Shown: piece after piece, positions 1 through 59,088 of the stretch
How positions within the stretch are numbered: the stretch's first letter is position 1
How the letters are laid out: each line of letters begins with the position of its first letter
Assembly: GCA_046292385.1 (NCBI GenBank)
Contig: JBKBRF010000043.1
Span: 1 to 59,088 of the forward strand
Direction: 5' to 3'
Source of the DNA: Armatimonadota bacterium
GTDB lineage: Bacteria > Armatimonadota > SYMT01
Length of the DNA stretch: 59,088 nucleotides
Notes under the pieces: generated by a model
Databases searched by the model: none
What the model saw: the letters and a program-made list of their open reading frames with translations, nothing else
What the model was told of the DNA's origin: nothing
Position numbers and translations under genes: made by a program

Positions 1-60
1 GCGAGCGATGCGGCAAAACCTTCCTGCGCCACCAGCGGCGTAACTTTACAGCGTGTGACA
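1..60. mobile_element. Terminal fragment of an IS-like element (ends ...GTGTGACA at 60); terminal inverted repeat ~10-60
   Basis: Reverse complement of 10-60 matches 58986-59036 at 44/51 nt (first 21 nt identical: TGTCACACGCTGTAAAGTTAC). It is followed by CAAG and the right half of a REP palindrome. No transposase in the window. Confidence 0.75.
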
Positions 61-160
61 CAAGCCACCGCACTCCACAGACTTCCCCGACGCAGTCTCC
101 CTTTCGACGAGAGGGAATCTCTTCCGGGCTAGCCTGTGGAGTGCGAATGCTTGCTTTCGC
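61..160. repeat. REP-like palindrome doublet (interrupted copy 61-83 plus inverted copy 134-160)
   Basis: GCACTCCACAG (70-80) and CTGTGGAGTGC (134-144) are inverted. The second copy reads GCGAAAG-CAAG-CATTCGC-ACTCCACAG on the minus strand. Same family as 51426-51493. Confidence 0.7.
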
Positions 161-351
161 GCCCCGCGCCAGCGGGGCACCGGAGAAGCTTCCCGATTTC
201 GCCAACAGTATCCTTGCGCGGCCCTTCTTTCGACGTGAAGTCGCGGTCGCCCGGAGTGCTCACCTGCCGGTCGCAGTCGCGAGCCGGTACAGCGCAAACG
301 GGAGCAGCCGCAGCCGCTCCCGTTCCGAAATGCTCTGCTCCCGCGCAGGAG

Positions 352-879
352 CTACGGCGCGCGGAAGACCTGCGTGAACATGTAGCGCCCGTCCTTCAGG
401 TGGATCCCCACCCCGGTCTCGCTGAAGTTCCGGTTCATGATGTTCTCGCGGTGTACCGGGCTGTTCATCCAGGCACGGACCGCGTTCTTCGCCAGGTCGT
501 TCGGGTTGGTGGTCCAGTAGAGGTTCTCGCCGATCCACGACCAGCCGACGCCCGCATTCGCAAAGCGGTCGGTCATGTCCTCGCCGTCCGGGCTGACGTG
601 GGAGAAGAAGTTCTCCTCATTCATCTGCTTGCTGTACCGGCGGGAGATCTTCGCCATGGCGTTGTTGTTCTTCAGCGCCGAGCGCTTCTTCTTCTTGCGC
701 TCCTTGTTGATCAGCTTGACCACCTGAAGCTCGATGGCGGCAAACTTCTTGCCCTCCAGCTCCACCCGCTCCGCCGGGCGGGAAGCGGCGGCGTCGAGGG
801 GGCGAGCGGCAAGCGGAAGGCAAACGGCAGAAGCGGCGAGCAGCAGCACACCGGCGCGCCAGGGAGAGACCTTATTCAT
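352..879 (-). CDS. Secreted CAP-domain (SCP/Ag5/PR-1) protein
   Basis: Signal peptide; motifs FFSHVSPDG, IGENL, WMNSPVHRENI, GVGI. Confidence 0.9.
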   Translation of the reverse strand: MNKVSPWRAGVLLLAASAVCLPLAARPLDAAASRPAERVELEGKKFAAIELQVVKLINKERKKKKRSALKNNNAMAKISRRYSKQMNEENFFSHVSPDGEDMTDRFANAGVGWSWIGENLYWTTNPNDLAKNAVRAWMNSPVHRENIMNRNFSETGVGIHLKDGRYMFTQVFRAP

Positions 880-1111
880 CAACTACAACTCCGAGTCGGG
901 GATCGGCCGGAACGGCCCACGGCACTTGATAGCGCGCCAGGCCGGTGCCTGCCAGCTCACGAGTGAGGGACTCGCATTTCACCCGCACCCTGAGTTATCG
1001 GATCGGGAGATGACCGGCTTTAGGCCCGGCGCCGGTCAATCGTGCCGGGAGCGCCCGCCAGGCGCCACGAGACTCAGGAGGTCTGATCCGAACGGGAAGG
1101 CGCGGATCGGA

Positions 1112-1735
1112 TCACGGCCGGCGGAACACCTGCGTGGCGTAGACCGTCTCCCCTTCCCTCCAGACTCCGATTCCGGTTTGAGTGAACTGGGGGCGCAGGA
1201 TGTTCTGCCGGTGCCCGGGGCTCTTCATCCAGCCCTGGACGGCAGTCTCGGCCGGGTTGTCGATCCGCCACGACTTGTATAAGTTTTCGCCGATATAGCT
1301 GTACCCGAGCCCCGCTTGCCGGAAGCGGTCCTGCAGATCCTGCCCCTGCGGAGAGACGTGCCCGTAGAAGCTCTCCCTCGCCATCTGGCGGCTGTAGCGC
1401 CGCGCCATCTGCGAGAGCTGCGGCACCGGCTCGAGCGGCTGGAGCCCCGCCTCCCGCCGCCGCTGGTTGATGCCCTCAAGGATGCGCTGCTCGATCCTGC
1501 GGGTCTGCTCGCTCTGGGGCTGAGCGCCGGTTGACGACGAAGAGCGGTCGCTGCCGGATTGGTCCTGCCGCAGCCGGCTGGAGGACGAATCGCGCTCCGG
1601 CGGCGCGGGTGCGTTCCGCGGGGACGGCTGGCGCGGCGCCATCTCCATGCGCGTCACGCAGCCGCCGGTGAGCAGCAGCGCTCCGGCCACGCCGGTCCCG
1701 GCGAGCAGTCTTCCCAGCCTCTGCACTGTCTGCAT
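1112..1735 (-). CDS. CAP-domain lipoprotein
   Basis: Lipobox LLLTGGC; motifs GHVSPQG, IGENL, WMKSPGHRQNIL, TQVF; paralogue of the adjacent gene. Confidence 0.9.
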   Translation of the reverse strand: MQTVQRLGRLLAGTGVAGALLLTGGCVTRMEMAPRQPSPRNAPAPPERDSSSSRLRQDQSGSDRSSSSTGAQPQSEQTRRIEQRILEGINQRRREAGLQPLEPVPQLSQMARRYSRQMARESFYGHVSPQGQDLQDRFRQAGLGYSYIGENLYKSWRIDNPAETAVQGWMKSPGHRQNILRPQFTQTGIGVWREGETVYATQVFRRP

Positions 1736-1783
1736 GCGCGCCTCCCGGCCGGGTCTTACCCTGGCTCGATGCGGGGCACTCGC

Positions 1784-2677
1784 TCACTCGTGGCGGCCGT
1801 GGCCGCGGAGCTCGTGAGTCTCGTCGGCCATCGGATCGAGGGTCGGGTCCGGCGGAAGCACGCCGTAGCGGCGCAGCAGCTCGCGCATCGCCTGCGTGAG
1901 CACCATAGCGCTGACCCCCGCCCAGAGCAGGACGCCGACGATGAACGTGCCCCAGCAGACTGCGGTGAAGACGAGCAGCAGGACGCCGAGCAGGAGGGTG
2001 TAAACCAGGTTGTCGAGCACCAGGAGGGCCGACTTCTTCAAGATGGCGCGGGTGGAGATCTCCTGCTCCGCCAGCAGCGGCCAGGCGTAGCACGCCATCA
2101 GCAGCCAGAAGACGAGCAGATAAGCGAAGAGAGCGCCGATCACCAGCACCACGGGGTGCCGCGACGACAAATAGAACGCGGCGTTGCCGGCCAGCAGCAG
2201 CGCGGCGCCGGCCTGGAGACCGGCCAGGGCCAGGCTCCGGCCGGCCGCGTGCCGCACGCCCCATGCCAGGTCGAACAGCTCCGGCTCGCTCCGGGCGGCG
2301 GCGTTGCGGCAGAACCGGAAGATCCCGGCCGCGAGCGGTCCCCCGATCAGGACCGCCGCGAGCGTGGCGAGCAGGACCGTCGAGGCGAGGGAGAGCGGCC
2401 CGGGAAGACCGCGGAAGAGCTGCAGCCCCAGCGCCACCGCGCCGAGGCTGCCGAAGCCGAGTGCCGCCGACCAGAGAAAGCTCTGGAGCAGCACGGTCCC
2501 GAGGTAGTCGTAGGCATCCCGCACTCCCAGCCGGAGCGCCAGGGTGAGCCGGGGCCGCGGGAGTGGTCGCCCGGCGCCGCCCGGCGGCTCCTCATCCGGC
2601 GCCGGGGGCGACTCTTCGCGCGGCTCCGTCCGCACGATCTCGCCGTCCGGCCCGCGCCGCCACATCCGCTCCGGCAT
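1784..2677 (-). CDS. Integral membrane protein, DUF624/YesL-like
   Basis: About 6 hydrophobic helices; GPLAAG...F and ILKKSALL motifs resemble DUF624; start overlaps the upstream stop at 2677. Confidence 0.6.
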   Translation of the reverse strand: MPERMWRRGPDGEIVRTEPREESPPAPDEEPPGGAGRPLPRPRLTLALRLGVRDAYDYLGTVLLQSFLWSAALGFGSLGAVALGLQLFRGLPGPLSLASTVLLATLAAVLIGGPLAAGIFRFCRNAAARSEPELFDLAWGVRHAAGRSLALAGLQAGAALLLAGNAAFYLSSRHPVVLVIGALFAYLLVFWLLMACYAWPLLAEQEISTRAILKKSALLVLDNLVYTLLLGVLLLVFTAVCWGTFIVGVLLWAGVSAMVLTQAMRELLRRYGVLPPDPTLDPMADETHELRGHGRHE

Positions 2678-5418
2678 CAGGGGGTGTCGTCCTTCCGCCT
2701 CCCCTTTTCGCTCTTCTGGCTCTTCTCGCCCTTTTCTTCGGTGTCGCGCTTCTTCTCCGAGTCCTTCTCCTCGGAGCGGCGGCGGGCGACCACGATCGCC
2801 GGCTTCTCCACCCCGTTAGGCCGGAACGGCTCGCGGGAGAAGACGATGGCGTCCAGGCTGCCGAAGTAGCGGCGGCTGCCGGTCTCCGCCTTCTCGGCGA
2901 TGGCGATCAGCAGCTCGTGCCGGCCCGCCTTCAGGGTAAGGCGGCCGAGAGAGAACCAGGCGAGGCCGCGGGCATACTCCTCCCCGGCCCGGGCCACGGA
3001 GCGCACCTCCTGCGCCGGCTCGTCATCGATCTGCCAGATCAGCGGGGAGGCCCCGCTTTCTCCGGGCGCCTTGCCGGCCACCCAGATCTCGTAGGAGGCA
3101 TCGCGAGAGATGTCGACGACGTAGCGCGCCTTGAAGAGGCCGGACGGCGGCGCGTCCGGGCGGTTGACGCGCAGCACCAAACTGGAGCTGGCCCCGCCGG
3201 CAAAGGTGACGCCGCTAAAGTTGTGCCCCGCGGGCCGCTCCGCCTCGATCCAGATGTAGGGCTGCAGGAGCTGCCGCAGGCGCTCCACGTACTGGTTCGT
3301 GGAGAGATAGGTGCCCATCGCGTTGCCGGGGGCGAGCTGCTTGCGGGACTGGTCGTAGATCGTCCGCATCGCCTTGACCTCGATCCCCTGTGTCTCCGCC
3401 TTCCTCAGCAGCGCGTCGAACTCCTCGAGCTGCGCCCCCGCCAGCTCCAGCGGGAAGAGCCGTCCGGCGTCGATCCCGGAGACGAGCACCGGCTCCGAAC
3501 CGAGCGTGAACTTAATCGTCTCCTTGCGGGTCTTCGCCTTGAGCTTGTTCCCCAGCGTGTCGTGCAGCTCGACCGGCGTCAGCTTGTCGACGAAGAAGGT
3601 CAGCTCCTGCTCGCCCGAGTTCGACCAGAAGACGGTGGCGCTCGGGATGTCACTGTCTCCGCCGAGCGGACGGACGATCTCATACGCCATGATCGAGTCG
3701 CCGTAGCGGAGGAACCGGGCCGGCGCGGAGGAGGGCAGCCACCAGACCCCGTTCGCCAGCCGGCTCAGGCGCTCGGAGCCGGAAATCGCCAGCGGATAGA
3801 AGCAGACCCGCGGCGTCTCCGCGAGCTTGGCTGTGTCCGCGGCGAGCGCGGAGGAGAGCTCCGCCGCCAGGCGCGGCGCGTCCGGCACCTGCTGCGGGTC
3901 GAGGTAGGCGCCGCGGAAGCCGGCTTCGCGGATGGAGGTCCAGGCGTTCCGCACGGCGGCGGCGTCGGCCAGCGGCGCCGGGCGGTCGCTGTCGTCGACC
4001 GGTCCCGCCAGGCGCGTGGCGATCAGCCAGGTGTTGCGGTCCGCCTCTTCCGCCTGGGCGAGGGCGAACGCCGCCGCTTCCGGCCCCAGGTCGGCCGGGC
4101 TCCCGTAAAGGTTTCCGCCCAGGCCGTCGTAGCCGGACGGCGACGGCGAGTTGGTAAAGATCGGATGGTAGGCGCTCCAGGAGAAGAGCATTGGCACGTT
4201 CGCGCCGCTCTGCTTCACCGCCACCGTGAGCCGGTTCATCCAGCGCTTGAGCGTCTCGGTGCGGAACTGGTCCAGGTCGTCCCAGATGGCGCTCTCCCGC
4301 GGCTTGCAGCGGTACGCCACCCCTTCCGCCGGGTCGAGCATCCAGCCGTCGCCGTCCGGCGGATCGTTGCGCGCCCACATCGGGACCAGCCGCGCCGCTT
4401 CCTCCACGCCGGGGATGCGGCGGTCGGTGGTGCGCCAGCGGATGTTGATCCCGTGGAGGTTGGAGCGGCGCTCGAGCCACTCCTGGAACGCGGCCCGGAA
4501 CTCGTCGCTGGTGGGGAAGACGCCCTCCTCCTGGCCCAGCGTGCCGTCGCCGGCGTCGAACGGGTCGAGGATGAACCGCAGGCCGGGGCCGAGCTTCAAC
4601 TCAGAGAGGCGCTGCTTGAGCTGCTCTCCATACCCCTCGGTCGCGCTCCAGAGATCGCCGAAGCTGCCCAGCTCTTCCGGCTCCACCTGGACTTCCGGCA
4701 CCACCAGGAGCTGCGCGCGGCTGCGGCCGACCAGCCGGGAGTTGCGAAGCTGGACGCGCACCGGCGTCACGCCCGCCTCCGCGACTGCTTCGCCGGTGGC
4801 GATGTCGTAGGTGTGGATCGCCTTGTCGAGCGGGTTCACCTCCGCCAGCACGTAGATCGACCGCCGCGCCCGGGGCGTGCGGACCTCCCAGGAGACCTGC
4901 TGCGCCGGCTTGAGCTGGGAGGCCGGGATGGCGATCGGTGTGATTCCGGGAGCAAAGCCGATCAGCGGCTCGCGCGAGCGGTCGCCGACCTTCAACCCGT
5001 ACAGGAATCCGCGGCTCTCCAGCGCGTCGATCAGCGCCTGGATCTCGCTGTTGCCGTTCTCCAGCAGGCCGCGCTGGGGATCGACCCAGAGGTCGCGCAC
5101 GCCGGCCGCCTTGAGCCGGTCGAGCTCTTCCTGGTCCTTCCGCAGCGTCTCCGCGGAGGGCGCTTTCAGATACTCGGACCGGAAGACTACGCCCGCCGGG
5201 GTGTAGGGCTGGCCGTCCCAGGTGAGGGCGTGGCTGCGCTCCACCGTCCACGGGTGCTGCTTACCGTCACGGTCGACGAAGACCCCCTCCGTGATCCCCT
5301 TCTCCGCGAAGGCGGCTCCACCACCCAGCACGCCGAGGGCCGAGGCGGCCAGGAGCGCCAGGAAGAGGAGGGCGCGGGGGGCGCGCTGGAGAGTACGACG
5401 CAGGAGGTGAGATTGCAT
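2677..5418 (-). CDS. Large secreted hypothetical protein (possible glycoside-hydrolase-like N-terminus, beta-sandwich C-terminus)
   Basis: 913-aa ORF with natural composition, a signal peptide ending AAFA and a charged C-terminal tail; fold assignment tentative. Confidence 0.7.
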   Translation of the reverse strand: MQSHLLRRTLQRAPRALLFLALLAASALGVLGGGAAFAEKGITEGVFVDRDGKQHPWTVERSHALTWDGQPYTPAGVVFRSEYLKAPSAETLRKDQEELDRLKAAGVRDLWVDPQRGLLENGNSEIQALIDALESRGFLYGLKVGDRSREPLIGFAPGITPIAIPASQLKPAQQVSWEVRTPRARRSIYVLAEVNPLDKAIHTYDIATGEAVAEAGVTPVRVQLRNSRLVGRSRAQLLVVPEVQVEPEELGSFGDLWSATEGYGEQLKQRLSELKLGPGLRFILDPFDAGDGTLGQEEGVFPTSDEFRAAFQEWLERRSNLHGINIRWRTTDRRIPGVEEAARLVPMWARNDPPDGDGWMLDPAEGVAYRCKPRESAIWDDLDQFRTETLKRWMNRLTVAVKQSGANVPMLFSWSAYHPIFTNSPSPSGYDGLGGNLYGSPADLGPEAAAFALAQAEEADRNTWLIATRLAGPVDDSDRPAPLADAAAVRNAWTSIREAGFRGAYLDPQQVPDAPRLAAELSSALAADTAKLAETPRVCFYPLAISGSERLSRLANGVWWLPSSAPARFLRYGDSIMAYEIVRPLGGDSDIPSATVFWSNSGEQELTFFVDKLTPVELHDTLGNKLKAKTRKETIKFTLGSEPVLVSGIDAGRLFPLELAGAQLEEFDALLRKAETQGIEVKAMRTIYDQSRKQLAPGNAMGTYLSTNQYVERLRQLLQPYIWIEAERPAGHNFSGVTFAGGASSSLVLRVNRPDAPPSGLFKARYVVDISRDASYEIWVAGKAPGESGASPLIWQIDDEPAQEVRSVARAGEEYARGLAWFSLGRLTLKAGRHELLIAIAEKAETGSRRYFGSLDAIVFSREPFRPNGVEKPAIVVARRRSEEKDSEKKRDTEEKGEKSQKSEKGRRKDDTP

Positions 5419-5493
5419 GGGTCTTCTTTCCGCGAGATGGAGAGCGCGGCGGATCCACGCGCCGGCCGGTGACGATGCGAGACGCTCCGGGGC

Positions 5494-7101
5494 TCAGTCG
5501 TGCGCCCGGATGTCCAGTACCGCCAACCCGTTCGCCAGAACGGTCGCCGCTGCCTCCGCAACCCGCCGCTGCCCCGGGGAGGGACCGGCCGACTCGACAC
5601 TCCCGAGAAATGCGTCGGCCGCTGTCGCGGTCTCCAGCAGGTACCGGGCCACTCGATACGGCTCGAGCTCCCCGGCGGCCGCCCGGACCTCGTCCGAAAG
5701 CTCGCCCAGCTTGCGAAGGAGAGTCCGCGCCGCCGGCTCAGCCGGCACCTCACTGCCGCCAGTTCCCACTGGCGCTCCCAGGGCGCGGAGCCGCGCCAGC
5801 ACTGCCCGCAGTCGCGGCAGGCCGTCCGCGTCTGGGATGGCTTCGTCACTGCCGAGCGGCAGCGAGAGCGCAGCTCCGGCGGGCCGTGAGAGATAGAGGA
5901 ACCGCGCGCACTCTACGCCTACACGCTCTATGACCTCATCGAGCAGCACGTTGTTCCCCGAGGAAGGAGACGCTTCCGCGCCAAGCGAGGAGCTGCGCAC
6001 CTGCACCGGCTGCAGGATGAGTACCCGCAGCGTCTCCGCGGGCAGGCCGAGCGCCTGGAGACCCGCCGCGGTCCGCCCCACGTAGGCGGCGTGCTCCGGG
6101 CCCCAGATGTCGACCAGCAGCTCGGACCCGCGCTCTGCCTTGTCGAGGTGGTAGGCCAGGTCGCCCAGGAAGTAAGTCGGCTGGCCATTGCTGCGGACGA
6201 GGGGGCGGTCCTCGTCGTCGCCGAAGGTGGTGGTGCGCAGCCAGACGGCGCCGTCCTGATCGTACACGTGCCCCGCGGCCCGGAGCCGCGCGAGCACTTC
6301 GTCGACCTTGCCGGAAGCCCGGAGCTCGCGCTCGGAGCGCCAGATGTCGAACTCCACCCGCAGCCGCGCCAGCGTCTCCCGCTGCGATTCCAGGATTGCC
6401 TCGCGGCCGAGGTCGATCGCGGCCTGCAGGCGCTCCTCCGGGCTCTGCCCCTCCGACGCGCCCAACCGCTCGCGGACTACGGCGGCAAGCTGCTGCAGGT
6501 GCTGCTCTTCCGTAGCGCCGGAGCCGGACGGGCTCACGTCCCGGGCGCGCGTCAACAGGTCGCGGCCGAAGCGCTCCACCTGGCTGCCGGCATCGTTCAG
6601 GTAGAACTCCCGCGTCACGCGGTGGCCGGCCCACTCCAGCACACCGGCCAGGGCATCGCCGAAGACCGCGCCGCGGCCGTGGCTGGCGTTCAGGGGCGCG
6701 GTCGGGTCGGCGCTGACGAACTCCAGGTGTACGGCCCGGCCGCCCTCTCCACGCCCGCTGCGCCCGTAGTCCCCGCCCTGCGACGAGATCGCCTCCAGGA
6801 TGCCCGCCAGCGCTTCCGGCTGCAGCCGGAAGAGGAGCGTGCCCGAGGCGGAGGCTTCTACCTCGGCGACTCCGGCCGGCAGCTCCAGCCGCTCCGCCAC
6901 GCAGCGGGCCGCCTCTCCCGCCGAGCGGCCGGAGCCGCGGGCCAGCAGCGCCGTCACGTCGCAGCAGTAGTCGCCCTGGGCCGCGGAGCCGGGAGTCGTC
7001 AACTCAACTACTCGGGCCTCTTCCCTGCGCAGCAGACCCTCGCCCGCGCAGCGCTCCAGGGCGCCGGTCACCGCTTCCACCAACTGTTCGCGTATCGACA
7101 T
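5494..7101 (-). CDS. Arginyl-tRNA synthetase-like protein with degenerate catalytic motifs
   Basis: ArgRS landmarks EFVSADPT, REFYLNDAGSQ, DGAVWLRTT.FGDDEDR, TYFLGDLAYHLDK; HIGH reads NASH and there is no MSK motif. Confidence 0.85.
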   Translation of the reverse strand: MSIREQLVEAVTGALERCAGEGLLRREEARVVELTTPGSAAQGDYCCDVTALLARGSGRSAGEAARCVAERLELPAGVAEVEASASGTLLFRLQPEALAGILEAISSQGGDYGRSGRGEGGRAVHLEFVSADPTAPLNASHGRGAVFGDALAGVLEWAGHRVTREFYLNDAGSQVERFGRDLLTRARDVSPSGSGATEEQHLQQLAAVVRERLGASEGQSPEERLQAAIDLGREAILESQRETLARLRVEFDIWRSERELRASGKVDEVLARLRAAGHVYDQDGAVWLRTTTFGDDEDRPLVRSNGQPTYFLGDLAYHLDKAERGSELLVDIWGPEHAAYVGRTAAGLQALGLPAETLRVLILQPVQVRSSSLGAEASPSSGNNVLLDEVIERVGVECARFLYLSRPAGAALSLPLGSDEAIPDADGLPRLRAVLARLRALGAPVGTGGSEVPAEPAARTLLRKLGELSDEVRAAAGELEPYRVARYLLETATAADAFLGSVESAGPSPGQRRVAEAAATVLANGLAVLDIRAHD

Positions 7102-7214
7102 ATCCGAAATCTCTGTCCTGAACTGCCGCCGGGGCGCCGTGCCCGCAGCCGAAGCAACATCGTTCTATCCGCCCACGCCGGGAGTCGGGACTCGCGGCAA
7201 GCCCGGCGGCGAGG

Positions 7215-8345
7215 CTAAAACTCCACCAGACGGAACGGCAGCGGCACGAGCCACTGGATCAGTGCCAGCAGCGCGAAGAGAGTCGCGAAGCCGCTGAACA
7301 CCTGCAGGATGCCCATGTTCCAGACCCGGCGGGGGAAGCTCAACCGCTCTCCCGGCTGGACCTGGTACTTCTCCATCAGCTCCTGTCCCGCCGCGATTCC
7401 GTTCTCCAACTGCCGGAGCGTCGCCGGCCGTGTCGTCACGTACTGCTGCAGCACGCCGCCCAGGCGCCGCCAGAAGTAGAGGGTCGCGACCAGCGTCAAC
7501 ACCGGCACGAGGTCGCCGAGAATGGGGTTCAGCCACCAGACGGTACTCGCCACCATCACGCCGGCCACCAGGTTGGTGCCGCAGCGAGGGTGCACTCGCG
7601 GCTTGGCCCGCACGATCTCCGGCAGCAGGTCGTCCCCCGCCTCGATCGCGTGTACCACCTGGTGCTCCGCCGCGTGGAAGCCGGTGACCCACGAGAGACG
7701 GAACAGCAGCCCGAACATGCCGAACATCAGCAGCATCTGCAGCAGCGGAACCGGCACCATAGCCAGTGTCGGACCGGATGTCAGCCAGCGGTCGAGCCAG
7801 CCGTCCGGCGAGAGCAGCTGGGCCGAGACGAGCTCGGCGACCACCGAAAGCAGGCCGAGATACATGCCGGTCGACATCAGGGCGAAGTCGCCCACCCCGC
7901 CGCGCACGCCGCCGCCGGTAAGGTAGACGCCGAACGGGGTCGCCATCCCGCCGATGATCGGCGGCCGGATCCGCCCGCAGACGGCGCTCGCCAGCTCGGC
8001 TTCCCCAACCACGCCGATCACTCCGCCCAGCGAATCGAGCACCGGCGCGTGGCGGAGACCGTTGGCGCGGAAGACTTCCAGCGCGGCGGCGGCCGACATC
8101 GCCTCCGGAAGCACCACGTAGCTCTCGAAGGCGAGGTCCCCCACCCTCGCCCGATCCGGCGGCAGCTCCGGCTGGGCCAGGAGCTCCGAGATACTCTCCG
8201 GCGTCACCAGCCCCACCAGCCGGCCGTCTGCCGCCACCGGCACCGCCTTTACCGTGGAGGCGCGCAGCAGCTCCGCGGCTTTGCCGACGCTGTCCGACGG
8301 GTGGAGGCTCGGGGTCCGGACGGCGAGCAAGCCTATCGTGCGCAT
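7215..8345 (-). CDS. CBS-pair plus DUF1385 (YqhQ-like) membrane protein
   Basis: N-terminal CBS pair (AVPVAADGRLVGLVT; HAPVLD..G.VIGVV); DUF1385 motifs IGGMA, FHAAEHQVVH, RVHPRCGTN, LQQYVTTRP. Start taken at ATG 8345. Confidence 0.85.
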   Translation of the reverse strand: MRTIGLLAVRTPSLHPSDSVGKAAELLRASTVKAVPVAADGRLVGLVTPESISELLAQPELPPDRARVGDLAFESYVVLPEAMSAAAALEVFRANGLRHAPVLDSLGGVIGVVGEAELASAVCGRIRPPIIGGMATPFGVYLTGGGVRGGVGDFALMSTGMYLGLLSVVAELVSAQLLSPDGWLDRWLTSGPTLAMVPVPLLQMLLMFGMFGLLFRLSWVTGFHAAEHQVVHAIEAGDDLLPEIVRAKPRVHPRCGTNLVAGVMVASTVWWLNPILGDLVPVLTLVATLYFWRRLGGVLQQYVTTRPATLRQLENGIAAGQELMEKYQVQPGERLSFPRRVWNMGILQVFSGFATLFALLALIQWLVPLPFRLVEF

Positions 8346-8475
8346 GGGGGAGTCCTTGCCGGTACGCCGCGATCCGGACGGGGTCGGCGGCGCGGGCCGC
8401 CCGAGTTGCAATCCGCAGGCACGTGTGCTACCATTCGTGGTCGAGAACAGCTTTTCTGGGAGAGGAGAGACTATT

Positions 8476-8691
8476 ATGGCGAACCGCTGCGCGATCTGCG
8501 ACAAAGGTCCCCAGTTCGGTCAGAACATTCGGCACCCGCACTCCGGCTCGTGGGCCCGGCGTGCCCCCCGCACCAAGCGGCGCTGGCTGCCGAACCTCCA
8601 GAGCGCCAAGATCTTGGTCGGCGGGCAGCCGACTCGCATCCGCGTCTGCACCCGCTGCCTGAAAGCTGGGAAGGTCCTGCGGGCCGCCTGA
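8476..8691 (+). CDS. rpmB: 50S ribosomal protein L28 (zinc-ribbon form)
   Basis: MANRCAICDKGPQFGQN...TKRRWLPNLQ...RVCTRCLKAGK; RBS AGGAG upstream. Confidence 0.95.
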   Translation: MANRCAICDKGPQFGQNIRHPHSGSWARRAPRTKRRWLPNLQSAKILVGGQPTRIRVCTRCLKAGKVLRAA

Positions 8692-8729
8692 CGCCCATCC
8701 ATCCTCTCCCGGCATCCGCCAGCACTTTC

Positions 8730-8757
8730 GGGCCGCCCCGCGGGGCGGCCCTTCTTC
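8730..8757 (+). terminator. Intrinsic terminator after rpmB
   Basis: GGGCCGCCCCGCGGGGCGGCCC hairpin followed by TTCTT. Confidence 0.6.
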
Positions 8758-8884
8758 GTACCGCCGTCGCCCCCAAAAAGCTCGGACGGCCGGGCGAGTG
8801 CTCGCACGGCCGGCGCGTCGAACCGCTCGTTCGACAGGGCGATTATAACCCAGCCCGCGGCGAGCGTTCAAGCGCCCCGGTGCT

Positions 8885-10042
8885 TCAGCGGGGGCGTGAA
8901 TAGGCCGGCCGCTTGCCGCCGTACCCGCCATAGCCCCCCGCCCGCGGTACCGTGGGCGGCGTGCTGCGGACCGAGTCGCTCAGGGAGATCACCAGCATCT
9001 CCAGCGCCAGGTCGGGGTCGGCCACGCCGTGCTCCCACCCCTTGCTGCCGGCGTCCGCCACGGCCAGACGGTCGAGCGCCTGCTGCAGGCGGTCCCAGGA
9101 GATGCGCCCGGCCTGCTCCCACAGCCGCCCCCGCAGCCACGCGGAGCCGCCCCGGTAAAGGCTGCCGTCTTCCGGAAGCATCGCCAGCACCTCCGGCGGC
9201 ACCTCGTCTCCCTCCGCCTTAGGCAGAATGCCGCGCTCCCGCAGGAACGCCGCCTGCGCCACCTGGCGCAGCGTGCGGGCCAGCATCGCCATCACCTGCT
9301 GCGCGGCGACGTCGCTCTCGCGGAGCTGCCGGAGCAGGTCGAGCGCCTGCGCCCGGTTGCCGGCCATCGTGGCGTCGAGCAGGTGGAAGACGTTGTCGTC
9401 CGGCGGCGCCGCGACGAGCAGGTTGACGTCCGCGGGGCTAATCGTAGCGCGGTCGCCGACGTACGCCGCCAGCTTGCGCGTCTCGTGCAGCAAGCGCTGC
9501 GAATCGGTACCCACCCGCTGTGCCAACTGGGCCGCGGCCGCCGGGGCCAGCTTCTTACCCAGCAGCTCCGCCTCGCGGACGGCGAGCTGCGCCAGCTCCT
9601 CCGGCTTCATCAGGGTGAACTGCCGGACCTCCCCCACCGCCTTCAGCGCGGCCATCAGCTTCTCGCCGAAGACGGAGCGGGAGCGGCCGCCCCCCTCCTC
9701 CGCGTAGGCGACGAAGATCACCGTGCTGTAGTCCGGCAGCTCGCGCAACCCGTCGGCGAGAACCTCCTGCGTGCGCTGGTGCTTGCCCCCCTTCAGCTTG
9801 CCCGCGTTGGTGACCACCACCACGCGCCGCTCCGAGAACATCGCCCGGTCCCGCGCCGCGTGGAGGATCGTCTCGCCGGAGACGCCGGAGCTGCCCGCGT
9901 CGATATACTCGACGTCGAGATCGCGGTCCTCCGGCGGCACCAGCTCGTCGAGGAGCGCCGCCAGCGCCTCTTTCTTCCGCAGCTCCTCCTGCCCCCACAG
10001 GAGGTAGGCGACCGTCCGCTTCGGGGTCTTGCGCGGCGGCAT
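8885..10042 (-). CDS. holA: DNA polymerase III delta subunit
   Basis: YLLWGQEE, MFSERRVVVV, ETRKLAAY, NVFHLLDA pattern and typical length. Confidence 0.85.
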   Translation of the reverse strand: MPPRKTPKRTVAYLLWGQEELRKKEALAALLDELVPPEDRDLDVEYIDAGSSGVSGETILHAARDRAMFSERRVVVVTNAGKLKGGKHQRTQEVLADGLRELPDYSTVIFVAYAEEGGGRSRSVFGEKLMAALKAVGEVRQFTLMKPEELAQLAVREAELLGKKLAPAAAAQLAQRVGTDSQRLLHETRKLAAYVGDRATISPADVNLLVAAPPDDNVFHLLDATMAGNRAQALDLLRQLRESDVAAQQVMAMLARTLRQVAQAAFLRERGILPKAEGDEVPPEVLAMLPEDGSLYRGGSAWLRGRLWEQAGRISWDRLQQALDRLAVADAGSKGWEHGVADPDLALEMLVISLSDSVRSTPPTVPRAGGYGGYGGKRPAYSRPR

Positions 10043-12210
10043 CAGGCTGGGCTCCCGGCCGGCTCCACCGCAGGCTTCCGCCCCGGGGGCTCCGGCACCG
10101 AACGCCGCAGCGCCTCCAGGGCGGAAGCGGCGGCGCGGACCTCTTCCTCACCCGCGGAGCCGCCGTAGTGGGCCAGCTCGAACGAGGCGGTGAGCTGCTC
10201 CATCGCGGCGAGCGCGTCCGGCGAGCTCCGCCAGTCGGAACGCAGCCGGGCCAGGTACTCGGAGGGCGTCTGCCACGGCTCGCGTCCCCAGCCGCGGCGC
10301 TCGAGCAGCTCCATCGCCAGGGCGTACCGCGCCGCCACCGCTTCGGCGGGCGAGCCCGCGAGGGAGCGGTCCCAGCGGCGCCGGCCCGCCACCCGGGCGC
10401 GCACCCGCCGCCACAGGTGCAGGATCGCCATCGCCAGCGTCGCGGAGACCGCCAGCACCAGCAGCGCGGCATCGAAGCCGCCGCTCCCGATCTGGGAGAA
10501 CCAGTCGCGGACGAGGGCGGCCGCCGCCTGGAGCGGGGTCTGCTTGAGGTCTCGCAGCGGTGGGGCGGGATCGTACGGCACCCAGCCCAGGCCCGCGTGG
10601 TAGGTCTCCACCCACATGTGCGCGTCTTCCTGGCGCACCAGGAACCCGCCGCCGGACTCGAGCGGCTCATCCGCCACATAACCGACCGCCACCCGCGCCG
10701 GGATCCCGATGGAGCGGCACATCACCGCCACCGCGCTCGCCGCGAGATCGCACGCGCCCTTGCGGGTCTCGAACAGGTAGTGGTCCACCGCGTCCTTGCC
10801 GATCGGAGTGAACTCCTCCTGGAGCGAATAGGTGCAGCTCTTCTCGATGTGCTGGATGAGCGCCTGGATCCGGAGGTGCGGCGAGTCGATGCCGCTCGTG
10901 ATCTTCTGGGCCAGCTCCTGGACGCGGGACGTGCCCGGCGGCAGCGACAGCGTCTCCGGATCGACTTCCGAGAGCCGCTCTACCGGAAGAGACGGCACGC
11001 TCTCCAGCGCTTGCGGCGGCAGGTCGGGCACGTCCGAGATCACCTCGAAGAACTTTCCCTGCACGTTGTGGCCGGTGCCTTTCAGCGCGCCGGAGATGTG
11101 CAGCGAGACGTTCGACTTCGGATACCGCAGCTCCCGGATCCGGCCGAGGCCGGGAATTCCCTGGGAAGCCGTCCCCACGGTGCGGAACCGCTGCCGCACC
11201 TGCCGCACCGGCACGGGAAAATCCTGGTCCGGATCCGGCGCCAGGCGGAACTCGAAGAGGTTGTAAGCGGTGATTCCGGTGCTCGGGTCCGGCGACCTCA
11301 CCTCCACCTGCTGGTCCGACGGCAGCTCCGAAGCGTTCTCCGGCTGCTCCGTGTTCCAGCTCCGGCCGGTGTAGCGCGTGAAGACCGCGGTGCGCAGGCG
11401 GCCGCCTTCCGCAGCATAGACTTCGTACACCGGGTTGGGGCTGAGGGAGATCGGACCCGCGCCGATCGGCGCCTGGGTGGTGCTGGCCTGCGTAAAGTTC
11501 ATCAGCCCGCGCAGTCGCGCGGCCGCGGGGAGCCCGTACGGAGAGTAGCGGCTCAGCACCGGTCGCACCAGGAACGGGAACGCGAGCCCGACGGCGCTCA
11601 GCACGAGCACGATGGTCCACGCCGCCCCCAGGTGGAAGATCGCCGGCGCGGGCTTGCGGCGCGCCATTTGCGCGCGCTGGAGGTGGGACTCGTAGCCGGT
11701 GAGAAAGAGCGCGCCCAGCACCGTCATCACGAAGAAGATCGGGATCTCCGGGTTCGGGTTCGAGCTGGCGGCGAGCGCCAGCATCGTGATCGAGGGCACC
11801 GGGCTGAAGAGCAGCGCCGCGTTCTTGAGGAGCGTGAAGCAGCGGACCACGCTCAGGCAGCTCACCAGCACCGCGGTAGCCAGATCCGGAGGCAGCGACA
11901 GCGCGCTCTGACCGTCCAGCGAGGCGAGGGGTCCGCCGGAGATGAGCTGCTGAATCGTTACGGCCGATCCCACGAGCATCACCGGGATGAAGACCAGCTC
12001 GTAGTTGAAGCTCATCCGCCGGAGCGCGTAGCTGGCGGCGTGTCCCGCTGCCGCCAGGCTCGCCCAGAGCCAGAGCCATGAACTGGAGCCGAGCGTCATG
12101 CCGACGGCGCCGATCCCCGCCAGGGTGACGAGGAGGCTCGCCACGTAGAGCGGCAAGGCGGATCCGTGGCGGTCCTGAAGCTCGGGGTTCTTTACTGCAA
12201 CGGTCGACAC
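10042..12210 (-). CDS. Membrane transglutaminase-like protein (TgpA-like, C-terminal DUF4129)
   Basis: N-terminal TM helices; triad GACD..., GIPARVAVGY, AHMWVE, W..YDP; C-terminal QTPSEY...AHYG. Confidence 0.9.
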   Translation of the reverse strand: MSTVAVKNPELQDRHGSALPLYVASLLVTLAGIGAVGMTLGSSSWLWLWASLAAAGHAASYALRRMSFNYELVFIPVMLVGSAVTIQQLISGGPLASLDGQSALSLPPDLATAVLVSCLSVVRCFTLLKNAALLFSPVPSITMLALAASSNPNPEIPIFFVMTVLGALFLTGYESHLQRAQMARRKPAPAIFHLGAAWTIVLVLSAVGLAFPFLVRPVLSRYSPYGLPAAARLRGLMNFTQASTTQAPIGAGPISLSPNPVYEVYAAEGGRLRTAVFTRYTGRSWNTEQPENASELPSDQQVEVRSPDPSTGITAYNLFEFRLAPDPDQDFPVPVRQVRQRFRTVGTASQGIPGLGRIRELRYPKSNVSLHISGALKGTGHNVQGKFFEVISDVPDLPPQALESVPSLPVERLSEVDPETLSLPPGTSRVQELAQKITSGIDSPHLRIQALIQHIEKSCTYSLQEEFTPIGKDAVDHYLFETRKGACDLAASAVAVMCRSIGIPARVAVGYVADEPLESGGGFLVRQEDAHMWVETYHAGLGWVPYDPAPPLRDLKQTPLQAAAALVRDWFSQIGSGGFDAALLVLAVSATLAMAILHLWRRVRARVAGRRRWDRSLAGSPAEAVAARYALAMELLERRGWGREPWQTPSEYLARLRSDWRSSPDALAAMEQLTASFELAHYGGSAGEEEVRAAASALEALRRSVPEPPGRKPAVEPAGSPA

Positions 12211-12225
12211 GGCTTTCCTCCCGCC

Positions 12226-13431
12226 TCAGCTTACCAGCCCGCGCGCCACCTCGTCGTCCGCGGAGACCCGCACCACGGGAATCCCGTGGCTTTCGAGGCG
12301 GGCCGCCACCGCGCTCCACTCCTCCACCCCGGCCGGATCGACCGCACCCGGAATGAGGGCGTAGATCACGGGGCGCAGGCCGCTCTCGCGGAGCTGGAGC
12401 ACCTGGATACCGAGAGCGGGGTCCGGAATGGCAGTGATCCAGCAGACGAGAGTTCCGGGAGTGAGGTTCCCGGCGGAGTCCCGCAGCATCGCGCCGAGCG
12501 ATTGCTCCGGAGCAGTCCGCATCCGTGCCAGCGCCTCGAGAATGGCGGGAAGCGACTCCATCCCCCGCACCGGGGCGGGACGCGGGTCGGTGGTGCCGGG
12601 AACCAGCAGCCGGACCGCGTCGCCGGCCGTGAGGACGGCCGCCGCGAGGGAGGCGGCCATCCCGGCGGCGAGATCGAGGCCGCGCGCCGGGCCCAGGTCG
12701 CGGTCTCCCGCTTCGGAAGTCTCCACCGCGATCAGAGCGTCGGTCGACTCCTCCGCTTCCCACTCCACCACCGCCAGCCGGCCAAACCGGGCGGCCGTGC
12801 GCCAGTGCACGTGGCGCAGCGGGTCGCCGGGGCGGTACTCCCGCACGCCGAAGAAGCCGGCGCCTTCCCCCTGGCGTCCGGAGGCCTCCAGCGGAGCCTG
12901 GCCGCCGGTCACGCTCGGGGGCAGCATCCGGGGCGGAAGGTCGGTGAACCGCGGATAGACCAGGATCTCGGACCGCAGCGGGATCTCCGTGCGGACGAAG
13001 GTGAGCCCCATCGGGTCGGCGCTCAGCAGCACGGCGTGCTCGATCCGGAACTCTCCTCGCCGCTGGAGCCGCAGCTCGTACGACGCCTCGTCGCGCCCGC
13101 TGGGGGGCAGGTGCACCGGCACCGGCGAGGGCTCCATCGGGACGAGCCCTTCCGGAAGCAGGTCGCTGACGCAGAGGTGGAGCTTGGGGATGGCGATCCG
13201 GTTTACCGCGCGGAACGTCACGCGGACCACGTCGCCCAGGTGCCCCGTCTGCGGCATCTCCCGGAAGAGCTCCACCCCCCGGTGCTCCAGCTTGCCGAAC
13301 AGCTTGCCGGCGAGCGGCAGCAGCAGCAGCACGCCCGCCATCCAGTACATGTGGGCGATGTTGAGCACCCATGCCACGAGCGCCACCGCGAATGCGGCCG
13401 AGTAGACCGTGAGCAGCTTGGTAAACGTCAT
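12226..13431 (-). CDS. DUF58 domain protein
   Basis: RRGEF, DPMGL, VYP, GVREYRPGDPLRHVHWRTAAR. Confidence 0.92.
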   Translation of the reverse strand: MTFTKLLTVYSAAFAVALVAWVLNIAHMYWMAGVLLLLPLAGKLFGKLEHRGVELFREMPQTGHLGDVVRVTFRAVNRIAIPKLHLCVSDLLPEGLVPMEPSPVPVHLPPSGRDEASYELRLQRRGEFRIEHAVLLSADPMGLTFVRTEIPLRSEILVYPRFTDLPPRMLPPSVTGGQAPLEASGRQGEGAGFFGVREYRPGDPLRHVHWRTAARFGRLAVVEWEAEESTDALIAVETSEAGDRDLGPARGLDLAAGMAASLAAAVLTAGDAVRLLVPGTTDPRPAPVRGMESLPAILEALARMRTAPEQSLGAMLRDSAGNLTPGTLVCWITAIPDPALGIQVLQLRESGLRPVIYALIPGAVDPAGVEEWSAVAARLESHGIPVVRVSADDEVARGLVS

Positions 13432-13482
13432 GGGAAAGGCTCAATCACGGTGCGCGCCGATCGTTTCTGAAGCTGAAGGCGG

Positions 13483-14436
13483 TCAGGCCGCGGGAGTGAC
13501 CGGGATCGGGACGGAACGCAGGAGGTCATCCAGCACGCGGCCGGCGTCTAACCGCTGGAGGCGAGCGTCCGGATGCAGGATCACCCGGTGACCGAGCACC
13601 GGCACGACCAGCTCCTTCACGTCGTCCGGCAGCACGTGGTTGCGACCGCGCAGCACCGCCAGCACCTGCGCGCAGTGCATCAGGTCGAGCGAGCCGCGCA
13701 GGCTGGCGCCGAGGACGAGGTGGTTGGAGGTGCGGGTGGCGGTGGCGATCGCCACGATGTACTCCCGCGCGGCTTCGGAGACTCGCACTTCGCGCATCAG
13801 CGCGCGAAGCCGCTCCACCTCGTCCGCGTGGATGGCGGGGCGAACCGAGTCGATCGGGTGGCCGTGCGCCTGCCGGTCCAGGATCGTGACCTCGTACTGG
13901 GGGTCGGGATAGCCCATGGAGAGCCGCATCGCGAAGCGGTCGAGCTGGGACTCGGGGAGCGGAAAGGTCCCCTGGTACTCCACGCTGTTCTGGGTGGCGA
14001 TCACGAAGAACGGCCGGGGCAGCGGACGCGTTACGCCGTCCGCCGTCACCTGCGCCTCTTCCATCGCCTCCAGCAGCGCCGACTGCGTCTTCGGCGTGGC
14101 GCGGTTCACCTCGTCCGCCAGCACCACGTTGGCGAAGATCGGCCCGGCGAGGAACTCGAATTCGGACGACTTCTGGTTGTAGATCGAAGACCCGGTGATG
14201 TCCGCCGGGAGCAGGTCCGGCGTAAACTGAACGCGGCGGAAGGTGGCGTCGATACTGCGGGCGAGCGCCCGCGCCAGCATCGTCTTCCCCGTGCCCGGGA
14301 CGTCCTCGATCAACAGGTGACCACCCGCGAAGAGCGCCAGCACCGCGCGCTCCACGACCGGGCGCTTCCCTACGATAACGGTCTCGACCTCTGAAATGAC
14401 GCGCTCGATCTGGGGTCGAGCATCGGCCGGTTGCAT
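13483..14436 (-). CDS. MoxR-family AAA+ ATPase
   Basis: HLLIEDVPGTGKT, RVQFTPDLLPAD, LADEVNRATPKTQSALLEAM, ATQN, PLPESQLDRF. Confidence 0.95.
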   Translation of the reverse strand: MQPADARPQIERVISEVETVIVGKRPVVERAVLALFAGGHLLIEDVPGTGKTMLARALARSIDATFRRVQFTPDLLPADITGSSIYNQKSSEFEFLAGPIFANVVLADEVNRATPKTQSALLEAMEEAQVTADGVTRPLPRPFFVIATQNSVEYQGTFPLPESQLDRFAMRLSMGYPDPQYEVTILDRQAHGHPIDSVRPAIHADEVERLRALMREVRVSEAAREYIVAIATATRTSNHLVLGASLRGSLDLMHCAQVLAVLRGRNHVLPDDVKELVVPVLGHRVILHPDARLQRLDAGRVLDDLLRSVPIPVTPAA

Positions 14437-14571
14437 GCGTGGTGTCCTTACTAGCCCTCGTCTGAGACGGAGGCGGGAGCGGCGACCGCGGAGGCTTGGT
14501 ACTTTTTACTGCTAGAGTGCGCGGGCGCGATCACAGGTTGGCCGCACGCCCGCGGGGATGGAGATAGCATT

Positions 14572-15351
14572 ATGCGCGCCGCACGCCTTTTCCTGGCAAC
14601 CGCCACCCTCTCCGCAGGGCTCGCCGCCCCCTGGGAAGCACTAAGTCAGACGTTCCCGGCCGCCAGAGTGGACGACCCGACCTCTCGCGCGCAGGCGGTC
14701 GTCGAGCGAGTCCGCACCAAGATCGCGGTGCTAAAGATCAAACGCCCCGGCACCACCGCATCCGCGACCGGATTCCTTGCCTCGCCCCGGCTGGTGGTCA
14801 CCGCTGCTCACGCCCTCGACGACGCGGAGTCGTTCCGGGTCTGGATGAACGGAGTCGCGTTTCGACCCCAGACGGTCGCGCTTCACCCGGAGCACGACGT
14901 GGCGTCGGTGCGGCTCGCGGCCCGGGAGCTCCATCTAAAGCCGGCGGAGCTGGCGGCAACGTCCTCCGATCTTATCAACGGAGAAGAGCTCCGAATCGTT
15001 GCCGGTCCGTCTCAACCGCGCAACGCGGATGCCGACCCTGCCCGCCGGGTCATCATCCCGGCACAACTCGCGGGACGCGTGGAGCTGGTCGGCCGAGCCG
15101 GCGCCCGCACCTCCGCCCTTGCGCTCCACGCCTCGGTGAACCGGGGGGACAGCGGCAGCCCGGTGGTCCGGCTGCGGGACGGTAAGGTGATCGGCGTCCT
15201 CTGCAGCCGCGAGCTGCCGGACAACACCGGCGTCTCCCGGGTCGCCTACGCGGTACCGGTGGAGCTGCTGCAGCCGTGGCTCGCGCGGCTGGAGCCCCGC
15301 CGCGGCGACCAGCGCGCGGACGAAGAGTTCTACCTGCTGCCAAGAAGATAG
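14572..15351 (+). CDS. Secreted trypsin-like serine protease
   Basis: Signal peptide; triad motifs TAAH, HDVA, GDSGSP. Confidence 0.85.
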   Translation: MRAARLFLATATLSAGLAAPWEALSQTFPAARVDDPTSRAQAVVERVRTKIAVLKIKRPGTTASATGFLASPRLVVTAAHALDDAESFRVWMNGVAFRPQTVALHPEHDVASVRLAARELHLKPAELAATSSDLINGEELRIVAGPSQPRNADADPARRVIIPAQLAGRVELVGRAGARTSALALHASVNRGDSGSPVVRLRDGKVIGVLCSRELPDNTGVSRVAYAVPVELLQPWLARLEPRRGDQRADEEFYLLPRR

Positions 15352-15524
15352 CGGGAAGAGGGGAGACGAGACGCGGACGGACCGGGGCGACGCCGGCAGG
15401 TTTCGACGAGGACGTCCTCGCTCCCGCCCGTCTGCGGGCTCACATCCGGGTTCCCGGTGCGGACCCGCAGGCGTGGCAGCCACCCGGAGCGCATCCTGAC
15501 CGGAGCGCTCCGGGCAGTCATCCG

Positions 15525-18602
<3,078 letters not shown>

Positions 18603-18827
18603 CTCCACAGTCCTCTCCAGGGCAAGCCTGTCTGTTTCGTGCGACCCCGGGATCCGCCGCCATAACCTGCTGTTCCCGGAGCTCCTGCAGTTGTTGAACG
18701 GCTCGGCGTCCGGGCCAAGCCGTTGCCTGAAGTCTCTCCGAGCGAGCATCACAGAACCGTCACACAGTTTCCGCACCAGTGAAGGCGTTAGAATCACAAA
18801 GGCGAACAGGCGTGCGGAGGTCTGGAA

Positions 18828-21800
18828 ATGGTGCGGCTGTATCTGTTTGGCGGCTTGCGGGTAGAGGTGGAAGGACGCACGGAGCTGCGGTTCCGCACCG
18901 CGCGTACGGCATCACTGCTCGCCTACCTGGCTTACCATCCGGACAAACCGCACTCGCGCGAATACCTGGCGGAGCTGCTCTGGCCGGAGAGCGCTCCGGA
19001 CTCTGCCCGGCACAGCCTGAGGGTGGCCCTATCCTCGCTGCGAAAGCTGCTGGAGTCCCCGGGGCGTCGGGTGTTTCTCGGGGATCGCCAGACGCTCTAT
19101 CTTGACCGTGCCAACACCTGGGTAGATGTCGCGGCGTGGCGTTCTCTCCTCGAATGGCCGGATGCAGCGACACGCGCCGACGCGCTGGCGGAAGCCGCCG
19201 CGCTGTACACCGGACCGTTGTTAGCTGGACTTTACGACGACTGGGTGGTCGCCGCGCAGGAGGAAGCCGCTGCTCGCCAGGATGCCGCGATGCGAGAGCT
19301 GGTCCGGCTCTCTATCGCGAGCGGCAAGATCGATCTGGCGGTTCCGTTCGCCCGCCGACGGTATGAGGAGGACCCGCTGTGCGAGGATGCGTGCGCGGAA
19401 TTGATGCACGTGCTGGCGCTGCTCGGCCGGATAGAAGAGGCAGAGGAGGTCTACCAGCGGTGCGTCGCCCAGCTAAAGAGTGCCCTGGACCGCCAGCCCT
19501 CACCGGCCTTACAGCGCTCGATGGAGCTCGTCGCATCGAGGCGCACCGCACTGGAGCGGTTGTCGCCAACCGCAGCTGGAACGGGAAGCTTGAGCCTCCT
19601 CGAGCGGAGCGGTCCGATGACGGGCCGCCCATCCTACGGAACTTCGTTCCTGGGGCGCACGGAGGAGCTCGAGGCGGTACGCCAGTGGTGGCGGGACGCG
19701 GAGAGTCGCCTGCTAACCCTCTGCGGGATCGGAGGAATTGGCAAGTCGCGGCTCGCGGCGAGGTTCCTGGAGGAGCTGGGTGGCAGCGAGGGCGCGAACG
19801 TGCGGTTACTGTACGTGGGATGCTCCGGCGTGTCGGACGCGCACACGCTGCCGGGGCTGATGCTCGACCGTCTCTCGGAGTGCCGTCCCGTGGCGCTCGA
19901 TATCATGGTCGCTCTCCGCAGGGCGCTGAGTGCCAGGCCCACCCTGATCGTGCTCGACGATTTTGAGCAGTTGATGCCGTCGGGCGCAAACATCGTCTGG
20001 ACACTGCTCCAGGAGGTGCGGTCCGTCCGCTTCATCGTATCTTCCCGTCGCCGGCTGTCGCTTCCCGCGGAACGAGTGCTGATGCTCGGTCCTCTAGCGA
20101 CGCCAGAGAATACTGCTGATGCGCACCTGGATGCGTGCGCAGCGTTCCGGCTGTTCTGCGATCGCGCTAACCAGGCTCGTCCGGGCATCAAGCTGACTCG
20201 ACTCCAGAGAAAGGCGAGCGCCGAGCTCTGCATTCGCGCGGAGGGGATCCCCCTGATGCTCGAGGTGCTGGCAGCTCGATGCTCGGCCATGTCACCCCAG
20301 GAGATCTGCAGCGACTTCACCGGCTACCTACGGATGCCCCCTGCGCAGGCGCAGTCAGAATGGAGACACGATACGCTCGCGCAATCTTTGCTCTGGAGCC
20401 TGAACCTGCTGCCCGCATCGCTGGCTCGCGCCTGGACCCACCTGGCCGCCCTGCCGAGTCATTGGTCCCTGAACACGGCCGCAGGGATCCTACCTGATCT
20501 CACTCGAGCCGACTTGCTGGAAGTGCACGCTCAACTCCAGGCCCACTCGCTCATCCAGCCGCACGCAGAGGTTGCGGAGCTCCGCTTCAAGATGCTCGAC
20601 CCTCTCCGCCAGTTCGCGGTGGGTCAGCTTCCCAACGAAGTGCGTGATCAACTCTACGATCGTCTCCTCGACTGGTCTCTGGACTACTGCCGAGATTTGC
20701 CTCAGCGGCTCGACGGTGCGGAGGGCCTGGAGCTTCTCTGGCGGCTGGAACGGGAGTATCCCAATATCCGCGCCATGCTCGTCTATGGGCTGAAGAACTG
20801 CCCGGATCGGGCGGCGCTTCTCGCTTGCTCGCTCTGGAAATACTGGTGGCGGCGAGGGCACCTGGGGGACGGAATTGCCCTGACGCGAGAGGCTCTCGCA
20901 TCGCCCTGCGTCTCCGAGGCGGTTCGGGGACGCCTTCTGTTTACGCTGGGAATCCTGGCATTCCGCGCCGGCGACTATGCTACTGCCGTCCCTGCCCTGG
21001 AAGAGAGTCGCGGCCTGTGCCAGAGCTCCGAGGATGCGATCGGATCTGCTTACGCCGGCGTGACCCAGGCGATCCTCGCCGTCTTCCGCGGATCCTATCC
21101 GCAATCGCTGGCTCTAGCCGAAGACGCGGGGCGCCTTTTTCTCACGCTCGGGGATGAGTGGGGTCAGGCGGCGGCGCTGGACATCCAGTGCCTGGCGTTG
21201 GGCTGTCTGCGCCGGTTCACGGAAGCAGAACGGTGCGGAGAACGCGCCTACACACTCTTCACGTCAATCGGCGACGTATTTGGATGTGGATCGAGTGCCG
21301 GCAATCAGGCGCTGCTGCTGCTGGCCCAGGAACGCTACGCGGAGGCGGAATGGCGGTGCCAGTCGGCACAGGAGTATCTCCGTGCGTGCGGCTGCGAGTA
21401 CGGCTGGCGGATCTCGGTAGGTTTCGGAGCCATCGCGCGACATGCAGCCGGGCTGCTAAAGCAGGACAACCTGGATGAGTGCGTCCTCGCGCTGGAAGAA
21501 GCTGTTGAGGGCGCCGACCCGACGGCGAAGGTCTTCATTCTCGAGTCGATCGCGTACCTACTCGGAGCGTTCGGCGAGGCGCCAGGGAGCCTCCAGCTTC
21601 TGCGTGCTGCCGACTCGGTGCGCGACTCGAACGAGATGCCCCGCCTGCCGCTCTTAACCCCCATTCTCGAACGGATCGCGAGCCGGTGTAGGGAGAGCAT
21701 CCAGGATGACGTTCCGCTGCCTGAAACTCCATTGATGTCTACGGATCAGGCGCTCTCTCTCGGCCTCGCGGAGCTCCGCGCTCTGGCAGCGGGCGCGCGG

Positions 21801-21851
21801 ACGGCGCCGGCGGCGACCGGGCTCGCGTGCCGCCCGGACTGGCAGGCGTGA
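18828..21851 (+). CDS. AfsR/SARP-type regulator: winged HTH + BTAD + P-loop NTPase + TPR
   Basis: LLAYLA..., SREYLAELLWPE, LY.GPLL (BTAD), FLGRTEEL, Walker A GIGGIGKS, LDDFEQL, C-terminal TPR-like helices. Confidence 0.9.
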   Translation: MVRLYLFGGLRVEVEGRTELRFRTARTASLLAYLAYHPDKPHSREYLAELLWPESAPDSARHSLRVALSSLRKLLESPGRRVFLGDRQTLYLDRANTWVDVAAWRSLLEWPDAATRADALAEAAALYTGPLLAGLYDDWVVAAQEEAAARQDAAMRELVRLSIASGKIDLAVPFARRRYEEDPLCEDACAELMHVLALLGRIEEAEEVYQRCVAQLKSALDRQPSPALQRSMELVASRRTALERLSPTAAGTGSLSLLERSGPMTGRPSYGTSFLGRTEELEAVRQWWRDAESRLLTLCGIGGIGKSRLAARFLEELGGSEGANVRLLYVGCSGVSDAHTLPGLMLDRLSECRPVALDIMVALRRALSARPTLIVLDDFEQLMPSGANIVWTLLQEVRSVRFIVSSRRRLSLPAERVLMLGPLATPENTADAHLDACAAFRLFCDRANQARPGIKLTRLQRKASAELCIRAEGIPLMLEVLAARCSAMSPQEICSDFTGYLRMPPAQAQSEWRHDTLAQSLLWSLNLLPASLARAWTHLAALPSHWSLNTAAGILPDLTRADLLEVHAQLQAHSLIQPHAEVAELRFKMLDPLRQFAVGQLPNEVRDQLYDRLLDWSLDYCRDLPQRLDGAEGLELLWRLEREYPNIRAMLVYGLKNCPDRAALLACSLWKYWWRRGHLGDGIALTREALASPCVSEAVRGRLLFTLGILAFRAGDYATAVPALEESRGLCQSSEDAIGSAYAGVTQAILAVFRGSYPQSLALAEDAGRLFLTLGDEWGQAAALDIQCLALGCLRRFTEAERCGERAYTLFTSIGDVFGCGSSAGNQALLLLAQERYAEAEWRCQSAQEYLRACGCEYGWRISVGFGAIARHAAGLLKQDNLDECVLALEEAVEGADPTAKVFILESIAYLLGAFGEAPGSLQLLRAADSVRDSNEMPRLPLLTPILERIASRCRESIQDDVPLPETPLMSTDQALSLGLAELRALAAGARTAPAATGLACRPDWQA

Positions 21852-21931
21852 GGCGCGAGGCGCGGCCATTCAGGCCCCCGGTTTCGGAGGTGATGGAGAA
21901 TCGGTGCTATCCAGGTCAGACGGGCAGCACA

Positions 21932-22552
21932 CTACCCACGGGATTCACTGTCCGGCCCGGCTTCGTCTTCCGCCAGGATCCGCCGCGCCGCCGCCAGCAG
22001 GTCCGCTGCCACGAAATCGGCGCCTGGCTCCTCTTCACCGATCAGAACCGTGCGGCAGCCGGCGGCGCGGCCGGCTTCGACGTCGCTCGGCTTGTCGCCG
22101 ACCATCCAGCTCGCCGGCAGGTCGAGCCCCAGCGCGGCTGCGGCGGAGCGCAGCATGCCGGGGGACGGCTTGCGGTGGTCGCAGTCAGCGCGGTAATCCC
22201 CGACCTCCGCCTGCGGGTGGTGAGGGCAGTAGTAGATCGCGTCGAGACGAGCGCCGTCCCGCGCCAGGATCTCCTCCAGGCGCAGGTGGATCCGGCGGAG
22301 GCGCTCCTCGTCGAACTTCCCCCGGGCGACTCCGGACTGGTTGCTCACCACCACCAGCGCCCAGCCACCGGCACGCAGGTGCCGCAGCGCCTCGGCGACG
22401 CCCGGCAGCACAATGATCGTGTCCGGGTCGTCCGGGTAGCCGGTGTCCTCGATCAGCACGCCGTCGCGATCGAGAAAGACCGCCCGGCGCGGAAGCTCGC
22501 CCGGCTCCGAGCGCCCGTGCGTACGCGGGCAACGCGAACGTTCCAGCTCCAT
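21932..22552 (-). CDS. gmhB: D-glycero-D-manno-heptose 1,7-bisphosphate phosphatase (HAD IIIA)
   Basis: FLDRDGVL, VSNQSGVARG, YYCPHHP, CDHRKPSPGM, MVGDKPSD; start uncertain. Confidence 0.85.
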   Translation of the reverse strand: MELERSRCPRTHGRSEPGELPRRAVFLDRDGVLIEDTGYPDDPDTIIVLPGVAEALRHLRAGGWALVVVSNQSGVARGKFDEERLRRIHLRLEEILARDGARLDAIYYCPHHPQAEVGDYRADCDHRKPSPGMLRSAAAALGLDLPASWMVGDKPSDVEAGRAAGCRTVLIGEEEPGADFVAADLLAAARRILAEDEAGPDSESRG

Positions 22553-22718
22553 CCCCTCTCCCCACAGACCCCGTCGGCAGACCGGACCCGGCCGGATGCT
22601 AAGATACCAGGAGAACCACCCAGCGGCACCGGCCGAAACTATCCGCCGCGATTCGTGGTTGACTCCATGGAACATGCGCGGCGGACCGTGGGTAGTATGG
22701 TGCAGAACGGAGGAGCCG

Positions 22719-24005
22719 ATGTGGCGTGAGATACTGGGACTGGAGAAAAAGCCGACCACCCTGGCGGACCTGATTACGCCGCGGCGCAGCTTCTCGGACG
22801 TGATTCTGCCGAACGAGACCCGGCAGCAGCTCTACGAAGCGCTGACGCAGATCGAAAAGCACCGCCTGATCTTCTCGGACTGGGGGCTGGGCGAGCGCCA
22901 CCCCACCGGGCTCGGCCTCGCCTTCAACTTCGCCGGCCCGCCGGGAACGGGGAAGACGATCTGCGCGGAGGCGATCGCCTATGCCCTCGGCCGCAAGCTC
23001 CTCCGGGTGCGCTACTCGGAGCTGGAGAGCTGCTGGGCGGGCGAGACCGGTAAGAACATCCGCGCCATCTTCCGCGAGGCGAAGGTCCAGGAAGCGGTCC
23101 TCTTCTTCGACGAGGCGGACAGCATCGCCGCGCGCCGCTTCTCCAGCATCCAGGCCGGCTACGAGCGGGAAGCGAACCTGGCGGTCAACGTCATCCTCAA
23201 GGAGCTGGAGGAGCATGAAGGGGTGGTGATCTTCGCCACCAACATGGCGTCGAACTTCGATCCCGCTTTCGAGCGCCGCATCCGCACGCATATCCTCTTC
23301 CGAATTCCGGGAATGGCGGAGCGGGAGCGGATCTGGGAGGTCCAGTTCCACCCGCAGAAGACGCCCCTCGCGAGCGACGTCGACCTGCGCGAGCTGGCGG
23401 AGCGGTTCGAAGTGGCCGGCGGCGACATCCGGAACGCCGTGCTCAAGGCGGCGCAGATCGCCGCGGCGGAAGACAAGGCGGATGAGGAGAAGCGGATCGA
23501 GCAGCGCCACCTGCTCCAGGCGATGGACCAGGTGCTCGCCGCCAAGCGCGTGATGCAGCAGAACGCGGTCGACCCCTACCTTCAGGAGTCCAGTCCCTGG
23601 CAGGAAGCGCTCGAAGCCGCCGACACCCGCGTCGGCACGGTCGAGCAGGACCTCCACGCCTGCCGGGCGGAGCTGGAGCTGCTGAGCCGGGCGCAGTCGG
23701 AGCTGCAGGTCACCGTTTCCGAGCAGGCCACGGCGCTGGGGAACGGGATGGACGAGCTGCGGCGCGAGCTGGAGGCGGTGCGCGCGGAGGTGAGCCGCGC
23801 CGGCGAGGCGCAGACCGAGGCGCTGGAGCGCTGGCGGGGCGAAAGCGAGAGCGGGGTGCAGGCGCTGGCGCGTCAGCTCGAAGAGCGGCTGGGCCGGGTC
23901 ACGCTGATCCCGCTGCCGCGCGGCACCGCCGTCGGCCTGGGGATCCTGATGGCGCTGCTCCTCACCAGCCTCGGAGCGCTGGGAGGCCGCTTCCTCTGGC
24001 CCTGA
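22719..24005 (+). CDS. AAA+ ATPase with C-terminal coiled coil and tail membrane anchor
   Basis: GPPGTGKT, LFFDEAD, ATN...FDPAFERRI, GGDIRNA; C-terminal GLGILMALLLTSLGALGG; GGAGG RBS before ATG 22719. Confidence 0.88.
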   Translation: MWREILGLEKKPTTLADLITPRRSFSDVILPNETRQQLYEALTQIEKHRLIFSDWGLGERHPTGLGLAFNFAGPPGTGKTICAEAIAYALGRKLLRVRYSELESCWAGETGKNIRAIFREAKVQEAVLFFDEADSIAARRFSSIQAGYEREANLAVNVILKELEEHEGVVIFATNMASNFDPAFERRIRTHILFRIPGMAERERIWEVQFHPQKTPLASDVDLRELAERFEVAGGDIRNAVLKAAQIAAAEDKADEEKRIEQRHLLQAMDQVLAAKRVMQQNAVDPYLQESSPWQEALEAADTRVGTVEQDLHACRAELELLSRAQSELQVTVSEQATALGNGMDELRRELEAVRAEVSRAGEAQTEALERWRGESESGVQALARQLEERLGRVTLIPLPRGTAVGLGILMALLLTSLGALGGRFLWP

Positions 24006-24020
24006 TGACCGGAGCCGGAC

Positions 24021-24287
24021 CTACTCGGCGCCGGCGGGGCTGGCGGAGGCTTCCGGCTGCAGCGAGCGCTGGATGTGGCAGGCCGCTGCTCGCAGGAGGT
24101 TGAGCACCTCGTCGGTGCTCTCCGGGTTTCCGCGTCGCAGGCGCCGCCCGGAGGTGCCGAGGCAGCGCATGGCTTCCTTCAGCGCGTCGTGGCTCGCGGC
24201 GGTAGCCGCGGAATTCGACGGGTCGCCCGCTTCGCGTGAAGGACGCGGGCTTGCTGCGGGTTCGGGTGCGACTAGCTGCTCAGCCAT
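24021..24287 (-). CDS. Small hypothetical protein
   Basis: 88-aa ORF filling an intergenic gap; plausible composition; no recognised motif. Confidence 0.45.
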   Translation of the reverse strand: MAEQLVAPEPAASPRPSREAGDPSNSAATAASHDALKEAMRCLGTSGRRLRRGNPESTDEVLNLLRAAACHIQRSLQPEASASPAGAE

Positions 24288-24627
24288 CTTGGTTTGCTTC
24301 TTGCTCGCGCAATCACGGGTGGGCCATGCAGGCCGACAACCACTGTTGTATCACCAGAGCCGAAAGCTTGCAATCCCGGCTGCGGCTCTATTCCGGTGAA
24401 TTTGTCGGTCCCAACCCCGCGGAATTCAAGCGACCCAGGGGGATCGTCGTCCATTCTCCCCAGCCGCTTGCCGTTTTAGCCCTCATCCGCCGGATGAACG
24501 GCCACCGCCGGAACCATCTATCGGAGACGCGCCGGAGAGCCGGAAGTCGCCAGCGAGCAGGAGCAGGAGTAGGAGCAGAACCTCCCGTTCACGGAGGGTT
24601 CGGGATTCATCCCTCATCCCCCATCGT

Positions 24628-25929
24628 TCAGGCCCCGTACGCCTCGTCCAGCACCTCGACGGTGTGCTTGACCGGGATCTTGCTGCCGCGGGCGCGGAGG
24701 CCGGCCTCGATCCAGGAGTGGCAGCCGGGGTTCCCCATCACTACCAGCTCCGGCTCGACCGAGAGGATGTTACTCACCTTCTTCTCCTGGAGCTGGGCGG
24801 CGAGCTCCGGCTGGAGGAAGTTGTAGATCCCGGCGCTGCCGCAGCACCAGTCGGAGTTCGGGATCGGCACCAGCTCCAGTCCGGGCACGGCGCTGAGAAG
24901 CTGGCGCGGCTGGGAGCGGATCTTCTGCGCGTGGGCCAGGTGGCAGGCGTCGTGGTAGGCAACCCGCTTCCGCAGCTCGCCCTTCGGCGGCACCAGCCCC
25001 AGCTCGGCCAGGTACTCGCTGATGTCCCGGGTCTTCGCCGCCAGCGCGCGGGCGCGCGGCTCCCACTCCGGGTCGCCGTGGAACAGCTCCACGTATTCCT
25101 TGATCCCGGAGCCGCAGCCGGCGCTGTTGGTCACCAGGGCGTCGAACTGCTCCCGCTCGTACGCCTCGATCAGCGCGCGGGCGCGCATGCGGGCGTCGTC
25201 GACGAACCCGTTGTGGAGGTGGAACGCGCCGCAGCAGCCGTCGCCGGGGCCGGCGGCGACGTGCCGTGGGACGATCACCTCCACCCCGTTCTCGGAGAGC
25301 ACCCGCAGCGTGGCGTGGTTGATCCGCTGGAAGAGCACCTGCATCACGCAGCCGGCGAGGAACGCCACCCGGCCGCGGCGCTCCCCCTTCGCCGGCGTCA
25401 GCTCCAGCAGCGGCTTAACGGTGAGCCCGCCCTCGCGGGGAATCGGGACGTTCGGCGCCTTGGGGCCGAAGAGGAACCGGTTGACCATCGCCACCGGCCC
25501 GCCTTCCCCGAAGATCCCGCCCATCACCCGCGCGCCGAACATCGCGGGGGCGAGCCGCGCCGGGTGGGTAAGCAGCTCCAGCAGCACCTTGCGGGCGCGG
25601 CGGTCCTTGGCCGCGCGCGGGAACTTGCGCTCGATCTCGTCGCGGACCGGCGTCAGCAGCTCTGCGTACGGCACGCCGGAGGGGCAGGCGGTCTCGCACG
25701 CGCGGCAGCCGAGGCAGGTGTCGAGGTGGCCGACCACTGTCTCGTTCAGCTCCGCCCGGCCCTCCGCCAGCGCGCGCATCAGGTAGATGCGGCCGCGGGG
25801 GGAGTCCGCCTCCGTGCCGAGCACGTCGTAGGTGGGGCACGCGGAGAGGCAGATGCCGCAGTGGACGCAGTCCAGCAGCTTCTCCGCATCCAGGCCCGGG
25901 ATGACCGGCAGCTCTTCCTTGGTCTTCAT
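24628..25929 (-). CDS. glcF: Glycolate oxidase iron-sulfur subunit
   Basis: CVHCGICLSACP, SPRGRI, CLGCRACETACPSGV, CCGA, YHDACHL, CCGSAGIYN. Confidence 0.92.
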   Translation of the reverse strand: MKTKEELPVIPGLDAEKLLDCVHCGICLSACPTYDVLGTEADSPRGRIYLMRALAEGRAELNETVVGHLDTCLGCRACETACPSGVPYAELLTPVRDEIERKFPRAAKDRRARKVLLELLTHPARLAPAMFGARVMGGIFGEGGPVAMVNRFLFGPKAPNVPIPREGGLTVKPLLELTPAKGERRGRVAFLAGCVMQVLFQRINHATLRVLSENGVEVIVPRHVAAGPGDGCCGAFHLHNGFVDDARMRARALIEAYEREQFDALVTNSAGCGSGIKEYVELFHGDPEWEPRARALAAKTRDISEYLAELGLVPPKGELRKRVAYHDACHLAHAQKIRSQPRQLLSAVPGLELVPIPNSDWCCGSAGIYNFLQPELAAQLQEKKVSNILSVEPELVVMGNPGCHSWIEAGLRARGSKIPVKHTVEVLDEAYGA

Positions 25930-25938
25930 AAGGCTTAA

Positions 25939-27198
25939 CTAGATTCCGCCGTAAAACCGGCCCGGGCTAAACGTGTTCGTCGGGTCGAGCGCCGCTTTGA
26001 CCCCCCGCATGATCGCGGCATCCGGACCCGGCTCCCCCCACGGATCGATCTCGCGGGCGTCCGCAGGGAGCCGTTCAAAAAGGCACCGCGCCTCCGCCCG
26101 CTGCGCCAGCTCGCGGAGCGCGACGGCGGCCTCGGAAGTCGCATCGCCCGAGACGACCAGCACCTGCCCCGTTGCCGCGTGACCCCCCACCTCGGCGGTC
26201 CAGCCCTGCTCCCGGGAGAGCGAGACCGCCGCAGCGGCGAGACTCGCCACCCTGGAGCTGAGGGTGCTGATCCGCGCCCTCAGCCACCCCCGGGAGGGCA
26301 GATCGCGGAGGTGCGCCAGCACTGCCTCGCCGGCGGACTCCTCGAGCCGCTCGACCTCTCCGGCTTGCGCCAGCCGCTCCAGGTGCCCGAGCTGCCACTC
26401 CACCGCTTCCGGGCTGCTCATGAACTGGAGGAGCAGCGCCCACTCTTTGCCGTCGCGGCTGCCTTCCGGCTGGTAGAGCTCCATGGCCGACGGCTGCAGG
26501 TCGGAGTCCATCACCGCCGCGGCGACGGTCTCCGCGCCCGCGGCGGTAAGGCCAACTACTCGCGCGAACCCGGTGGCCGGCGGGCGAGGCAGGACCTTGA
26601 ACGTGACCTCCACCAGCACGCCGAGCGTCCCGAAGGAGCCGGTGTAGAGCTTCGGGAGGTCGTAGCCGGCGACGTTCTTCACCACCTGCCCGCCGCCCCG
26701 CACCAGCCGGCCCTCGGAATCGACCACCCGGCAGCCGATCACCCAGTCGCGCGGGGTGCCGTACCCGGCGCGCCATGGCCCGCTCGCCGCGGAAGCGACG
26801 ATCCCGCCAACGGTCGCCTCGCCCGGGAGCGCCGGGTTCAGCGGCAGGAACTGGCTCCGCTCCGCCAGCACCTCCTGGAGGTCCTTCAGCGTGACCCCCG
26901 CCTCGACGGCTACGGTCATGTCGTCCGGCTGGTAATCGACCACCCGGTGCAGCTTCCGGGTGCAAAGGACCAGGTCGAGACGGCTCGGGGCACGCCCCTG
27001 CTCGATCCGGGTACCGCCGCCGAACGGCACAATGCTCTGGCCGCTCTCGCGGGCATGGCTCACCACCGCGGCCACCTGGTCGCGGTCGCGCGGAAGCACC
27101 ACAACCGGGGGCACGGCGCCGTTTACCGCGAAAGAGGCGGTCTCCGCGCCGGTGAGGAGCCCCTCGGCGCCCACGATCGCTGCCAGAGCGTCACTCAC
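25939..27198 (-). CDS. glcE: Glycolate oxidase FAD-binding subunit
   Basis: GGGT, DMTVAVEAG, GGQVVKNVAGYDLPKLYTGSFGTLG, KAALDP...PGR; GTG start overlaps the glyQS stop. Confidence 0.88.
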   Translation of the reverse strand: MSDALAAIVGAEGLLTGAETASFAVNGAVPPVVVLPRDRDQVAAVVSHARESGQSIVPFGGGTRIEQGRAPSRLDLVLCTRKLHRVVDYQPDDMTVAVEAGVTLKDLQEVLAERSQFLPLNPALPGEATVGGIVASAASGPWRAGYGTPRDWVIGCRVVDSEGRLVRGGGQVVKNVAGYDLPKLYTGSFGTLGVLVEVTFKVLPRPPATGFARVVGLTAAGAETVAAAVMDSDLQPSAMELYQPEGSRDGKEWALLLQFMSSPEAVEWQLGHLERLAQAGEVERLEESAGEAVLAHLRDLPSRGWLRARISTLSSRVASLAAAAVSLSREQGWTAEVGGHAATGQVLVVSGDATSEAAVALRELAQRAEARCLFERLPADAREIDPWGEPGPDAAIMRGVKAALDPTNTFSPGRFYGGI

Positions 27199-28580
27199 TA
27201 GCGGATCCTCTCCTGCACGTAGGAGAGCACGTCCGCCACCGGAATGCGCTCCTGCTGCATCGTGTCGCGGTCCCGCACCGTCACCGTCTGGTCCTGCAGC
27301 GACTGGAAGTCGACCGTCACGCAGAACGGCGTGCCGATCTCGTCCTGGCGGCGGTAGAGCTTGCCGATGCCGGCCGAGTCGTCGTAGACCGCCCGGAGCG
27401 CGCCGCTCGACTGCACCATGTTCTTGATCTGCTTGGCGAGGGCCACGATCTCCGGCGCGTTCTTCTTCAGCGGCAGCACGGCGACCTTGATCGGCGCCAG
27501 CGCCGGCTTGAGCCGCAGCACCACGCGGGTCTCCCCGTTCGGCAGCGTCTCCTCGTCGTAGGCAGCGCTGAGCACCGCGAGGACGCCGCGGTCCACGCCG
27601 GCGGACGGCTCGATCACGAACGGCACCACGTGCTTGTTGTTCGGCTGGTCGAAGAAGTTGAGCTTCTCCGTGGAGTGCTCGTTCTTGACCACCTCCGCGG
27701 TGAGACCGAGCCCCTCCTGCGGGCGGGAGTGAGAGCCGAGGTCGTAATCGGTGCGGTTGGCGATGCCTTCCAGCTCCTCCCAGCCGATCGGGTAGTGGAA
27801 CATCAGGTCGACGGTCCGCTTGGAGTAGTGCGCCAGCTCCTCCTTCGGTACCTCGTAGAGCCGCAGGCTCTCCCGCGGCAGGCCGACCTCGTTCACCCAC
27901 CAGTCGACCCGGTCGTCGATCCAGCGCTGGTGTACCTCTTCGTCCTCGCCGGGGCGAACGAAGTACTCGATCTCCATCTGCTCGAACTCTCGGACGCGGA
28001 AGAGGAAGTTCCGGGGCGTGATCTCGTTGCGGAACGACTTCCCCATCTGCGCGATGCCGAACGGCAGCTTCCGGTTGGTCGAGTCGACCACGTTGCGGAA
28101 GTTCACGAAGATGCCCTGCGCCGTCTCCGGCCGCAGGTAGGCATACGACTCCGGGTCCGGCACCGGGCCGACCTGCGTCTTGAACATCATGTTGAAGGCG
28201 CGCGGCTCGGTCAGCTCGCCCTCGCACTCGCCCGGCTTCAGCTTCGGATGCTTCAGGCAGTGCTCGTCGCAGAGCCTATCCGCGCGGAACCGGCCCTTGC
28301 AGAGCTTGCAGTCGACCATCTGGTCCGCGAAGGTCGCCTCGTGCCCGGAGTAGCGCCAGACGAGCTTGTTCATCAGGAGGGCGGTATCGAGCCCCTCCAT
28401 GTCGTCGCGCTCCCAGACGTTCCGGCGCCACCAGAGCCGCTTCAGGTTCTCCTTCAGCTCCACGCCGAGGGGGCCGTAGTCGAAGGTGCCCTGGAGGCCG
28501 CCGTAGATCTCGCTGCCGGGGAAGATAAAGCCGCGCCGCTTGCAGAGCGACACGAGCTGGTCCATCGATTGTGCAGGCAT
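27198..28580 (-). CDS. glyQS: Glycine--tRNA ligase, alpha2 type
   Basis: [67 protein letters not shown]. Confidence 0.96.
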
Positions 28581-28720
28581 ATCGTCAGGTATTTCCGATC
28601 CTGGTGACCCGGTTCGCACGGGTCACACTAACTCTTGCGTTGCAGCGCCAAAACGTTCACCCGCGTTCAGGCCGGCAGTGCCCTGGCAAACTACCACGGC
28701 AGCATGCGGTCCCCACCCCT

Positions 28721-28879
28721 GTCATCCTGAACGCAGTGAAGGATTTACGTAATCTTTTCTCCCGCTAGAACGACAGACGTGCCGTTCGGGAGATCTACGC
28801 CAGCCCGCGTCCTCGTCAACCGAATGCGCATCCGAAACCAGCACGGCTGCCGAGATTCTTCAACTTCCTTCAAAATGAC
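28721..28879 (+). repeat. 159-bp palindrome-ended element, copy 1
   Basis: GTCATCCTGAACGCAGTGAAGGATTTACGT ... GCTGCCGAGATTCTTCAACTTCCTTCAAAATGAC. Confidence 0.8.
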
Positions 28880-28925
28880 CTGTTCGCTGAAACTGCCCTT
28901 GTACCGCAGCGAACTTCCGCGGCGT

Positions 28926-29237
28926 TCAACCGCAGTCAATTACAGTCTCGATCTCCGGTGAGTACAGATCGCGCCAGTTCGGATTCATGCTCTCGATCAG
29001 CGCGACCTTCCGAACCCGCGTCCATCCCTTGATCCGCTTCTCCGCCTCGATGGCCGTCGAGGGACTGTCAAAGTGTTCGAACCAAACCAAGCGATGGATC
29101 TGATAGCGGCGGGTAAACTCCGAACCCTCTCCGGATCGGTGCTCGAGTACCCGGCGTTCCAGGTCGTTCGTGATCCCAACGTAAAGCTTCCGCGTTCGGC
29201 TAGCAAGTATGTACGTCGTGTACTGTCGTATTGCCAT
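28926..29237 (-). CDS. Small GIY-YIG nuclease (YhbQ/UPF0213-like)
   Basis: YTTYILAS, LYVGITNDLERRVLEH, FTRRY...LVWFE, AIEAEKRIKGW.R..K..LI...NP.W.DL. Confidence 0.92.
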   Translation of the reverse strand: MAIRQYTTYILASRTRKLYVGITNDLERRVLEHRSGEGSEFTRRYQIHRLVWFEHFDSPSTAIEAEKRIKGWTRVRKVALIESMNPNWRDLYSPEIETVIDCG

Positions 29238-29295
29238 TCGACGAACCTGCAGTCGCGCGAGTACGAAACACGGCAGCATCCGCTCTCCCACCCCC

Positions 29296-29454
29296 GTCAT
29301 CCTGACCGGAGGGAAGGATCTACGTCACTCAACTCTGCGGGGACAAGATGAGCCCGCACGTTCGGGAGCGCCTCGCCCGGCCGATACCTCGTCACCCCTC
29401 TGCGTACTCCGTACCAACACAGCTGCCGAGATTCTTCACTGCGTTCAGAATGAC
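29296..29454 (+). repeat. 159-bp palindrome-ended element, copy 2
   Basis: GTCATCCTGACCGGAGGGAAGGATCTACGTCAC ... GCTGCCGAGATTCTTCACTGCGTTCAGAATGAC. Confidence 0.8.
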
Positions 29455-29640
29455 AAATTCGCGGGGCGGCGCCTTAATCGGAGTGGCGGACGGCCATCGA
29501 TGGGGCGGCCATCCCGTTTCTTCGGAAGTAGCCGGCCTTCCGCCGTGCTTGGGGCTCAGAATGACTGCTTTCGATCGCCGTTTCAGGGCGATGGTTGCCG
29601 GTGCCTCTCCCAATCCGCGCCACTCTCTTCAGAATTCGGA

Positions 29641-31104
29641 TCACAGCGCCACGGAGCGGCGCTTCTTCATCGTCACTTCCATGCAGCCGTGGCCGGAGGG
29701 GAACATCTTGCTCGGGTTGCAGAGGCCCTTCGGGTCGAAGACCCCCTTCAGGCGCAGCATCACGTCGAGGTCCACCTCGCTGAACTGGCAGGTGACGTAG
29801 CCGCTCTTCTCGATGCCGATGCCGTGCTCCCCGGTGATGCTGCCGCCGTAGGCGACGCACATCCGCATGATCTCCTCGCTCGCCTCCACCACCGCGCGCA
29901 TCTGCGCCGGGTCCCGCTCGTCGAACAGGATCAGCGGGTGGAGGTTGCCGTCGCCGGCGTGGAAGACGTTCGCCACCTTCAGGCCGTGCCGGTCGATGAT
30001 CTCCCCGATCTCCCGGAGCACCTGCGGCAGCTTCGTGCGTGGGATCACGCCGTCCTGCGTCACGTTGCTCGGCGCAAGGCGGCCGGCCGCCCCGAAGGCG
30101 CGCTTGCGGGCCTTCCAGAGCGAGTCCCGCTCCGCGGCGTCCCGCGCCAGCCGCACCTCGCGGGCGCGGTGAGTGCGGCAGATCTCGCGGACCGCTTCCG
30201 CCTGGGCGTCGATCCCGGCCTCCAGGCCGTCGAGCTCGATGATGAGGCAGGCGCCCGCGTCGAGCGGGAAGCCGAACTGGAAGGCGGCTTCGACCGCCTG
30301 GATGATGACGGCGTCCATCATTTCCAGCGCGGCCGGCACGATCCCGGCGGCGATGATGCCGGAGACGGTGTTGGTGGCGTCTTCCACCGTCTCGAAGACG
30401 GCGAGCATCGTCCGCACCGTCTGCGGCAGCCGCACCAGCCGCGCGGTCACCTCCGTCACGATGCCGAAGGTGCCTTCGGAGCCGACCACGATCCCGGCCA
30501 GGTCGTAACCCGGGTGGTCCTCCTCCGCGCCGCCGATCTCTACCACCTCGCCGCTCGGGAGCACCAGCGTCACGCCGAGGACGTGGTTCACGGTGACGCC
30601 GTACTTCAGCGTGTGGGGCCCGCCGGAGTTGTTGGCCACGTTCCCGCCGATGGTGCAGGCCATCTGGCTGCTCGGGTCCGGCGCGTACTGGTAGCCGTCT
30701 CCCGCCACGGCGCGGCTCAGCGTCAGGTTCACCACCCCGGCCTGCGCCCGGATGCGCCGGTTGCGGAGGTCGACGTCGAGGATCTGCTTCATCCGGGTGA
30801 GCGCGACGATCACGCCGCCGTGGATCGGCAGCGCCCCGCCCGCCAGGCCGGTGCCGGCGCCGCGGCCCAGGAACGGCACGCCGCGCTCGCTGCAGAGACG
30901 CACCACCCGCGCCACCTGCTGCGTGCTCGTCGGCAGCACCACGATATCCGGGTGCTGCTTCTGGATCACGAAGGCGTCGCACTCGTAGAGCAGCGTCTCG
31001 GACCTGTCGGTCAGGACTCCGTCCTCACCGCAGATCCGGACCAGCTCCTCGATGAACTCGCGGTCGATCTTCCGCTCTACCGGCGGCGCTGCCACTGCGC
31101 TCAC
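29641..31104 (-). CDS. glcD: Glycolate oxidase FAD-linked subunit
   Basis: RGAGTGLAGGA, YAPDPSSQ..CTIGGN, KYGVT, GSEGTFG, FHAGDGNLHP, GEHGIG.EK; GTG start with GGAGAGG RBS. Confidence 0.92.
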   Translation of the reverse strand: MSAVAAPPVERKIDREFIEELVRICGEDGVLTDRSETLLYECDAFVIQKQHPDIVVLPTSTQQVARVVRLCSERGVPFLGRGAGTGLAGGALPIHGGVIVALTRMKQILDVDLRNRRIRAQAGVVNLTLSRAVAGDGYQYAPDPSSQMACTIGGNVANNSGGPHTLKYGVTVNHVLGVTLVLPSGEVVEIGGAEEDHPGYDLAGIVVGSEGTFGIVTEVTARLVRLPQTVRTMLAVFETVEDATNTVSGIIAAGIVPAALEMMDAVIIQAVEAAFQFGFPLDAGACLIIELDGLEAGIDAQAEAVREICRTHRAREVRLARDAAERDSLWKARKRAFGAAGRLAPSNVTQDGVIPRTKLPQVLREIGEIIDRHGLKVANVFHAGDGNLHPLILFDERDPAQMRAVVEASEEIMRMCVAYGGSITGEHGIGIEKSGYVTCQFSEVDLDVMLRLKGVFDPKGLCNPSKMFPSGHGCMEVTMKKRRSVAL

Positions 31105-31145
31105 GGCGCCTCTCCTTGACCCGGTTAGCCGGGCGAAAACCGTCG

Positions 31146-31670
31146 CTATTCGGCGCGCGCTTCGCGAGCGCCGGGGGACCGGAACAGGTGCATCCAGCCG
31201 GTGAGCGCGATCACGCCGAACAGGAGCACCATCTGCGCCTGGAAGGCGGTCGAGTAGGTGCGGTGGAACGCATCGAACGTGGCGGTATCCCCGGCGGCCC
31301 GCGCCGTGACCAGCTGCGGGTAGTAGACGAACGTGAGCCACGCCGCGATGCCGAGCGCCGCCAGCGTGAGCGCCGCGCGCACCAGAACCCGCTTCCGGCA
31401 GAGCCGGGCGAGCAGCCCGTATCCGATCCCGGCCAGCAGCGCCGCCCCGCCCGCCGCCATCACGACGTAGTTGAAGCGGCGGAACGCCTCCCCCATCGCC
31501 ACCCCGGCGAAGTCCCAGAGCGGATCGCCGGTGGCGGTGTCGCCCGCCGCCCGCGCCATCCCGAAGACCGACGGTGCTGCCACGGCGCCCAGCACCACGG
31601 CGCCGCCCAGCCACACCGCGAGTCCGACCTGGTGCAGCCAGTGCAGTACCACAATGCCGAGTGCGCGCAT
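31146..31670 (-). CDS. DUF4149-like membrane protein
   Basis: Four TM helices; VWLGG, APSVF, FDAFH motifs. Confidence 0.75.
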   Translation of the reverse strand: MRALGIVVLHWLHQVGLAVWLGGAVVLGAVAAPSVFGMARAAGDTATGDPLWDFAGVAMGEAFRRFNYVVMAAGGAALLAGIGYGLLARLCRKRVLVRAALTLAALGIAAWLTFVYYPQLVTARAAGDTATFDAFHRTYSTAFQAQMVLLFGVIALTGWMHLFRSPGAREARAE

Positions 31671-31811
31671 GACTCACTATTCTACCTGCGCCAGGGCGCA
31701 ACCTGTCAGGTCCGTTCGGCGACCGGTCGCCTGCTGTATATAGGATAGGGTGGCGCACTCTGCGGGGCGCCGCACCCTGTATCCCTCGCTCTCGCGCCTC
31801 CAGGTATCCAC

Positions 31812-33278
31812 ATGCAGCGCGTCTGGCGGAGAACTCGCGGCGCCTCCATGGTGATCGCCATCGTGGCGGTGGCCGTGATGGCGCTCGCCGTCACTTCGGT
31901 GCTGCCGACCTCCAACCTGCGGATCTCCGCCTCCGAGGACAGCGTGAACGGAGCGCTCGCGCTCGCGGCCGCGGAGGCCGGCCTCAACCTGGCGCTCCAC
32001 CGGATGGGGCACGGATTCGACCCGCCTACCTGGTCCGAAGATGCGGCGCAGGGGCTCCGGGCGGAGTACCCCGCCGGCTCCGGGTTCGGCTACCGGGTGG
32101 GGCTGGTGAGCCGCGACCCCGCTACCGGCCAGGTGGTCCTGCGCGCCCGCGGCTCCGGGGGCGGGCTCCAGCGGACGATCGAGATCACCGCCCGGCCGGT
32201 CAGCCTCTTCGGCCGGTTCGCGCTCCTGGGTCTCTCCACCGACACCTCCGCGAAACGCAGCCACTCCCTGGCCTTCACGAACGCGGCCTCCGTCACCGGC
32301 GCGGTGGGAGCGAACGGCGTGGCGGACTGCAATCGGGACGTGGTGGTGAGAGACGGAGCGCTAGTGCTCGCCGGGAGTGCCGCCTCTCTGGTGAAGGCCG
32401 CACAGCCCACCTTCTCCTCGCCGAACGCACCCGCCCTGCGCGCCTGGACGCTCCCATTCCCGCTGACCACCGCCGCCGCGGCTGCGGATCGCAGCTCCGG
32501 CGGCAGCACCGGCCTCGCCTACTACCGGGAGCACAACTCCAACAACGCCGCCACCAACAAGGGTAAGAGCGGAATCTACTGGGTCTACCAGCACTCGAGC
32601 ACGGGCGAGACGCGCGAGGAGCCGGTGCTGATGAGCTCTTCCGACACGCCTTACGTTCTGGGCCGCAGCATCCTCGGCGGCGGGACGATCACCGACTCGA
32701 CCGGCGACAGCGGCGGCGGAAGCGGAAAGGGCAAGAAAGGCGGCGGCTCGGGAGGGGGCGGCGGAAGCTCGAGCTGGGTTTTCCAGGGGACCCGCTTCTA
32801 TCCGGGTCACTATTACTTCACCCAGGTGGAGATGCGAACGGGCGACCGGATCTTCATCCACAACTCCCCGGTCTCGGGCAGCTCCAGCCGGCGCGTCGTC
32901 TTCTGGATCGACACTGCGGGAGCCCGGGATCCGGACAGCACGCTGACCCAGGGCGTGACGCTGAGCGACCCCTCGCAGCCGGGCGGATTCCGGCTCTACA
33001 TGGCGAGCCAGGGAGACCTGGAGCTGCGCTCCGACGACGCGGGCACGGGGGACGGGCTCCACGCCGACATCCTGCACTGCGACCGCACCGCCGAAGGCAT
33101 CGGTTACGGCGCGGTCACCGTCCGCTCCGGAGTCACCCTGCGCGGCTCGGTCGTCGCCTGGGCCGTCACCGTCGAGAACGGCGCGACCGTGTTCCACACG
33201 CCGCCTACCGCCGGCGATCTCGCCGGTGAAGACCAATCGTGCGTCGACTACCGGATCATCGCCTGGTCCGAGCTCTGA
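31812..33278 (+). CDS. PilX-like type IV pilus/pseudopilus protein
   Basis: RG|ASMVIAIV hydrophobic N-terminus, ALALAAAEAGL, RARGS...RTIE; C-terminal GSVVA...W.E. Confidence 0.7.
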   Translation: MQRVWRRTRGASMVIAIVAVAVMALAVTSVLPTSNLRISASEDSVNGALALAAAEAGLNLALHRMGHGFDPPTWSEDAAQGLRAEYPAGSGFGYRVGLVSRDPATGQVVLRARGSGGGLQRTIEITARPVSLFGRFALLGLSTDTSAKRSHSLAFTNAASVTGAVGANGVADCNRDVVVRDGALVLAGSAASLVKAAQPTFSSPNAPALRAWTLPFPLTTAAAAADRSSGGSTGLAYYREHNSNNAATNKGKSGIYWVYQHSSTGETREEPVLMSSSDTPYVLGRSILGGGTITDSTGDSGGGSGKGKKGGGSGGGGGSSSWVFQGTRFYPGHYYFTQVEMRTGDRIFIHNSPVSGSSSRRVVFWIDTAGARDPDSTLTQGVTLSDPSQPGGFRLYMASQGDLELRSDDAGTGDGLHADILHCDRTAEGIGYGAVTVRSGVTLRGSVVAWAVTVENGATVFHTPPTAGDLAGEDQSCVDYRIIAWSEL

Positions 33279-33443
33279 CGTCCCCTCCGTTGAGCATGCA
33301 CGGACCGTAAGGCCTCGGCATCTACTCTCCACGCCGCGGGTACGGTCGCGCGGCGGAGCTTGCCGGCGCCGGCAGCTGTCCGGAAGGTGCCCGGTCGCTC
33401 CTAGCCGTGCAAGCGGCCGTGCCGGACCCGAGGGAGACGTCTC

Positions 33444-36400
33444 GTGTTGTATTTCCAGTCGAACGCCGGCCGCTCGCCGGCGGTGCGAGTCTCGCGGTCG
33501 CTTTCCTGCCTGTGGCTCCTGGCCGGCTTCTTGCTCCTGTGGCTCTCCGCGGCCCCCTCTGTGTCCGCCGCAGGCTCCCCTGGGTTCGTGGTGGGGATCA
33601 ACCTGGGCGGAAGCGCGGTCACCATAGACGGCAACGCCTGGCTCTCTCACGCAGAGGCAGCGTCGCGGGGACTGGTCACGAGCGGCGCCTCCGCGTGGAG
33701 CTATTCCACTACCCTCTCCCCCACGCCCGACGCGGCGACCCAGCAGATGCTGAGCACCGGCCTGTGGCGAGCCGCGCCGCCGAACGGGCAGGGCTTTAGC
33801 CTGGCGTACCCGCTGCCGAACGGGAGCTACCAGGTCTATCTCTGGACCGTCGAAAACTACCGGAGCAGCTATCGCGACGTGGAGGCCCGGCTGGAGGGCG
33901 CCGCCACGGCGACTGGAATCGGCGAGCTCCCCCTCGGCAGCTACCGCCGCTGCGGCCCCTATGCGGCGACCGTCGCCGACGGCCGACTCGACCTGGAGAT
34001 TCTCCGCCACACGAAGGGCGATCCGCTGCTCTGCGGTCTGGAGGTGTGCGGCGAGGCCGGCTCCAACGCGCCGCCCACCGTGACCCTCACGGCACCCGCG
34101 GATGGCGCGCAGCTCACCCAGTTCGACACCGTCGCGCTCACCGCCACGGCGGAAGACGCCGACGGCGGGGTGAGCGACGTCGCGTTCTACCAGGGCTCGA
34201 CCCTCCTCGGTGCGGGACGCACCTTGAACGGCAGCACCTTCTTCTTCGACTGGCCGCGGGTGCAGGCGGGCGAGTATACGCTCACGGCGCGGGCCACCGA
34301 CAGCGCGGGCGCCGTCACTACCTCGGCACCCGTTCGGATCACCGTCAAGACCGGCACGCTGCCGCCGATCGTCCGCCTCACCGCGCCGGCGGACGGCACC
34401 GAATACTCCGCCGGGCAGACTGTAACGCTGGAGGCGGAGGCGTGCGATCAGTATCAGGACCGGGTCGGAATCGAGCGCGTCGAGTTCCTGAAGGACGGCT
34501 CGCTTCTCGGCAGCGACACCACTCTCCCGTACACCTGCGACTGGGCCAACATCCCGGCGGGCACGGCGGTCCTGACCGCCCGCGCCACCGACCGCACCGG
34601 CGCAGTCGCCGTCTCGGACCCCGTGACGGTGGAGGTAGGCGGTGCGAGCAGCGGTTTCGTCGTGGGGATCAACCTGAGCGGGAACGCCGTCACCGTGGGC
34701 GGCAATGCCTGGCTCTCGCACGCGCAGGCGGTCTCCCGCGGGCTAACCACCACCAGCGCCTCCACCTGGAGCTACAGCATCCCGCTTTCTCCCACGCCGG
34801 ACGCCGATACGCACCACGCGCTCAGCACCGGCCTGTGGCGCTCGGCGCCGCCGAACGGGCAGGGCTTCAGCCTGGCGTACCCGCTGGCGAACGGCGAGTA
34901 CCAGCTCTACCTCTGGATGGTGGAGAACTACCAGAGCAGCTACCGCGCGGTAGAAGCGCGGGTCGAGGGAGTGCTTGCCGCAGCCGGGCTGGGGGAGCTC
35001 GCCTACGGCACCTACCGCCGCTGCGGTCCCTACCCCGCCGCAATCCGCGACGGCCGGCTCGACCTGGAGATCCTGCGGACGACCAAGGGGGACCCGCTCC
35101 TCTGCGGCCTGGAGCTGTTCGGCGGCATCGGCGGTGGCGGCTCCCCGAACATGCCGCCGACGGTGACGCTGACGAGCCCCACCTCCGGCGCCACCTTCGC
35201 CGCGGGCGCTACCCTGCCGCTCGCCGCCGCCGCGGCGGATGCGGACGGCTCCGTGGCGCGGGTCGAATTCTACCGCGGCACCACCCTGATCGGCTCCGAC
35301 ACGACCAGCCCCTACGCCCTCGACTGGTTCAACGTGCAGGCGGGAACGTATACGCTCACCGCGCGGGCGGTCGAGAACCTCGGCGCCGAAACCGCTTCCG
35401 CGCCGGTGGTTGTGACGGTCCAGGCGCCCTCCTCCGGCACGTTCGTGCGCGGGATCAACCTGAACGGGAACGGCGTGACGGTCGATGGCAGCGCCTGGCT
35501 CTCCCACAGCCAGGCCCTCGGGAGCGGCCTCACCGTGACGGGGGCCTCCCCTTTTACCTACTCCGTGCCGCTGACCCCCACCGCGACCGCGGACGAGGCG
35601 CACCTGCTCGGCACCGGCTTCTGGCGCTCGAACCCGGCCAACGGCCAGGGCTTCAGCCTGGCGCAGAGCCTACCGAGCGGCGAGTACCACGTCTACCTCT
35701 GGATGGTCGAGAACTACCGCAGCGGCTACCGGGACGCCACCGTGCGCCTGGAGGGCCAGGAGAAGGCCCGGGGCATCGGAGACCTGCCGCTCGGCGCGTG
35801 GCGCCGCTACGGTCCGTACAACACCACCGTCGCGGACGGCGCCCTGAGCCTGGAGATCCTGCGGACCACCAAGGGTGACCCACTGCTCTGCGGCCTCGCC
35901 ATCTTCAGCGGGCACGGCACGGAGGAAGAGCCCGTCCCCACTCCCACCGGCTCCCGCGTGATGCCGCTCGGCGATTCGATCACCTACGGCGTCTACACCG
36001 CCGGCGACTTCGGCACCGGCGGCTACCGGCGTCTCCTCTGGCAGCAGCTCACCGCCGCGGGTTGGAGCCCCGATTTCGTCGGCACTCAGGCGAGCGGCCT
36101 GGCCGACTTCGATCGCGATCACGAGGGACACAACGGCTGGACGATCGAGCACCTGAGCGGCGGGGTGACGAGCTGGCTGAGCGCCGCCCAGCCGGACGTG
36201 ATCCTGCTGACCGCCGGCACGAACGACCTCTCCGGGGTCTCTCCGGAGGTCGCCGCCGGCCGCATGGCGACCCTTCTCGACACGATCCACGCCGCCCGCC
36301 CGCAGGCACAGGTCCTGCTCGCCACGCTGCCGCGCGTCGTTCCCGGCAACTTCCTGATCCGGGACCCGCAGTACGTGGTCGACTTCAACGCCCGCCTCCC

Positions 36401-36578
36401 GGCGCTCGTGAACGCTCGGGCCGCGGCGGGACAGAAGGTGCGGCTGGTCGATCTCTACACTCGCGCCAACCTGCTCGACAGCGACTTCGCGGACGGCGTC
36501 CACCCGAACGCCTCCGGCTATGCCAAGATCGCCGCCGTGTGGTATCAGGAGCTAAGCGCCCTGCTCCCGAAGCCATAG
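33444..36578 (+). CDS. Secreted multidomain protein: 3 malectin-like modules + 3 Ig-like domains + SGNH/GDSL hydrolase
   Basis: Three GINL.G...KGDPLLCGL modules; PP.V.LT.P...LTARA Ig modules; MPLGDSIT, HEGHNGW, GTND, DGVHPN; start uncertain. Confidence 0.85.
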   Translation: MLYFQSNAGRSPAVRVSRSLSCLWLLAGFLLLWLSAAPSVSAAGSPGFVVGINLGGSAVTIDGNAWLSHAEAASRGLVTSGASAWSYSTTLSPTPDAATQQMLSTGLWRAAPPNGQGFSLAYPLPNGSYQVYLWTVENYRSSYRDVEARLEGAATATGIGELPLGSYRRCGPYAATVADGRLDLEILRHTKGDPLLCGLEVCGEAGSNAPPTVTLTAPADGAQLTQFDTVALTATAEDADGGVSDVAFYQGSTLLGAGRTLNGSTFFFDWPRVQAGEYTLTARATDSAGAVTTSAPVRITVKTGTLPPIVRLTAPADGTEYSAGQTVTLEAEACDQYQDRVGIERVEFLKDGSLLGSDTTLPYTCDWANIPAGTAVLTARATDRTGAVAVSDPVTVEVGGASSGFVVGINLSGNAVTVGGNAWLSHAQAVSRGLTTTSASTWSYSIPLSPTPDADTHHALSTGLWRSAPPNGQGFSLAYPLANGEYQLYLWMVENYQSSYRAVEARVEGVLAAAGLGELAYGTYRRCGPYPAAIRDGRLDLEILRTTKGDPLLCGLELFGGIGGGGSPNMPPTVTLTSPTSGATFAAGATLPLAAAAADADGSVARVEFYRGTTLIGSDTTSPYALDWFNVQAGTYTLTARAVENLGAETASAPVVVTVQAPSSGTFVRGINLNGNGVTVDGSAWLSHSQALGSGLTVTGASPFTYSVPLTPTATADEAHLLGTGFWRSNPANGQGFSLAQSLPSGEYHVYLWMVENYRSGYRDATVRLEGQEKARGIGDLPLGAWRRYGPYNTTVADGALSLEILRTTKGDPLLCGLAIFSGHGTEEEPVPTPTGSRVMPLGDSITYGVYTAGDFGTGGYRRLLWQQLTAAGWSPDFVGTQASGLADFDRDHEGHNGWTIEHLSGGVTSWLSAAQPDVILLTAGTNDLSGVSPEVAAGRMATLLDTIHAARPQAQVLLATLPRVVPGNFLIRDPQYVVDFNARLPALVNARAAAGQKVRLVDLYTRANLLDSDFADGVHPNASGYAKIAAVWYQELSALLPKP

Positions 36579-36757
36579 CTCCCGATCGGGCCGCGAGGTA
36601 ATGAATTCCCTCGCTGGACGTCCCCCGGCCACGCGTCCTCCGGACGCCATAACCGGGCCTTCTGAGTCCGCGAAGGGGTCCCCCGTCCGGGGGATAAAAC
36701 TTCATACCGTGGTTGCCGCGGTTTCAACCGCCCGGCAGCGCAGCAACTGCGCATCCA

Positions 36758-39112
36758 TCATCGTGGGGCAGGCCAGTTCAGGTGGCGGTGGAGGAAGTCG
36801 AACGTGCCGACGCCGTGGATGGTGTGCGGGCCGTTGAAGAACTCGATCTCCGTCCGCTCCGGGATGCCCACCCGGGTGTAGAGACGGCGCACCTTCGCGA
36901 ACTCGTAGGCGACCTGCTCGTCCGGCGCCACGCCGTCGTCGTGGCCGCGCTCGACCATGAACGGCCGTGGCGCGATCAGAGCGCTCATCTCGGCGTAGTT
37001 GAACGTGTTCCCCAGATTGAACTCCACCATCTCCCACTCGCCGGTGAACATGTAGCTGTAGCGGTCCCGCGTGGAGACGTTCTTCCAGATCCACTCGTTA
37101 AAGTCCGCGGAGCAGATGGAGAGGCAGTAGCCGTCGAGGAGCGCCGGCACGCGCATCGCCGTCTTGCCGCCGTAACTGAGGCCGTAGAAGCCGATCCGCT
37201 CCGAGTCGACGAACGGCTGCTCCCGGAGCCACTCCAGGATGCGGGCGTGCTGCGCGGTGATGACGGAGAAGAGCGACTTCTTCAGCGGGTTCAGCTTGCG
37301 CTGCAGCAGCCGGAAGCGGTCCTGCCCGATGTAGGGGTTCTGCGGCGAGAAGGTGATGAAGCCCCGCTCCGCCAGCCGCGCCGCGTAGCGGTGGTACGCC
37401 AGGTTGTCGACCTTCGCGTCGGCCACGTCCTGCGGCCGACCTTCCAGGCCGTGCTGGCAGACGACCACCGGCCGCCGCTCGCCCGGGCGCAGGTCTTTCG
37501 GCAGCAGCAGGATGCCGTAGGCGTAGACCTCCGGCCAGACGTCGAGCATCACCTCGTAGCCGCGGTACTTCGGCTCGTCGTAGACCAGGCGAGAGCGGGG
37601 GTTCGCCGGCAGCGTGGCGGCGGGGAAGCGGCCGATCACCTCTTCCCAGAAGTAGTCCCGCAGCGGCGCGGCCGAGATCTTCAAGCCTTCGGGCGACTTC
37701 TGATCGAGCCGGCTCCAGAAGAACCGCTCCCGCACCCGCTCCGACTTCTCCAGCAGCTCCTGGTTGAAGTCGACCATCTGCGCCACCTGCCGCCGCAGTC
37801 GCTCGCGCGGATCGAATCCCACGCGCTCGTCTCGCGGCGCCGCGCCGGAGGGCCGCAGCCCGGCCTCCGGGGCGAGCGTCTTCAGAAAGGCGGTGAGTGC
37901 CGAAGCGCTGCCGGGGAGGCCCTCCCCACTGCCGGTTAGCTCGATCACCGGCGCGGGCCGCAGCGCGGCGGTGAGGGCGCGGGCTCGCTCCACCTCCGCC
38001 CGCACCTTCTCCAGCGGCAGCGGCGTGATGGCGCCCGGCGCCGCGCCGGAGCGACCGTCGCGTGCCGGGGGCGGCCCCGCCACCACTGGGGGTGCGCTCG
38101 CCTCCACCACCAGAGAGCGCGGCGCGACCAGGCTGGCGATCTCCGCGTCGCCGAGCTCCTGGAGCAGCGCCCAGACGTTGCGGTAGATCGGCTCCCGCCA
38201 CAGCTCCTCCCGCGGACCGAAGTAGCCGCTCACGAGGGCGGAATCGACGTTTGGCTCCACCGCGGCGGCGTAGAGCGCCAGGAGGCCGCCCTCGCCGTAG
38301 CCGCTCACCCCCACGCGCGCTTCCGGGCCGAGGCGGCGGCGGAGGTAGTCGACTCCGGAGAGCAGCTTCGCCACTTCGTAGCCGATGACGTGCCGCCCCA
38401 TCTCGAACGCGCCGCGGTAGACGAACTCCCGGTGCGGCTGGTTCGTCATCCGGATCTCCGGGTTGCCGGAGAAGGTGTCGGAGCGGTCGATCAGCAGCGG
38501 CACCAGCACGCGGCAGCCGCTCTCCGCCAGGCGCCGCGCGAACTGGGCGGCGGGGTCGACTCCCGGCGCGAGGCCGACCAGCATCTCCGGGGTCCAGTCG
38601 CAGTCCGGCACCGCCACTACGCCGGCCGCCGCCCGGCCGCGCGGGACCAGCTCCAGCGCCTCGATCTCCATTCCGGGGAGCACCTCCCACCGCAGCCGGC
38701 GGCAGGTGTAGGACAGCGCGGGATCGTCCGAGACGCGGCCGGTCACGAGCCGCTCGTCGCCCTCGGCGGGCACCGGCAGGAGCGGGTCGACCGCCCCGAG
38801 ATACCGCCGCAGCCGCTCCCGGTTTCCCTCTACGGAGCGGGCGTACGCCTCCGGCGAGCTGAGATCCCGCTTCCAGAGCGCCGCGCGAGAGCTGCGCGCC
38901 GACTCCGTCTGCGCGTCGAGGAACCGGTGGATTCCGTCCACCATCTGCGCGGCCAGATCCCCCTGCGCCTCCAGCGGTCGCGTCCCCGAAAGCGGCATGC
39001 GAGCCTCCCCCGCCGAGCCGGCGCCGGCAGTCGCAAGTAGCAGCAGCAGTACCGAGGTGGTGAGCACCGCCCAGGCGGTGACGGAGCGGATCGAGCGGCG
39101 CGGCGCGGGCAT
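36758..39112 (-). CDS. Secreted tandem alpha/beta hydrolase (dienelactone-hydrolase-like)
   Basis: Signal peptide; GVSGYGEGG and GFYGLSYGGKT nucleophile elbows; VVCQHGLE; C-terminal FNGPH. Confidence 0.82.
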   Translation of the reverse strand: MPAPRRSIRSVTAWAVLTTSVLLLLLATAGAGSAGEARMPLSGTRPLEAQGDLAAQMVDGIHRFLDAQTESARSSRAALWKRDLSSPEAYARSVEGNRERLRRYLGAVDPLLPVPAEGDERLVTGRVSDDPALSYTCRRLRWEVLPGMEIEALELVPRGRAAAGVVAVPDCDWTPEMLVGLAPGVDPAAQFARRLAESGCRVLVPLLIDRSDTFSGNPEIRMTNQPHREFVYRGAFEMGRHVIGYEVAKLLSGVDYLRRRLGPEARVGVSGYGEGGLLALYAAAVEPNVDSALVSGYFGPREELWREPIYRNVWALLQELGDAEIASLVAPRSLVVEASAPPVVAGPPPARDGRSGAAPGAITPLPLEKVRAEVERARALTAALRPAPVIELTGSGEGLPGSASALTAFLKTLAPEAGLRPSGAAPRDERVGFDPRERLRRQVAQMVDFNQELLEKSERVRERFFWSRLDQKSPEGLKISAAPLRDYFWEEVIGRFPAATLPANPRSRLVYDEPKYRGYEVMLDVWPEVYAYGILLLPKDLRPGERRPVVVCQHGLEGRPQDVADAKVDNLAYHRYAARLAERGFITFSPQNPYIGQDRFRLLQRKLNPLKKSLFSVITAQHARILEWLREQPFVDSERIGFYGLSYGGKTAMRVPALLDGYCLSICSADFNEWIWKNVSTRDRYSYMFTGEWEMVEFNLGNTFNYAEMSALIAPRPFMVERGHDDGVAPDEQVAYEFAKVRRLYTRVGIPERTEIEFFNGPHTIHGVGTFDFLHRHLNWPAPR

Positions 39113-39204
39113 GGCAGACCTCCGACATCGACGTTCGAGCGAAGGTGTCGGTCTCCCTACGAACAGGCGGGTTCTTCCCACGGGCGGCGATAGGTAGTAA
39201 CCTA

Positions 39205-39355
39205 GTATTGCGTAGTGCGTATTGCGTAACGGAGCGCCTTCTCCGCTTCACAAGACTTGCTGCCGGGCGAAGCGCCCTTAAAGAGCTGTTCGCCCGGCAC
39301 GACGTCATGGAACGAGGTAGCAGCCGTCCGCTACGCAATACGAAATACGCAATAC
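39205..39355. repeat. Inverted pair of heptamer (TACGCAA) arrays upstream of serS
   Basis: GTATTGCGTAGTGCGTATTGCGTAACGG (39205-39232) versus CCGCTACGCAATACGAAATACGCAATAC (39328-39355). Confidence 0.8.
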
Positions 39356-39392
39356 AAAACAACCCACTGGGGATCCTGAAAGCCATCCGACG

Positions 39393-40667
39393 ATGATCGA
39401 CCTCCGACTGCTCCGAGAGAACCCGGACCTGTTCCGCCAGGCTTCGCAGAACAAGCGCATCCCGGCGGATATCGATGCGGTGCTCCAGACCGACTCCCGC
39501 CTGCGCGAGCTGCGCGTGGAGGTGGAGGAGCTTCGCGGGGAGCGGAACCGGGTCTCCAAGAGTATCGGCAAGCTCCCGCCCGCCGAGCGCGAGGCGGCGC
39601 TGGAAGAGGCGAAGGTGCTGCGGGAGCGGCTGGCGGCGTCCGAGCCGGAGCTGAAGGAGCTGGAGGAGCGTCTCGCCGCGCTCCTGCTCACGGTGCCGAA
39701 CCTGCCCGACCCCGAAGTGCCGGTCGGCGCCTCCGAAGAGGACAACGTGGAATTGCGCCGGTGGGGCACGCCGCGCGAGCTCGGCTTCGAGCCGAAGGAC
39801 CACGTCGACCTGGCGCTCTCACTCGACCTCGCCGACTTCCAGCGCGGCTCCAAGGTCTCCGGCAGCCGCTTCTACTACCTGAAGAACGAGGGCGCGCTCC
39901 TGGAGATGGCGCTCGTCCGGTGGGCGATCGAGTTCCTGTGGGGCCGCGGTCTCACGCCGATGATCGTGCCGGAGCTGGTGCGCGACGAGGCGATGACCGG
40001 CACCGGCTTCTTCCCCCTCGGCCGGGAAGACGCGTACGCGATCGAGAAGGACGGCCTCTACCTGGTCGGCACGTCGGAGGTGCCGCTCGTCTCGTTCCAC
40101 ATGGACGAGATCCTGGCGAAGGACGAGCTGCCGAAGCGCTACGTGGGCCACAGCTCCTGCTTCCGCCGGGAGGCGGGCGCCGCCGGCAAGGATACCCGCG
40201 GCTTCTACCGGGTCCACCAGTTCCACAAGGTGGAGCAGGTGGTGATCTGCGAGAACGACCCGGACGTGATGCGCGCGGAGCACGAGGCGCTGGTCGCCAA
40301 CGTCGAGGCGCTGCTTCAGGCGCTGGAGCTGCCGCACCGGGTCGCCCGCGCCTGCACCGGCGAGCTGGGGATGGGGCAGACGCTCAAGACCGAGATCGAG
40401 ACCTGGATGCCGAGCCGCGGCGCCTACTCGGAGACCCACTCCTGCTCCACACTGGGCGAGTTCCAGGCGCGGCGGCTGAACCTGCGCTACCGGGACGCGG
40501 ACGACAAGCTCCGCTTCTGCGGCACGCTCAACAACACCGCCCTCGCCAGCCCGCGCATCCTGATCCCAATCCTGGAGACCTACCAGCAGGAAGACGGCAC
40601 CGTCGTCGTCCCCGAGGTGCTCCGCCCCTACCTGCCTGGGATCGACGTGATCCGGCCCAAGCGCTAG
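39393..40667 (+). CDS. serS: Serine--tRNA ligase
   Basis: KVSGSRFYYL, LVGTSEVP, CFRREAG, GFYRVHQFHKVEQ, ETHSCS, QARRL, TLNNT. Confidence 0.96.
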   Translation: MIDLRLLRENPDLFRQASQNKRIPADIDAVLQTDSRLRELRVEVEELRGERNRVSKSIGKLPPAEREAALEEAKVLRERLAASEPELKELEERLAALLLTVPNLPDPEVPVGASEEDNVELRRWGTPRELGFEPKDHVDLALSLDLADFQRGSKVSGSRFYYLKNEGALLEMALVRWAIEFLWGRGLTPMIVPELVRDEAMTGTGFFPLGREDAYAIEKDGLYLVGTSEVPLVSFHMDEILAKDELPKRYVGHSSCFRREAGAAGKDTRGFYRVHQFHKVEQVVICENDPDVMRAEHEALVANVEALLQALELPHRVARACTGELGMGQTLKTEIETWMPSRGAYSETHSCSTLGEFQARRLNLRYRDADDKLRFCGTLNNTALASPRILIPILETYQQEDGTVVVPEVLRPYLPGIDVIRPKR

Positions 40668-40743
40668 CGCGCAGGGTCTAGGGTCTAGGTCTGTGATAAC
40701 GGGCGGGCTCTCCACGCGCGGCCCGTTTCTCTTGAAGCCTGAC

Positions 40744-40779
40744 GAAGGGCGGCCTCCACATGGGGGGGCCGCCCTTCTT
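40744..40779 (+). terminator. Intrinsic terminator-like hairpin after serS
   Basis: GAAGGGCGGCC ... GGCCGCCCTTC-TT. Confidence 0.55.
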
Positions 40780-40873
40780 GGTCAGTAGCACCACCCGCGA
40801 GTCGCGCGCGGTCGTCGACACCGCTGCCATTCGCCACCCATCCCCAAGCGAGGGGGCTCCGAGAGCCTGCGTC

Positions 40874-40891
40874 TTTTAGTCTCAGCTAAAA
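40874..40891. promoter_or_regulatory. AT-rich palindrome TTTTAG-N6-CTAAAA, candidate DtxR/MntR-family operator
   Basis: TTTTAGTCTCAGCTAAAA in a very GC-rich background, upstream of the prepilin-like and PepSY-TM genes. Confidence 0.5.
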
Positions 40892-41137
40892 ACTAATCCG
40901 TTCCTTGTGGAATCCGGATTTCGGCGTGATATCTTCAGTGGAGTTGCAGCTAGCTACACAAGGCGACGCCACTCGCCTGAACTTACAATGAGGCGTGACA
41001 AATCTTGTTCGCCTAGCTCTTTGCTGCGTTCGGCGGCCCGGCTGCAGAGTGGATCCTTTTCCCCGTCCGGCAGACCTCCGCTTCCGTTAAATGTCTTCGG
41101 CGTCGCCGGCGCCACGTCTCTGGAAGGAACTGAACCC

Positions 41138-41911
41138 GTGCTCCGACTCCGACACCGCGCTTTCACCCTGATCGAGCTCCTCGTGGTGATTGCGATCATC
41201 GCCATCCTCGCCGCGATCCTCTTTCCGGTCTTCGCCCAGGCTCGCGAGGCAGCGCGGAAGGCAGCCTGCTCCAGCAACCTGAAGCAGCTCGGCCTGGCGG
41301 TGCTGATGTACACGCAGGACTGGGATGAGACCGTCGCTCCGCCGCGCGCCGGCTACAACGCGATGATGCCGGAGGGGAGGATGGCGATCCGCTGGTTCGG
41401 TGCCTGGGACACGGCGACCGGGATCCGCTACTACCCGCAGTACGGGTTCTACTACCCCTATATGAAGAACGCCGACGTGGCTGGCTGCAGCTCGCTCAAC
41501 CTCCCCGCCCGGCCGCAGTACGGGCCGACGGATTACGCCTTCAGCGACCGTCTCTACTCGGCGACCCTGGCGATGATCCAGAGCCCCAGCGACACGGTGA
41601 TGATGTTCGACTCGGTCCGCATCAATGGAGGGACAACGGACCGGGTGCCGTGGGGTTACCCTCCTACCGCGGGTCTCGGCATCTACGTGCCCCCGGGCGC
41701 CGCCGGACCCCTGGCCGTGCAGGAGCCCACTTTCCACGCGCGGCACAGCGGCTTCGGCAACGTGGTCTGGATGGACGGCCACGTGAAGGCGGTGAAGCCG
41801 AAGTTCTTCCCGGCCCCCGCGGCGAATGCCGCCCTGCGCCGCCAGCACTCCATCGGCGATATCGACAGCGACGGCAACCAGTCCACCGACGAGCTGTTCG
41901 ACTTCAACTAG
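41138..41911 (+). CDS. Prepilin-type N-terminal cleavage/methylation protein (DUF1559-like, H-X9-DG C-terminus)
   Basis: [61 protein letters not shown]. Confidence 0.92.
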
Positions 41912-42127
41912 CCTCCGCCAGTCCCGCGATGGAGGGGATCCGGCAAGGGAAAGTGGGAGAGCTGCTCCCGGAAGCAGCTTCTCAAGCTCCCCCACTCTCC
42001 CTTGCTCCCACTCCAACACCTCACAAGCAGCTGGACACACCACTGGAGTCCACCCCCCACTCCGACAGTTAGGCCGGCATCTCTTCGGACGCAGCTTCCG
42101 CGGAGATGCCGGGGAGCTCACCGCAGT

Positions 42128-43273
42128 ATGTTTAGGGCGCCTCGCACGCGGCAGGTCTATCTCTGGCACAAGTGGACCGGTCTCATTACCGGCCTGTTCA
42201 TCTTCTTCGTCTCCCTGACGGGAACGCTCGCGGTCTTCAAGAACGAAATCGACGCCGCGATGACTCCGGGCAAGCAGGTAAAGCCGGCGGGCACGCGTGC
42301 GCCGCTGGAGCAGATCGTCACGACGATGCGGGAAGCCTACCCGGAGAGCCGGGTGGGGCAGATCAATCTCGCCGCGGGGCCCGGGGACGTGCATAGCCTG
42401 TCGATCAAGGACGGGAAGCGGTCTCGCGAGGTATTCATCGACCCGTACACGGCGGCCATCACGGGGTCTCGGACCGGAGAGAACCTGGCGAACGTGATCC
42501 GCCAGACGCACCTGCGGTTCTACTACTTCAAGTGGCAGGGCCGGGTCTTCGTGGGGGTGGTGGGCCTGGCGCTGCTCATCTCTACCATCACCGGCTTCAT
42601 GATCTACGGGCCGTTCATGAAGAACATGGTCTTCGGCCAGATTCGGTGGAAGCACGGGCCGAAGATCGTCCTCTCGGACTGGCACAAGCTGGTCGGTATC
42701 GTGACCCTGGCCTTCAACCTGGTCTTCGGTCTCACGGGAGCCGTGCTGGGCCTGGAGAACCTCGCCCGCTTCTCTCCGCCCGTGAGTGAGGCGCTGCACC
42801 CTAAACCCGAAGCGGCCAACCGGAAGCTGGCGCCGGAGACCGTGGAGGGACGCCTCACCGTGGATGAAGCCGTCCAGAAGGCGCAGGTCGCGCTTCCCGG
42901 CTTCGAGGCAACCTCCGTCACCCTGCCTCGTGCCGAGAAGAGTCACTGGATGCTGCGCGGCAACCTTCGCGGTCACTTCGCGGCGCGAGGCACCAGCTGG
43001 GCCCTTCTGGATACCCACACCGGCATGCCGATCGAAGTCCACGACGCCCGGCGCGCTCGGCCGGTGACCTGGGCCTACAACCTGTCGGAGCCGCTTCACT
43101 TCGGGGACTTTGCCGGGCTGCCTCTGAAGGTCGTCTACGGGGTGGCCGGGCTGTTGGGGAGCTCCCTCTACCTCACCGGCTTCGTCATCTGGCTGTACAA
43201 GCGGCGCAAGAAGAAGCCCACGCAGGACCGCCCCGCGGTGCCGCCGTCACCCACTGCTTCCTCTGCTGTCTAG
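42128..43273 (+). CDS. PepSY-associated TM helix protein
   Basis: WHKWTG...SLTG, DPYT, QTHLRF, TITG, DWHKLVG, LTG, PLHFG, LTG..IW with conserved His. Confidence 0.9.
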   Translation: MFRAPRTRQVYLWHKWTGLITGLFIFFVSLTGTLAVFKNEIDAAMTPGKQVKPAGTRAPLEQIVTTMREAYPESRVGQINLAAGPGDVHSLSIKDGKRSREVFIDPYTAAITGSRTGENLANVIRQTHLRFYYFKWQGRVFVGVVGLALLISTITGFMIYGPFMKNMVFGQIRWKHGPKIVLSDWHKLVGIVTLAFNLVFGLTGAVLGLENLARFSPPVSEALHPKPEAANRKLAPETVEGRLTVDEAVQKAQVALPGFEATSVTLPRAEKSHWMLRGNLRGHFAARGTSWALLDTHTGMPIEVHDARRARPVTWAYNLSEPLHFGDFAGLPLKVVYGVAGLLGSSLYLTGFVIWLYKRRKKKPTQDRPAVPPSPTASSAV

Positions 43274-43601
43274 CCCTCACACATGGGCAGCTGCGTCCTT
43301 CCGAGGCACCAGAGCCACCCGGAGCAAGGGAGCTCTGGTGCCCTCATGCATCGTCCGCCCCCCGGCAATGGTCCAGGGCGGCGCCGCCGAGCAGCGAGAT
43401 TCGCCCGGCCGGCTGAAGGCGAGCGGCGGCCGGGCCGGCACCGGCGAAACGGGAAGAAAAGACCCGTCCATCCAGTCGGGCGAAGTTGCTGTGATTCCAT
43501 TCGTGCCCCTTCAGCGAGGCCGCTCCGATGCCGATAAGGTGGTTGCCGGGCTGGTGAGCGCAAGCCCCGAGTTTCGATGGAGAGGCGAGGAGACGGCGGT
43601 A

Positions 43602-44588
43602 ATGACGAGCGAGGACCTGGGACTGGTACCGGGTGCGCGGGTGCTGCTGGCGGACCGAGACGAGCAGCAGGCGCGCCAGATGGCGGAGTACCTGGAAGCG
43701 GTGGGCCACACCGTGCTCCGGGCCACCGACGGTGAGGACGCGCTGCGCCTGATCCGGTGCGACGATCCGGAGGTCGCGCTGCTCGACGTCGGCATCCACC
43801 GCCTGAACGCTTACCAGATCTGCGAGCGGGTGAAGGCCCATCCCTCCACTCGCGGCATCCCGGTGATCATGCTGGTCGACCCCACCGCGCAGGACGAGAA
43901 GATCCGCGGGCTGGAGGTGGGCGCCGAAGACTTCCTCGCGCGGCCGGTCCACAAGCTGGAGCTGCTCGCCCGGGTCAAGTCGCTGGTGCGGGTGAAGCGC
44001 CTGAACGACCAGGTGGAGACGACCGAAAGCGTCATCTTCGGGCTGGCGCGGATGCTGGAGAGCAAGGTCTCCAGCGTCGGCAGCGACTCCGCCCGCCTGG
44101 CCGACCACGCCTGTCTCCTCGGCCGCGCACTGGGGCTCACCGAGGATGACCTGGAGATTCTCCGCAAGGGCGCGCTGCTCCACGACATCGGCAAGATCGC
44201 GGTCCGCGAAGAGGTGCTGTTGAAGAACGGCCGCCTCACCACGGAAGAGTACAACGAGATCAAGCTGCACCCGGAAGTCGGCGAGCGGATCTGCGGCCCG
44301 CTCCGCTGCGCGGACCTGGTACTGCCGATCATTCGCCACCACCAGGAGCGCTGGGACGGCCGCGGCTATCCGGACGGCCTGCAGGGCGAGCAGATTCCGC
44401 TCCTCGCGCGGATCATGTCGATCGCGGATGCCTACGACGCGATGCTCTCGCCGCGGCCGTACCGCCCGCCGCTCACCCCGGAAGAGGCGCAGGCCGCCCT
44501 GGAAGCCGGCTCCGGCACCCAGTGGGACCCGAACCTGGTGAGCCTGTTCCTCGCGGCCGTCCGCAAGCGGCAGCTCGTCGCCGCGTAG
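43602..44588 (+). CDS. Response regulator receiver + HD-GYP c-di-GMP phosphodiesterase (RpfG-like)
   Basis: Receiver domain with LLDV; LLHDIGKI, HHQERWDGRGYPDGL, ADAYDAM..PRPYR. Confidence 0.92.
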   Translation: MTSEDLGLVPGARVLLADRDEQQARQMAEYLEAVGHTVLRATDGEDALRLIRCDDPEVALLDVGIHRLNAYQICERVKAHPSTRGIPVIMLVDPTAQDEKIRGLEVGAEDFLARPVHKLELLARVKSLVRVKRLNDQVETTESVIFGLARMLESKVSSVGSDSARLADHACLLGRALGLTEDDLEILRKGALLHDIGKIAVREEVLLKNGRLTTEEYNEIKLHPEVGERICGPLRCADLVLPIIRHHQERWDGRGYPDGLQGEQIPLLARIMSIADAYDAMLSPRPYRPPLTPEEAQAALEAGSGTQWDPNLVSLFLAAVRKRQLVAA

Positions 44589-44836
44589 AGACCCGGCTCG
44601 CTCTTCTCCAACCTCGTCTCCGGCCCCGCTGCCCCACCGCAGCGGGGCCGGCGTGCTCAGGCGCGGGCTCCACTGGTTACTCGTAGACACCGCCCACCGT
44701 ACCGCGGCCGGCACCTCTCGATTCTGCCCGAGTGACCGGCTCGCCCGGCCCCCCTCCCGAGGAGCGCTCCCACCACTCGCGCTTACGAAGGGCTTCTCAC
44801 TCGTTCCGGGAGACTCATCCCGTGCCGAAATGCGTC

Positions 44837-44864
44837 GAGTAAGAGTATGAGTAAGAGTAGGAGT
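44837..44864. repeat. Hexamer tandem array (GAGTAR)n
   Basis: GAGTAAGAGTATGAGTAAGAGTAGGAGT; related GAGCAG/GAGTAG array at 24555-24578. Confidence 0.7.
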
Positions 44865-44881
44865 CACCCGGAGAGATTGAC

Positions 44882-45889
44882 GTGCAGACCATCCGCGCTC
44901 GCGCCCCCGTCCGCTTCTGCGACCTCGGCGGCTGGACCGACACCCGCCTGGTGCCGAGCGGCGCCGTCCTGAGCTTCTGCGCCGCGCTCTACACCCACGT
45001 CACGCTGCAGGTCGGCGCCACGCCGGGGATCAGCATCGAGAGCTTCGATACCGGGGAGCAGACCCACCTGGCGGACATCCGGCAGATCGAGTACGACAGC
45101 GTCCTCGACCTCTTCAAAGCGGCCCTCAAGCGGCACGGTGCCGGCATCAAGCAGGGCGTGCGGCTGCTGGTCCGCTCCGACGCCCCGCCCGGCAGCGGCC
45201 TCGGCTCTTCCGCCGCGCTCGGCGTGGCGACCGTCGCCGCGCTCGCCGCGCAGCTTCGCTGGGGGCTCCTGCCGTACGAGCTGGCGCGCGAATCGCAGGC
45301 GCTGGAGACGGAAGAGCTCTGCCTGGAGTGCGGCGTGCAGGACCAACTCGCTTCCGCCTACGGCGGGGTCAACTTCATGGAGGTGACCTACCCCGACGCC
45401 CGCGTGCTGCCGGTGCCGCTCGATCCCGGCACCCTCTGCGAGCTGGAGGACCGCTTCGTGCTGGTCTACACCGGCAAGAGCCACTTCTCCAGCGCCATGC
45501 ACGAGAAGGTGATCGCCGAGTACGAGGCGGATCGCAACCGCCACCTCTTCCAGCGCCTCGCCGAGTGCGCCGTCCACGGCAAGCAGGCCCTGCTCTCCGG
45601 CAGCCTGACCGCCTTCGCGGAGGCGATGAACGCCAACTGGGAAGCCCAGAAGGCGCTCCACCCGGACATCACCACCCCGGAGATCGAAGCGCTCTACGAG
45701 AAGAGCCGCGCCGCCGGCGCCATGGGCTTCAAAGCGAACGGAGCCGGCGGCGGCGGCACCGTCACCCTCCTCGCCGAGCCGAACCGCGACCACGAAGTCC
45801 GCCGCGCCGTCACCGAGCTGGGAATGACCGTCCTCCCGTCCAAGATCGACACGACGGGCCTGCAGGTGTGGCAGAGGGACGAACGATGA
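44882..45889 (+). CDS. GHMP kinase, D-glycero-alpha-D-manno-heptose-7-phosphate kinase (HddA)-like
   Basis: APVR...GGWTD, PPGSGLGSSA, GVQDQ...AYGG, YTG, K..GAGGGG. Confidence 0.85.
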   Translation: MQTIRARAPVRFCDLGGWTDTRLVPSGAVLSFCAALYTHVTLQVGATPGISIESFDTGEQTHLADIRQIEYDSVLDLFKAALKRHGAGIKQGVRLLVRSDAPPGSGLGSSAALGVATVAALAAQLRWGLLPYELARESQALETEELCLECGVQDQLASAYGGVNFMEVTYPDARVLPVPLDPGTLCELEDRFVLVYTGKSHFSSAMHEKVIAEYEADRNRHLFQRLAECAVHGKQALLSGSLTAFAEAMNANWEAQKALHPDITTPEIEALYEKSRAAGAMGFKANGAGGGGTVTLLAEPNRDHEVRRAVTELGMTVLPSKIDTTGLQVWQRDER

Positions 45890-46346
45890 GGGATGAACGA
45901 TGAACGCATTAGCCGCGGAGCTTGGCGGTCTTGACGCTGGCAACGAAGATCGCGATCAGCTCGTCAGCTTCTCGCAAGAGAGGCTGCACGGCGCTGGCTG
46001 GAGCAATCTCCGCAGCCTGGAGTAGCTCCAGCCAGTACTGGGTCTCATCAAGCTCTTGCAGTGCGCCTTCCATCTTACTGATGAAGTCCGGGTTCGACTT
46101 GGCGCGATGGGCCTCGCGGTACAGTGCCCCTGGCGAAGTACCGGCACGGAGCAACTGGCGCCCGAGGACATGCGCTTCTGCGGTCCGCGGGAGCGTTCCG
46201 TAGAAGCGGATCACCGCCAGCGCGAAGTCACGCGTTCGAACTCGAAGGTCCCGCCGTCCGCGACTCGAATCCTGGCCGTCGTCAGCGCCTGAGCGCGGCG
46301 GTTCAGGGTTCGGATTCATCCTTCATCCCTCATCGTTCATCCCTCT
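45873..46346. repeat. 32-bp inverted repeat of GATGAAC/GATGAGG heptamers flanking the four-helix-bundle gene
   Basis: 45873-45904 versus the reverse complement of 46315-46346: 30/32 identical. Confidence 0.85.
45909..46319 (-). CDS. Four helix bundle protein (23S rRNA IVS protein family)
   Basis: RTRDFALAVI, LGRQLLRAGTS.GA.YREA, DFISK....QELDETQYWLELL, EADELIAIF. Confidence 0.92.
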   Translation of the reverse strand: MNPNPEPPRSGADDGQDSSRGRRDLRVRTRDFALAVIRFYGTLPRTAEAHVLGRQLLRAGTSPGALYREAHRAKSNPDFISKMEGALQELDETQYWLELLQAAEIAPASAVQPLLREADELIAIFVASVKTAKLRG

Positions 46347-47067
46347 AGCGCGGTGCCTGCCGCGCCCTTGGGTCGCTGTGCGGGGGGAACGAGAGCGCCA
46401 TCTTTTCGGTGGCGCGGTAGCCCTGGTAGGTCTCTACTTGGAAGGTGAAGTCGTAGGTGTCGCCCTCCACCGGCGCGGCGCCGGGCAGCGGGAAGACCAG
46501 CTCCTGGCTCTTGCCGGGGCCGATCTTGAACTCTCGCGCCGTCACGTTCTGCAGGAAGCGGTCCGGGTTGCTCGCTTCCACGCGGCCGTTCATCACGCGC
46601 GTCTTGAACGGGTTCGTCACCTTCACCGTGAGCTTGAACTCGCCGGTCGTCACCTCGATCTCCGGGCGCGCGGCGCGCACCAGGAGGGTCGCCTCACCGC
46701 CCGGCTCGAAGGTCGCTTTGACCGGGATCTCCCCCTCCGCGGTGCGGGAAGCGGTGACCTTCGGGTAGGTCTTCAGGCCGTAGCCGGGCACCGAGTTCTT
46801 GAAGCGCGCGTCCGGCTTGACGGTGACCCCCTCGCCCGGCTCGTACTTCAGCTCGCCTTTCACGGCGCGGCCGGTGGGGCTGGGGACCAGCAGCTCGACC
46901 GGGTAAGTCTCTCCGGGGGCCAGGTCCAGCTCCTTCGGGGTGAAGCGCATCGCCTGGACCAGCGGCTTCTTCGGGGCGCTCTTCGCGGGCGCCTTCTGGG
47001 CGGGCGCCGCCAGCGCGGCGGCACTCAGCACGGCGACGCCCGAGAGCGCCAGCAGCGGATACCTCAT
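46345..47067 (-). CDS. Secreted hypothetical protein (two Ig-like beta domains)
   Basis: Signal peptide MRYPLLALSG..., K/P-rich linker, beta-rich body. Confidence 0.7.
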   Translation of the reverse strand: MRYPLLALSGVAVLSAAALAAPAQKAPAKSAPKKPLVQAMRFTPKELDLAPGETYPVELLVPSPTGRAVKGELKYEPGEGVTVKPDARFKNSVPGYGLKTYPKVTASRTAEGEIPVKATFEPGGEATLLVRAARPEIEVTTGEFKLTVKVTNPFKTRVMNGRVEASNPDRFLQNVTAREFKIGPGKSQELVFPLPGAAPVEGDTYDFTFQVETYQGYRATEKMALSFPPHSDPRARQAPR

Positions 47068-47189
47068 CCATCTCTCCCAACCCGCGGACGTCATCCCCCG
47101 CGGCGAGAGGATTCTAGCAGGTCTCCCGTCGACGCGCCGGGTTCCAGGGCTGAGTGGGAGAGCCGGCGCAGGGGAGAGCGGGCGAGCCG

Positions 47190-48350
47190 CTACCGGGCGC
47201 CGCCGCTCCGCACCGGGGTCAGCAGGCACGCCACGCGCCGCCCCTCCCGCTCCGCCTGCCCGACGATCTGCCCGCGATCGTTGATGGCATTCGCGGCGAC
47301 AATCTTCCAGCCGTCCCGGCGCGGGACCAGTGGGGAGAGAAGTGTGCTGCGGTGGGAGCGATAGATGAACGCGGCAACCGGTGGCGCCTCCAGAGGCTCC
47401 CGAGGGACAAGAGAGCCCACCACCGTTCCGGCGTCATTGATGCCCCGCGCCTCGGGGTAGTGCGCCCTCGTCCCCGAACCGCTCGGGGGCCGGATGTCGT
47501 GTTGAGGCCACGGTAGCCGAATGCCCTTCAAAGTCGTAATCCAGCTTGACGTCTCGTCCGAGTGACCACTGAACTGACCCACCACCTGCGATCGACGATT
47601 GATACTCCGTGGCCAGAACCACCCTTTACCATAGCGCCCGATCCAGAGCTGGTTGTTCTTCCAGGTCAAGGGCCAGTAACCAGTGTCGGTGAGATGATTC
47701 ACGAAGACATGGCCCAGAACGAGTCCGTTCCGGATCTCGAACGCCTCACTGAACAAGGCTCGCTCGTCGCGGAGCGGATTCAGGTGTAGTTGGGGCAGCG
47801 CCACCATGCGCCATTCCGGATACCCGCCACGCAGCCGGGAGCGGAAGGCCCAGTAGTTCGGCCAGTATGTCGAAGCGGAGTCGGGTGCGCGCTCTGCGGC
47901 GCCGACGAGCTCACCGTTATCGTCGATGGCATTGGCCCAGCTGTTGTTCCCGCCCAACGTCCCCACGTCGATCACCTCATCCCCGCTCCAGTAGGTCGCC
48001 CGACGGTATCCATCCGCATTCGTGCTGACCCCGACGATGTCCCCGACCCGGTTGATGTCCCGCGCTTCGCTGTAACTACCGCCAGGCAGGGTGCCCAGGT
48101 CCCGTATCCCGCCGTATTCCCAGAGAAACGCGTGTGTCTCGCCATCGGCAGTCTCCGCCTTGCCGACCACCTGCCCCCGCTCGTTGATACTCAGTGCCTC
48201 GCTCGTCTCCCCGCCCAGCGTGCCGAGCAGGGTCACGGTGTAGAACGGCAGCGGATCGGGACCGGCTGCAGCCCCCGGCAGTAGGAACGTGAGGGCGAGC
48301 AGTGCCAGCGGGACGACCCGGCGAGCGACCTGCGGGAGCGGTGAAAACAT
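47190..48350 (-). CDS. Secreted HAF-family extracellular repeat protein
   Basis: Repeated LGTLGG..S.A..IN..GQVVG...HAFLW units; signal peptide. Confidence 0.88.
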   Translation of the reverse strand: MFSPLPQVARRVVPLALLALTFLLPGAAAGPDPLPFYTVTLLGTLGGETSEALSINERGQVVGKAETADGETHAFLWEYGGIRDLGTLPGGSYSEARDINRVGDIVGVSTNADGYRRATYWSGDEVIDVGTLGGNNSWANAIDDNGELVGAAERAPDSASTYWPNYWAFRSRLRGGYPEWRMVALPQLHLNPLRDERALFSEAFEIRNGLVLGHVFVNHLTDTGYWPLTWKNNQLWIGRYGKGWFWPRSINRRSQVVGQFSGHSDETSSWITTLKGIRLPWPQHDIRPPSGSGTRAHYPEARGINDAGTVVGSLVPREPLEAPPVAAFIYRSHRSTLLSPLVPRRDGWKIVAANAINDRGQIVGQAEREGRRVACLLTPVRSGGAR

Positions 48351-48608
48351 CGGAGCGCCTCCTCACTAGAAGGGATACCCCAATGTGAGGGAACGCTAAC
48401 GCTTCGAGCGGCCCAGGGGAACGGGAGCGACGAAGACCGCCTGCGCCTTCGGAGAGGCGCCATTTCCACGCGTAAGGCTCTGTTAAGGCGGGCTCCATCC
48501 GTTGTTAAGCCGGGTCGCTTACGCTCGTGGTGGACGCCCTCGCGGACCGGGCGGCGGCGAGCGCTGCGACCACGCCGGCCTGGGAGCGGACAGAAAGGAA
48601 AACGATCG

Positions 48609-49028
48609 ATGGCCTACAGCATCAAGCTTGGCGAGGGCGGCGACCGCCCTCCGCAGGGAAAGCGGCCGGCACCCAGCTCCCCCTCGGTGCCGCTGCCGGC
48701 AGCCGTAGGGGGAGCAGCAGCCGCGATCCTGGTGCTCGTCGTGGTGCTCTGGCTGCAGCTCGGCGGGAGCAACCCGAATAACGTGCCGGCGTTCACCCCG
48801 CCCCCGCAGCGACCCTACGCAGCTGCGGCGAGCCTCCCCGGACTCGAAGACACGCCGATCAACCCCGCCGCGAGCGGGCAGGCGTCCACTTATCCGGGTG
48901 GCTGGGCCCTGCCGGCGGGGGCGGACCCGAATCCGGACGCGCTGCCGTCCGATGGTCCGCGAACCTACACGCTGCCGGCCGGCGCCGATCCGGATCCCGA
49001 CGCCCTGCCCGGCGAGGCGGGTCGATAG
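48609..49028 (+). CDS. Small single-pass membrane protein with Pro-rich duplicated motif
   Basis: One TM helix; two LPAGADP(N/D)PDALP copies; AAAGGA RBS. Confidence 0.65.
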   Translation: MAYSIKLGEGGDRPPQGKRPAPSSPSVPLPAAVGGAAAAILVLVVVLWLQLGGSNPNNVPAFTPPPQRPYAAAASLPGLEDTPINPAASGQASTYPGGWALPAGADPNPDALPSDGPRTYTLPAGADPDPDALPGEAGR

Positions 49029-49118
49029 CGGACGAGGCGGCATCGTCACGGTCGTCGAACGGAGAACGGGCTCCGGGGCTCAGGCCGGAGCCCTACCGCC
49101 GACCGTGAGAGTTATCGG

Positions 49119-50018
49119 ATGAGGAAGCAAGCCGTCCTCCTGGCGCTGGCCGCTGCCCTTACGTGGGTCCTCCCCGCCGCCGCGTGGTGGCCGAAGGGCC
49201 ACGGGATCCTCGCCCGGGCGGCGGTCCGCGCGCTGCCGCGGACGATGCCGGCCTACTTCCGCGAGGGTGGCTCGCTGGTGGCGCACGTCTCCGAGGACCC
49301 GGACGTGGCGAAGAACCGGGACGCGCCGCACGTGAGCGACCAGGAATCGCCGGAGCACTTCTTCAACGCCGAGCTGCTCCAGGGCCGACCGCTCCCGGAG
49401 ACCCGCTACCAGTTCCTGAAGCTCTGCGCGGAGGCGAAGCTCGATCCGAAGGAAGTGGGACTGCTTCCCTACGCGGTGACGGAGTGGACGGAGCGGCTCG
49501 CCGTCGCATTCGCGGAGCACCGCCGCTGGCCGGATAATCCGCACATCCGCACGAAGACGCTGGTCTACGCCGGCTTCCTGGCCCACTACGCGGGCGACCT
49601 GGAGATGCCGCTCCACACCACCATCCACCACGACGGCCGCGTGCCGCCCGGGGGGAAGTCGCCCCGCTCCGGTATCCACGCGCGCGTCGACTCGCTCCCG
49701 GAGAAGCTCGGCCTGAACCCGAAAGAGCTGGCGAAGGGAGTCCGGCCCGCGGCGGCGGCGGAGGTGATGCCGTTCGTGCTCCGGGAGCTCGAGGCGAGCC
49801 GCGCGCAGGTCGACCGCGTCTACGCCTTGGAAGCGCAGCTCCCCCCCGAGCGCGGCGACTGGCCCCCCTCCCCGGAGATCCGCGCCTTCACCCGCGAGCG
49901 CGCCGCCGCCGCCACCCGCTTCCTCGCCTCGCTCTACCTCACCGCCTGGGAGAAATCGGCCACCATCCGCCTCCCGGAATGGCTGGATCGCACCGAAACC
50001 CCGGCAGCCACGCGTTAG
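49119..50018 (+). CDS. Secreted S1/P1 nuclease / Zn-dependent phospholipase C-fold enzyme
   Basis: AAA|WWPKGH mature N-terminus (W1, H6), DPD, EHFFN, HYAGDLEMPLH, GIHARVD. Confidence 0.8.
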   Translation: MRKQAVLLALAAALTWVLPAAAWWPKGHGILARAAVRALPRTMPAYFREGGSLVAHVSEDPDVAKNRDAPHVSDQESPEHFFNAELLQGRPLPETRYQFLKLCAEAKLDPKEVGLLPYAVTEWTERLAVAFAEHRRWPDNPHIRTKTLVYAGFLAHYAGDLEMPLHTTIHHDGRVPPGGKSPRSGIHARVDSLPEKLGLNPKELAKGVRPAAAAEVMPFVLRELEASRAQVDRVYALEAQLPPERGDWPPSPEIRAFTRERAAAATRFLASLYLTAWEKSATIRLPEWLDRTETPAATR

Positions 50019-50068
50019 CACGCAGGTACTGCCGGTGAGGACGAGCGGCACTCCCGTCTTCCACCCCA

Positions 50069-50225
50069 GTCATCCTGACCGACAGGGAAGGATCTCGGCA
50101 GCCGGACTGGGACGGAACACGCAAGCGGGTGAAGCGGACTCTACCGTCGGTTCCCCTCCGCGCGCCAGGCCTCCCGCTCCGGCACCGAGGGGGTGACGTA
50201 GACCCTTCACTGCGTTCAGGGTGAC
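50069..50225 (-). repeat. 157-bp palindrome-ended element, copy 3 (solo, inverted)
   Basis: GTCATCCTGACCGACAGGGAAGGATCTCGGCAGC ... GTGACGTAGACCCTTCACTGCGTTCAGGGTGAC. Confidence 0.8.
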
Positions 50226-50477
50226 TGGGGTGGGGCTCGAGGGCGGCCGCGTGTTTCCCGGCATGACACCGGCTCCCGCACATCAGCGCCTTCGGCAGCC
50301 CCGTCCGAAGCCCTCGTGCTCCTGGCGAAGCTCATCCCCCTAATCCCCAATTCCATCCCCCCATCTCCTGAACTGGTTCGGAATGTCAGCGCAGGAAATG
50401 AGCTCCCCTCCGGGCAACGGACGCTGGATGCCGCCTCGCCGGGCTGATGAGGCGGCGGCTCCGTTATCCAGGTAAGC

Positions 50478-51299
50478 ATGAAGATTCGTAAGGCGATCAT
50501 CCCCGCCGGCGGGCACGGCACGCGCCTGCGCCCGCTGACCCACCTGATGCCGAAAGAGATGCTCCCGCTCGGCGGGAAAGTCGTGCTCCAGTACGTCCTC
50601 GAAGAGTGCGACGCTGCCGGTCTCGACACGCTGCTCGTGGTGCTCAACCGCCGCAAGACGGCGCTCTTCGCGGTCGGCGAGGAGACCCCCTCGCCCCCGG
50701 ACCCGGTCACCCGTATTCCCGCCCGGAACGTCTACTTCGCCAACCAGGAGCAGCAGGGCGGGCTGGCTCACGCCATGCTGCACGGCGAGGCGTTCGTGGG
50801 GGACGAGCCGTTCGTGGTCGCGCTGGGCGACACGGTGATCCACCGCGGGGGCGATCCCGCGGCGGGCGAGGCTTCCCTGCTGGCGCGGATGATCGCCGCC
50901 CACCGGGAGCACGGCGCCGCCGCCACCGTCGCCGCGCAGGAAGTGCCGGCGGACCGCATCTCGCGCTACGGCATCCTGTCACCCCAGGGGGAGGCGGGTG
51001 AGGTGTTCCGCATCCGCCGGGTGGTGGAGAAGCCGTCGCCGGAGCAGGCCCCCTCCAACCTGGCGATCACCGCGCGCTACGTCTTCTCGCCACAGATCTT
51101 CCGCGCGTGCCGGGAGAGCGGCCGCGCCGAAAACGGGGAGATCGAGCTCACCCGCGCCATGACCTGGCTCGCGCAGCAGGGCGAGACCGTCCTCGGCGTC
51201 CGGCTCGCCTCCGGCGAACAGCGGCTCGACATCGGCAACCCGCAGTCCTACGCCGAGGCGTTCCGGCTGATGGCAGACGAGCTGGACGGATCGGCATAG
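50478..51299 (+). CDS. Sugar-phosphate nucleotidyltransferase, GalU-like
   Basis: KAIIPAGGHGTRLRP.T...PKEMLP, Q....GLAHA, LGD, VEKP, ARYV, GEIELT, DIGN. Confidence 0.85.
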   Translation: MKIRKAIIPAGGHGTRLRPLTHLMPKEMLPLGGKVVLQYVLEECDAAGLDTLLVVLNRRKTALFAVGEETPSPPDPVTRIPARNVYFANQEQQGGLAHAMLHGEAFVGDEPFVVALGDTVIHRGGDPAAGEASLLARMIAAHREHGAAATVAAQEVPADRISRYGILSPQGEAGEVFRIRRVVEKPSPEQAPSNLAITARYVFSPQIFRACRESGRAENGEIELTRAMTWLAQQGETVLGVRLASGEQRLDIGNPQSYAEAFRLMADELDGSA

Positions 51300-51425
51300 C
51301 CCTGCCGCTGAGTTCGCAGCGCCCCCCGCACAAAGCGCGGCTCCGCAGGCTAAGACAGACTCAGTCCGCGGACTCTGGAACCCGGAAGGCCGCTCCGGTG
51401 GCCCAAAGGGAGACGGCCACGGTGC

Positions 51426-51493
51426 AGTCTGTGGAGTGCGGTGGCTCGCCACCGCTTCCCCGCCAGGGGAAACTCGCCGGAGTAGTCGGCCGC
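51426..51493 (-). repeat. Intact REP-like element (empty IS target)
   Basis: Minus strand CCGGCGAGTTTCCCCTGGCGGGGAAGCGGTGG-CGAG-CCACCGCACTCCACAGACT matches the joined flanks 58950-58985 + 65-83. Confidence 0.85.
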
Positions 51494-51666
51494 CGGGGCT
51501 CCTCCTGCCCCGCAGAGTTCGCCCTCCCATCTAGCGAGGGCGCGGGGTGGAACCTCGGGGAGAAGCCGCTCCCGCCAGGAGGCAATACGGACCCGCCAGG
51601 CCGCCGCCAGGGCAAGTTAGAGGTTGGAAGTCCGGCAAGCGGGTGATAGAAGTGACGGGGAAACTA

Positions 51667-52626
51667 ATGAAGACACTCGTTACCGGCGGTGCCGGGTTCA
51701 TCGGGTCGCACCTGTGCGACGCACTGATCGAGGGCGGCCACGAGGTGATCGCGGTCGACAACTGCCTCACCGGCAGCGCGGCCAACATCGAGCACCTGCG
51801 CGACCACCCGCGCTTCACCTTCGTGCAGCACGACATCGTGGAGCCGTACTCCGGCCCCGGCTCGGACTCGCTCGACGCGCTCTTCCACCTCGCCAGCCCC
51901 GCCAGCCCGGTGGGATACCGGACCCACTCGATCGAGACGCTCAAGGTCAACTCGATCGGCACGATGCACATGCTGGAGCTGGCGACGCGCACCGGGGCGA
52001 AGTACCTGGTCACCTCCACCTCCGAGGCTTACGGCGATCCGCTGGTCCACCCGCAGCGAGAGGACTACTGGGGCAACGTCAACCCGGTCGGCCTGCGCGC
52101 CTGCTACGACGAGTCGAAGCGCTTCGCGGAGGCGGCAACGATGGAGTGGGTGCGGAAGTATGACACCGACGCCCGCATCATCCGCATCTTCAACACCTAC
52201 GGCCCGCGCAACCAGCTCGACGACGGCCGCGTGGTGCCGAACTTCATCACCCAGGCGCTCCAGGGCGAGCCGATCACCATCTACGGCACCGGCAGCCAGA
52301 CCCGCAGCTTTCAGTACGTCTCGGACCTGATCGAGGGGATCCAGCGGGCGATGTTCACGCCGGAGACGAAGGGCGAGGTGTTCAACATCGGCAACCCCAG
52401 CGAGTTCACCATCCTCGAGTTCGCCCGCGAGGTGATCGCGGTGACCGGCAGCGACTCCTCGCTCGTCTACCGGCCCCTGCTCTTCGAAGACGATCCGAGC
52501 CGCCGCCGGCCGGACATCACGAAGGCGAGGGAAGAGCTCGGGTGGGAGCCGCGGATCCCGCTGCGAGAAGGACTCCAGCGGACCGTCGCCTGGTACCGCA
52601 CCCAGCTCGAGCAGCTACGGCGGTAG
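51667..52626 (+). CDS. UDP-glucuronate decarboxylase (UXS-like, SDR family)
   Basis: [67 protein letters not shown]. Confidence 0.92.
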
Positions 52627-52735
52627 CCGGGGCGGCTCCGGAACGGTCCTTGAGGTAGGAATCACGGCCCGCGGCGGGGAATCTGCCGCGGGCGTTTCCA
52701 TGCGCCGCTTCTGATCCCCTCCGGAGCCATCTTCC

Positions 52736-53647
52736 ATGTCCCGCCGTTCCGCTCCCGCATTCTTCCGCACGCTTCTCGCCGTCGCCCTCGTCGCCGGGGC
52801 CGCGCACGCGGCGTCGCTCACCCCGCAGCAGAAGGCGGCGAGCACCAGGTACGTGCTCGGCCTGCGCAACAAAGATGGCGGCTTCCGCGCCGCCGCGGCA
52901 GCGGGTCCGTCTTCCCTCGGCGCCACCAACTCCGGGCTGCGCGCCCTCCACTACCTCGGCAACAAGCTGGAGGATCCGCGGGACGTGCCGAGCATCGGCT
53001 TCCTGCTCGGCTGCTGGGACCGCCAGTCCGGCGGCTTCGCCGACGCGCCGGGCGGGCCGGTGAGCGTTCGCTCCACCGCGATGGGCGTCATGGCCTCCGC
53101 GGAGTTCGCGCGGGACCTGGGCGACGGCGGCGAGGTGCTCCCCGCCGAAGTGCTGAAGGGGGTCCACACCTACTTTGGGCAGAACGCGAAGAGCCTGGAC
53201 GAGATCTACATCGCCGCCGCCTCGCTGCATGCCGCGGGGGTGAAGTCACCCGACGCCTCGAAGTGGGCCGACGCGTTCCAGGCGACCGCCAGGCCGGACG
53301 GCACTTACGGCGCGACGCCGGTCGACACCGCCCGCGCCGTGGTGACGCTGCTCCGCCTCGGCGCGCAGCCGAAGGACCAGGCCGCCGCGATGAAGTCGCT
53401 CCACGCCGCCCAGCGGCCGGACGGCGGCTGGGGCGTGGAGAAGTCGGACCTGCCGGGCACCTATTCCGTGATGCGCGCGTTCTACATGACGAAAGAGAAG
53501 CCGAACCTGAAGGCGGTCCGGGAGCTCGTGGGACGCTGCCGCAACCCCGACGGCGGCTATGGTGTCACACCGGGTACCCCGTCCGCCCTGAGCCCCACCT
53601 ACTTCGCCTCCATCGTGCTGCACTGGGCGGACGAGATGGAGAAGTAG
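52736..53647 (+). CDS. Secreted prenyltransferase/squalene-oxidase-repeat protein
   Basis: Signal peptide; repeated (N/Q)..DGG(F/W/Y) units. Confidence 0.8.
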   Translation: MSRRSAPAFFRTLLAVALVAGAAHAASLTPQQKAASTRYVLGLRNKDGGFRAAAAAGPSSLGATNSGLRALHYLGNKLEDPRDVPSIGFLLGCWDRQSGGFADAPGGPVSVRSTAMGVMASAEFARDLGDGGEVLPAEVLKGVHTYFGQNAKSLDEIYIAAASLHAAGVKSPDASKWADAFQATARPDGTYGATPVDTARAVVTLLRLGAQPKDQAAAMKSLHAAQRPDGGWGVEKSDLPGTYSVMRAFYMTKEKPNLKAVRELVGRCRNPDGGYGVTPGTPSALSPTYFASIVLHWADEMEK

Positions 53648-53671
53648 CGCCGCCTCCGCGGGAGAGTATCG

Positions 53672-56506
53672 ATGCCGTACCGCCGTCCCTCATCTCCTCG
53701 CCGTCTCGCGCCGACGCTGGCGGTGCTCGGCCTCGCCTCCGCTGCCGCCCTGCTCGGTCTCACCGGGCAGGGCGCGGCGGCGCCGGCCCCCGCGGCGGAG
53801 CGGGCGGCGACAGTGCTGGCGGACCGCTGCCTCTCCTGCCATAACGCGGAGAAGAAGGCGGGCGGCATCGATCTTTCCACCCGCGCCGCCTTCACGGCTG
53901 CGAAGCTGGGTGCCGCGAAGGCGGACGACAGCCGGCTGGTGAAGGCGGTCGTCTCCGGCAAGATGCCGCCCACCGGCAAGCTCCCGGCCGCGGAGATCGC
54001 CGCGCTGAAGGCGTGGGTGGCGGCGGACGCGCCGTACGCGCGGGAGCCGCTGCGGGCGCTGCTCCCGTCGGAGCGGCCGCTCTGGTCGCTGGAGCCGATC
54101 CGCCGCGTCACCCCGCGGAAGACCCGGTTCGATCGCCTCGCCCGGAACACCGTCGACCGCTTCGTCTTCGCCGGGCTGGAGCAGAAGGGGCTCTCCCCCT
54201 CCGCCCCGGCCGGCAAGCGGGAGCTGCTCCGCCGGGTCAGCTACGATCTCACCGGCCTGCCCCCCACCCCGGAAGAGATGGCGGCGTTCCTGGCCGACCG
54301 CTCGCCCGAGGCCTACGAGAAGGTGGTCGAACGGCTCCTCGCCTCGCCTGCCTACGGCGAGCGCTGGGCGCAGCACTGGCTCGACGTGGTCCGCTACGGA
54401 GACAGCCACGGCTACGAGCAGAACCACCTCCGCGCCAACGCCTGGCCGTATCGCGACTACGTGATCCGCGCGCTCAACCAGGACACTCCGTACGACCGGT
54501 TCATCCACGAGCAGCTCGCCGCGGACGTGGTGGCGAAGGGCGACCCGCGCCGCGAGGTGGCGACCGGCTTCCTGGTGGCCGGCGTGCACGACACGGTCGG
54601 CAACTCGACCGAGGAAGGCAAGCGCCAGCAGCGCGCGAACGACCTGGATGACATCGTCTCCGCCACCGCGGAGACGTTCCTCGGGCTCACCGTCGGCTGC
54701 GCCAAGTGCCACGACCACAAGTTCGATCCGATCCCGCAGGTCGACTACTATCGCCTCGCCGCCGTCTTCGCCGGGGTCCGGCACGGCGAGCGCCCGCTTC
54801 CGGAGACGGCGGAGGACCGGGAGCGCCGGGTGCAGGCGGACGGCGTGCGGCAGGAGCTCCGCGCCGTCCTCGGCGGGCTGCTCGACCTGCAGGACGAAGG
54901 GCGCGCCGCGCTGCTCCGCCAGCGGGGCGCGGAGGTGGGGCGCCCGCCCACCAGCCCGCGCCACAACACCGAGCGCTTCGCCCCGGTCCGCGCCCGCTTC
55001 GTCCGCTTCACCGTCACCGCCACCCGGGACGGCATGGAGCCGTGCCTGGACGAGCTGGAGGTCTTCGGCCCGGACCTGCCCGGCAACCTCGCCCTCGCGT
55101 CGCGCGGCGGGAAGGCGGCGGCGTCCTCGCTCTACCCCAACGCCGCGATCCACCAGATCCATCACCTCAACGACGGCAAGTACGGCAACGACTGGAGCTG
55201 GATCAGCAGCGAGCGCGGGAAGGGCTGGGCGCAGATCGAGCTGAAGGAGCCCGCCCGCATCGACCGCGTCGCCTGGGCCCGCGACAGCTCCACCGGCCGG
55301 CGCCTGACCGACCGCTGCCCCACCGGGTATCGCGTCGAGGTCTCCGAGGACGGCGCGAGCTGGAAGACGGTCGCGACCGGCGACGACCGCGCCCAGGAGG
55401 CGGAGCGGCAGCCCGAGCTGGAGGTAAAGGCCCTCGGGCCGGAGCAGGCCCGCGTGCGCTCGGAGCTGCTGGCGCGGCAGGAGGAGCTGGAGGACCGGCT
55501 CGAGTCGTTCAGCCCGCGAATGGCCTACGTCGGCTCCTTCGGCGAGCCGGACCCGATCTACCTGCTCAAGCGCGGCGACGTGATGCAGCGCGGCGATGAG
55601 GTCGGCCCCGGCCCCCTCTCCTGCGTGAGTGTGGGAGACGACGCCCCCGCCGCGGCGCCGCAGAGCGAGCCGCAGCGGCGCCTGGAATTCGCCCGCTGGC
55701 TCACCGACCGTCGGAACCCGCTCACCGCGCGGGTGATGGTCAACCGGATCTGGCACCACCACTTCGGCCGCGGCCTGGTGGCGACGCCGAGCGACTTCGG
55801 CCACAACGGCGAGAAGCCGACCCATCCGGAGCTGCTGGACTGGCTCGCCACGGAGCTGATGAACGGCGGCTGGAAGCTGAAGCGGCTGCACAAGATGCTG
55901 GTGACCACCTACACCTACCGGCAGTCGAGCGCCGCCAACCCGCGCGCGGAGGCGATCGACGCCGGCAACCAGTACCTCTGGCGGATGCCGCTGCGGCGCC
56001 TCGACGCAGAGGCGCTGCGGGACAGCGTCCTCGCCGCCTCCGGCAAGCTGGACCGGAAGATGGGCGGCCCCGGCTTCCGGCTCTTCAAGTACAACGTCGT
56101 GAACGTGGCGATCTACGAGGACCTGGAGGAGCACGGGCCGGAGACGTGGCGCCGGAGCGTCTATCACCAGCGGGCGCGCGGGATCCGGGACGACCTGCTC
56201 GGGAGCTTCGACTGCCCCGAAAGCAGCCAGAAGAACCCGCGCCGGGTGAGCACCACGACGGCGCTTCAGGCCCTGAGCCTGCTGAACGGCCCGTTCCTCA
56301 CGCAGCAGGCTGGCTTCCTGGCGGAGCGCCTGCGGAAAGAGGCCGGAGCTTCCGAGAGCGCGCAGGTCGCCCGCGCATTCCAGATCGTCTTCGGGCGCGC
56401 GCCCTCCGCGGAAGAGTCGAAGTCGGCCGTCGCCCTCGCCCGGCAGCACGGCCTCGACACCCTCTGCCGCGGCCTGCTCAACGCCAACGAGTTTCTCTAC
56501 TACTGA
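53672..56506 (+). CDS. Planctomycete cytochrome c + DUF1549 + discoidin insert + DUF1553 protein
   Basis: [68 protein letters not shown]. Confidence 0.92.
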
Positions 56507-56514
56507 GAGCTGAC

Positions 56515-57975
56515 ATGAAGCACCACGATCCTCGCCCCCTGACCCACGACCGCTGGCTCGACCGCCGGCAGTTCCTGGGCGATATCGGCACCGGGCTCGG
56601 CAGCATCGCGCTGGCGTGCATGCTGGCGGAAGAAGCAGCCGCGGGGCCCGCGAAGCTCGACGATCCGCTGGCGCCGCGCAGCTCTCACTTCCCGGCGAAG
56701 GCGAAGCGGGTGGTGCAGATCCTCTGCCCCGGCGCGGTGAGCCACCTCGACACCTTCGAGTACAAGCCGGAACTGGAGAAGCGGCACGGGATGCCGATGT
56801 CCGGCGAGAAGATCGTCACCTTCCAGGGCGGCAACGGCAACCTGATGAAGAGCCCCTGGGGCTTCCGGCAGCACGGGCAGTCCGGCAAGCACGTGAGCAA
56901 CCTCTTCCCGCACCTGGCGCAGTGCGTCGACGACATCGCCTTCGTCCACTCCCTCACGGCGAAGAGCAACACGCACGGGCCGGCAATGCTCCAGATCAAT
57001 ACCGGCTTCATCCTGGAGGGCTTCCCCTCCATGGGCGCGTGGGTGACCTACGGCCTGGGAACGGAGACGCAGAACCTGCCGGCGTTCGTGGCGATCCCGG
57101 ACGTGCGCGGCAACCCGCCCAACGGACCGGCGAACTGGAACAGCGGCTTCCTCCCGGCGGCGTTCCAGGGCACCTCGTTCAACACGGAGAAGCCGATCGC
57201 GAACCTGAAGCCGCCCTCCGGCTCGACCGCGAAAGAAGAGGGCGATCTCCGCAGCTTCCTCGCCAACCTGAACGCCGCGCACCTGCGCCGCCACCCCGGC
57301 CACAGCGACCTGAGCGCCCGCATCGGCGCCTACGAGCTGGCGGCGCGGATGCAGCTCAGCGCGCCGGAGGTGACCGACCTGGCGAAGGAGTCGGGCGCCA
57401 CGCTCAAGCTCTACGGCGCCGACAGCGAGAACCCGCTGAAGGCGGCGTATGCCAAGAACTGCATCCTGGCGCGGCGTCTGCTGGAGCGGGGGGTCCGCTT
57501 CGTGCAGGTCTACTGCGGCGGGCCCGCGTCACAGGTCGACGGTCTCCTCAACTGGGATGCCCACAAGACGCTGAAGGCCGACTACGAGCGCCACGCGCCG
57601 ATCATGGACCAGCCCACGGCGGCGCTGCTGCTCGACCTGAAGCACCGCGGGATGCTGAAGGACACGCTGCTGCTCTGGTGCACCGAGTTCGGCCGCATGC
57701 CGACCCACCAGACCGGCAGCGAGGGCCGCGACCACAACCCCGAGGGCTTCACCTGCTGGATGGCGGGCGCCGGCGTGAAGGGCGGCACCAGCTACGGCGC
57801 GACGGACGAGCTCGGCTACAAAGCCGCGCAGGACGTGAGCACCATCTACGACTTCCACGCGACGGTGCTCCACCTGCTGGGGATGGACCACACCCGCCTG
57901 ACCTACTACCACAACGGCACCCAGCGCCGCCTGACCGACGTCCACGGCCACGTCATCAAGCCGGTGCTGGCGTAG
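56515..57975 (+). CDS. DUF1501 domain protein (Tat-like RRQFL)
   Basis: [59 protein letters not shown]. Confidence 0.93.
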
Positions 57976-58025
57976 GTTTCGCCGCGGAGAGCCGGGCGCG
58001 TCGGCGCGGCCTATCCCCCGACACC

Positions 58026-58688
58026 CTAACCCTCGCCACCATCGGCCTCCCCCACTCCCGGCAGGCCGCGCACCCGCAGGTGGACGAGGTAGCCGATGAT
58101 CGCGGAGGAGGTGCCGGTGCGCTCCGCGACGCGGTCGAGCACCCGGGAGTAGGAGCGCTCGTCCTGCTCGGTCGGCTTCTCCGGCATCAGGCGCGTGTAG
58201 GCCTCGGCCAGCATGGCGAGGAGCTCTTCCAGGAGTCGGCCCTGGATACTCGGCAAGGAGCGGTTCGGGGTTTCGCTGAACTTGCGGGTCACCTGCTCGG
58301 CCACCGCCTCCCAGGTCTTGCCCTGCTCCGCCTTCTGCACCCGCTGCTGGTGCGACTGCGCGGTCAGGCGCGCCGCTTCCTCGCGGTTCTGCTTGTGCAC
58401 CGCCCAGTCTTCCAGCGTCTCGCCCTGGAAGACGTGGATCCGCAGGGGGCGCTTCACCGCGTGCTGAATCAGCTGCTCGATCAGATTCCGGTGCCGGTTG
58501 TCCAGCAGGAGCCCGGAGCGGTGCATCTCGGTAACCACGTACCCGAGCACCAGCTCGTCGTTCTCGATCGTCAGCGGACGCGCTGCCTCGAGCGCCCGCC
58601 ACAGCGCGGGCAGGCTCACGCGGGCCTTCATCTGGTCGGTCACGTAGCGCCAGAGCACATTCAAATCGACCTGGGGCGGCTGGGACAT
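58026..58688 (-). CDS. Hypothetical protein
   Basis: 220-aa ORF with GGAGGAG RBS and natural composition. Confidence 0.75.
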   Translation of the reverse strand: MSQPPQVDLNVLWRYVTDQMKARVSLPALWRALEAARPLTIENDELVLGYVVTEMHRSGLLLDNRHRNLIEQLIQHAVKRPLRIHVFQGETLEDWAVHKQNREEAARLTAQSHQQRVQKAEQGKTWEAVAEQVTRKFSETPNRSLPSIQGRLLEELLAMLAEAYTRLMPEKPTEQDERSYSRVLDRVAERTGTSSAIIGYLVHLRVRGLPGVGEADGGEG

Positions 58689-58936
58689 GGTTCTCCTCCG
58701 CGGGAAGATTGGCCGGCGAGCAGGCACTTCCCTGCCGGTCGCCGAGCACCTTCACACTAAGACTGCACAACAAATGGAGTTCCGCACTGAGCAGCCAGCA
58801 CAAACCCGGTTCCACCCACCGCCGGAAGCCAACGGCGTCCGGAGGGACAGCCGCAGGCTGTGCCGGAGGACGCCCCTTGTGACCGCCCCTGGGCCCAGAT
58901 ACCGGCGGCGAAATCAGGGGCCCGGGAAGGTCACTA

Positions 58937-58985
58937 GCGGCCGAGCCATCCGGCGAGATTCCCCTGTCGGGGAAGCGGTGGCAAG
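58937..58985 (+). repeat. Left half of REP-like element ending in the CAAG loop
   Basis: GCGGCCGA...CCGGCGAGATTCCCCTGTCGGGGAAGCGGTGG-CAAG; homologous to the reverse complement of 51445-51493. Confidence 0.8.
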
Positions 58986-59088
58986 TGTCACACGCTGTAA
59001 AGTTACACCACTGGCGGCGCAGGCGAGATTTGCCGCCGTCCGCGGTTCGGGAGGGGCGGGAAAAGCTCGGCCGCCTTCGTTTCCCCAT
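58986..59088. mobile_element. Terminal fragment of an IS-like element (starts TGTCACAC...)
   Basis: 58986-59036 is the inverted-repeat partner of 10-60 and is preceded by CAAG. Confidence 0.75.

Follow-up and report, generated by a model that had tools for sequence, protein, structure and literature searches.

Copies of an IS481-like IS and a related MITE at the loop of a REP hairpin

The window analysed here, 59,088 nt long and identical to one entire contig (C43) of the genome under study (labelled G000; 7.04 Mb in 91 contigs, 69% G+C), is in our reading bounded by separate insertions of two related elements, an IS at its start and a MITE at its end, and we put the probability of this reading at roughly 85%. 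Both elements sit at one position of a REP hairpin, and across the genome about 27 identical IS copies and the MITE share this position with a clear preference for one stem sequence. This behaviour is already known from IS1397 and ISPsy8; new are the IS481-like lineage, the host, the saturation of sites, the matching MITE, the link to a RAYT gene, and a frame break in the transposase gene of relatives. With unusually clean numbers, the case extends REP-loop targeting to an IS481-like lineage from a distant phylum.

Element ends in the window and across the assembly

At the start of the window, bases 40-60 read GTAACTTTACAGCGTGTGACA and are followed by CAAG (61-64) and CCACCGCACTCCACAGACT (65-83), while at its end GCGGTGG-CAAG occupies 58975-58985 and TGTCACACGCTGTAAAGTTAC starts at 58986. 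Both ends do carry what a preliminary description of this DNA had seen in them: a terminus of the TGT...ACA type (window 1-60 and 58986-59088) that abuts CAAG and one arm of a palindrome, with 44/51 identical positions between the two termini in a hand comparison of the reverse complement of 10-60 with 58986-59036. The same description had taken these termini for the two inverted repeats of one element in base-identical insertions, and in this it was mistaken, as the two termini are both of right-end type, each from a different element. The terminus at the start (1..60, plus strand) ends in GTGTGACA with its last base at position 60, is identical to 25 other contig ends of a type that we call A1, and forms the right end of an IS whose body lies upstream of the contig. 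Window bases 2-43 encode the final 13 residues of a transposase (ending in RAMRQNLPAPPAA) together with the stop codon TAA at 41-43, within the inverted repeat. The terminus at the window end (58986..59088, plus strand) is the A2 terminus of a MITE of ~349 bp; it is identical to three other A2 contig ends, and the contig end is reached 103 nt into the element. Over 60 nt it shows 98% identity to an assembled MITE at G000:C59:24198-24546, and the partner of A2 at the other end of this MITE is a distinct left-end type, B2.

Genome-wide, 79 matches to the termini were found with up to 3 mismatches, and 61 of them are no more than 130 nt away from a contig end. One third of all contig ends (61/182) therefore stop in these elements, which are responsible for one in three of the assembly's contig breaks; the earlier idea of two independent insertions of a repeat that broke the assembly agrees with this count. 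The contig ends fall into four types (A1, 26; B1, 27; A2, 4; B2, 4), with 100% identity among the ends of a type wherever they were compared (up to 60 nt), and the near-equal numbers of A1 and B1 and the equal numbers of A2 and B2 are expected with two kinds of element. Read from the inside outward, A1 encodes ERIVGLQVAHPRPPSRKRAMRQNLPAPPAA followed by a stop codon inside the inverted repeat, and A1 ends share 71-79% identity over 26-31 residues (tblastn) with the C-terminus of the transposase of a metagenomic relative described below (L020). Since A1 encodes the transposase C-terminus and its stop, the full IS has A1 at its right end and B1 at its left, and the genome holds about 27 identical copies of it.

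Tails of 31 nt taken from the deepest A1 and B1 ends match nothing but contig ends in the whole assembly, and the 31-nt tails of A2 and B2 also match internal MITE-like copies. A tblastn search of the assembly with the transposases of relatives gave, besides one unrelated weak match, no more than the 26-31 C-terminal residues encoded by A1 ends. Among 41 genomes (G000 and 40 relatives), A1 end DNA was found in G000 only, besides one weak 30-nt match.

Reads were examined in the form of Logan contigs. All sampled words are present in run X1, compared with 25-47% of them in six other runs; X1 is the probable source run and hence no independent sample. In X1, a 375-nt contig on window 1-61 has a word depth of 1824.6 versus 50.5 for the unique flanking contig, a ratio that is consistent with tens of copies, given that word depth is not equal to copy number. 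Contigs with the same element end also occur in runs X2 and X3. No Logan contig on window 1-2000 bridges positions 60/61 or has the empty-site form, and the cover of this stretch in X2, X3, and X5 is patchy and hence uninformative.

MITE copies with both ends were assembled at C59 and C56 (349 bp each), at C22 (357 bp), and as a 348-bp insert at C6, and 4 further identical copies interrupt contigs. The element is short and lacks a transposase, it has A2/B2-type ends close to those of the autonomous element (44/51 between A2 and A1), it uses the same hairpin-loop target with the same kind of duplication, and it exists in several copies. Judged by these features, the 349-bp element is a non-autonomous derivative of the same IS lineage. 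The five assembled miniature insertions with both flanks read CTTG/CTTG, CAAG/CAAG, CGAG/CGAG, CAAG/CGAG, and CAAG/CTTG. In three of the five, the duplication is thus a perfect 4-bp copy of the loop, one has 1 mismatch, and one has 2, the CAAG/CTTG insertion being an old, nested copy.

A transposase close to IS481 and its frame break

As the interior of the IS is absent from the assembly, the typing of its transposase rests on ~30 C-terminal residues, the end motifs, and two relatives from metagenomes. These two, L011 and L020, are the only ones among 10 loci from a terminus-pattern scan of metagenome contigs that encode relatives; no transposase relative was found at the remaining eight. The complete relative L011 measures 1478 bp, has perfect inverted repeats of 36 bp, and lies in a different palindrome with an imperfect duplication (GTCAGGCT-GGAA / IS / AGAA-AGCCTGAC). 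L020 (~1.4 kb) lies in the same REP arm as the elements studied here, with a perfect duplication (GGAGTGCGGTGG-CTTG / IS / CTTG-CTGCCGCACTCC). Both encode helix-turn-helix (HTH) domains and an rve-type core in one transposase gene without an IstB gene, and their proteins are 43-46% identical. The scan of genome contigs with the same terminus pattern had a single match, on a cyanobacterial contig without a related transposase, which we read as a chance match.

When the halves of the L011 and L020 transposases on either side of a frame break (see below) were searched separately, IS481 was the only family matched colinearly. Read through the break, the L020 protein has a single IS481 match (residues 10-275, 110.4 bits, E 1e-31, cut-off 224) that covers the model NF033577 nearly fully (2-261 of 284), ahead of ISNCY_2 (44.7 bits), IS630 (37.8 bits), IS21 (25.5 bits), and IS3 (25.0 bits). 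A naturally fused relative of 418 aa, P0110, scores 111.5 bits for IS481 and passes the rve model PF00665. With NCBIfam cut-offs of 224 bits for IS481 and 160 bits each for IS21 and IS3, the 110.4-111.5 bits of these relatives are about half of the IS481 threshold, and being below this curated value the clade is not filed as a plain IS481 member. IS481 family transposases are typically encoded by a single uninterrupted ORF, a feature that L011 and L020 lack owing to their +1 break. The ends resemble those of the family in their TGT...ACA termini, their inverted repeats, and a 4-bp duplication within the range of 2-15 bp. Taking these lines together, the IS of G000 probably encodes an HTH+rve transposase that is closest to IS481. 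The typing asked for in the preliminary description has thus given an IS481-like assignment for the full proteins of relatives, and for the genome's own copy it extends to the C-terminal residues.

The transposase gene in L011 and L020 is split by a +1 frame change at GTT TYC CCC CCA, a run of T and C. If one C is skipped, both proteins become colinear residue for residue with the fused P0110, whose junction residues EVFP/LRLW face EVFP/QYHW and EVSP/HGRW in the split relatives, and the break falls within the catalytic core, past the first of its acidic residues and ahead of the second. Among the 120 best homologues, 119 consist of ORF2 alone (163-267 aa), on contigs of mostly 1-2 kb. A representative search gave 261 clusters at E <= 1e-30, the best 150 of which comprise 13 fused, 7 unclear, and 130 ORF2-only cases. 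Where split-type relatives reach the junction, 27/33 read [FLIS][SFP]P in the ORF2 frame, the signature of the T/C run, and at the same place 17 fused-type relatives read (V/I/A)F(P/A/D). The conserved +1 break may reflect programmed recoding, as judged from two DNA sequences, and a +1 break in the catalytic core, if programmed, would be an unusual form of control of a transposase. No case of +1 recoding in IS481 members was found in our literature search or in the part of PMC3711429 that was available.

In the IS3 family, OrfA and OrfB are joined by a -1 frameshift, and the presence of two overlapping frames in L011, L020, and most relatives could suggest that these elements are better placed in that family, beside IS1397, ISKpn1, and ISPsy8. 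TG..CA ends, a short duplication, and REP-loop targeting like that of IS1397 and ISPsy8 (PMC1525189, as far as available) fit this placement as well, IS3 and IS481 transposases are related, and the IS3 model does match weakly. However, this match reaches 25.0 bits (cut-off 160) against 110.4 bits for IS481, and the shift is +1 instead of -1 and falls within the catalytic core rather than separating a DNA-binding OrfA from a complete OrfB. We therefore regard the IS3 placement as improbable and keep the clade next to IS481. Within IS3 itself, members of the IS1447 subgroup make their transposase via +1 transcriptional slippage (PMC6211511, available part). The full-length transposase of L011 and L020 likewise requires a +1 frame change, but the break lies at the T/C run GTT TYC CCC CCA, unlike in IS1447, where it is at a run of A.

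More distant homologues were sought in several collections. The nearest annotated plasmid-borne genes are rhizobial IS481-family transposases with 25-30% identity; a brief look at the ends of two such loci revealed no clear palindrome in the flanks of either, and terminal inverted repeats are present in one (L024), with none found for the other (L023). A phylum-wide protein search of 401 genomes returned 2 matches, both distant (30-35% identity) and unbroken, and no palindrome was found in the flanks of one of these two homologues, L021. The family alignment search of viral contigs gave no relatives, and among solved structures no sequence match to the transposase was found. Look-ups in a protein atlas and by protein cluster yielded no informative names or taxa.

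The hairpin target and how it is used

The target hairpin REP1 (GCGGTGG-CAAG-CCACCGC) is part of a repeat of ~237 bp with terminal inverted repeats GATACTGTTGGCGAAATC, which also holds a second, inverted and diverged hairpin, REP2 (GCGAATG-CTTG-CTTTCGC). As REP1 and REP2 pair with each other in single-strand folds, we consider the repeat a REPIN-like doublet. A profile search (nhmmer, overlapping matches removed) located the repeat at 114 loci. The loop is intact at 36 of them, ~20 long copies and ~16 short hairpin-only variants, and the repeat halves split at the loop comprise 30 left halves that end there and 32 right halves that start there. Exact intact REP1 cores, unoccupied and with a single loop, number 19.

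Three copies of the repeat were delimited in the window. The first (61..212, plus strand, assigned by the repeat model and the nhmmer census) is the right half of a repeat copy, spanning model positions ~85-236, and contains CCACCGC, the right arm of REP1, at 65-71, REP2 in its inverted and diverged form, and an outer inverted repeat ending in GATTTCGCCAACAGTATC; its first four bases, CAAG at 61..64 (no strand assigned), are, judged from the tally of contig-end junctions, one of the two 4-nt loop copies that make up the target-site duplication at the IS junction. The second (58898..58985, plus strand) is the left half of another copy, covering model positions ~1-88, with GCGGTGG, the left arm of REP1, at 58975-58981 and the loop or duplication CAAG at 58982-58985. 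The third (51399..51523, minus strand) is an unoccupied partial copy that covers model positions 10-134 and whose REP1 hairpin is intact at 51438-51455, where the preliminary description had also placed an empty site; on the plus strand this core reads GCGGTGG-CTCG-CCACCGC, and the loop is CGAG in repeat orientation.

The label REP is justified by a RAYT gene that lies between two copies of the target hairpin. The RAYT ORF at G000:C83 (minus strand of L028, 1267-1992) reaches 93.4 bits with the model NF047646 REP_Tyr_transpos (cut-off 80), and GCGGTGG-CAAG-CCACCGC is present on both of its sides, so that the target is a short, GC-rich, repeated intergenic palindrome with copies next to a RAYT gene, as in REP/RAYT systems. 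Rfam had no match for the window or the empty site. As the target hairpin is tied to a RAYT, two mobile systems meet in this genome, the IS being a coloniser of REPINs.

The junctions at contig ends are highly uniform. GCGGNNNCNNG adjoins the terminus at 60/61 of them (background 0.0018 per position), GCGGNNNCWWG at 51/61 (background 1.0e-4 per position), and the exact GCGGTGGC(A/T)(A/T)G, which corresponds to GCGGTGGCWWG, at 43/61. The four nucleotides next to the terminus are CTTG at 26 ends, CAAG at 26, CGAG at 4, CTCG at 3, and CTGG at 2, and the parity of CTTG and CAAG follows from a duplicated CAAG loop that is read from both sides. The claim that an IS-like element sits exactly in the 4-nt REP loop and duplicates these 4 bp is thus upheld by 60/61 contig-end junctions and by the perfect duplications in 3/5 assembled copies, and the tabulated flanks, 51/61 with GCGGNNNCWWG, are anything but random. 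Copies are found at one fixed position of the hairpin, empty hairpins exist, and the duplication equals the loop, which is what REP targeting implies.

One insertion could nevertheless account for both window ends if the contig were circular or misjoined via a single element copy, and two points agree with this: the flanks joined by one CAAG rebuild a complete REP1 hairpin, and no Logan contig settles the linkage of the ends. However, any left half and any right half of the repeat rebuild the hairpin, with ~30 copies split at the same point. Moreover, the two termini differ (A1 and A2) and are both of the right-end kind, the transposase stop lies in A1, and A2 pairs with B2 in the assembled 349-bp MITE. 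A hybrid A2...A1 element is disfavoured as well, since the balanced counts (A1 26 vs B1 27, A2 4 vs B2 4) leave no surplus of A ends. A weak further point against a single insertion is the poor match of one half's outer inverted repeat to that of the other (GATACCGGCGG vs GATACTGTTGG), though some intact copies show mismatches too. Sequence identity between the flanks of contigs C43, C28, and C2 is confined to the repeat with none beyond it, and there is accordingly no larger duplication. We consider a single insertion very improbable and hold to separate insertions of the IS and the MITE.

It is less probable still that the hairpin arms belong to the mobile unit, either as REP-like outer ends or in a REPIN-IS composite moved by the RAYT. 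In favour of this, nearly all copies share their flanks, occupied hairpins are in the majority among those of the GCGGTGG type, and the genome has a RAYT. Yet 19 exact intact cores with a single loop exist, the flanks run on into the halves of the ~237-bp repeat whichever way round the IS lies, insertions are also found in short hairpin-only variants with other stems, and the loop is duplicated as predicted for a DDE insertion, all of which argues for the hairpin as the target.

The choice of this target is not one for hairpins in general. Exact REP2 hairpins are never occupied (0/44) despite having the same loop and being part of the same repeats. The genome contains 68 perfect 7/4 hairpins with a CAAG or CTTG loop, nearly all with GCGGNNG stems and covarying arms, among which the stem variants TGG (15), GAG (10), CAG (10), AAG (10), and TAG (8) were counted. 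For the GCGGTGG stem, 59 element ends compare to 19 intact exact cores, an occupancy of roughly 60%, while the rarely used other GCGGNNG stems have 9 element ends versus 38 intact hairpins, an occupancy of roughly 10%. Target choice hence needs GCGG at the base of the stem and favours TGG beside the loop; the insertions in short hairpin-only variants are at GCGGTAG, GCGGCAG, and GCGGGAG stems. The contrast of REP1 and REP2 amounts to a natural experiment on specificity that bears on whether the palindrome is read by its sequence, its structure, or both. Elements use both orientations with a bias of about 2:1: next to A1 lies the R-arm in 18 cases and the L-arm in 9, and next to B1 the L-arm in 14 cases (plus 4 short-type sites) and the R-arm in 9.

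The two related elements thus share one target, the dyad of the GCGG(T/n)(G/n)G-CAAG-C..CCGC hairpin. The IS, which has TGT...ACA ends and ~50-bp inverted repeats, would be ~1.4 kb long and encode an HTH+rve (DDE) protein, its copies in G000 presumably encoding the same full transposase as the relatives, and the MITE, with diverged copies of the ends, would be mobilised in trans. As to mechanism, a transpososome with two-fold symmetry may dock on both arms of the palindrome, and the symmetry of this docking would account for the use of either orientation. Its strand transfers would fall on the two borders between stem and loop, 4 bp from each other, and repair would then duplicate the loop. 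The many identical copies suggest replicative transposition, possibly by copy-out and paste-in like in the related IS3 family.

Relation to known REP-associated elements

Association of ISs with REPs has been recorded for the IS3, IS110, IS4, IS256, and IS5 families in the available part of Tobes and Pareja (PMC1525189); the term IS481 is absent from the text of PMC1525189, and our literature search found no published case of REP-loop targeting by IS481 members. According to the same partial source, IS1397, ISKpn1, and ISPsy8 of the IS3 family insert into the loops of REPs or palindromic units with duplications of 3-4 bp, 3 bp in the case of ISPsy8 (PMC1525189). The elements described here resemble these three in combining an rve-type DDE transposase in two frames with one fixed point of a REP hairpin and a short duplication, and in that all copies of a genome are in REPs (PMC1525189, available part). 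They differ from them in their IS481-like character (110 vs 25 bits), the +1 break in the catalytic core, the 4-bp duplication, the non-proteobacterial host, and the occupation of roughly 60% of the preferred hairpins by ~27 copies.

For the IS481 family, the accessible part of PMC10045372 gives duplications in the range of 2-15 bp, mostly of 6 bp. The clade resembles this family in its best-scoring model, its TGT...ACA ends, and a 4-bp duplication that is within this range (PMC10045372, same part), and it departs from it by a score of about half the cut-off, a duplication of 4 bp and not 6 bp, and a split gene in most relatives.

Strict or strong association with REPs also extends to IS621, ISPa11, ISPpu9, and ISPpu10 of the IS110 family, ISRm22 of the IS4 family, and ISRm5 of the IS256 family (PMC1525189, available part). 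As described there, ISRm22 inserts at the axis of a palindrome with a direct repeat of 6 bp, IS110-family members are mostly devoid of terminal inverted repeats, and direct repeats are absent for ISPa11 and measure 2 bp for ISPpu9 and ISPpu10 (PMC1525189). The transposases or recombinases of the REP-associated IS110, IS4, and IS256 elements are of types unrelated to the clade studied here.

Members of the IS21 family typically combine an IstA transposase with an IstB ATPase helper in elements of ~2 kb or more. The preliminary description had leaned toward this family, and the TGT ends, long inverted repeats, 4-bp duplication, and repeated sub-terminal motifs in the B1 end (CTGTAAAG / CTTTACAG) do recall it, but we give it next to no credence, given relatives of 1.4-1.5 kb (1478 bp and ~1.4 kb) with one HTH+rve transposase gene and no IstB and scores of 24.5-25.5 bits for IS21 (cut-off 160) against 110-111 bits for IS481.

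Beyond this genome, one may tentatively go a step further, at a likelihood somewhat short of even odds, and regard the elements as part of a widespread, undescribed IS481-like clade with a programmed +1 shift at GTT TYC CCC CCA that would be built for RAYT-type REP dyads. In that same joint reading, held just as tentatively, the clade would be known almost only from metagenomes, and the IS and its MITE would parasitise the REP/REPIN population of the host.

REP hairpin sub-families and the genes encoding Y1 transposases

Throughout the source genome, compensatory changes in the stem define sub-families of the REP hairpin (GCGGTAG/CTACCGC, GCGGCAG/CTGCCGC, GCGGAAG/CTTCCGC and GCGGGAG/CTCCCGC; examples at C16:14429-14470, C11:30514-30579 and C51:8049-8107), all of which have kept the CAAG loop. 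Judged from these sequences, compensated stems around a constant loop argue that the hairpin itself is selected or else copied as a unit. The genome encodes a REP-associated tyrosine transposase (RAYT) on the minus strand of C83:9667-10392 (positions 1267-1992 of the extracted locus L028; NF047646, 93.4 bits with a cut-off of 80), and this gene is flanked on both sides by a REP2 module plus a REP1 hairpin in identical orientation. Two further Y1 transposase genes (C51:25920-26261 and C22:55627-55965) strongly pass PF01797, and there are three weaker matches, on C40, on C5 and in the RAYT gene itself.

A frame break in the IS transposase

In L011 and L020, two complete metagenomic relatives of the IS481-like element that inserts in the REP1 loop, the reading frame of the transposase gene shifts by +1 at a run of T and C, GTT TYC CCC CCA (L011:655-669; L020, about 1027-1041, reverse strand), which falls after the first catalytic acidic residue and before the second. 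Homologues correspond to ORF2 only in 119 of the best 120 and in 130 of the best 150 cluster representatives, 13 of the latter being fused. On sequence grounds, the break may represent programmed +1 recoding. A further IS481-like gene, this one unbroken, lies at C14:46439-47236 (NF033577, 65.1 bits; 426-aa open frame); it was not matched when the genome was searched with the proteins of the clade, and it lacks the terminus TGTCACACGCTGTAAAG.

A probable remnant and possible composite insertions

A solitary, diverged end resembling the A1 right-end type adjoins a REP right half from C2:197828 onward (L001:829-). No matching second end lies less than 6 kb away, and deletion or recombination has probably left this one behind as a remnant. 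Next to it, an ORF encodes a prepilin N-methylation motif and DUF1559.

A second, palindromic MITE-like family of ca. 158 bp, with ends reading ..CCCCAGTCATCCTGAACG.AGTGAAGGATCT, has 81 matches across the genome, including C2:70710-70868, C18:45572-45729 and one copy in the window (50068-50226). The 349-bp A2/B2 MITE has this unit as its core and therefore consists of IS ends around another repeat. At least two copies are also nested within a degenerate 689-bp element in a REP1 loop (C15:120870-121560) whose flanks differ, reading CAAG to its left and CTTG to its right; this element is an old composite or else the recombination product of two oppositely oriented insertions.

Follow-up and report, generated by a model that had tools for sequence, protein, structure and literature searches.

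The gene at 5494..7101 (minus strand) of the window, the whole 59,088-nucleotide stretch of Armatimonadota DNA analysed here, encodes an arginyl-tRNA synthetase (ArgRS)-like protein that holds the ancestral argS position of its lineage and coexists with an ArgRS of another type. As judged from sequence comparison, there is about an even chance that this displaced original argS now encodes a non-charging, ligand-binding pseudo-synthetase. The gene would be the ancestral Bacillus/Campylobacter-type ('type 1') argS, and charging of tRNA-Arg would have been taken over by a type-2 ArgRS (E. coli/eukaryote type, contig C16), as suggested by the intact motifs and strong conservation of the latter. 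The freed type-1 gene would then have lost features of tRNA binding and of the ATP transition state (the loop Lys, the anticodon-loop motif, and the C-terminal Met, with the Add1 Asn additionally lost in the window genome), but its fold, its Rossmann-type catalytic core, and the guanidinium-binding residues E127, Y310, D314, and K321 are still there, together with H141, N169/D170, W333, H337, Y340, and R343. The old active site would still bind arginine or a guanidino compound and signal to a partner or process.

Domain architecture and the ancestral argS slot

The open reading frame comprises 535 residues and a stop codon, starts with ATG, and contains no internal stop, in agreement with the intact frame described by the first-pass annotation. 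Pfam matches, an AlphaFold2 model, and Foldseek agree on a three-domain architecture: an N-terminal Add1 (D-loop-binding) domain (residues 1-105, 6787..7101, minus strand; Arg_tRNA_synt_N at 20.7 bits, just short of its cut-off of 21.5), a Rossmann-fold catalytic domain (residues 106-395, 5917..6786, minus strand; tRNA-synt_1d at 34.7 bits, PF00750 match over residues 122-319), and a DALR anticodon-binding domain (residues 396-535, 5497..5916, minus strand; DALR_1 at 30.9 bits). The protein scores 205.8 bits against the argS model TIGR00456, under the curated equivalog cut-off of 261.65 bits. The AlphaFold2 model is confident (pLDDT 91.4, pTM 0.92), and the best 20 Foldseek matches listed are all ArgRS structures. 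The window protein is a genuine ArgRS homologue and not a chance ORF; its predicted fold appears intact, with only the former KMSK loop modelled as disordered. The strand opposite the gene carries a 375-residue ORF; long chance ORFs occur in high-GC DNA.

Upstream, across a gap of 113 nt, lies the gene of a CBS-DUF1385 membrane protein (7215..8345, minus strand; identified by Pfam CBS and DUF1385 matches and by synteny), which is divergent from rpmB (8476..8691, plus strand; ribosomal protein L28, named from its translation alone). The latter is likewise a conserved neighbour at 10 other loci. Downstream, a gene on the same strand (2677..5418) encodes a 913-residue signal-peptide protein, in which Pfam detects no family but one sub-threshold chance match; proteins 48-53% identical to it are encoded downstream of the ArgRS-like gene in six loci of the window's family (f1), and also beside the sole-copy argS of genome G007. 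The order of divergent rpmB, CBS-DUF1385, and ArgRS, followed at some of the loci by the 913-residue gene, recurs beside displaced copies (loci L033-L039 and L041-L045) and equally beside sole-copy canonical argS genes (L026, L019, L022, L031, L024, L023, L032, and L025). In family f20 (L013) the same slot is occupied by a type-2-like ArgRS. Since the window gene holds the phylum's ancestral argS slot, it is not the retained duplicate that had been proposed but corresponds by position to the ancestral argS, displaced by an ArgRS of a different type; the later arrival is the E. coli-type gene. The adjacency to the CBS-DUF1385 gene noted earlier is real; being ancestral and shared with canonical sole-copy argS genes, it is uninformative as to a new role.

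The same gene order raises the idea that an older protein-partner role of type-1 ArgRS, for instance with a co-transcribed CBS-DUF1385 membrane protein, is now all that holds the gene. The conservation of the order across many families, canonical and displaced alike, the type-2-like enzyme in the f20 slot, and the lack of a terminator-like site between the two genes speak for it; gene order alone is weak evidence, however, and conservation is centred on the active-site pocket with no obvious new surface, and this explanation is very unlikely. The promoter and terminator scan of positions 5300-8700, itself weak evidence, returned no terminator, including between the two genes, and a single promoter-like site, which falls within the CBS-DUF1385 gene. 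Complex prediction for the two proteins gave a score of 0.00 ('no answer'), which counts neither for nor against binding. An Rfam scan of the whole window returned no match, hence no T-box or riboswitch upstream of the gene.

The type-2 ArgRS in the genome and the phylum

A search of the genome for a second, canonical argS, proposed in the first-pass annotation, is answered by an E. coli-type gene on contig C16. Its product scores 526.6 bits against TIGR00456 and 415.7 bits against PF00750, and carries SSPNLAKEMHIGHLR, MHIGH, a HIGH-loop Lys, and the C-terminal LEQM with its terminal Met; the window protein is thus very probably not the working ArgRS, as had been suspected. Orthologues of the C16 enzyme (62-70% identity) are found in the other f1 genomes searched. 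Of 161 genomes of the phylum, 36 were found to carry type 2, and 30 of these have at least two TIGR00456 matches; in the remaining six a second copy was not seen, so the type-1 gene is dispensable in some lineages. Within a set of 41 genomes, two ArgRS loci are carried by 14, including all seven of the window's family, and type 2 is present in each of the 14 genomes bearing a degenerate copy. The type-2 sequences fall into identity tiers of 62-70%, 42-48%, and 35-40%, which suggest deep divergence or several acquisition events.

Several stages of replacement coexist within one phylum: genomes with type 1 alone, genomes in which both enzymes are near-canonical (G093, G139, and G154), the 14 genomes with type 2 and a degenerate type 1, and genomes with type 2 alone (e.g., G023 and G091). 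Replacement of an essential gene caught at these stages offers a direct test of what preserves an essential gene after its displacement.

The tRNA scan of the window genome yields five tRNA-Arg genes, all ordinary, and no special partner in the form of an additional, unusual tRNA-Arg. Five other 'Arg' calls by aragorn look spurious (76-92 nt, no proper D-arm sequence).

Motif losses and the arginine pocket

All motif substitutions reported by the first-pass annotation are present. In Add1, GF(I/L)NF is replaced by GTLLF (SGTLL, residues 86-90, nt 6832-6846). The HIGH-loop segment reads SADPTAPLNASH (residues 130-141, nt 6679-6714), in which the HIGH-equivalent tetrapeptide N138-A-S-H141 (6679..6690, minus strand) has lost the first His and kept the second. 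WGPDHHGY has become WGPEHAAY (residues 333-340, 6082..6105, minus strand), with Asp changed to Glu and the second His lost, but with W333, H337, and Y340 retained. The KMSK-equivalent loop GAEASPSS (residues 374-381, 5959..5982, minus strand; EASPSS at 376-381) is devoid of Lys and Arg, and is the sole segment of the AlphaFold2 model with pLDDT below 50. In the anticodon-binding domain NPVYYVQYAHAR is replaced by DGLPRLRAVLAR (residues 426-437, nt 5791-5826), and the protein ends in DIRAHD, without the C-terminal Met. A compensating Lys in the HIGH loop can stand in for the catalytic Lys of the KMSK loop; the window protein has no Lys in either SADPTAPLNASH or GAEASPSS. Because arginine activation by ArgRS depends on bound tRNA, aminoacylation is expected to be abolished or severely impaired by the loss of these features.

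The residues that recognize the arginine side chain, by contrast with these losses, are present. NDAGSQ (residues 169-174) and the TYxxxD segment (T309-Y310...D314) are kept, as noted in the first reading, the latter within TYFLGDLAYHLDK at residues 309-321. This stretch corresponds to the arginine side-chain pocket helix (T309-Y310...D314...Y317-H318...K321, 6139..6177, minus strand), kept in an alignment of 66 sequences, across which E127, Y310, D314, Y317, K321, R324, and H337 are invariant. E127 (6721..6723, minus strand), invariant in three alignments, is the likely counterpart of E. coli D118, which forms a salt bridge with the guanidinium group (PMC3956977), and Y310, D314, and K321 appear, by motif spacing, to match E. 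coli Y313, D317, and R324. In the E. coli enzyme D118, Y313, and D317 (with R324) bind guanidinium, and the D118A and D317A substitutions abolish binding (PMC3956977). On the same grounds of spacing, H141 is probably the counterpart of E. coli H132, which hydrogen-bonds the main chain of L-Arg (PMC3956977, section 6). The Asn for the arginine main chain (position 132) varies in the displaced clade (N/D/Q/E/Y); with the guanidinium residues invariant and the Asn for the α-amino and carboxyl groups variable, the ligand might be other than free L-arginine. From these retained pocket residues we infer a possible new role such as arginine sensing.

A motif comparison of 14 sole-copy and 14 displaced ArgRSs of Armatimonadota separates the informative losses from the uninformative one. 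The first His of HIGH is absent in 10 of the 14 sole-copy enzymes, which are presumably working, and HIGH is also substituted in sole copies of other phyla; the loss had been read as a sign of lost ATP use, but it is not diagnostic, and HIGH says little about whether a type-1 ArgRS is active. The Lys of the (S/G)KR loop is found in 14/14 sole copies vs 0/14 displaced copies, the NPVYYVQY(A/G)H(A/T) motif likewise in 14/14 vs 0/14, and the C-terminal Met in 13/14 vs 0/14. As far as the alignments go, it is these three losses, and not that of HIGH, that mark the displaced clade.

Retention is also uneven between the domains. Across 148 columns whose conservation in the 14 sole copies reaches at least 90%, scored in 12 displaced copies (a column being kept if present in at least 10 of the 12), the catalytic domain has a mean retention of 0.72 (45/86 columns kept), Add1 of 0.48 (1/14), and DALR of 0.35 (7/45). 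In the displaced copies of family f13 (ORFs of 460 and 480 residues) Add1 is missing or shortened. Net charge per domain does not differ between sole and displaced copies. A search for clade-specific gained residues, again with 12 displaced and 14 sole copies, yielded no strong ones and only three weak columns, which is as compatible with relaxation as with a new function.

A part of this record could be read as that of a working but unusual second ArgRS, for instance a low-activity, stress-specific, or inhibitor-resistant enzyme with non-canonical recognition of tRNA-Arg. Conservation extends to its catalytic core, to H141 and D/E336-H337, and to the arginine pocket; most sole copies of the phylum function without the first His of HIGH, and many working ArgRSs lack a canonical KMSK (PMC3956977, introduction), so that motif loss alone is imperfect evidence of inactivity. 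Inhibitor-resistance copies of aminoacyl-tRNA synthetases are known, such as the IleRS copy mupA (PMC5388404), and the copies of family f5 keep an anticodon-motif variant of their own (NPAYAVQLLPSR) together with a C-terminal aromatic residue. Such an enzyme is nevertheless improbable: the window protein lacks Lys in both catalytic loops and all 14 displaced copies lack the KMSK-loop Lys and the C-terminal Met, conservation has collapsed in DALR and Add1, Add1 is truncated or gone in f13, the score lies under the equivalog cut-off, and next to its five ordinary tRNA-Arg genes the genome shows no additional, unusual one calling for a special enzyme.

Selective constraint and comparison with known systems

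None of the 14 displaced copies, which come from four families and stand at 33-41% identity, has a stop inside the match. In genus g59 of the sister family f5, where pairs are unsaturated (dS 0.47-0.72), dN/dS of the displaced copy is close to that of the type-2 gene: 0.114 vs 0.177 for G084/G140, 0.217 vs 0.161 for G084/G131, and 0.194 vs 0.149 for G140/G131. Saturated pairs (dS above 1, or reported as -1) are excluded as evidence of selection, which removes the only same-genus pair of f1 (dS 1.7, ω about 0.40). At unsaturated dS, these ratios indicate that purifying selection apparently acts on the displaced clade. The comparison of orthologues proposed in the first-pass annotation is accordingly borne out for motif loss, which relatives share, and for constraint in g59, but gives no usable ratio in the window's own family. 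Divergence of the displaced copy in f1 far outpaces that of the adjacent genes: its identity between G001 and G006 is 38%, as compared with 56% for the CBS-DUF1385 and 913-residue genes, and type 2 reaches 63%. Of 123 columns conserved in the clade, 21 differ from the consensus in the window protein, the second most of 24 members, and this copy may be under looser constraint than its relatives.

Near-identical DNA occurs in the environmental runs X1-X3. Strain variants from soil metagenome contigs comprise five synonymous and six non-synonymous changes in the gene among the 11 shown, with 48 further differences in the stretch; so few variants are compatible with neutrality. A metagenome scan with the degenerate-clade alignment returned 80 loci, all of them canonical ArgRSs or fragments and none a close relative of the window gene, the back-translated patterns being too general. 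One near-identical contig of 242 nt from an RNA library covers positions 6541-6782, though DNA may occur in such libraries. The other RNA-labelled run is probably DNA, and stretches of the gene that lack cover carry no information.

Second copies grade in their degeneration from 327 down to 62 bits. A quick tree groups 12 displaced copies in a single clade (SH-aLRT 98), which long-branch attraction may inflate, on long branches (0.6-1.7 vs a median of 0.55); it is not used here for the number of displacement events. Both observations would suit a gene that has no function left and is heading for loss, its frame held open by slow decay or operon constraint. The absence of a second copy from six type-2 genomes, the want of clear gained motifs, the deviance of the window copy, the balance of its strain variants, and the ease with which high-GC DNA sustains chance frames, such as that on the opposite strand, point the same way. 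Decay alone is nonetheless unlikely to account for 14 copies open in the homologous frame across four families, for dN/dS of 0.11-0.22 at unsaturated dS, equal to that of a housekeeping ArgRS, or for domain-selective rather than uniform retention. In addition, 56 columns are invariant among the 24 clade members, whose identity to the window protein is 38-46%, the fold is predicted with confidence, and the RNA-library contig gives a weak hint of expression.

The reading as a displaced, ligand-binding pseudo-synthetase can be set beside several known systems. Canonical type-1 ArgRSs share the three-domain fold (Campylobacter jejuni, 3FNR, phmmer E 4.6e-46 and Foldseek E 3e-30; Thermus thermophilus, 1IQ0, Foldseek TMq 0.80) and the arginine side-chain pocket, and the phylum's sole-copy argS genes occupy the same slot; in contrast to them, the window protein has no loop Lys, no NPVYYVQYAHAR motif, no C-terminal Met, and no Add1 Asn, does not reach the TIGR00456 cut-off, and coexists with another ArgRS. 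Among amitochondriate eukaryotes with a redundant ancestral mitochondrial ArgRS (Igloi 2021, PMC8318970), a genome likewise holds ArgRSs of two origins, one of which is lost or retained. There, however, the choice is tied to the tRNA position-20 identity element, the organisms are eukaryotes, and the abstract describes no degenerate non-charging copy. Human DALRD3 (PMC7237682) is another ArgRS-related, non-charging protein, which targets arginine tRNAs for m3C modification, whereas in the displaced copies DALR is the least conserved domain and the catalytic core is kept.

Non-charging synthetase-like proteins are textbook cases of enzyme repurposing. HisZ is a HisRS-like regulatory subunit of ATP-phosphoribosyltransferase that lacks the anticodon-binding domain and has HisG as its partner, while GluQ and EpmA still work as ligases, with acceptors that are new. 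All are synthetase-derived, exist beside a true synthetase, and have lost charging features but kept an amino-acid pocket, as has the window protein; the latter differs in being full-length and in stemming from the original gene, since displaced, and not from an additional duplicate. The literature search found no full-length, ArgRS-derived, non-charging example in bacteria. A broader proposal, that the displaced argS genes of several Armatimonadota families, replaced by a foreign-type ArgRS, form a new pseudo-synthetase family repurposed as an arginine or guanidino sensor, maybe with the always-adjacent CBS-domain membrane protein, is tentative and on the sequence evidence somewhat doubtful.

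NrtL (NCBIfam NF045898), an ArgS-related anticodon-binding protein for which the literature search found no paper, shows weak similarity to the N-terminal 160 residues of the window protein; membership is ruled out by a score of 80.5 bits vs a cut-off of 340 and by a model of 327 positions vs 535 residues. Homologues of the window gene bear the name arginine-tRNA ligase in the source databases, and automated pipelines may consequently overcount functional ArgRS genes.

Motifs, fold, and a second ArgRS

The ArgRS-like ORF (5494..7101, minus strand) starts with ATG and encodes 535 residues, and its translation contains every motif string quoted in the first-pass annotation: SGTLL (residues 86-90), SADPTAPLNASH (130-141), NDAGSQ (169-174), TYFLGDLAYHLDK (309-321), WGPEHAAY (333-340), EASPSS (376-381), DGLPRLRAVLAR (426-437), and DIRAHD at the C-terminus. 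The protein weakly matches three ArgRS domains in Pfam (tRNA-synt_1d, 34.7 bits; DALR_1, 30.9; Arg_tRNA_synt_N, 20.7) and scores 205.8 bits on the argS equivalog model TIGR00456 (cut-off 261.65); four tested features place it outside ArgRS proper. NrtL identity was rejected on score. In the AlphaFold2 model (66-row alignment; pLDDT 91.4, pTM 0.92), the ArgRS-like fold is intact, the former KMSK loop (residues 374-381) being the only part with pLDDT below 50. The best 20 Foldseek matches listed for the model are ArgRS structures throughout (e.g., 3fnr, E 3.2e-30; 1iq0, TMq 0.80).

The proposed search for a second canonical argS was successful. The window genome (G000; 7.04 Mb, 91 contigs, 98.45% complete) contains PF00750 matches at two places, the window gene (33.9 bits) and contig C16 (415.7 bits). 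The competent-looking C16 ArgRS, with 526.6 bits on TIGR00456, belongs with the E. coli/eukaryote enzymes (...SSPNLAKEMHIGHLR..., C-terminal LEQM), labeled here type 2; type 1 is our label for the Bacillus/Campylobacter kind, with SANPTGPLHxGH, MSKR, NPVYYVQYAHAR, and ...PERM. The type-2 enzyme would be responsible for tRNA charging. Five credible tRNA-Arg genes, with anticodons CCG, UCG, GCG, UCU, and CCU, are located on contigs C5, C7, C11, C39, and C40; no credible tRNA-Arg(ACG) gene was found in G000, the sole ACG call (84 nt) looking spurious.

Losses and retention in displaced copies

Fourteen sole copies were compared with 14 second copies, grouped by the number of ArgRS loci per genome and not by motif. 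The (S/G)KR loop Lys and the NPVYYVQY(A/G)H(A/T) motif are each present in 14/14 sole and 0/14 displaced copies, and the C-terminal Met in 13/14 and 0/14, respectively. The altered HIGH motif, previously taken as a sign of lost ATP binding, cannot serve as a marker of inactivity here, because its first His is also absent from 10 of the 14 sole copies (SVPH, TVAH, TVGS, SVAH, SIPH, LVVQ, NVVN), and canonical type-1 ArgRSs of other phyla also have VVVN, TAAG, TTAS, or HVGN at this position. Sole-copy, otherwise canonical type-1 ArgRSs without HIGH include loci L029 and L030 (G028, G013), L031 (G037), L022 (G011), and L026 (G007), along with the database homologues P0032, P0036, P0057, P0077, and P0035. 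With LVVQ, NVVN, TVGS, SVPH, VVVN, TAAG, or TTAS as replacements, they still carry MSKR, NPVYYVQYAHA, and the C-terminal Met. Judged from these sequences, many type-1 ArgRSs seem able to do without the class I signature.

Retention was scored in 12 displaced copies over 148 columns with conservation of 90% or more among the 14 sole copies. Its mean is 0.72 in the catalytic domain (45/86 columns retained by 10 or more of the 12), 0.48 in the N-terminal D-loop-binding domain Add1 (1/14), and 0.35 in the anticodon-binding domain DALR (7/45). Residues retained include E127, N169, D170, Y310, D314, Y317, H318, K321, R324, W333, H337, Y340, and R343, while only three columns appear gained in the displaced relative to the sole copies, all weakly. 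By motif spacing, E127, Y310, D314, and K321 correspond to D118, Y313, D317, and R324 of E. coli ArgRS, H141 to H132, and position 132 (Asp in the window protein, N/D/Q/E/Y across the clade) to N123. According to the available text of PMC3956977, arginine in the E. coli ArgRS structure has its guanidinium held by D118, Y313, and D317 and its main chain bound by N123 and H132, and the D118A and D317A substitutions abolish binding. The ligand pocket would be what selection preserves.

The same text states that arginine activation by ArgRS requires bound tRNA. As the catalytic Lys and the tRNA recognition motifs are absent, the window protein would no longer charge tRNA at a useful rate, and residual or specialized ArgRS activity is an unlikely explanation.

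The displaced copies of family f5 (L046-L049, L040, L045, L042) share a distinct, conserved form of the anticodon motif (NPAYAVQLLPSR or NPAYAARL.PSR), end in ...(D/E)RF, not ...PERM, and have also lost the second His of HIGH. Their role may differ from that of f1-type copies, possibly being RNA-related.

Ancestral position and distribution across the phylum

The fetched loci were searched by tblastn with proteins neighboring the window gene. The order rpmB (divergent), CBS-DUF1385, ArgRS, in some loci followed by a 913-aa secreted protein, occurs both next to degenerate copies (L033-L039, L041-L045) and at sole-copy canonical type-1 argS (L026, L019, L022, L031, L024, L023, L032, L025); L026 is from G007, a member of the same taxonomic order as the window genome. 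This shared arrangement makes the window gene the positional orthologue of ancestral argS, a displaced original instead of the retained paralogue suggested by the first-pass annotation, and type 2 a newcomer at another locus. Being ancestral, the CBS-DUF1385 adjacency noted in the first-pass annotation is uninformative as to a new role; an older partner-bound role with the adjoining protein is quite improbable.

In the CBS-DUF1385 protein (7215-8345, minus strand), H224, E227, and H228 (HAAEH) and H252-P-R-C-G256 are invariant in 16 orthologues, a pattern suggestive of a membrane enzyme that binds metal and has its CBS pair in the cytoplasm; a DUF6391 match is slightly under the cut-off. The 913-aa protein (2677-5418, minus strand), in which no Pfam family was found, has a signal-like N-terminal segment and a Lys/Glu-rich C-terminal tail, and is conserved at 48-53% identity downstream of the ArgRS genes of family f1 and of G007. 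Upstream of rpmB lies an ordinary holA (DNA polymerase III delta subunit; 8885-10042, minus strand). In the f20 loci L013 (G032:C39) and G110:C53, a type-2-like ArgRS (IDYSSPNIAKPFGIGHLRS ... LERM; 37% identity to the type 2 of the window genome) occupies the ancestral slot beside CBS-DUF1385 and rpmB, which looks like in-place replacement of type 1.

The best database homologues of the window protein, with 39-47% identity, come from metagenomes and Armatimonadota; their sources name them arginine-tRNA ligase, and in the alignment they share its degenerate features. From reading the motif table, the SKR loop, NPVYY motif, and C-terminal Met are all missing from about 30 of the 120 best matches and all present in the remaining 90 or so. 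Two ArgRS-like loci are present in 14 of 41 phylum genomes: all seven of f1 (the window's family), G008 and G036 of f3, G010, G025, and G038 of f5, and G018 and G031 of f13. One locus reaches 418-550 bits (about 590-655 aa), while the other, of type 1, reaches merely 62-327 bits. The other 27 genomes have a single locus, with HMM matches split within one frame in four; no ArgRS match in the 41 genomes contains an internal stop.

A wider survey of 161 genomes with the type-2 protein of the window genome (E <= 1e-60) detected type 2 in 36: f1 (5/5), f3 (2/2), f5 (15/15), f13 (6/6), f18 (2/4), f20 (2/4), f28 (1/2), f29 (1/9), f30 (1/1), and one f37 genome (G091). At least two TIGR00456 matches, which are not copy numbers and were inspected in part, occur in 30 of the 36, the exceptions being G023, G032, G057, G090, G091, and G110. 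Second copies score at canonical level in G093 (390 bits), G139 (348), and G154 (393.5), and look like early displacement stages. This distribution and these near-canonical copies form a graded series that runs from type 1 by itself, through both types and then type 2 with a degenerate type 1, to type 2 by itself. The type-1 copies beside type 2 at L054 (G093), L055 (G139), and L056/L057 (G154) have near-canonical motifs.

Selection and putative function

Most displaced-copy pairs are saturated (G010/G038, omega 0.25, dS 1.29; G001/G006, omega 0.40, dS 1.70). In three unsaturated pairs from genus g59 of family f5, omega of the displaced copy and of type 2 is, respectively, 0.114 (dS 0.465) and 0.177 for G084/G140, 0.217 (dS 0.628) and 0.161 for G084/G131, and 0.194 (dS 0.724) and 0.149 for G140/G131; in this genus, the displaced copy is under constraint equal to that of the housekeeping ArgRS. 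The dN/dS and motif-loss check proposed earlier thus yielded purifying selection in a sister family and shared motif loss, with thinner evidence for the window lineage. In a quick ML tree, 12 displaced copies (f1, f5, f13) form one clade (SH-aLRT 98) beside the G007 sole copy, with those of G036 and G008 outside; as branches are long, this clade may be inflated. The nearest relatives of the window protein reach only 40-47% identity. Of 123 conserved columns, the protein deviates from the clade consensus at 21, a count exceeded by just one of the 24 members, and near-identical strains from two soil metagenome runs show 5 synonymous and 6 non-synonymous changes among 11 differences shown. Beside the constraint in g59, a slowly decaying relic is a rather doubtful reading.

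The displaced ArgRS-like feature is real and coherent. The intact fold, second ArgRS, ancestral position, selective losses, kept pocket, and sister-family selection, with the mechanism proposed from them, favor a putative non-charging, arginine- or guanidino-binding pseudo-synthetase, for which we consider the case evenly balanced. HisZ and similar proteins are aaRS-derived, non-charging paralogues, and are probably closest to the window protein in mode of working; unlike them, it is full length, a displaced original and not a duplicate, and has no known partner. The protein would add a new ArgRS-derived form to the pseudo-synthetases, with a putative function. No ArgRS-derived pseudo-paralogue in bacteria was found described in the literature searched, including the available text of PMC5388404 and PMC11580382; in PMC9437257, 'arginyl' occurs solely in a reference. 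Caught inside a graded series of essential-gene displacement, the gene is so far of greater interest for evolution than for biochemistry.

A single RNA-library contig (242 nt, one mismatch) inside the window gene gives, at most, a weak indication of transcription. At 6205-6275, short contigs of all four runs, with 7-10 mismatches each, pile up to a summed depth of 42-64 versus 0-9 in adjacent bins; as argS genes across many organisms conserve the encoded segment, DGAVWLRTTTFGDDEDR, the pile-up is attributed to argS of other organisms.
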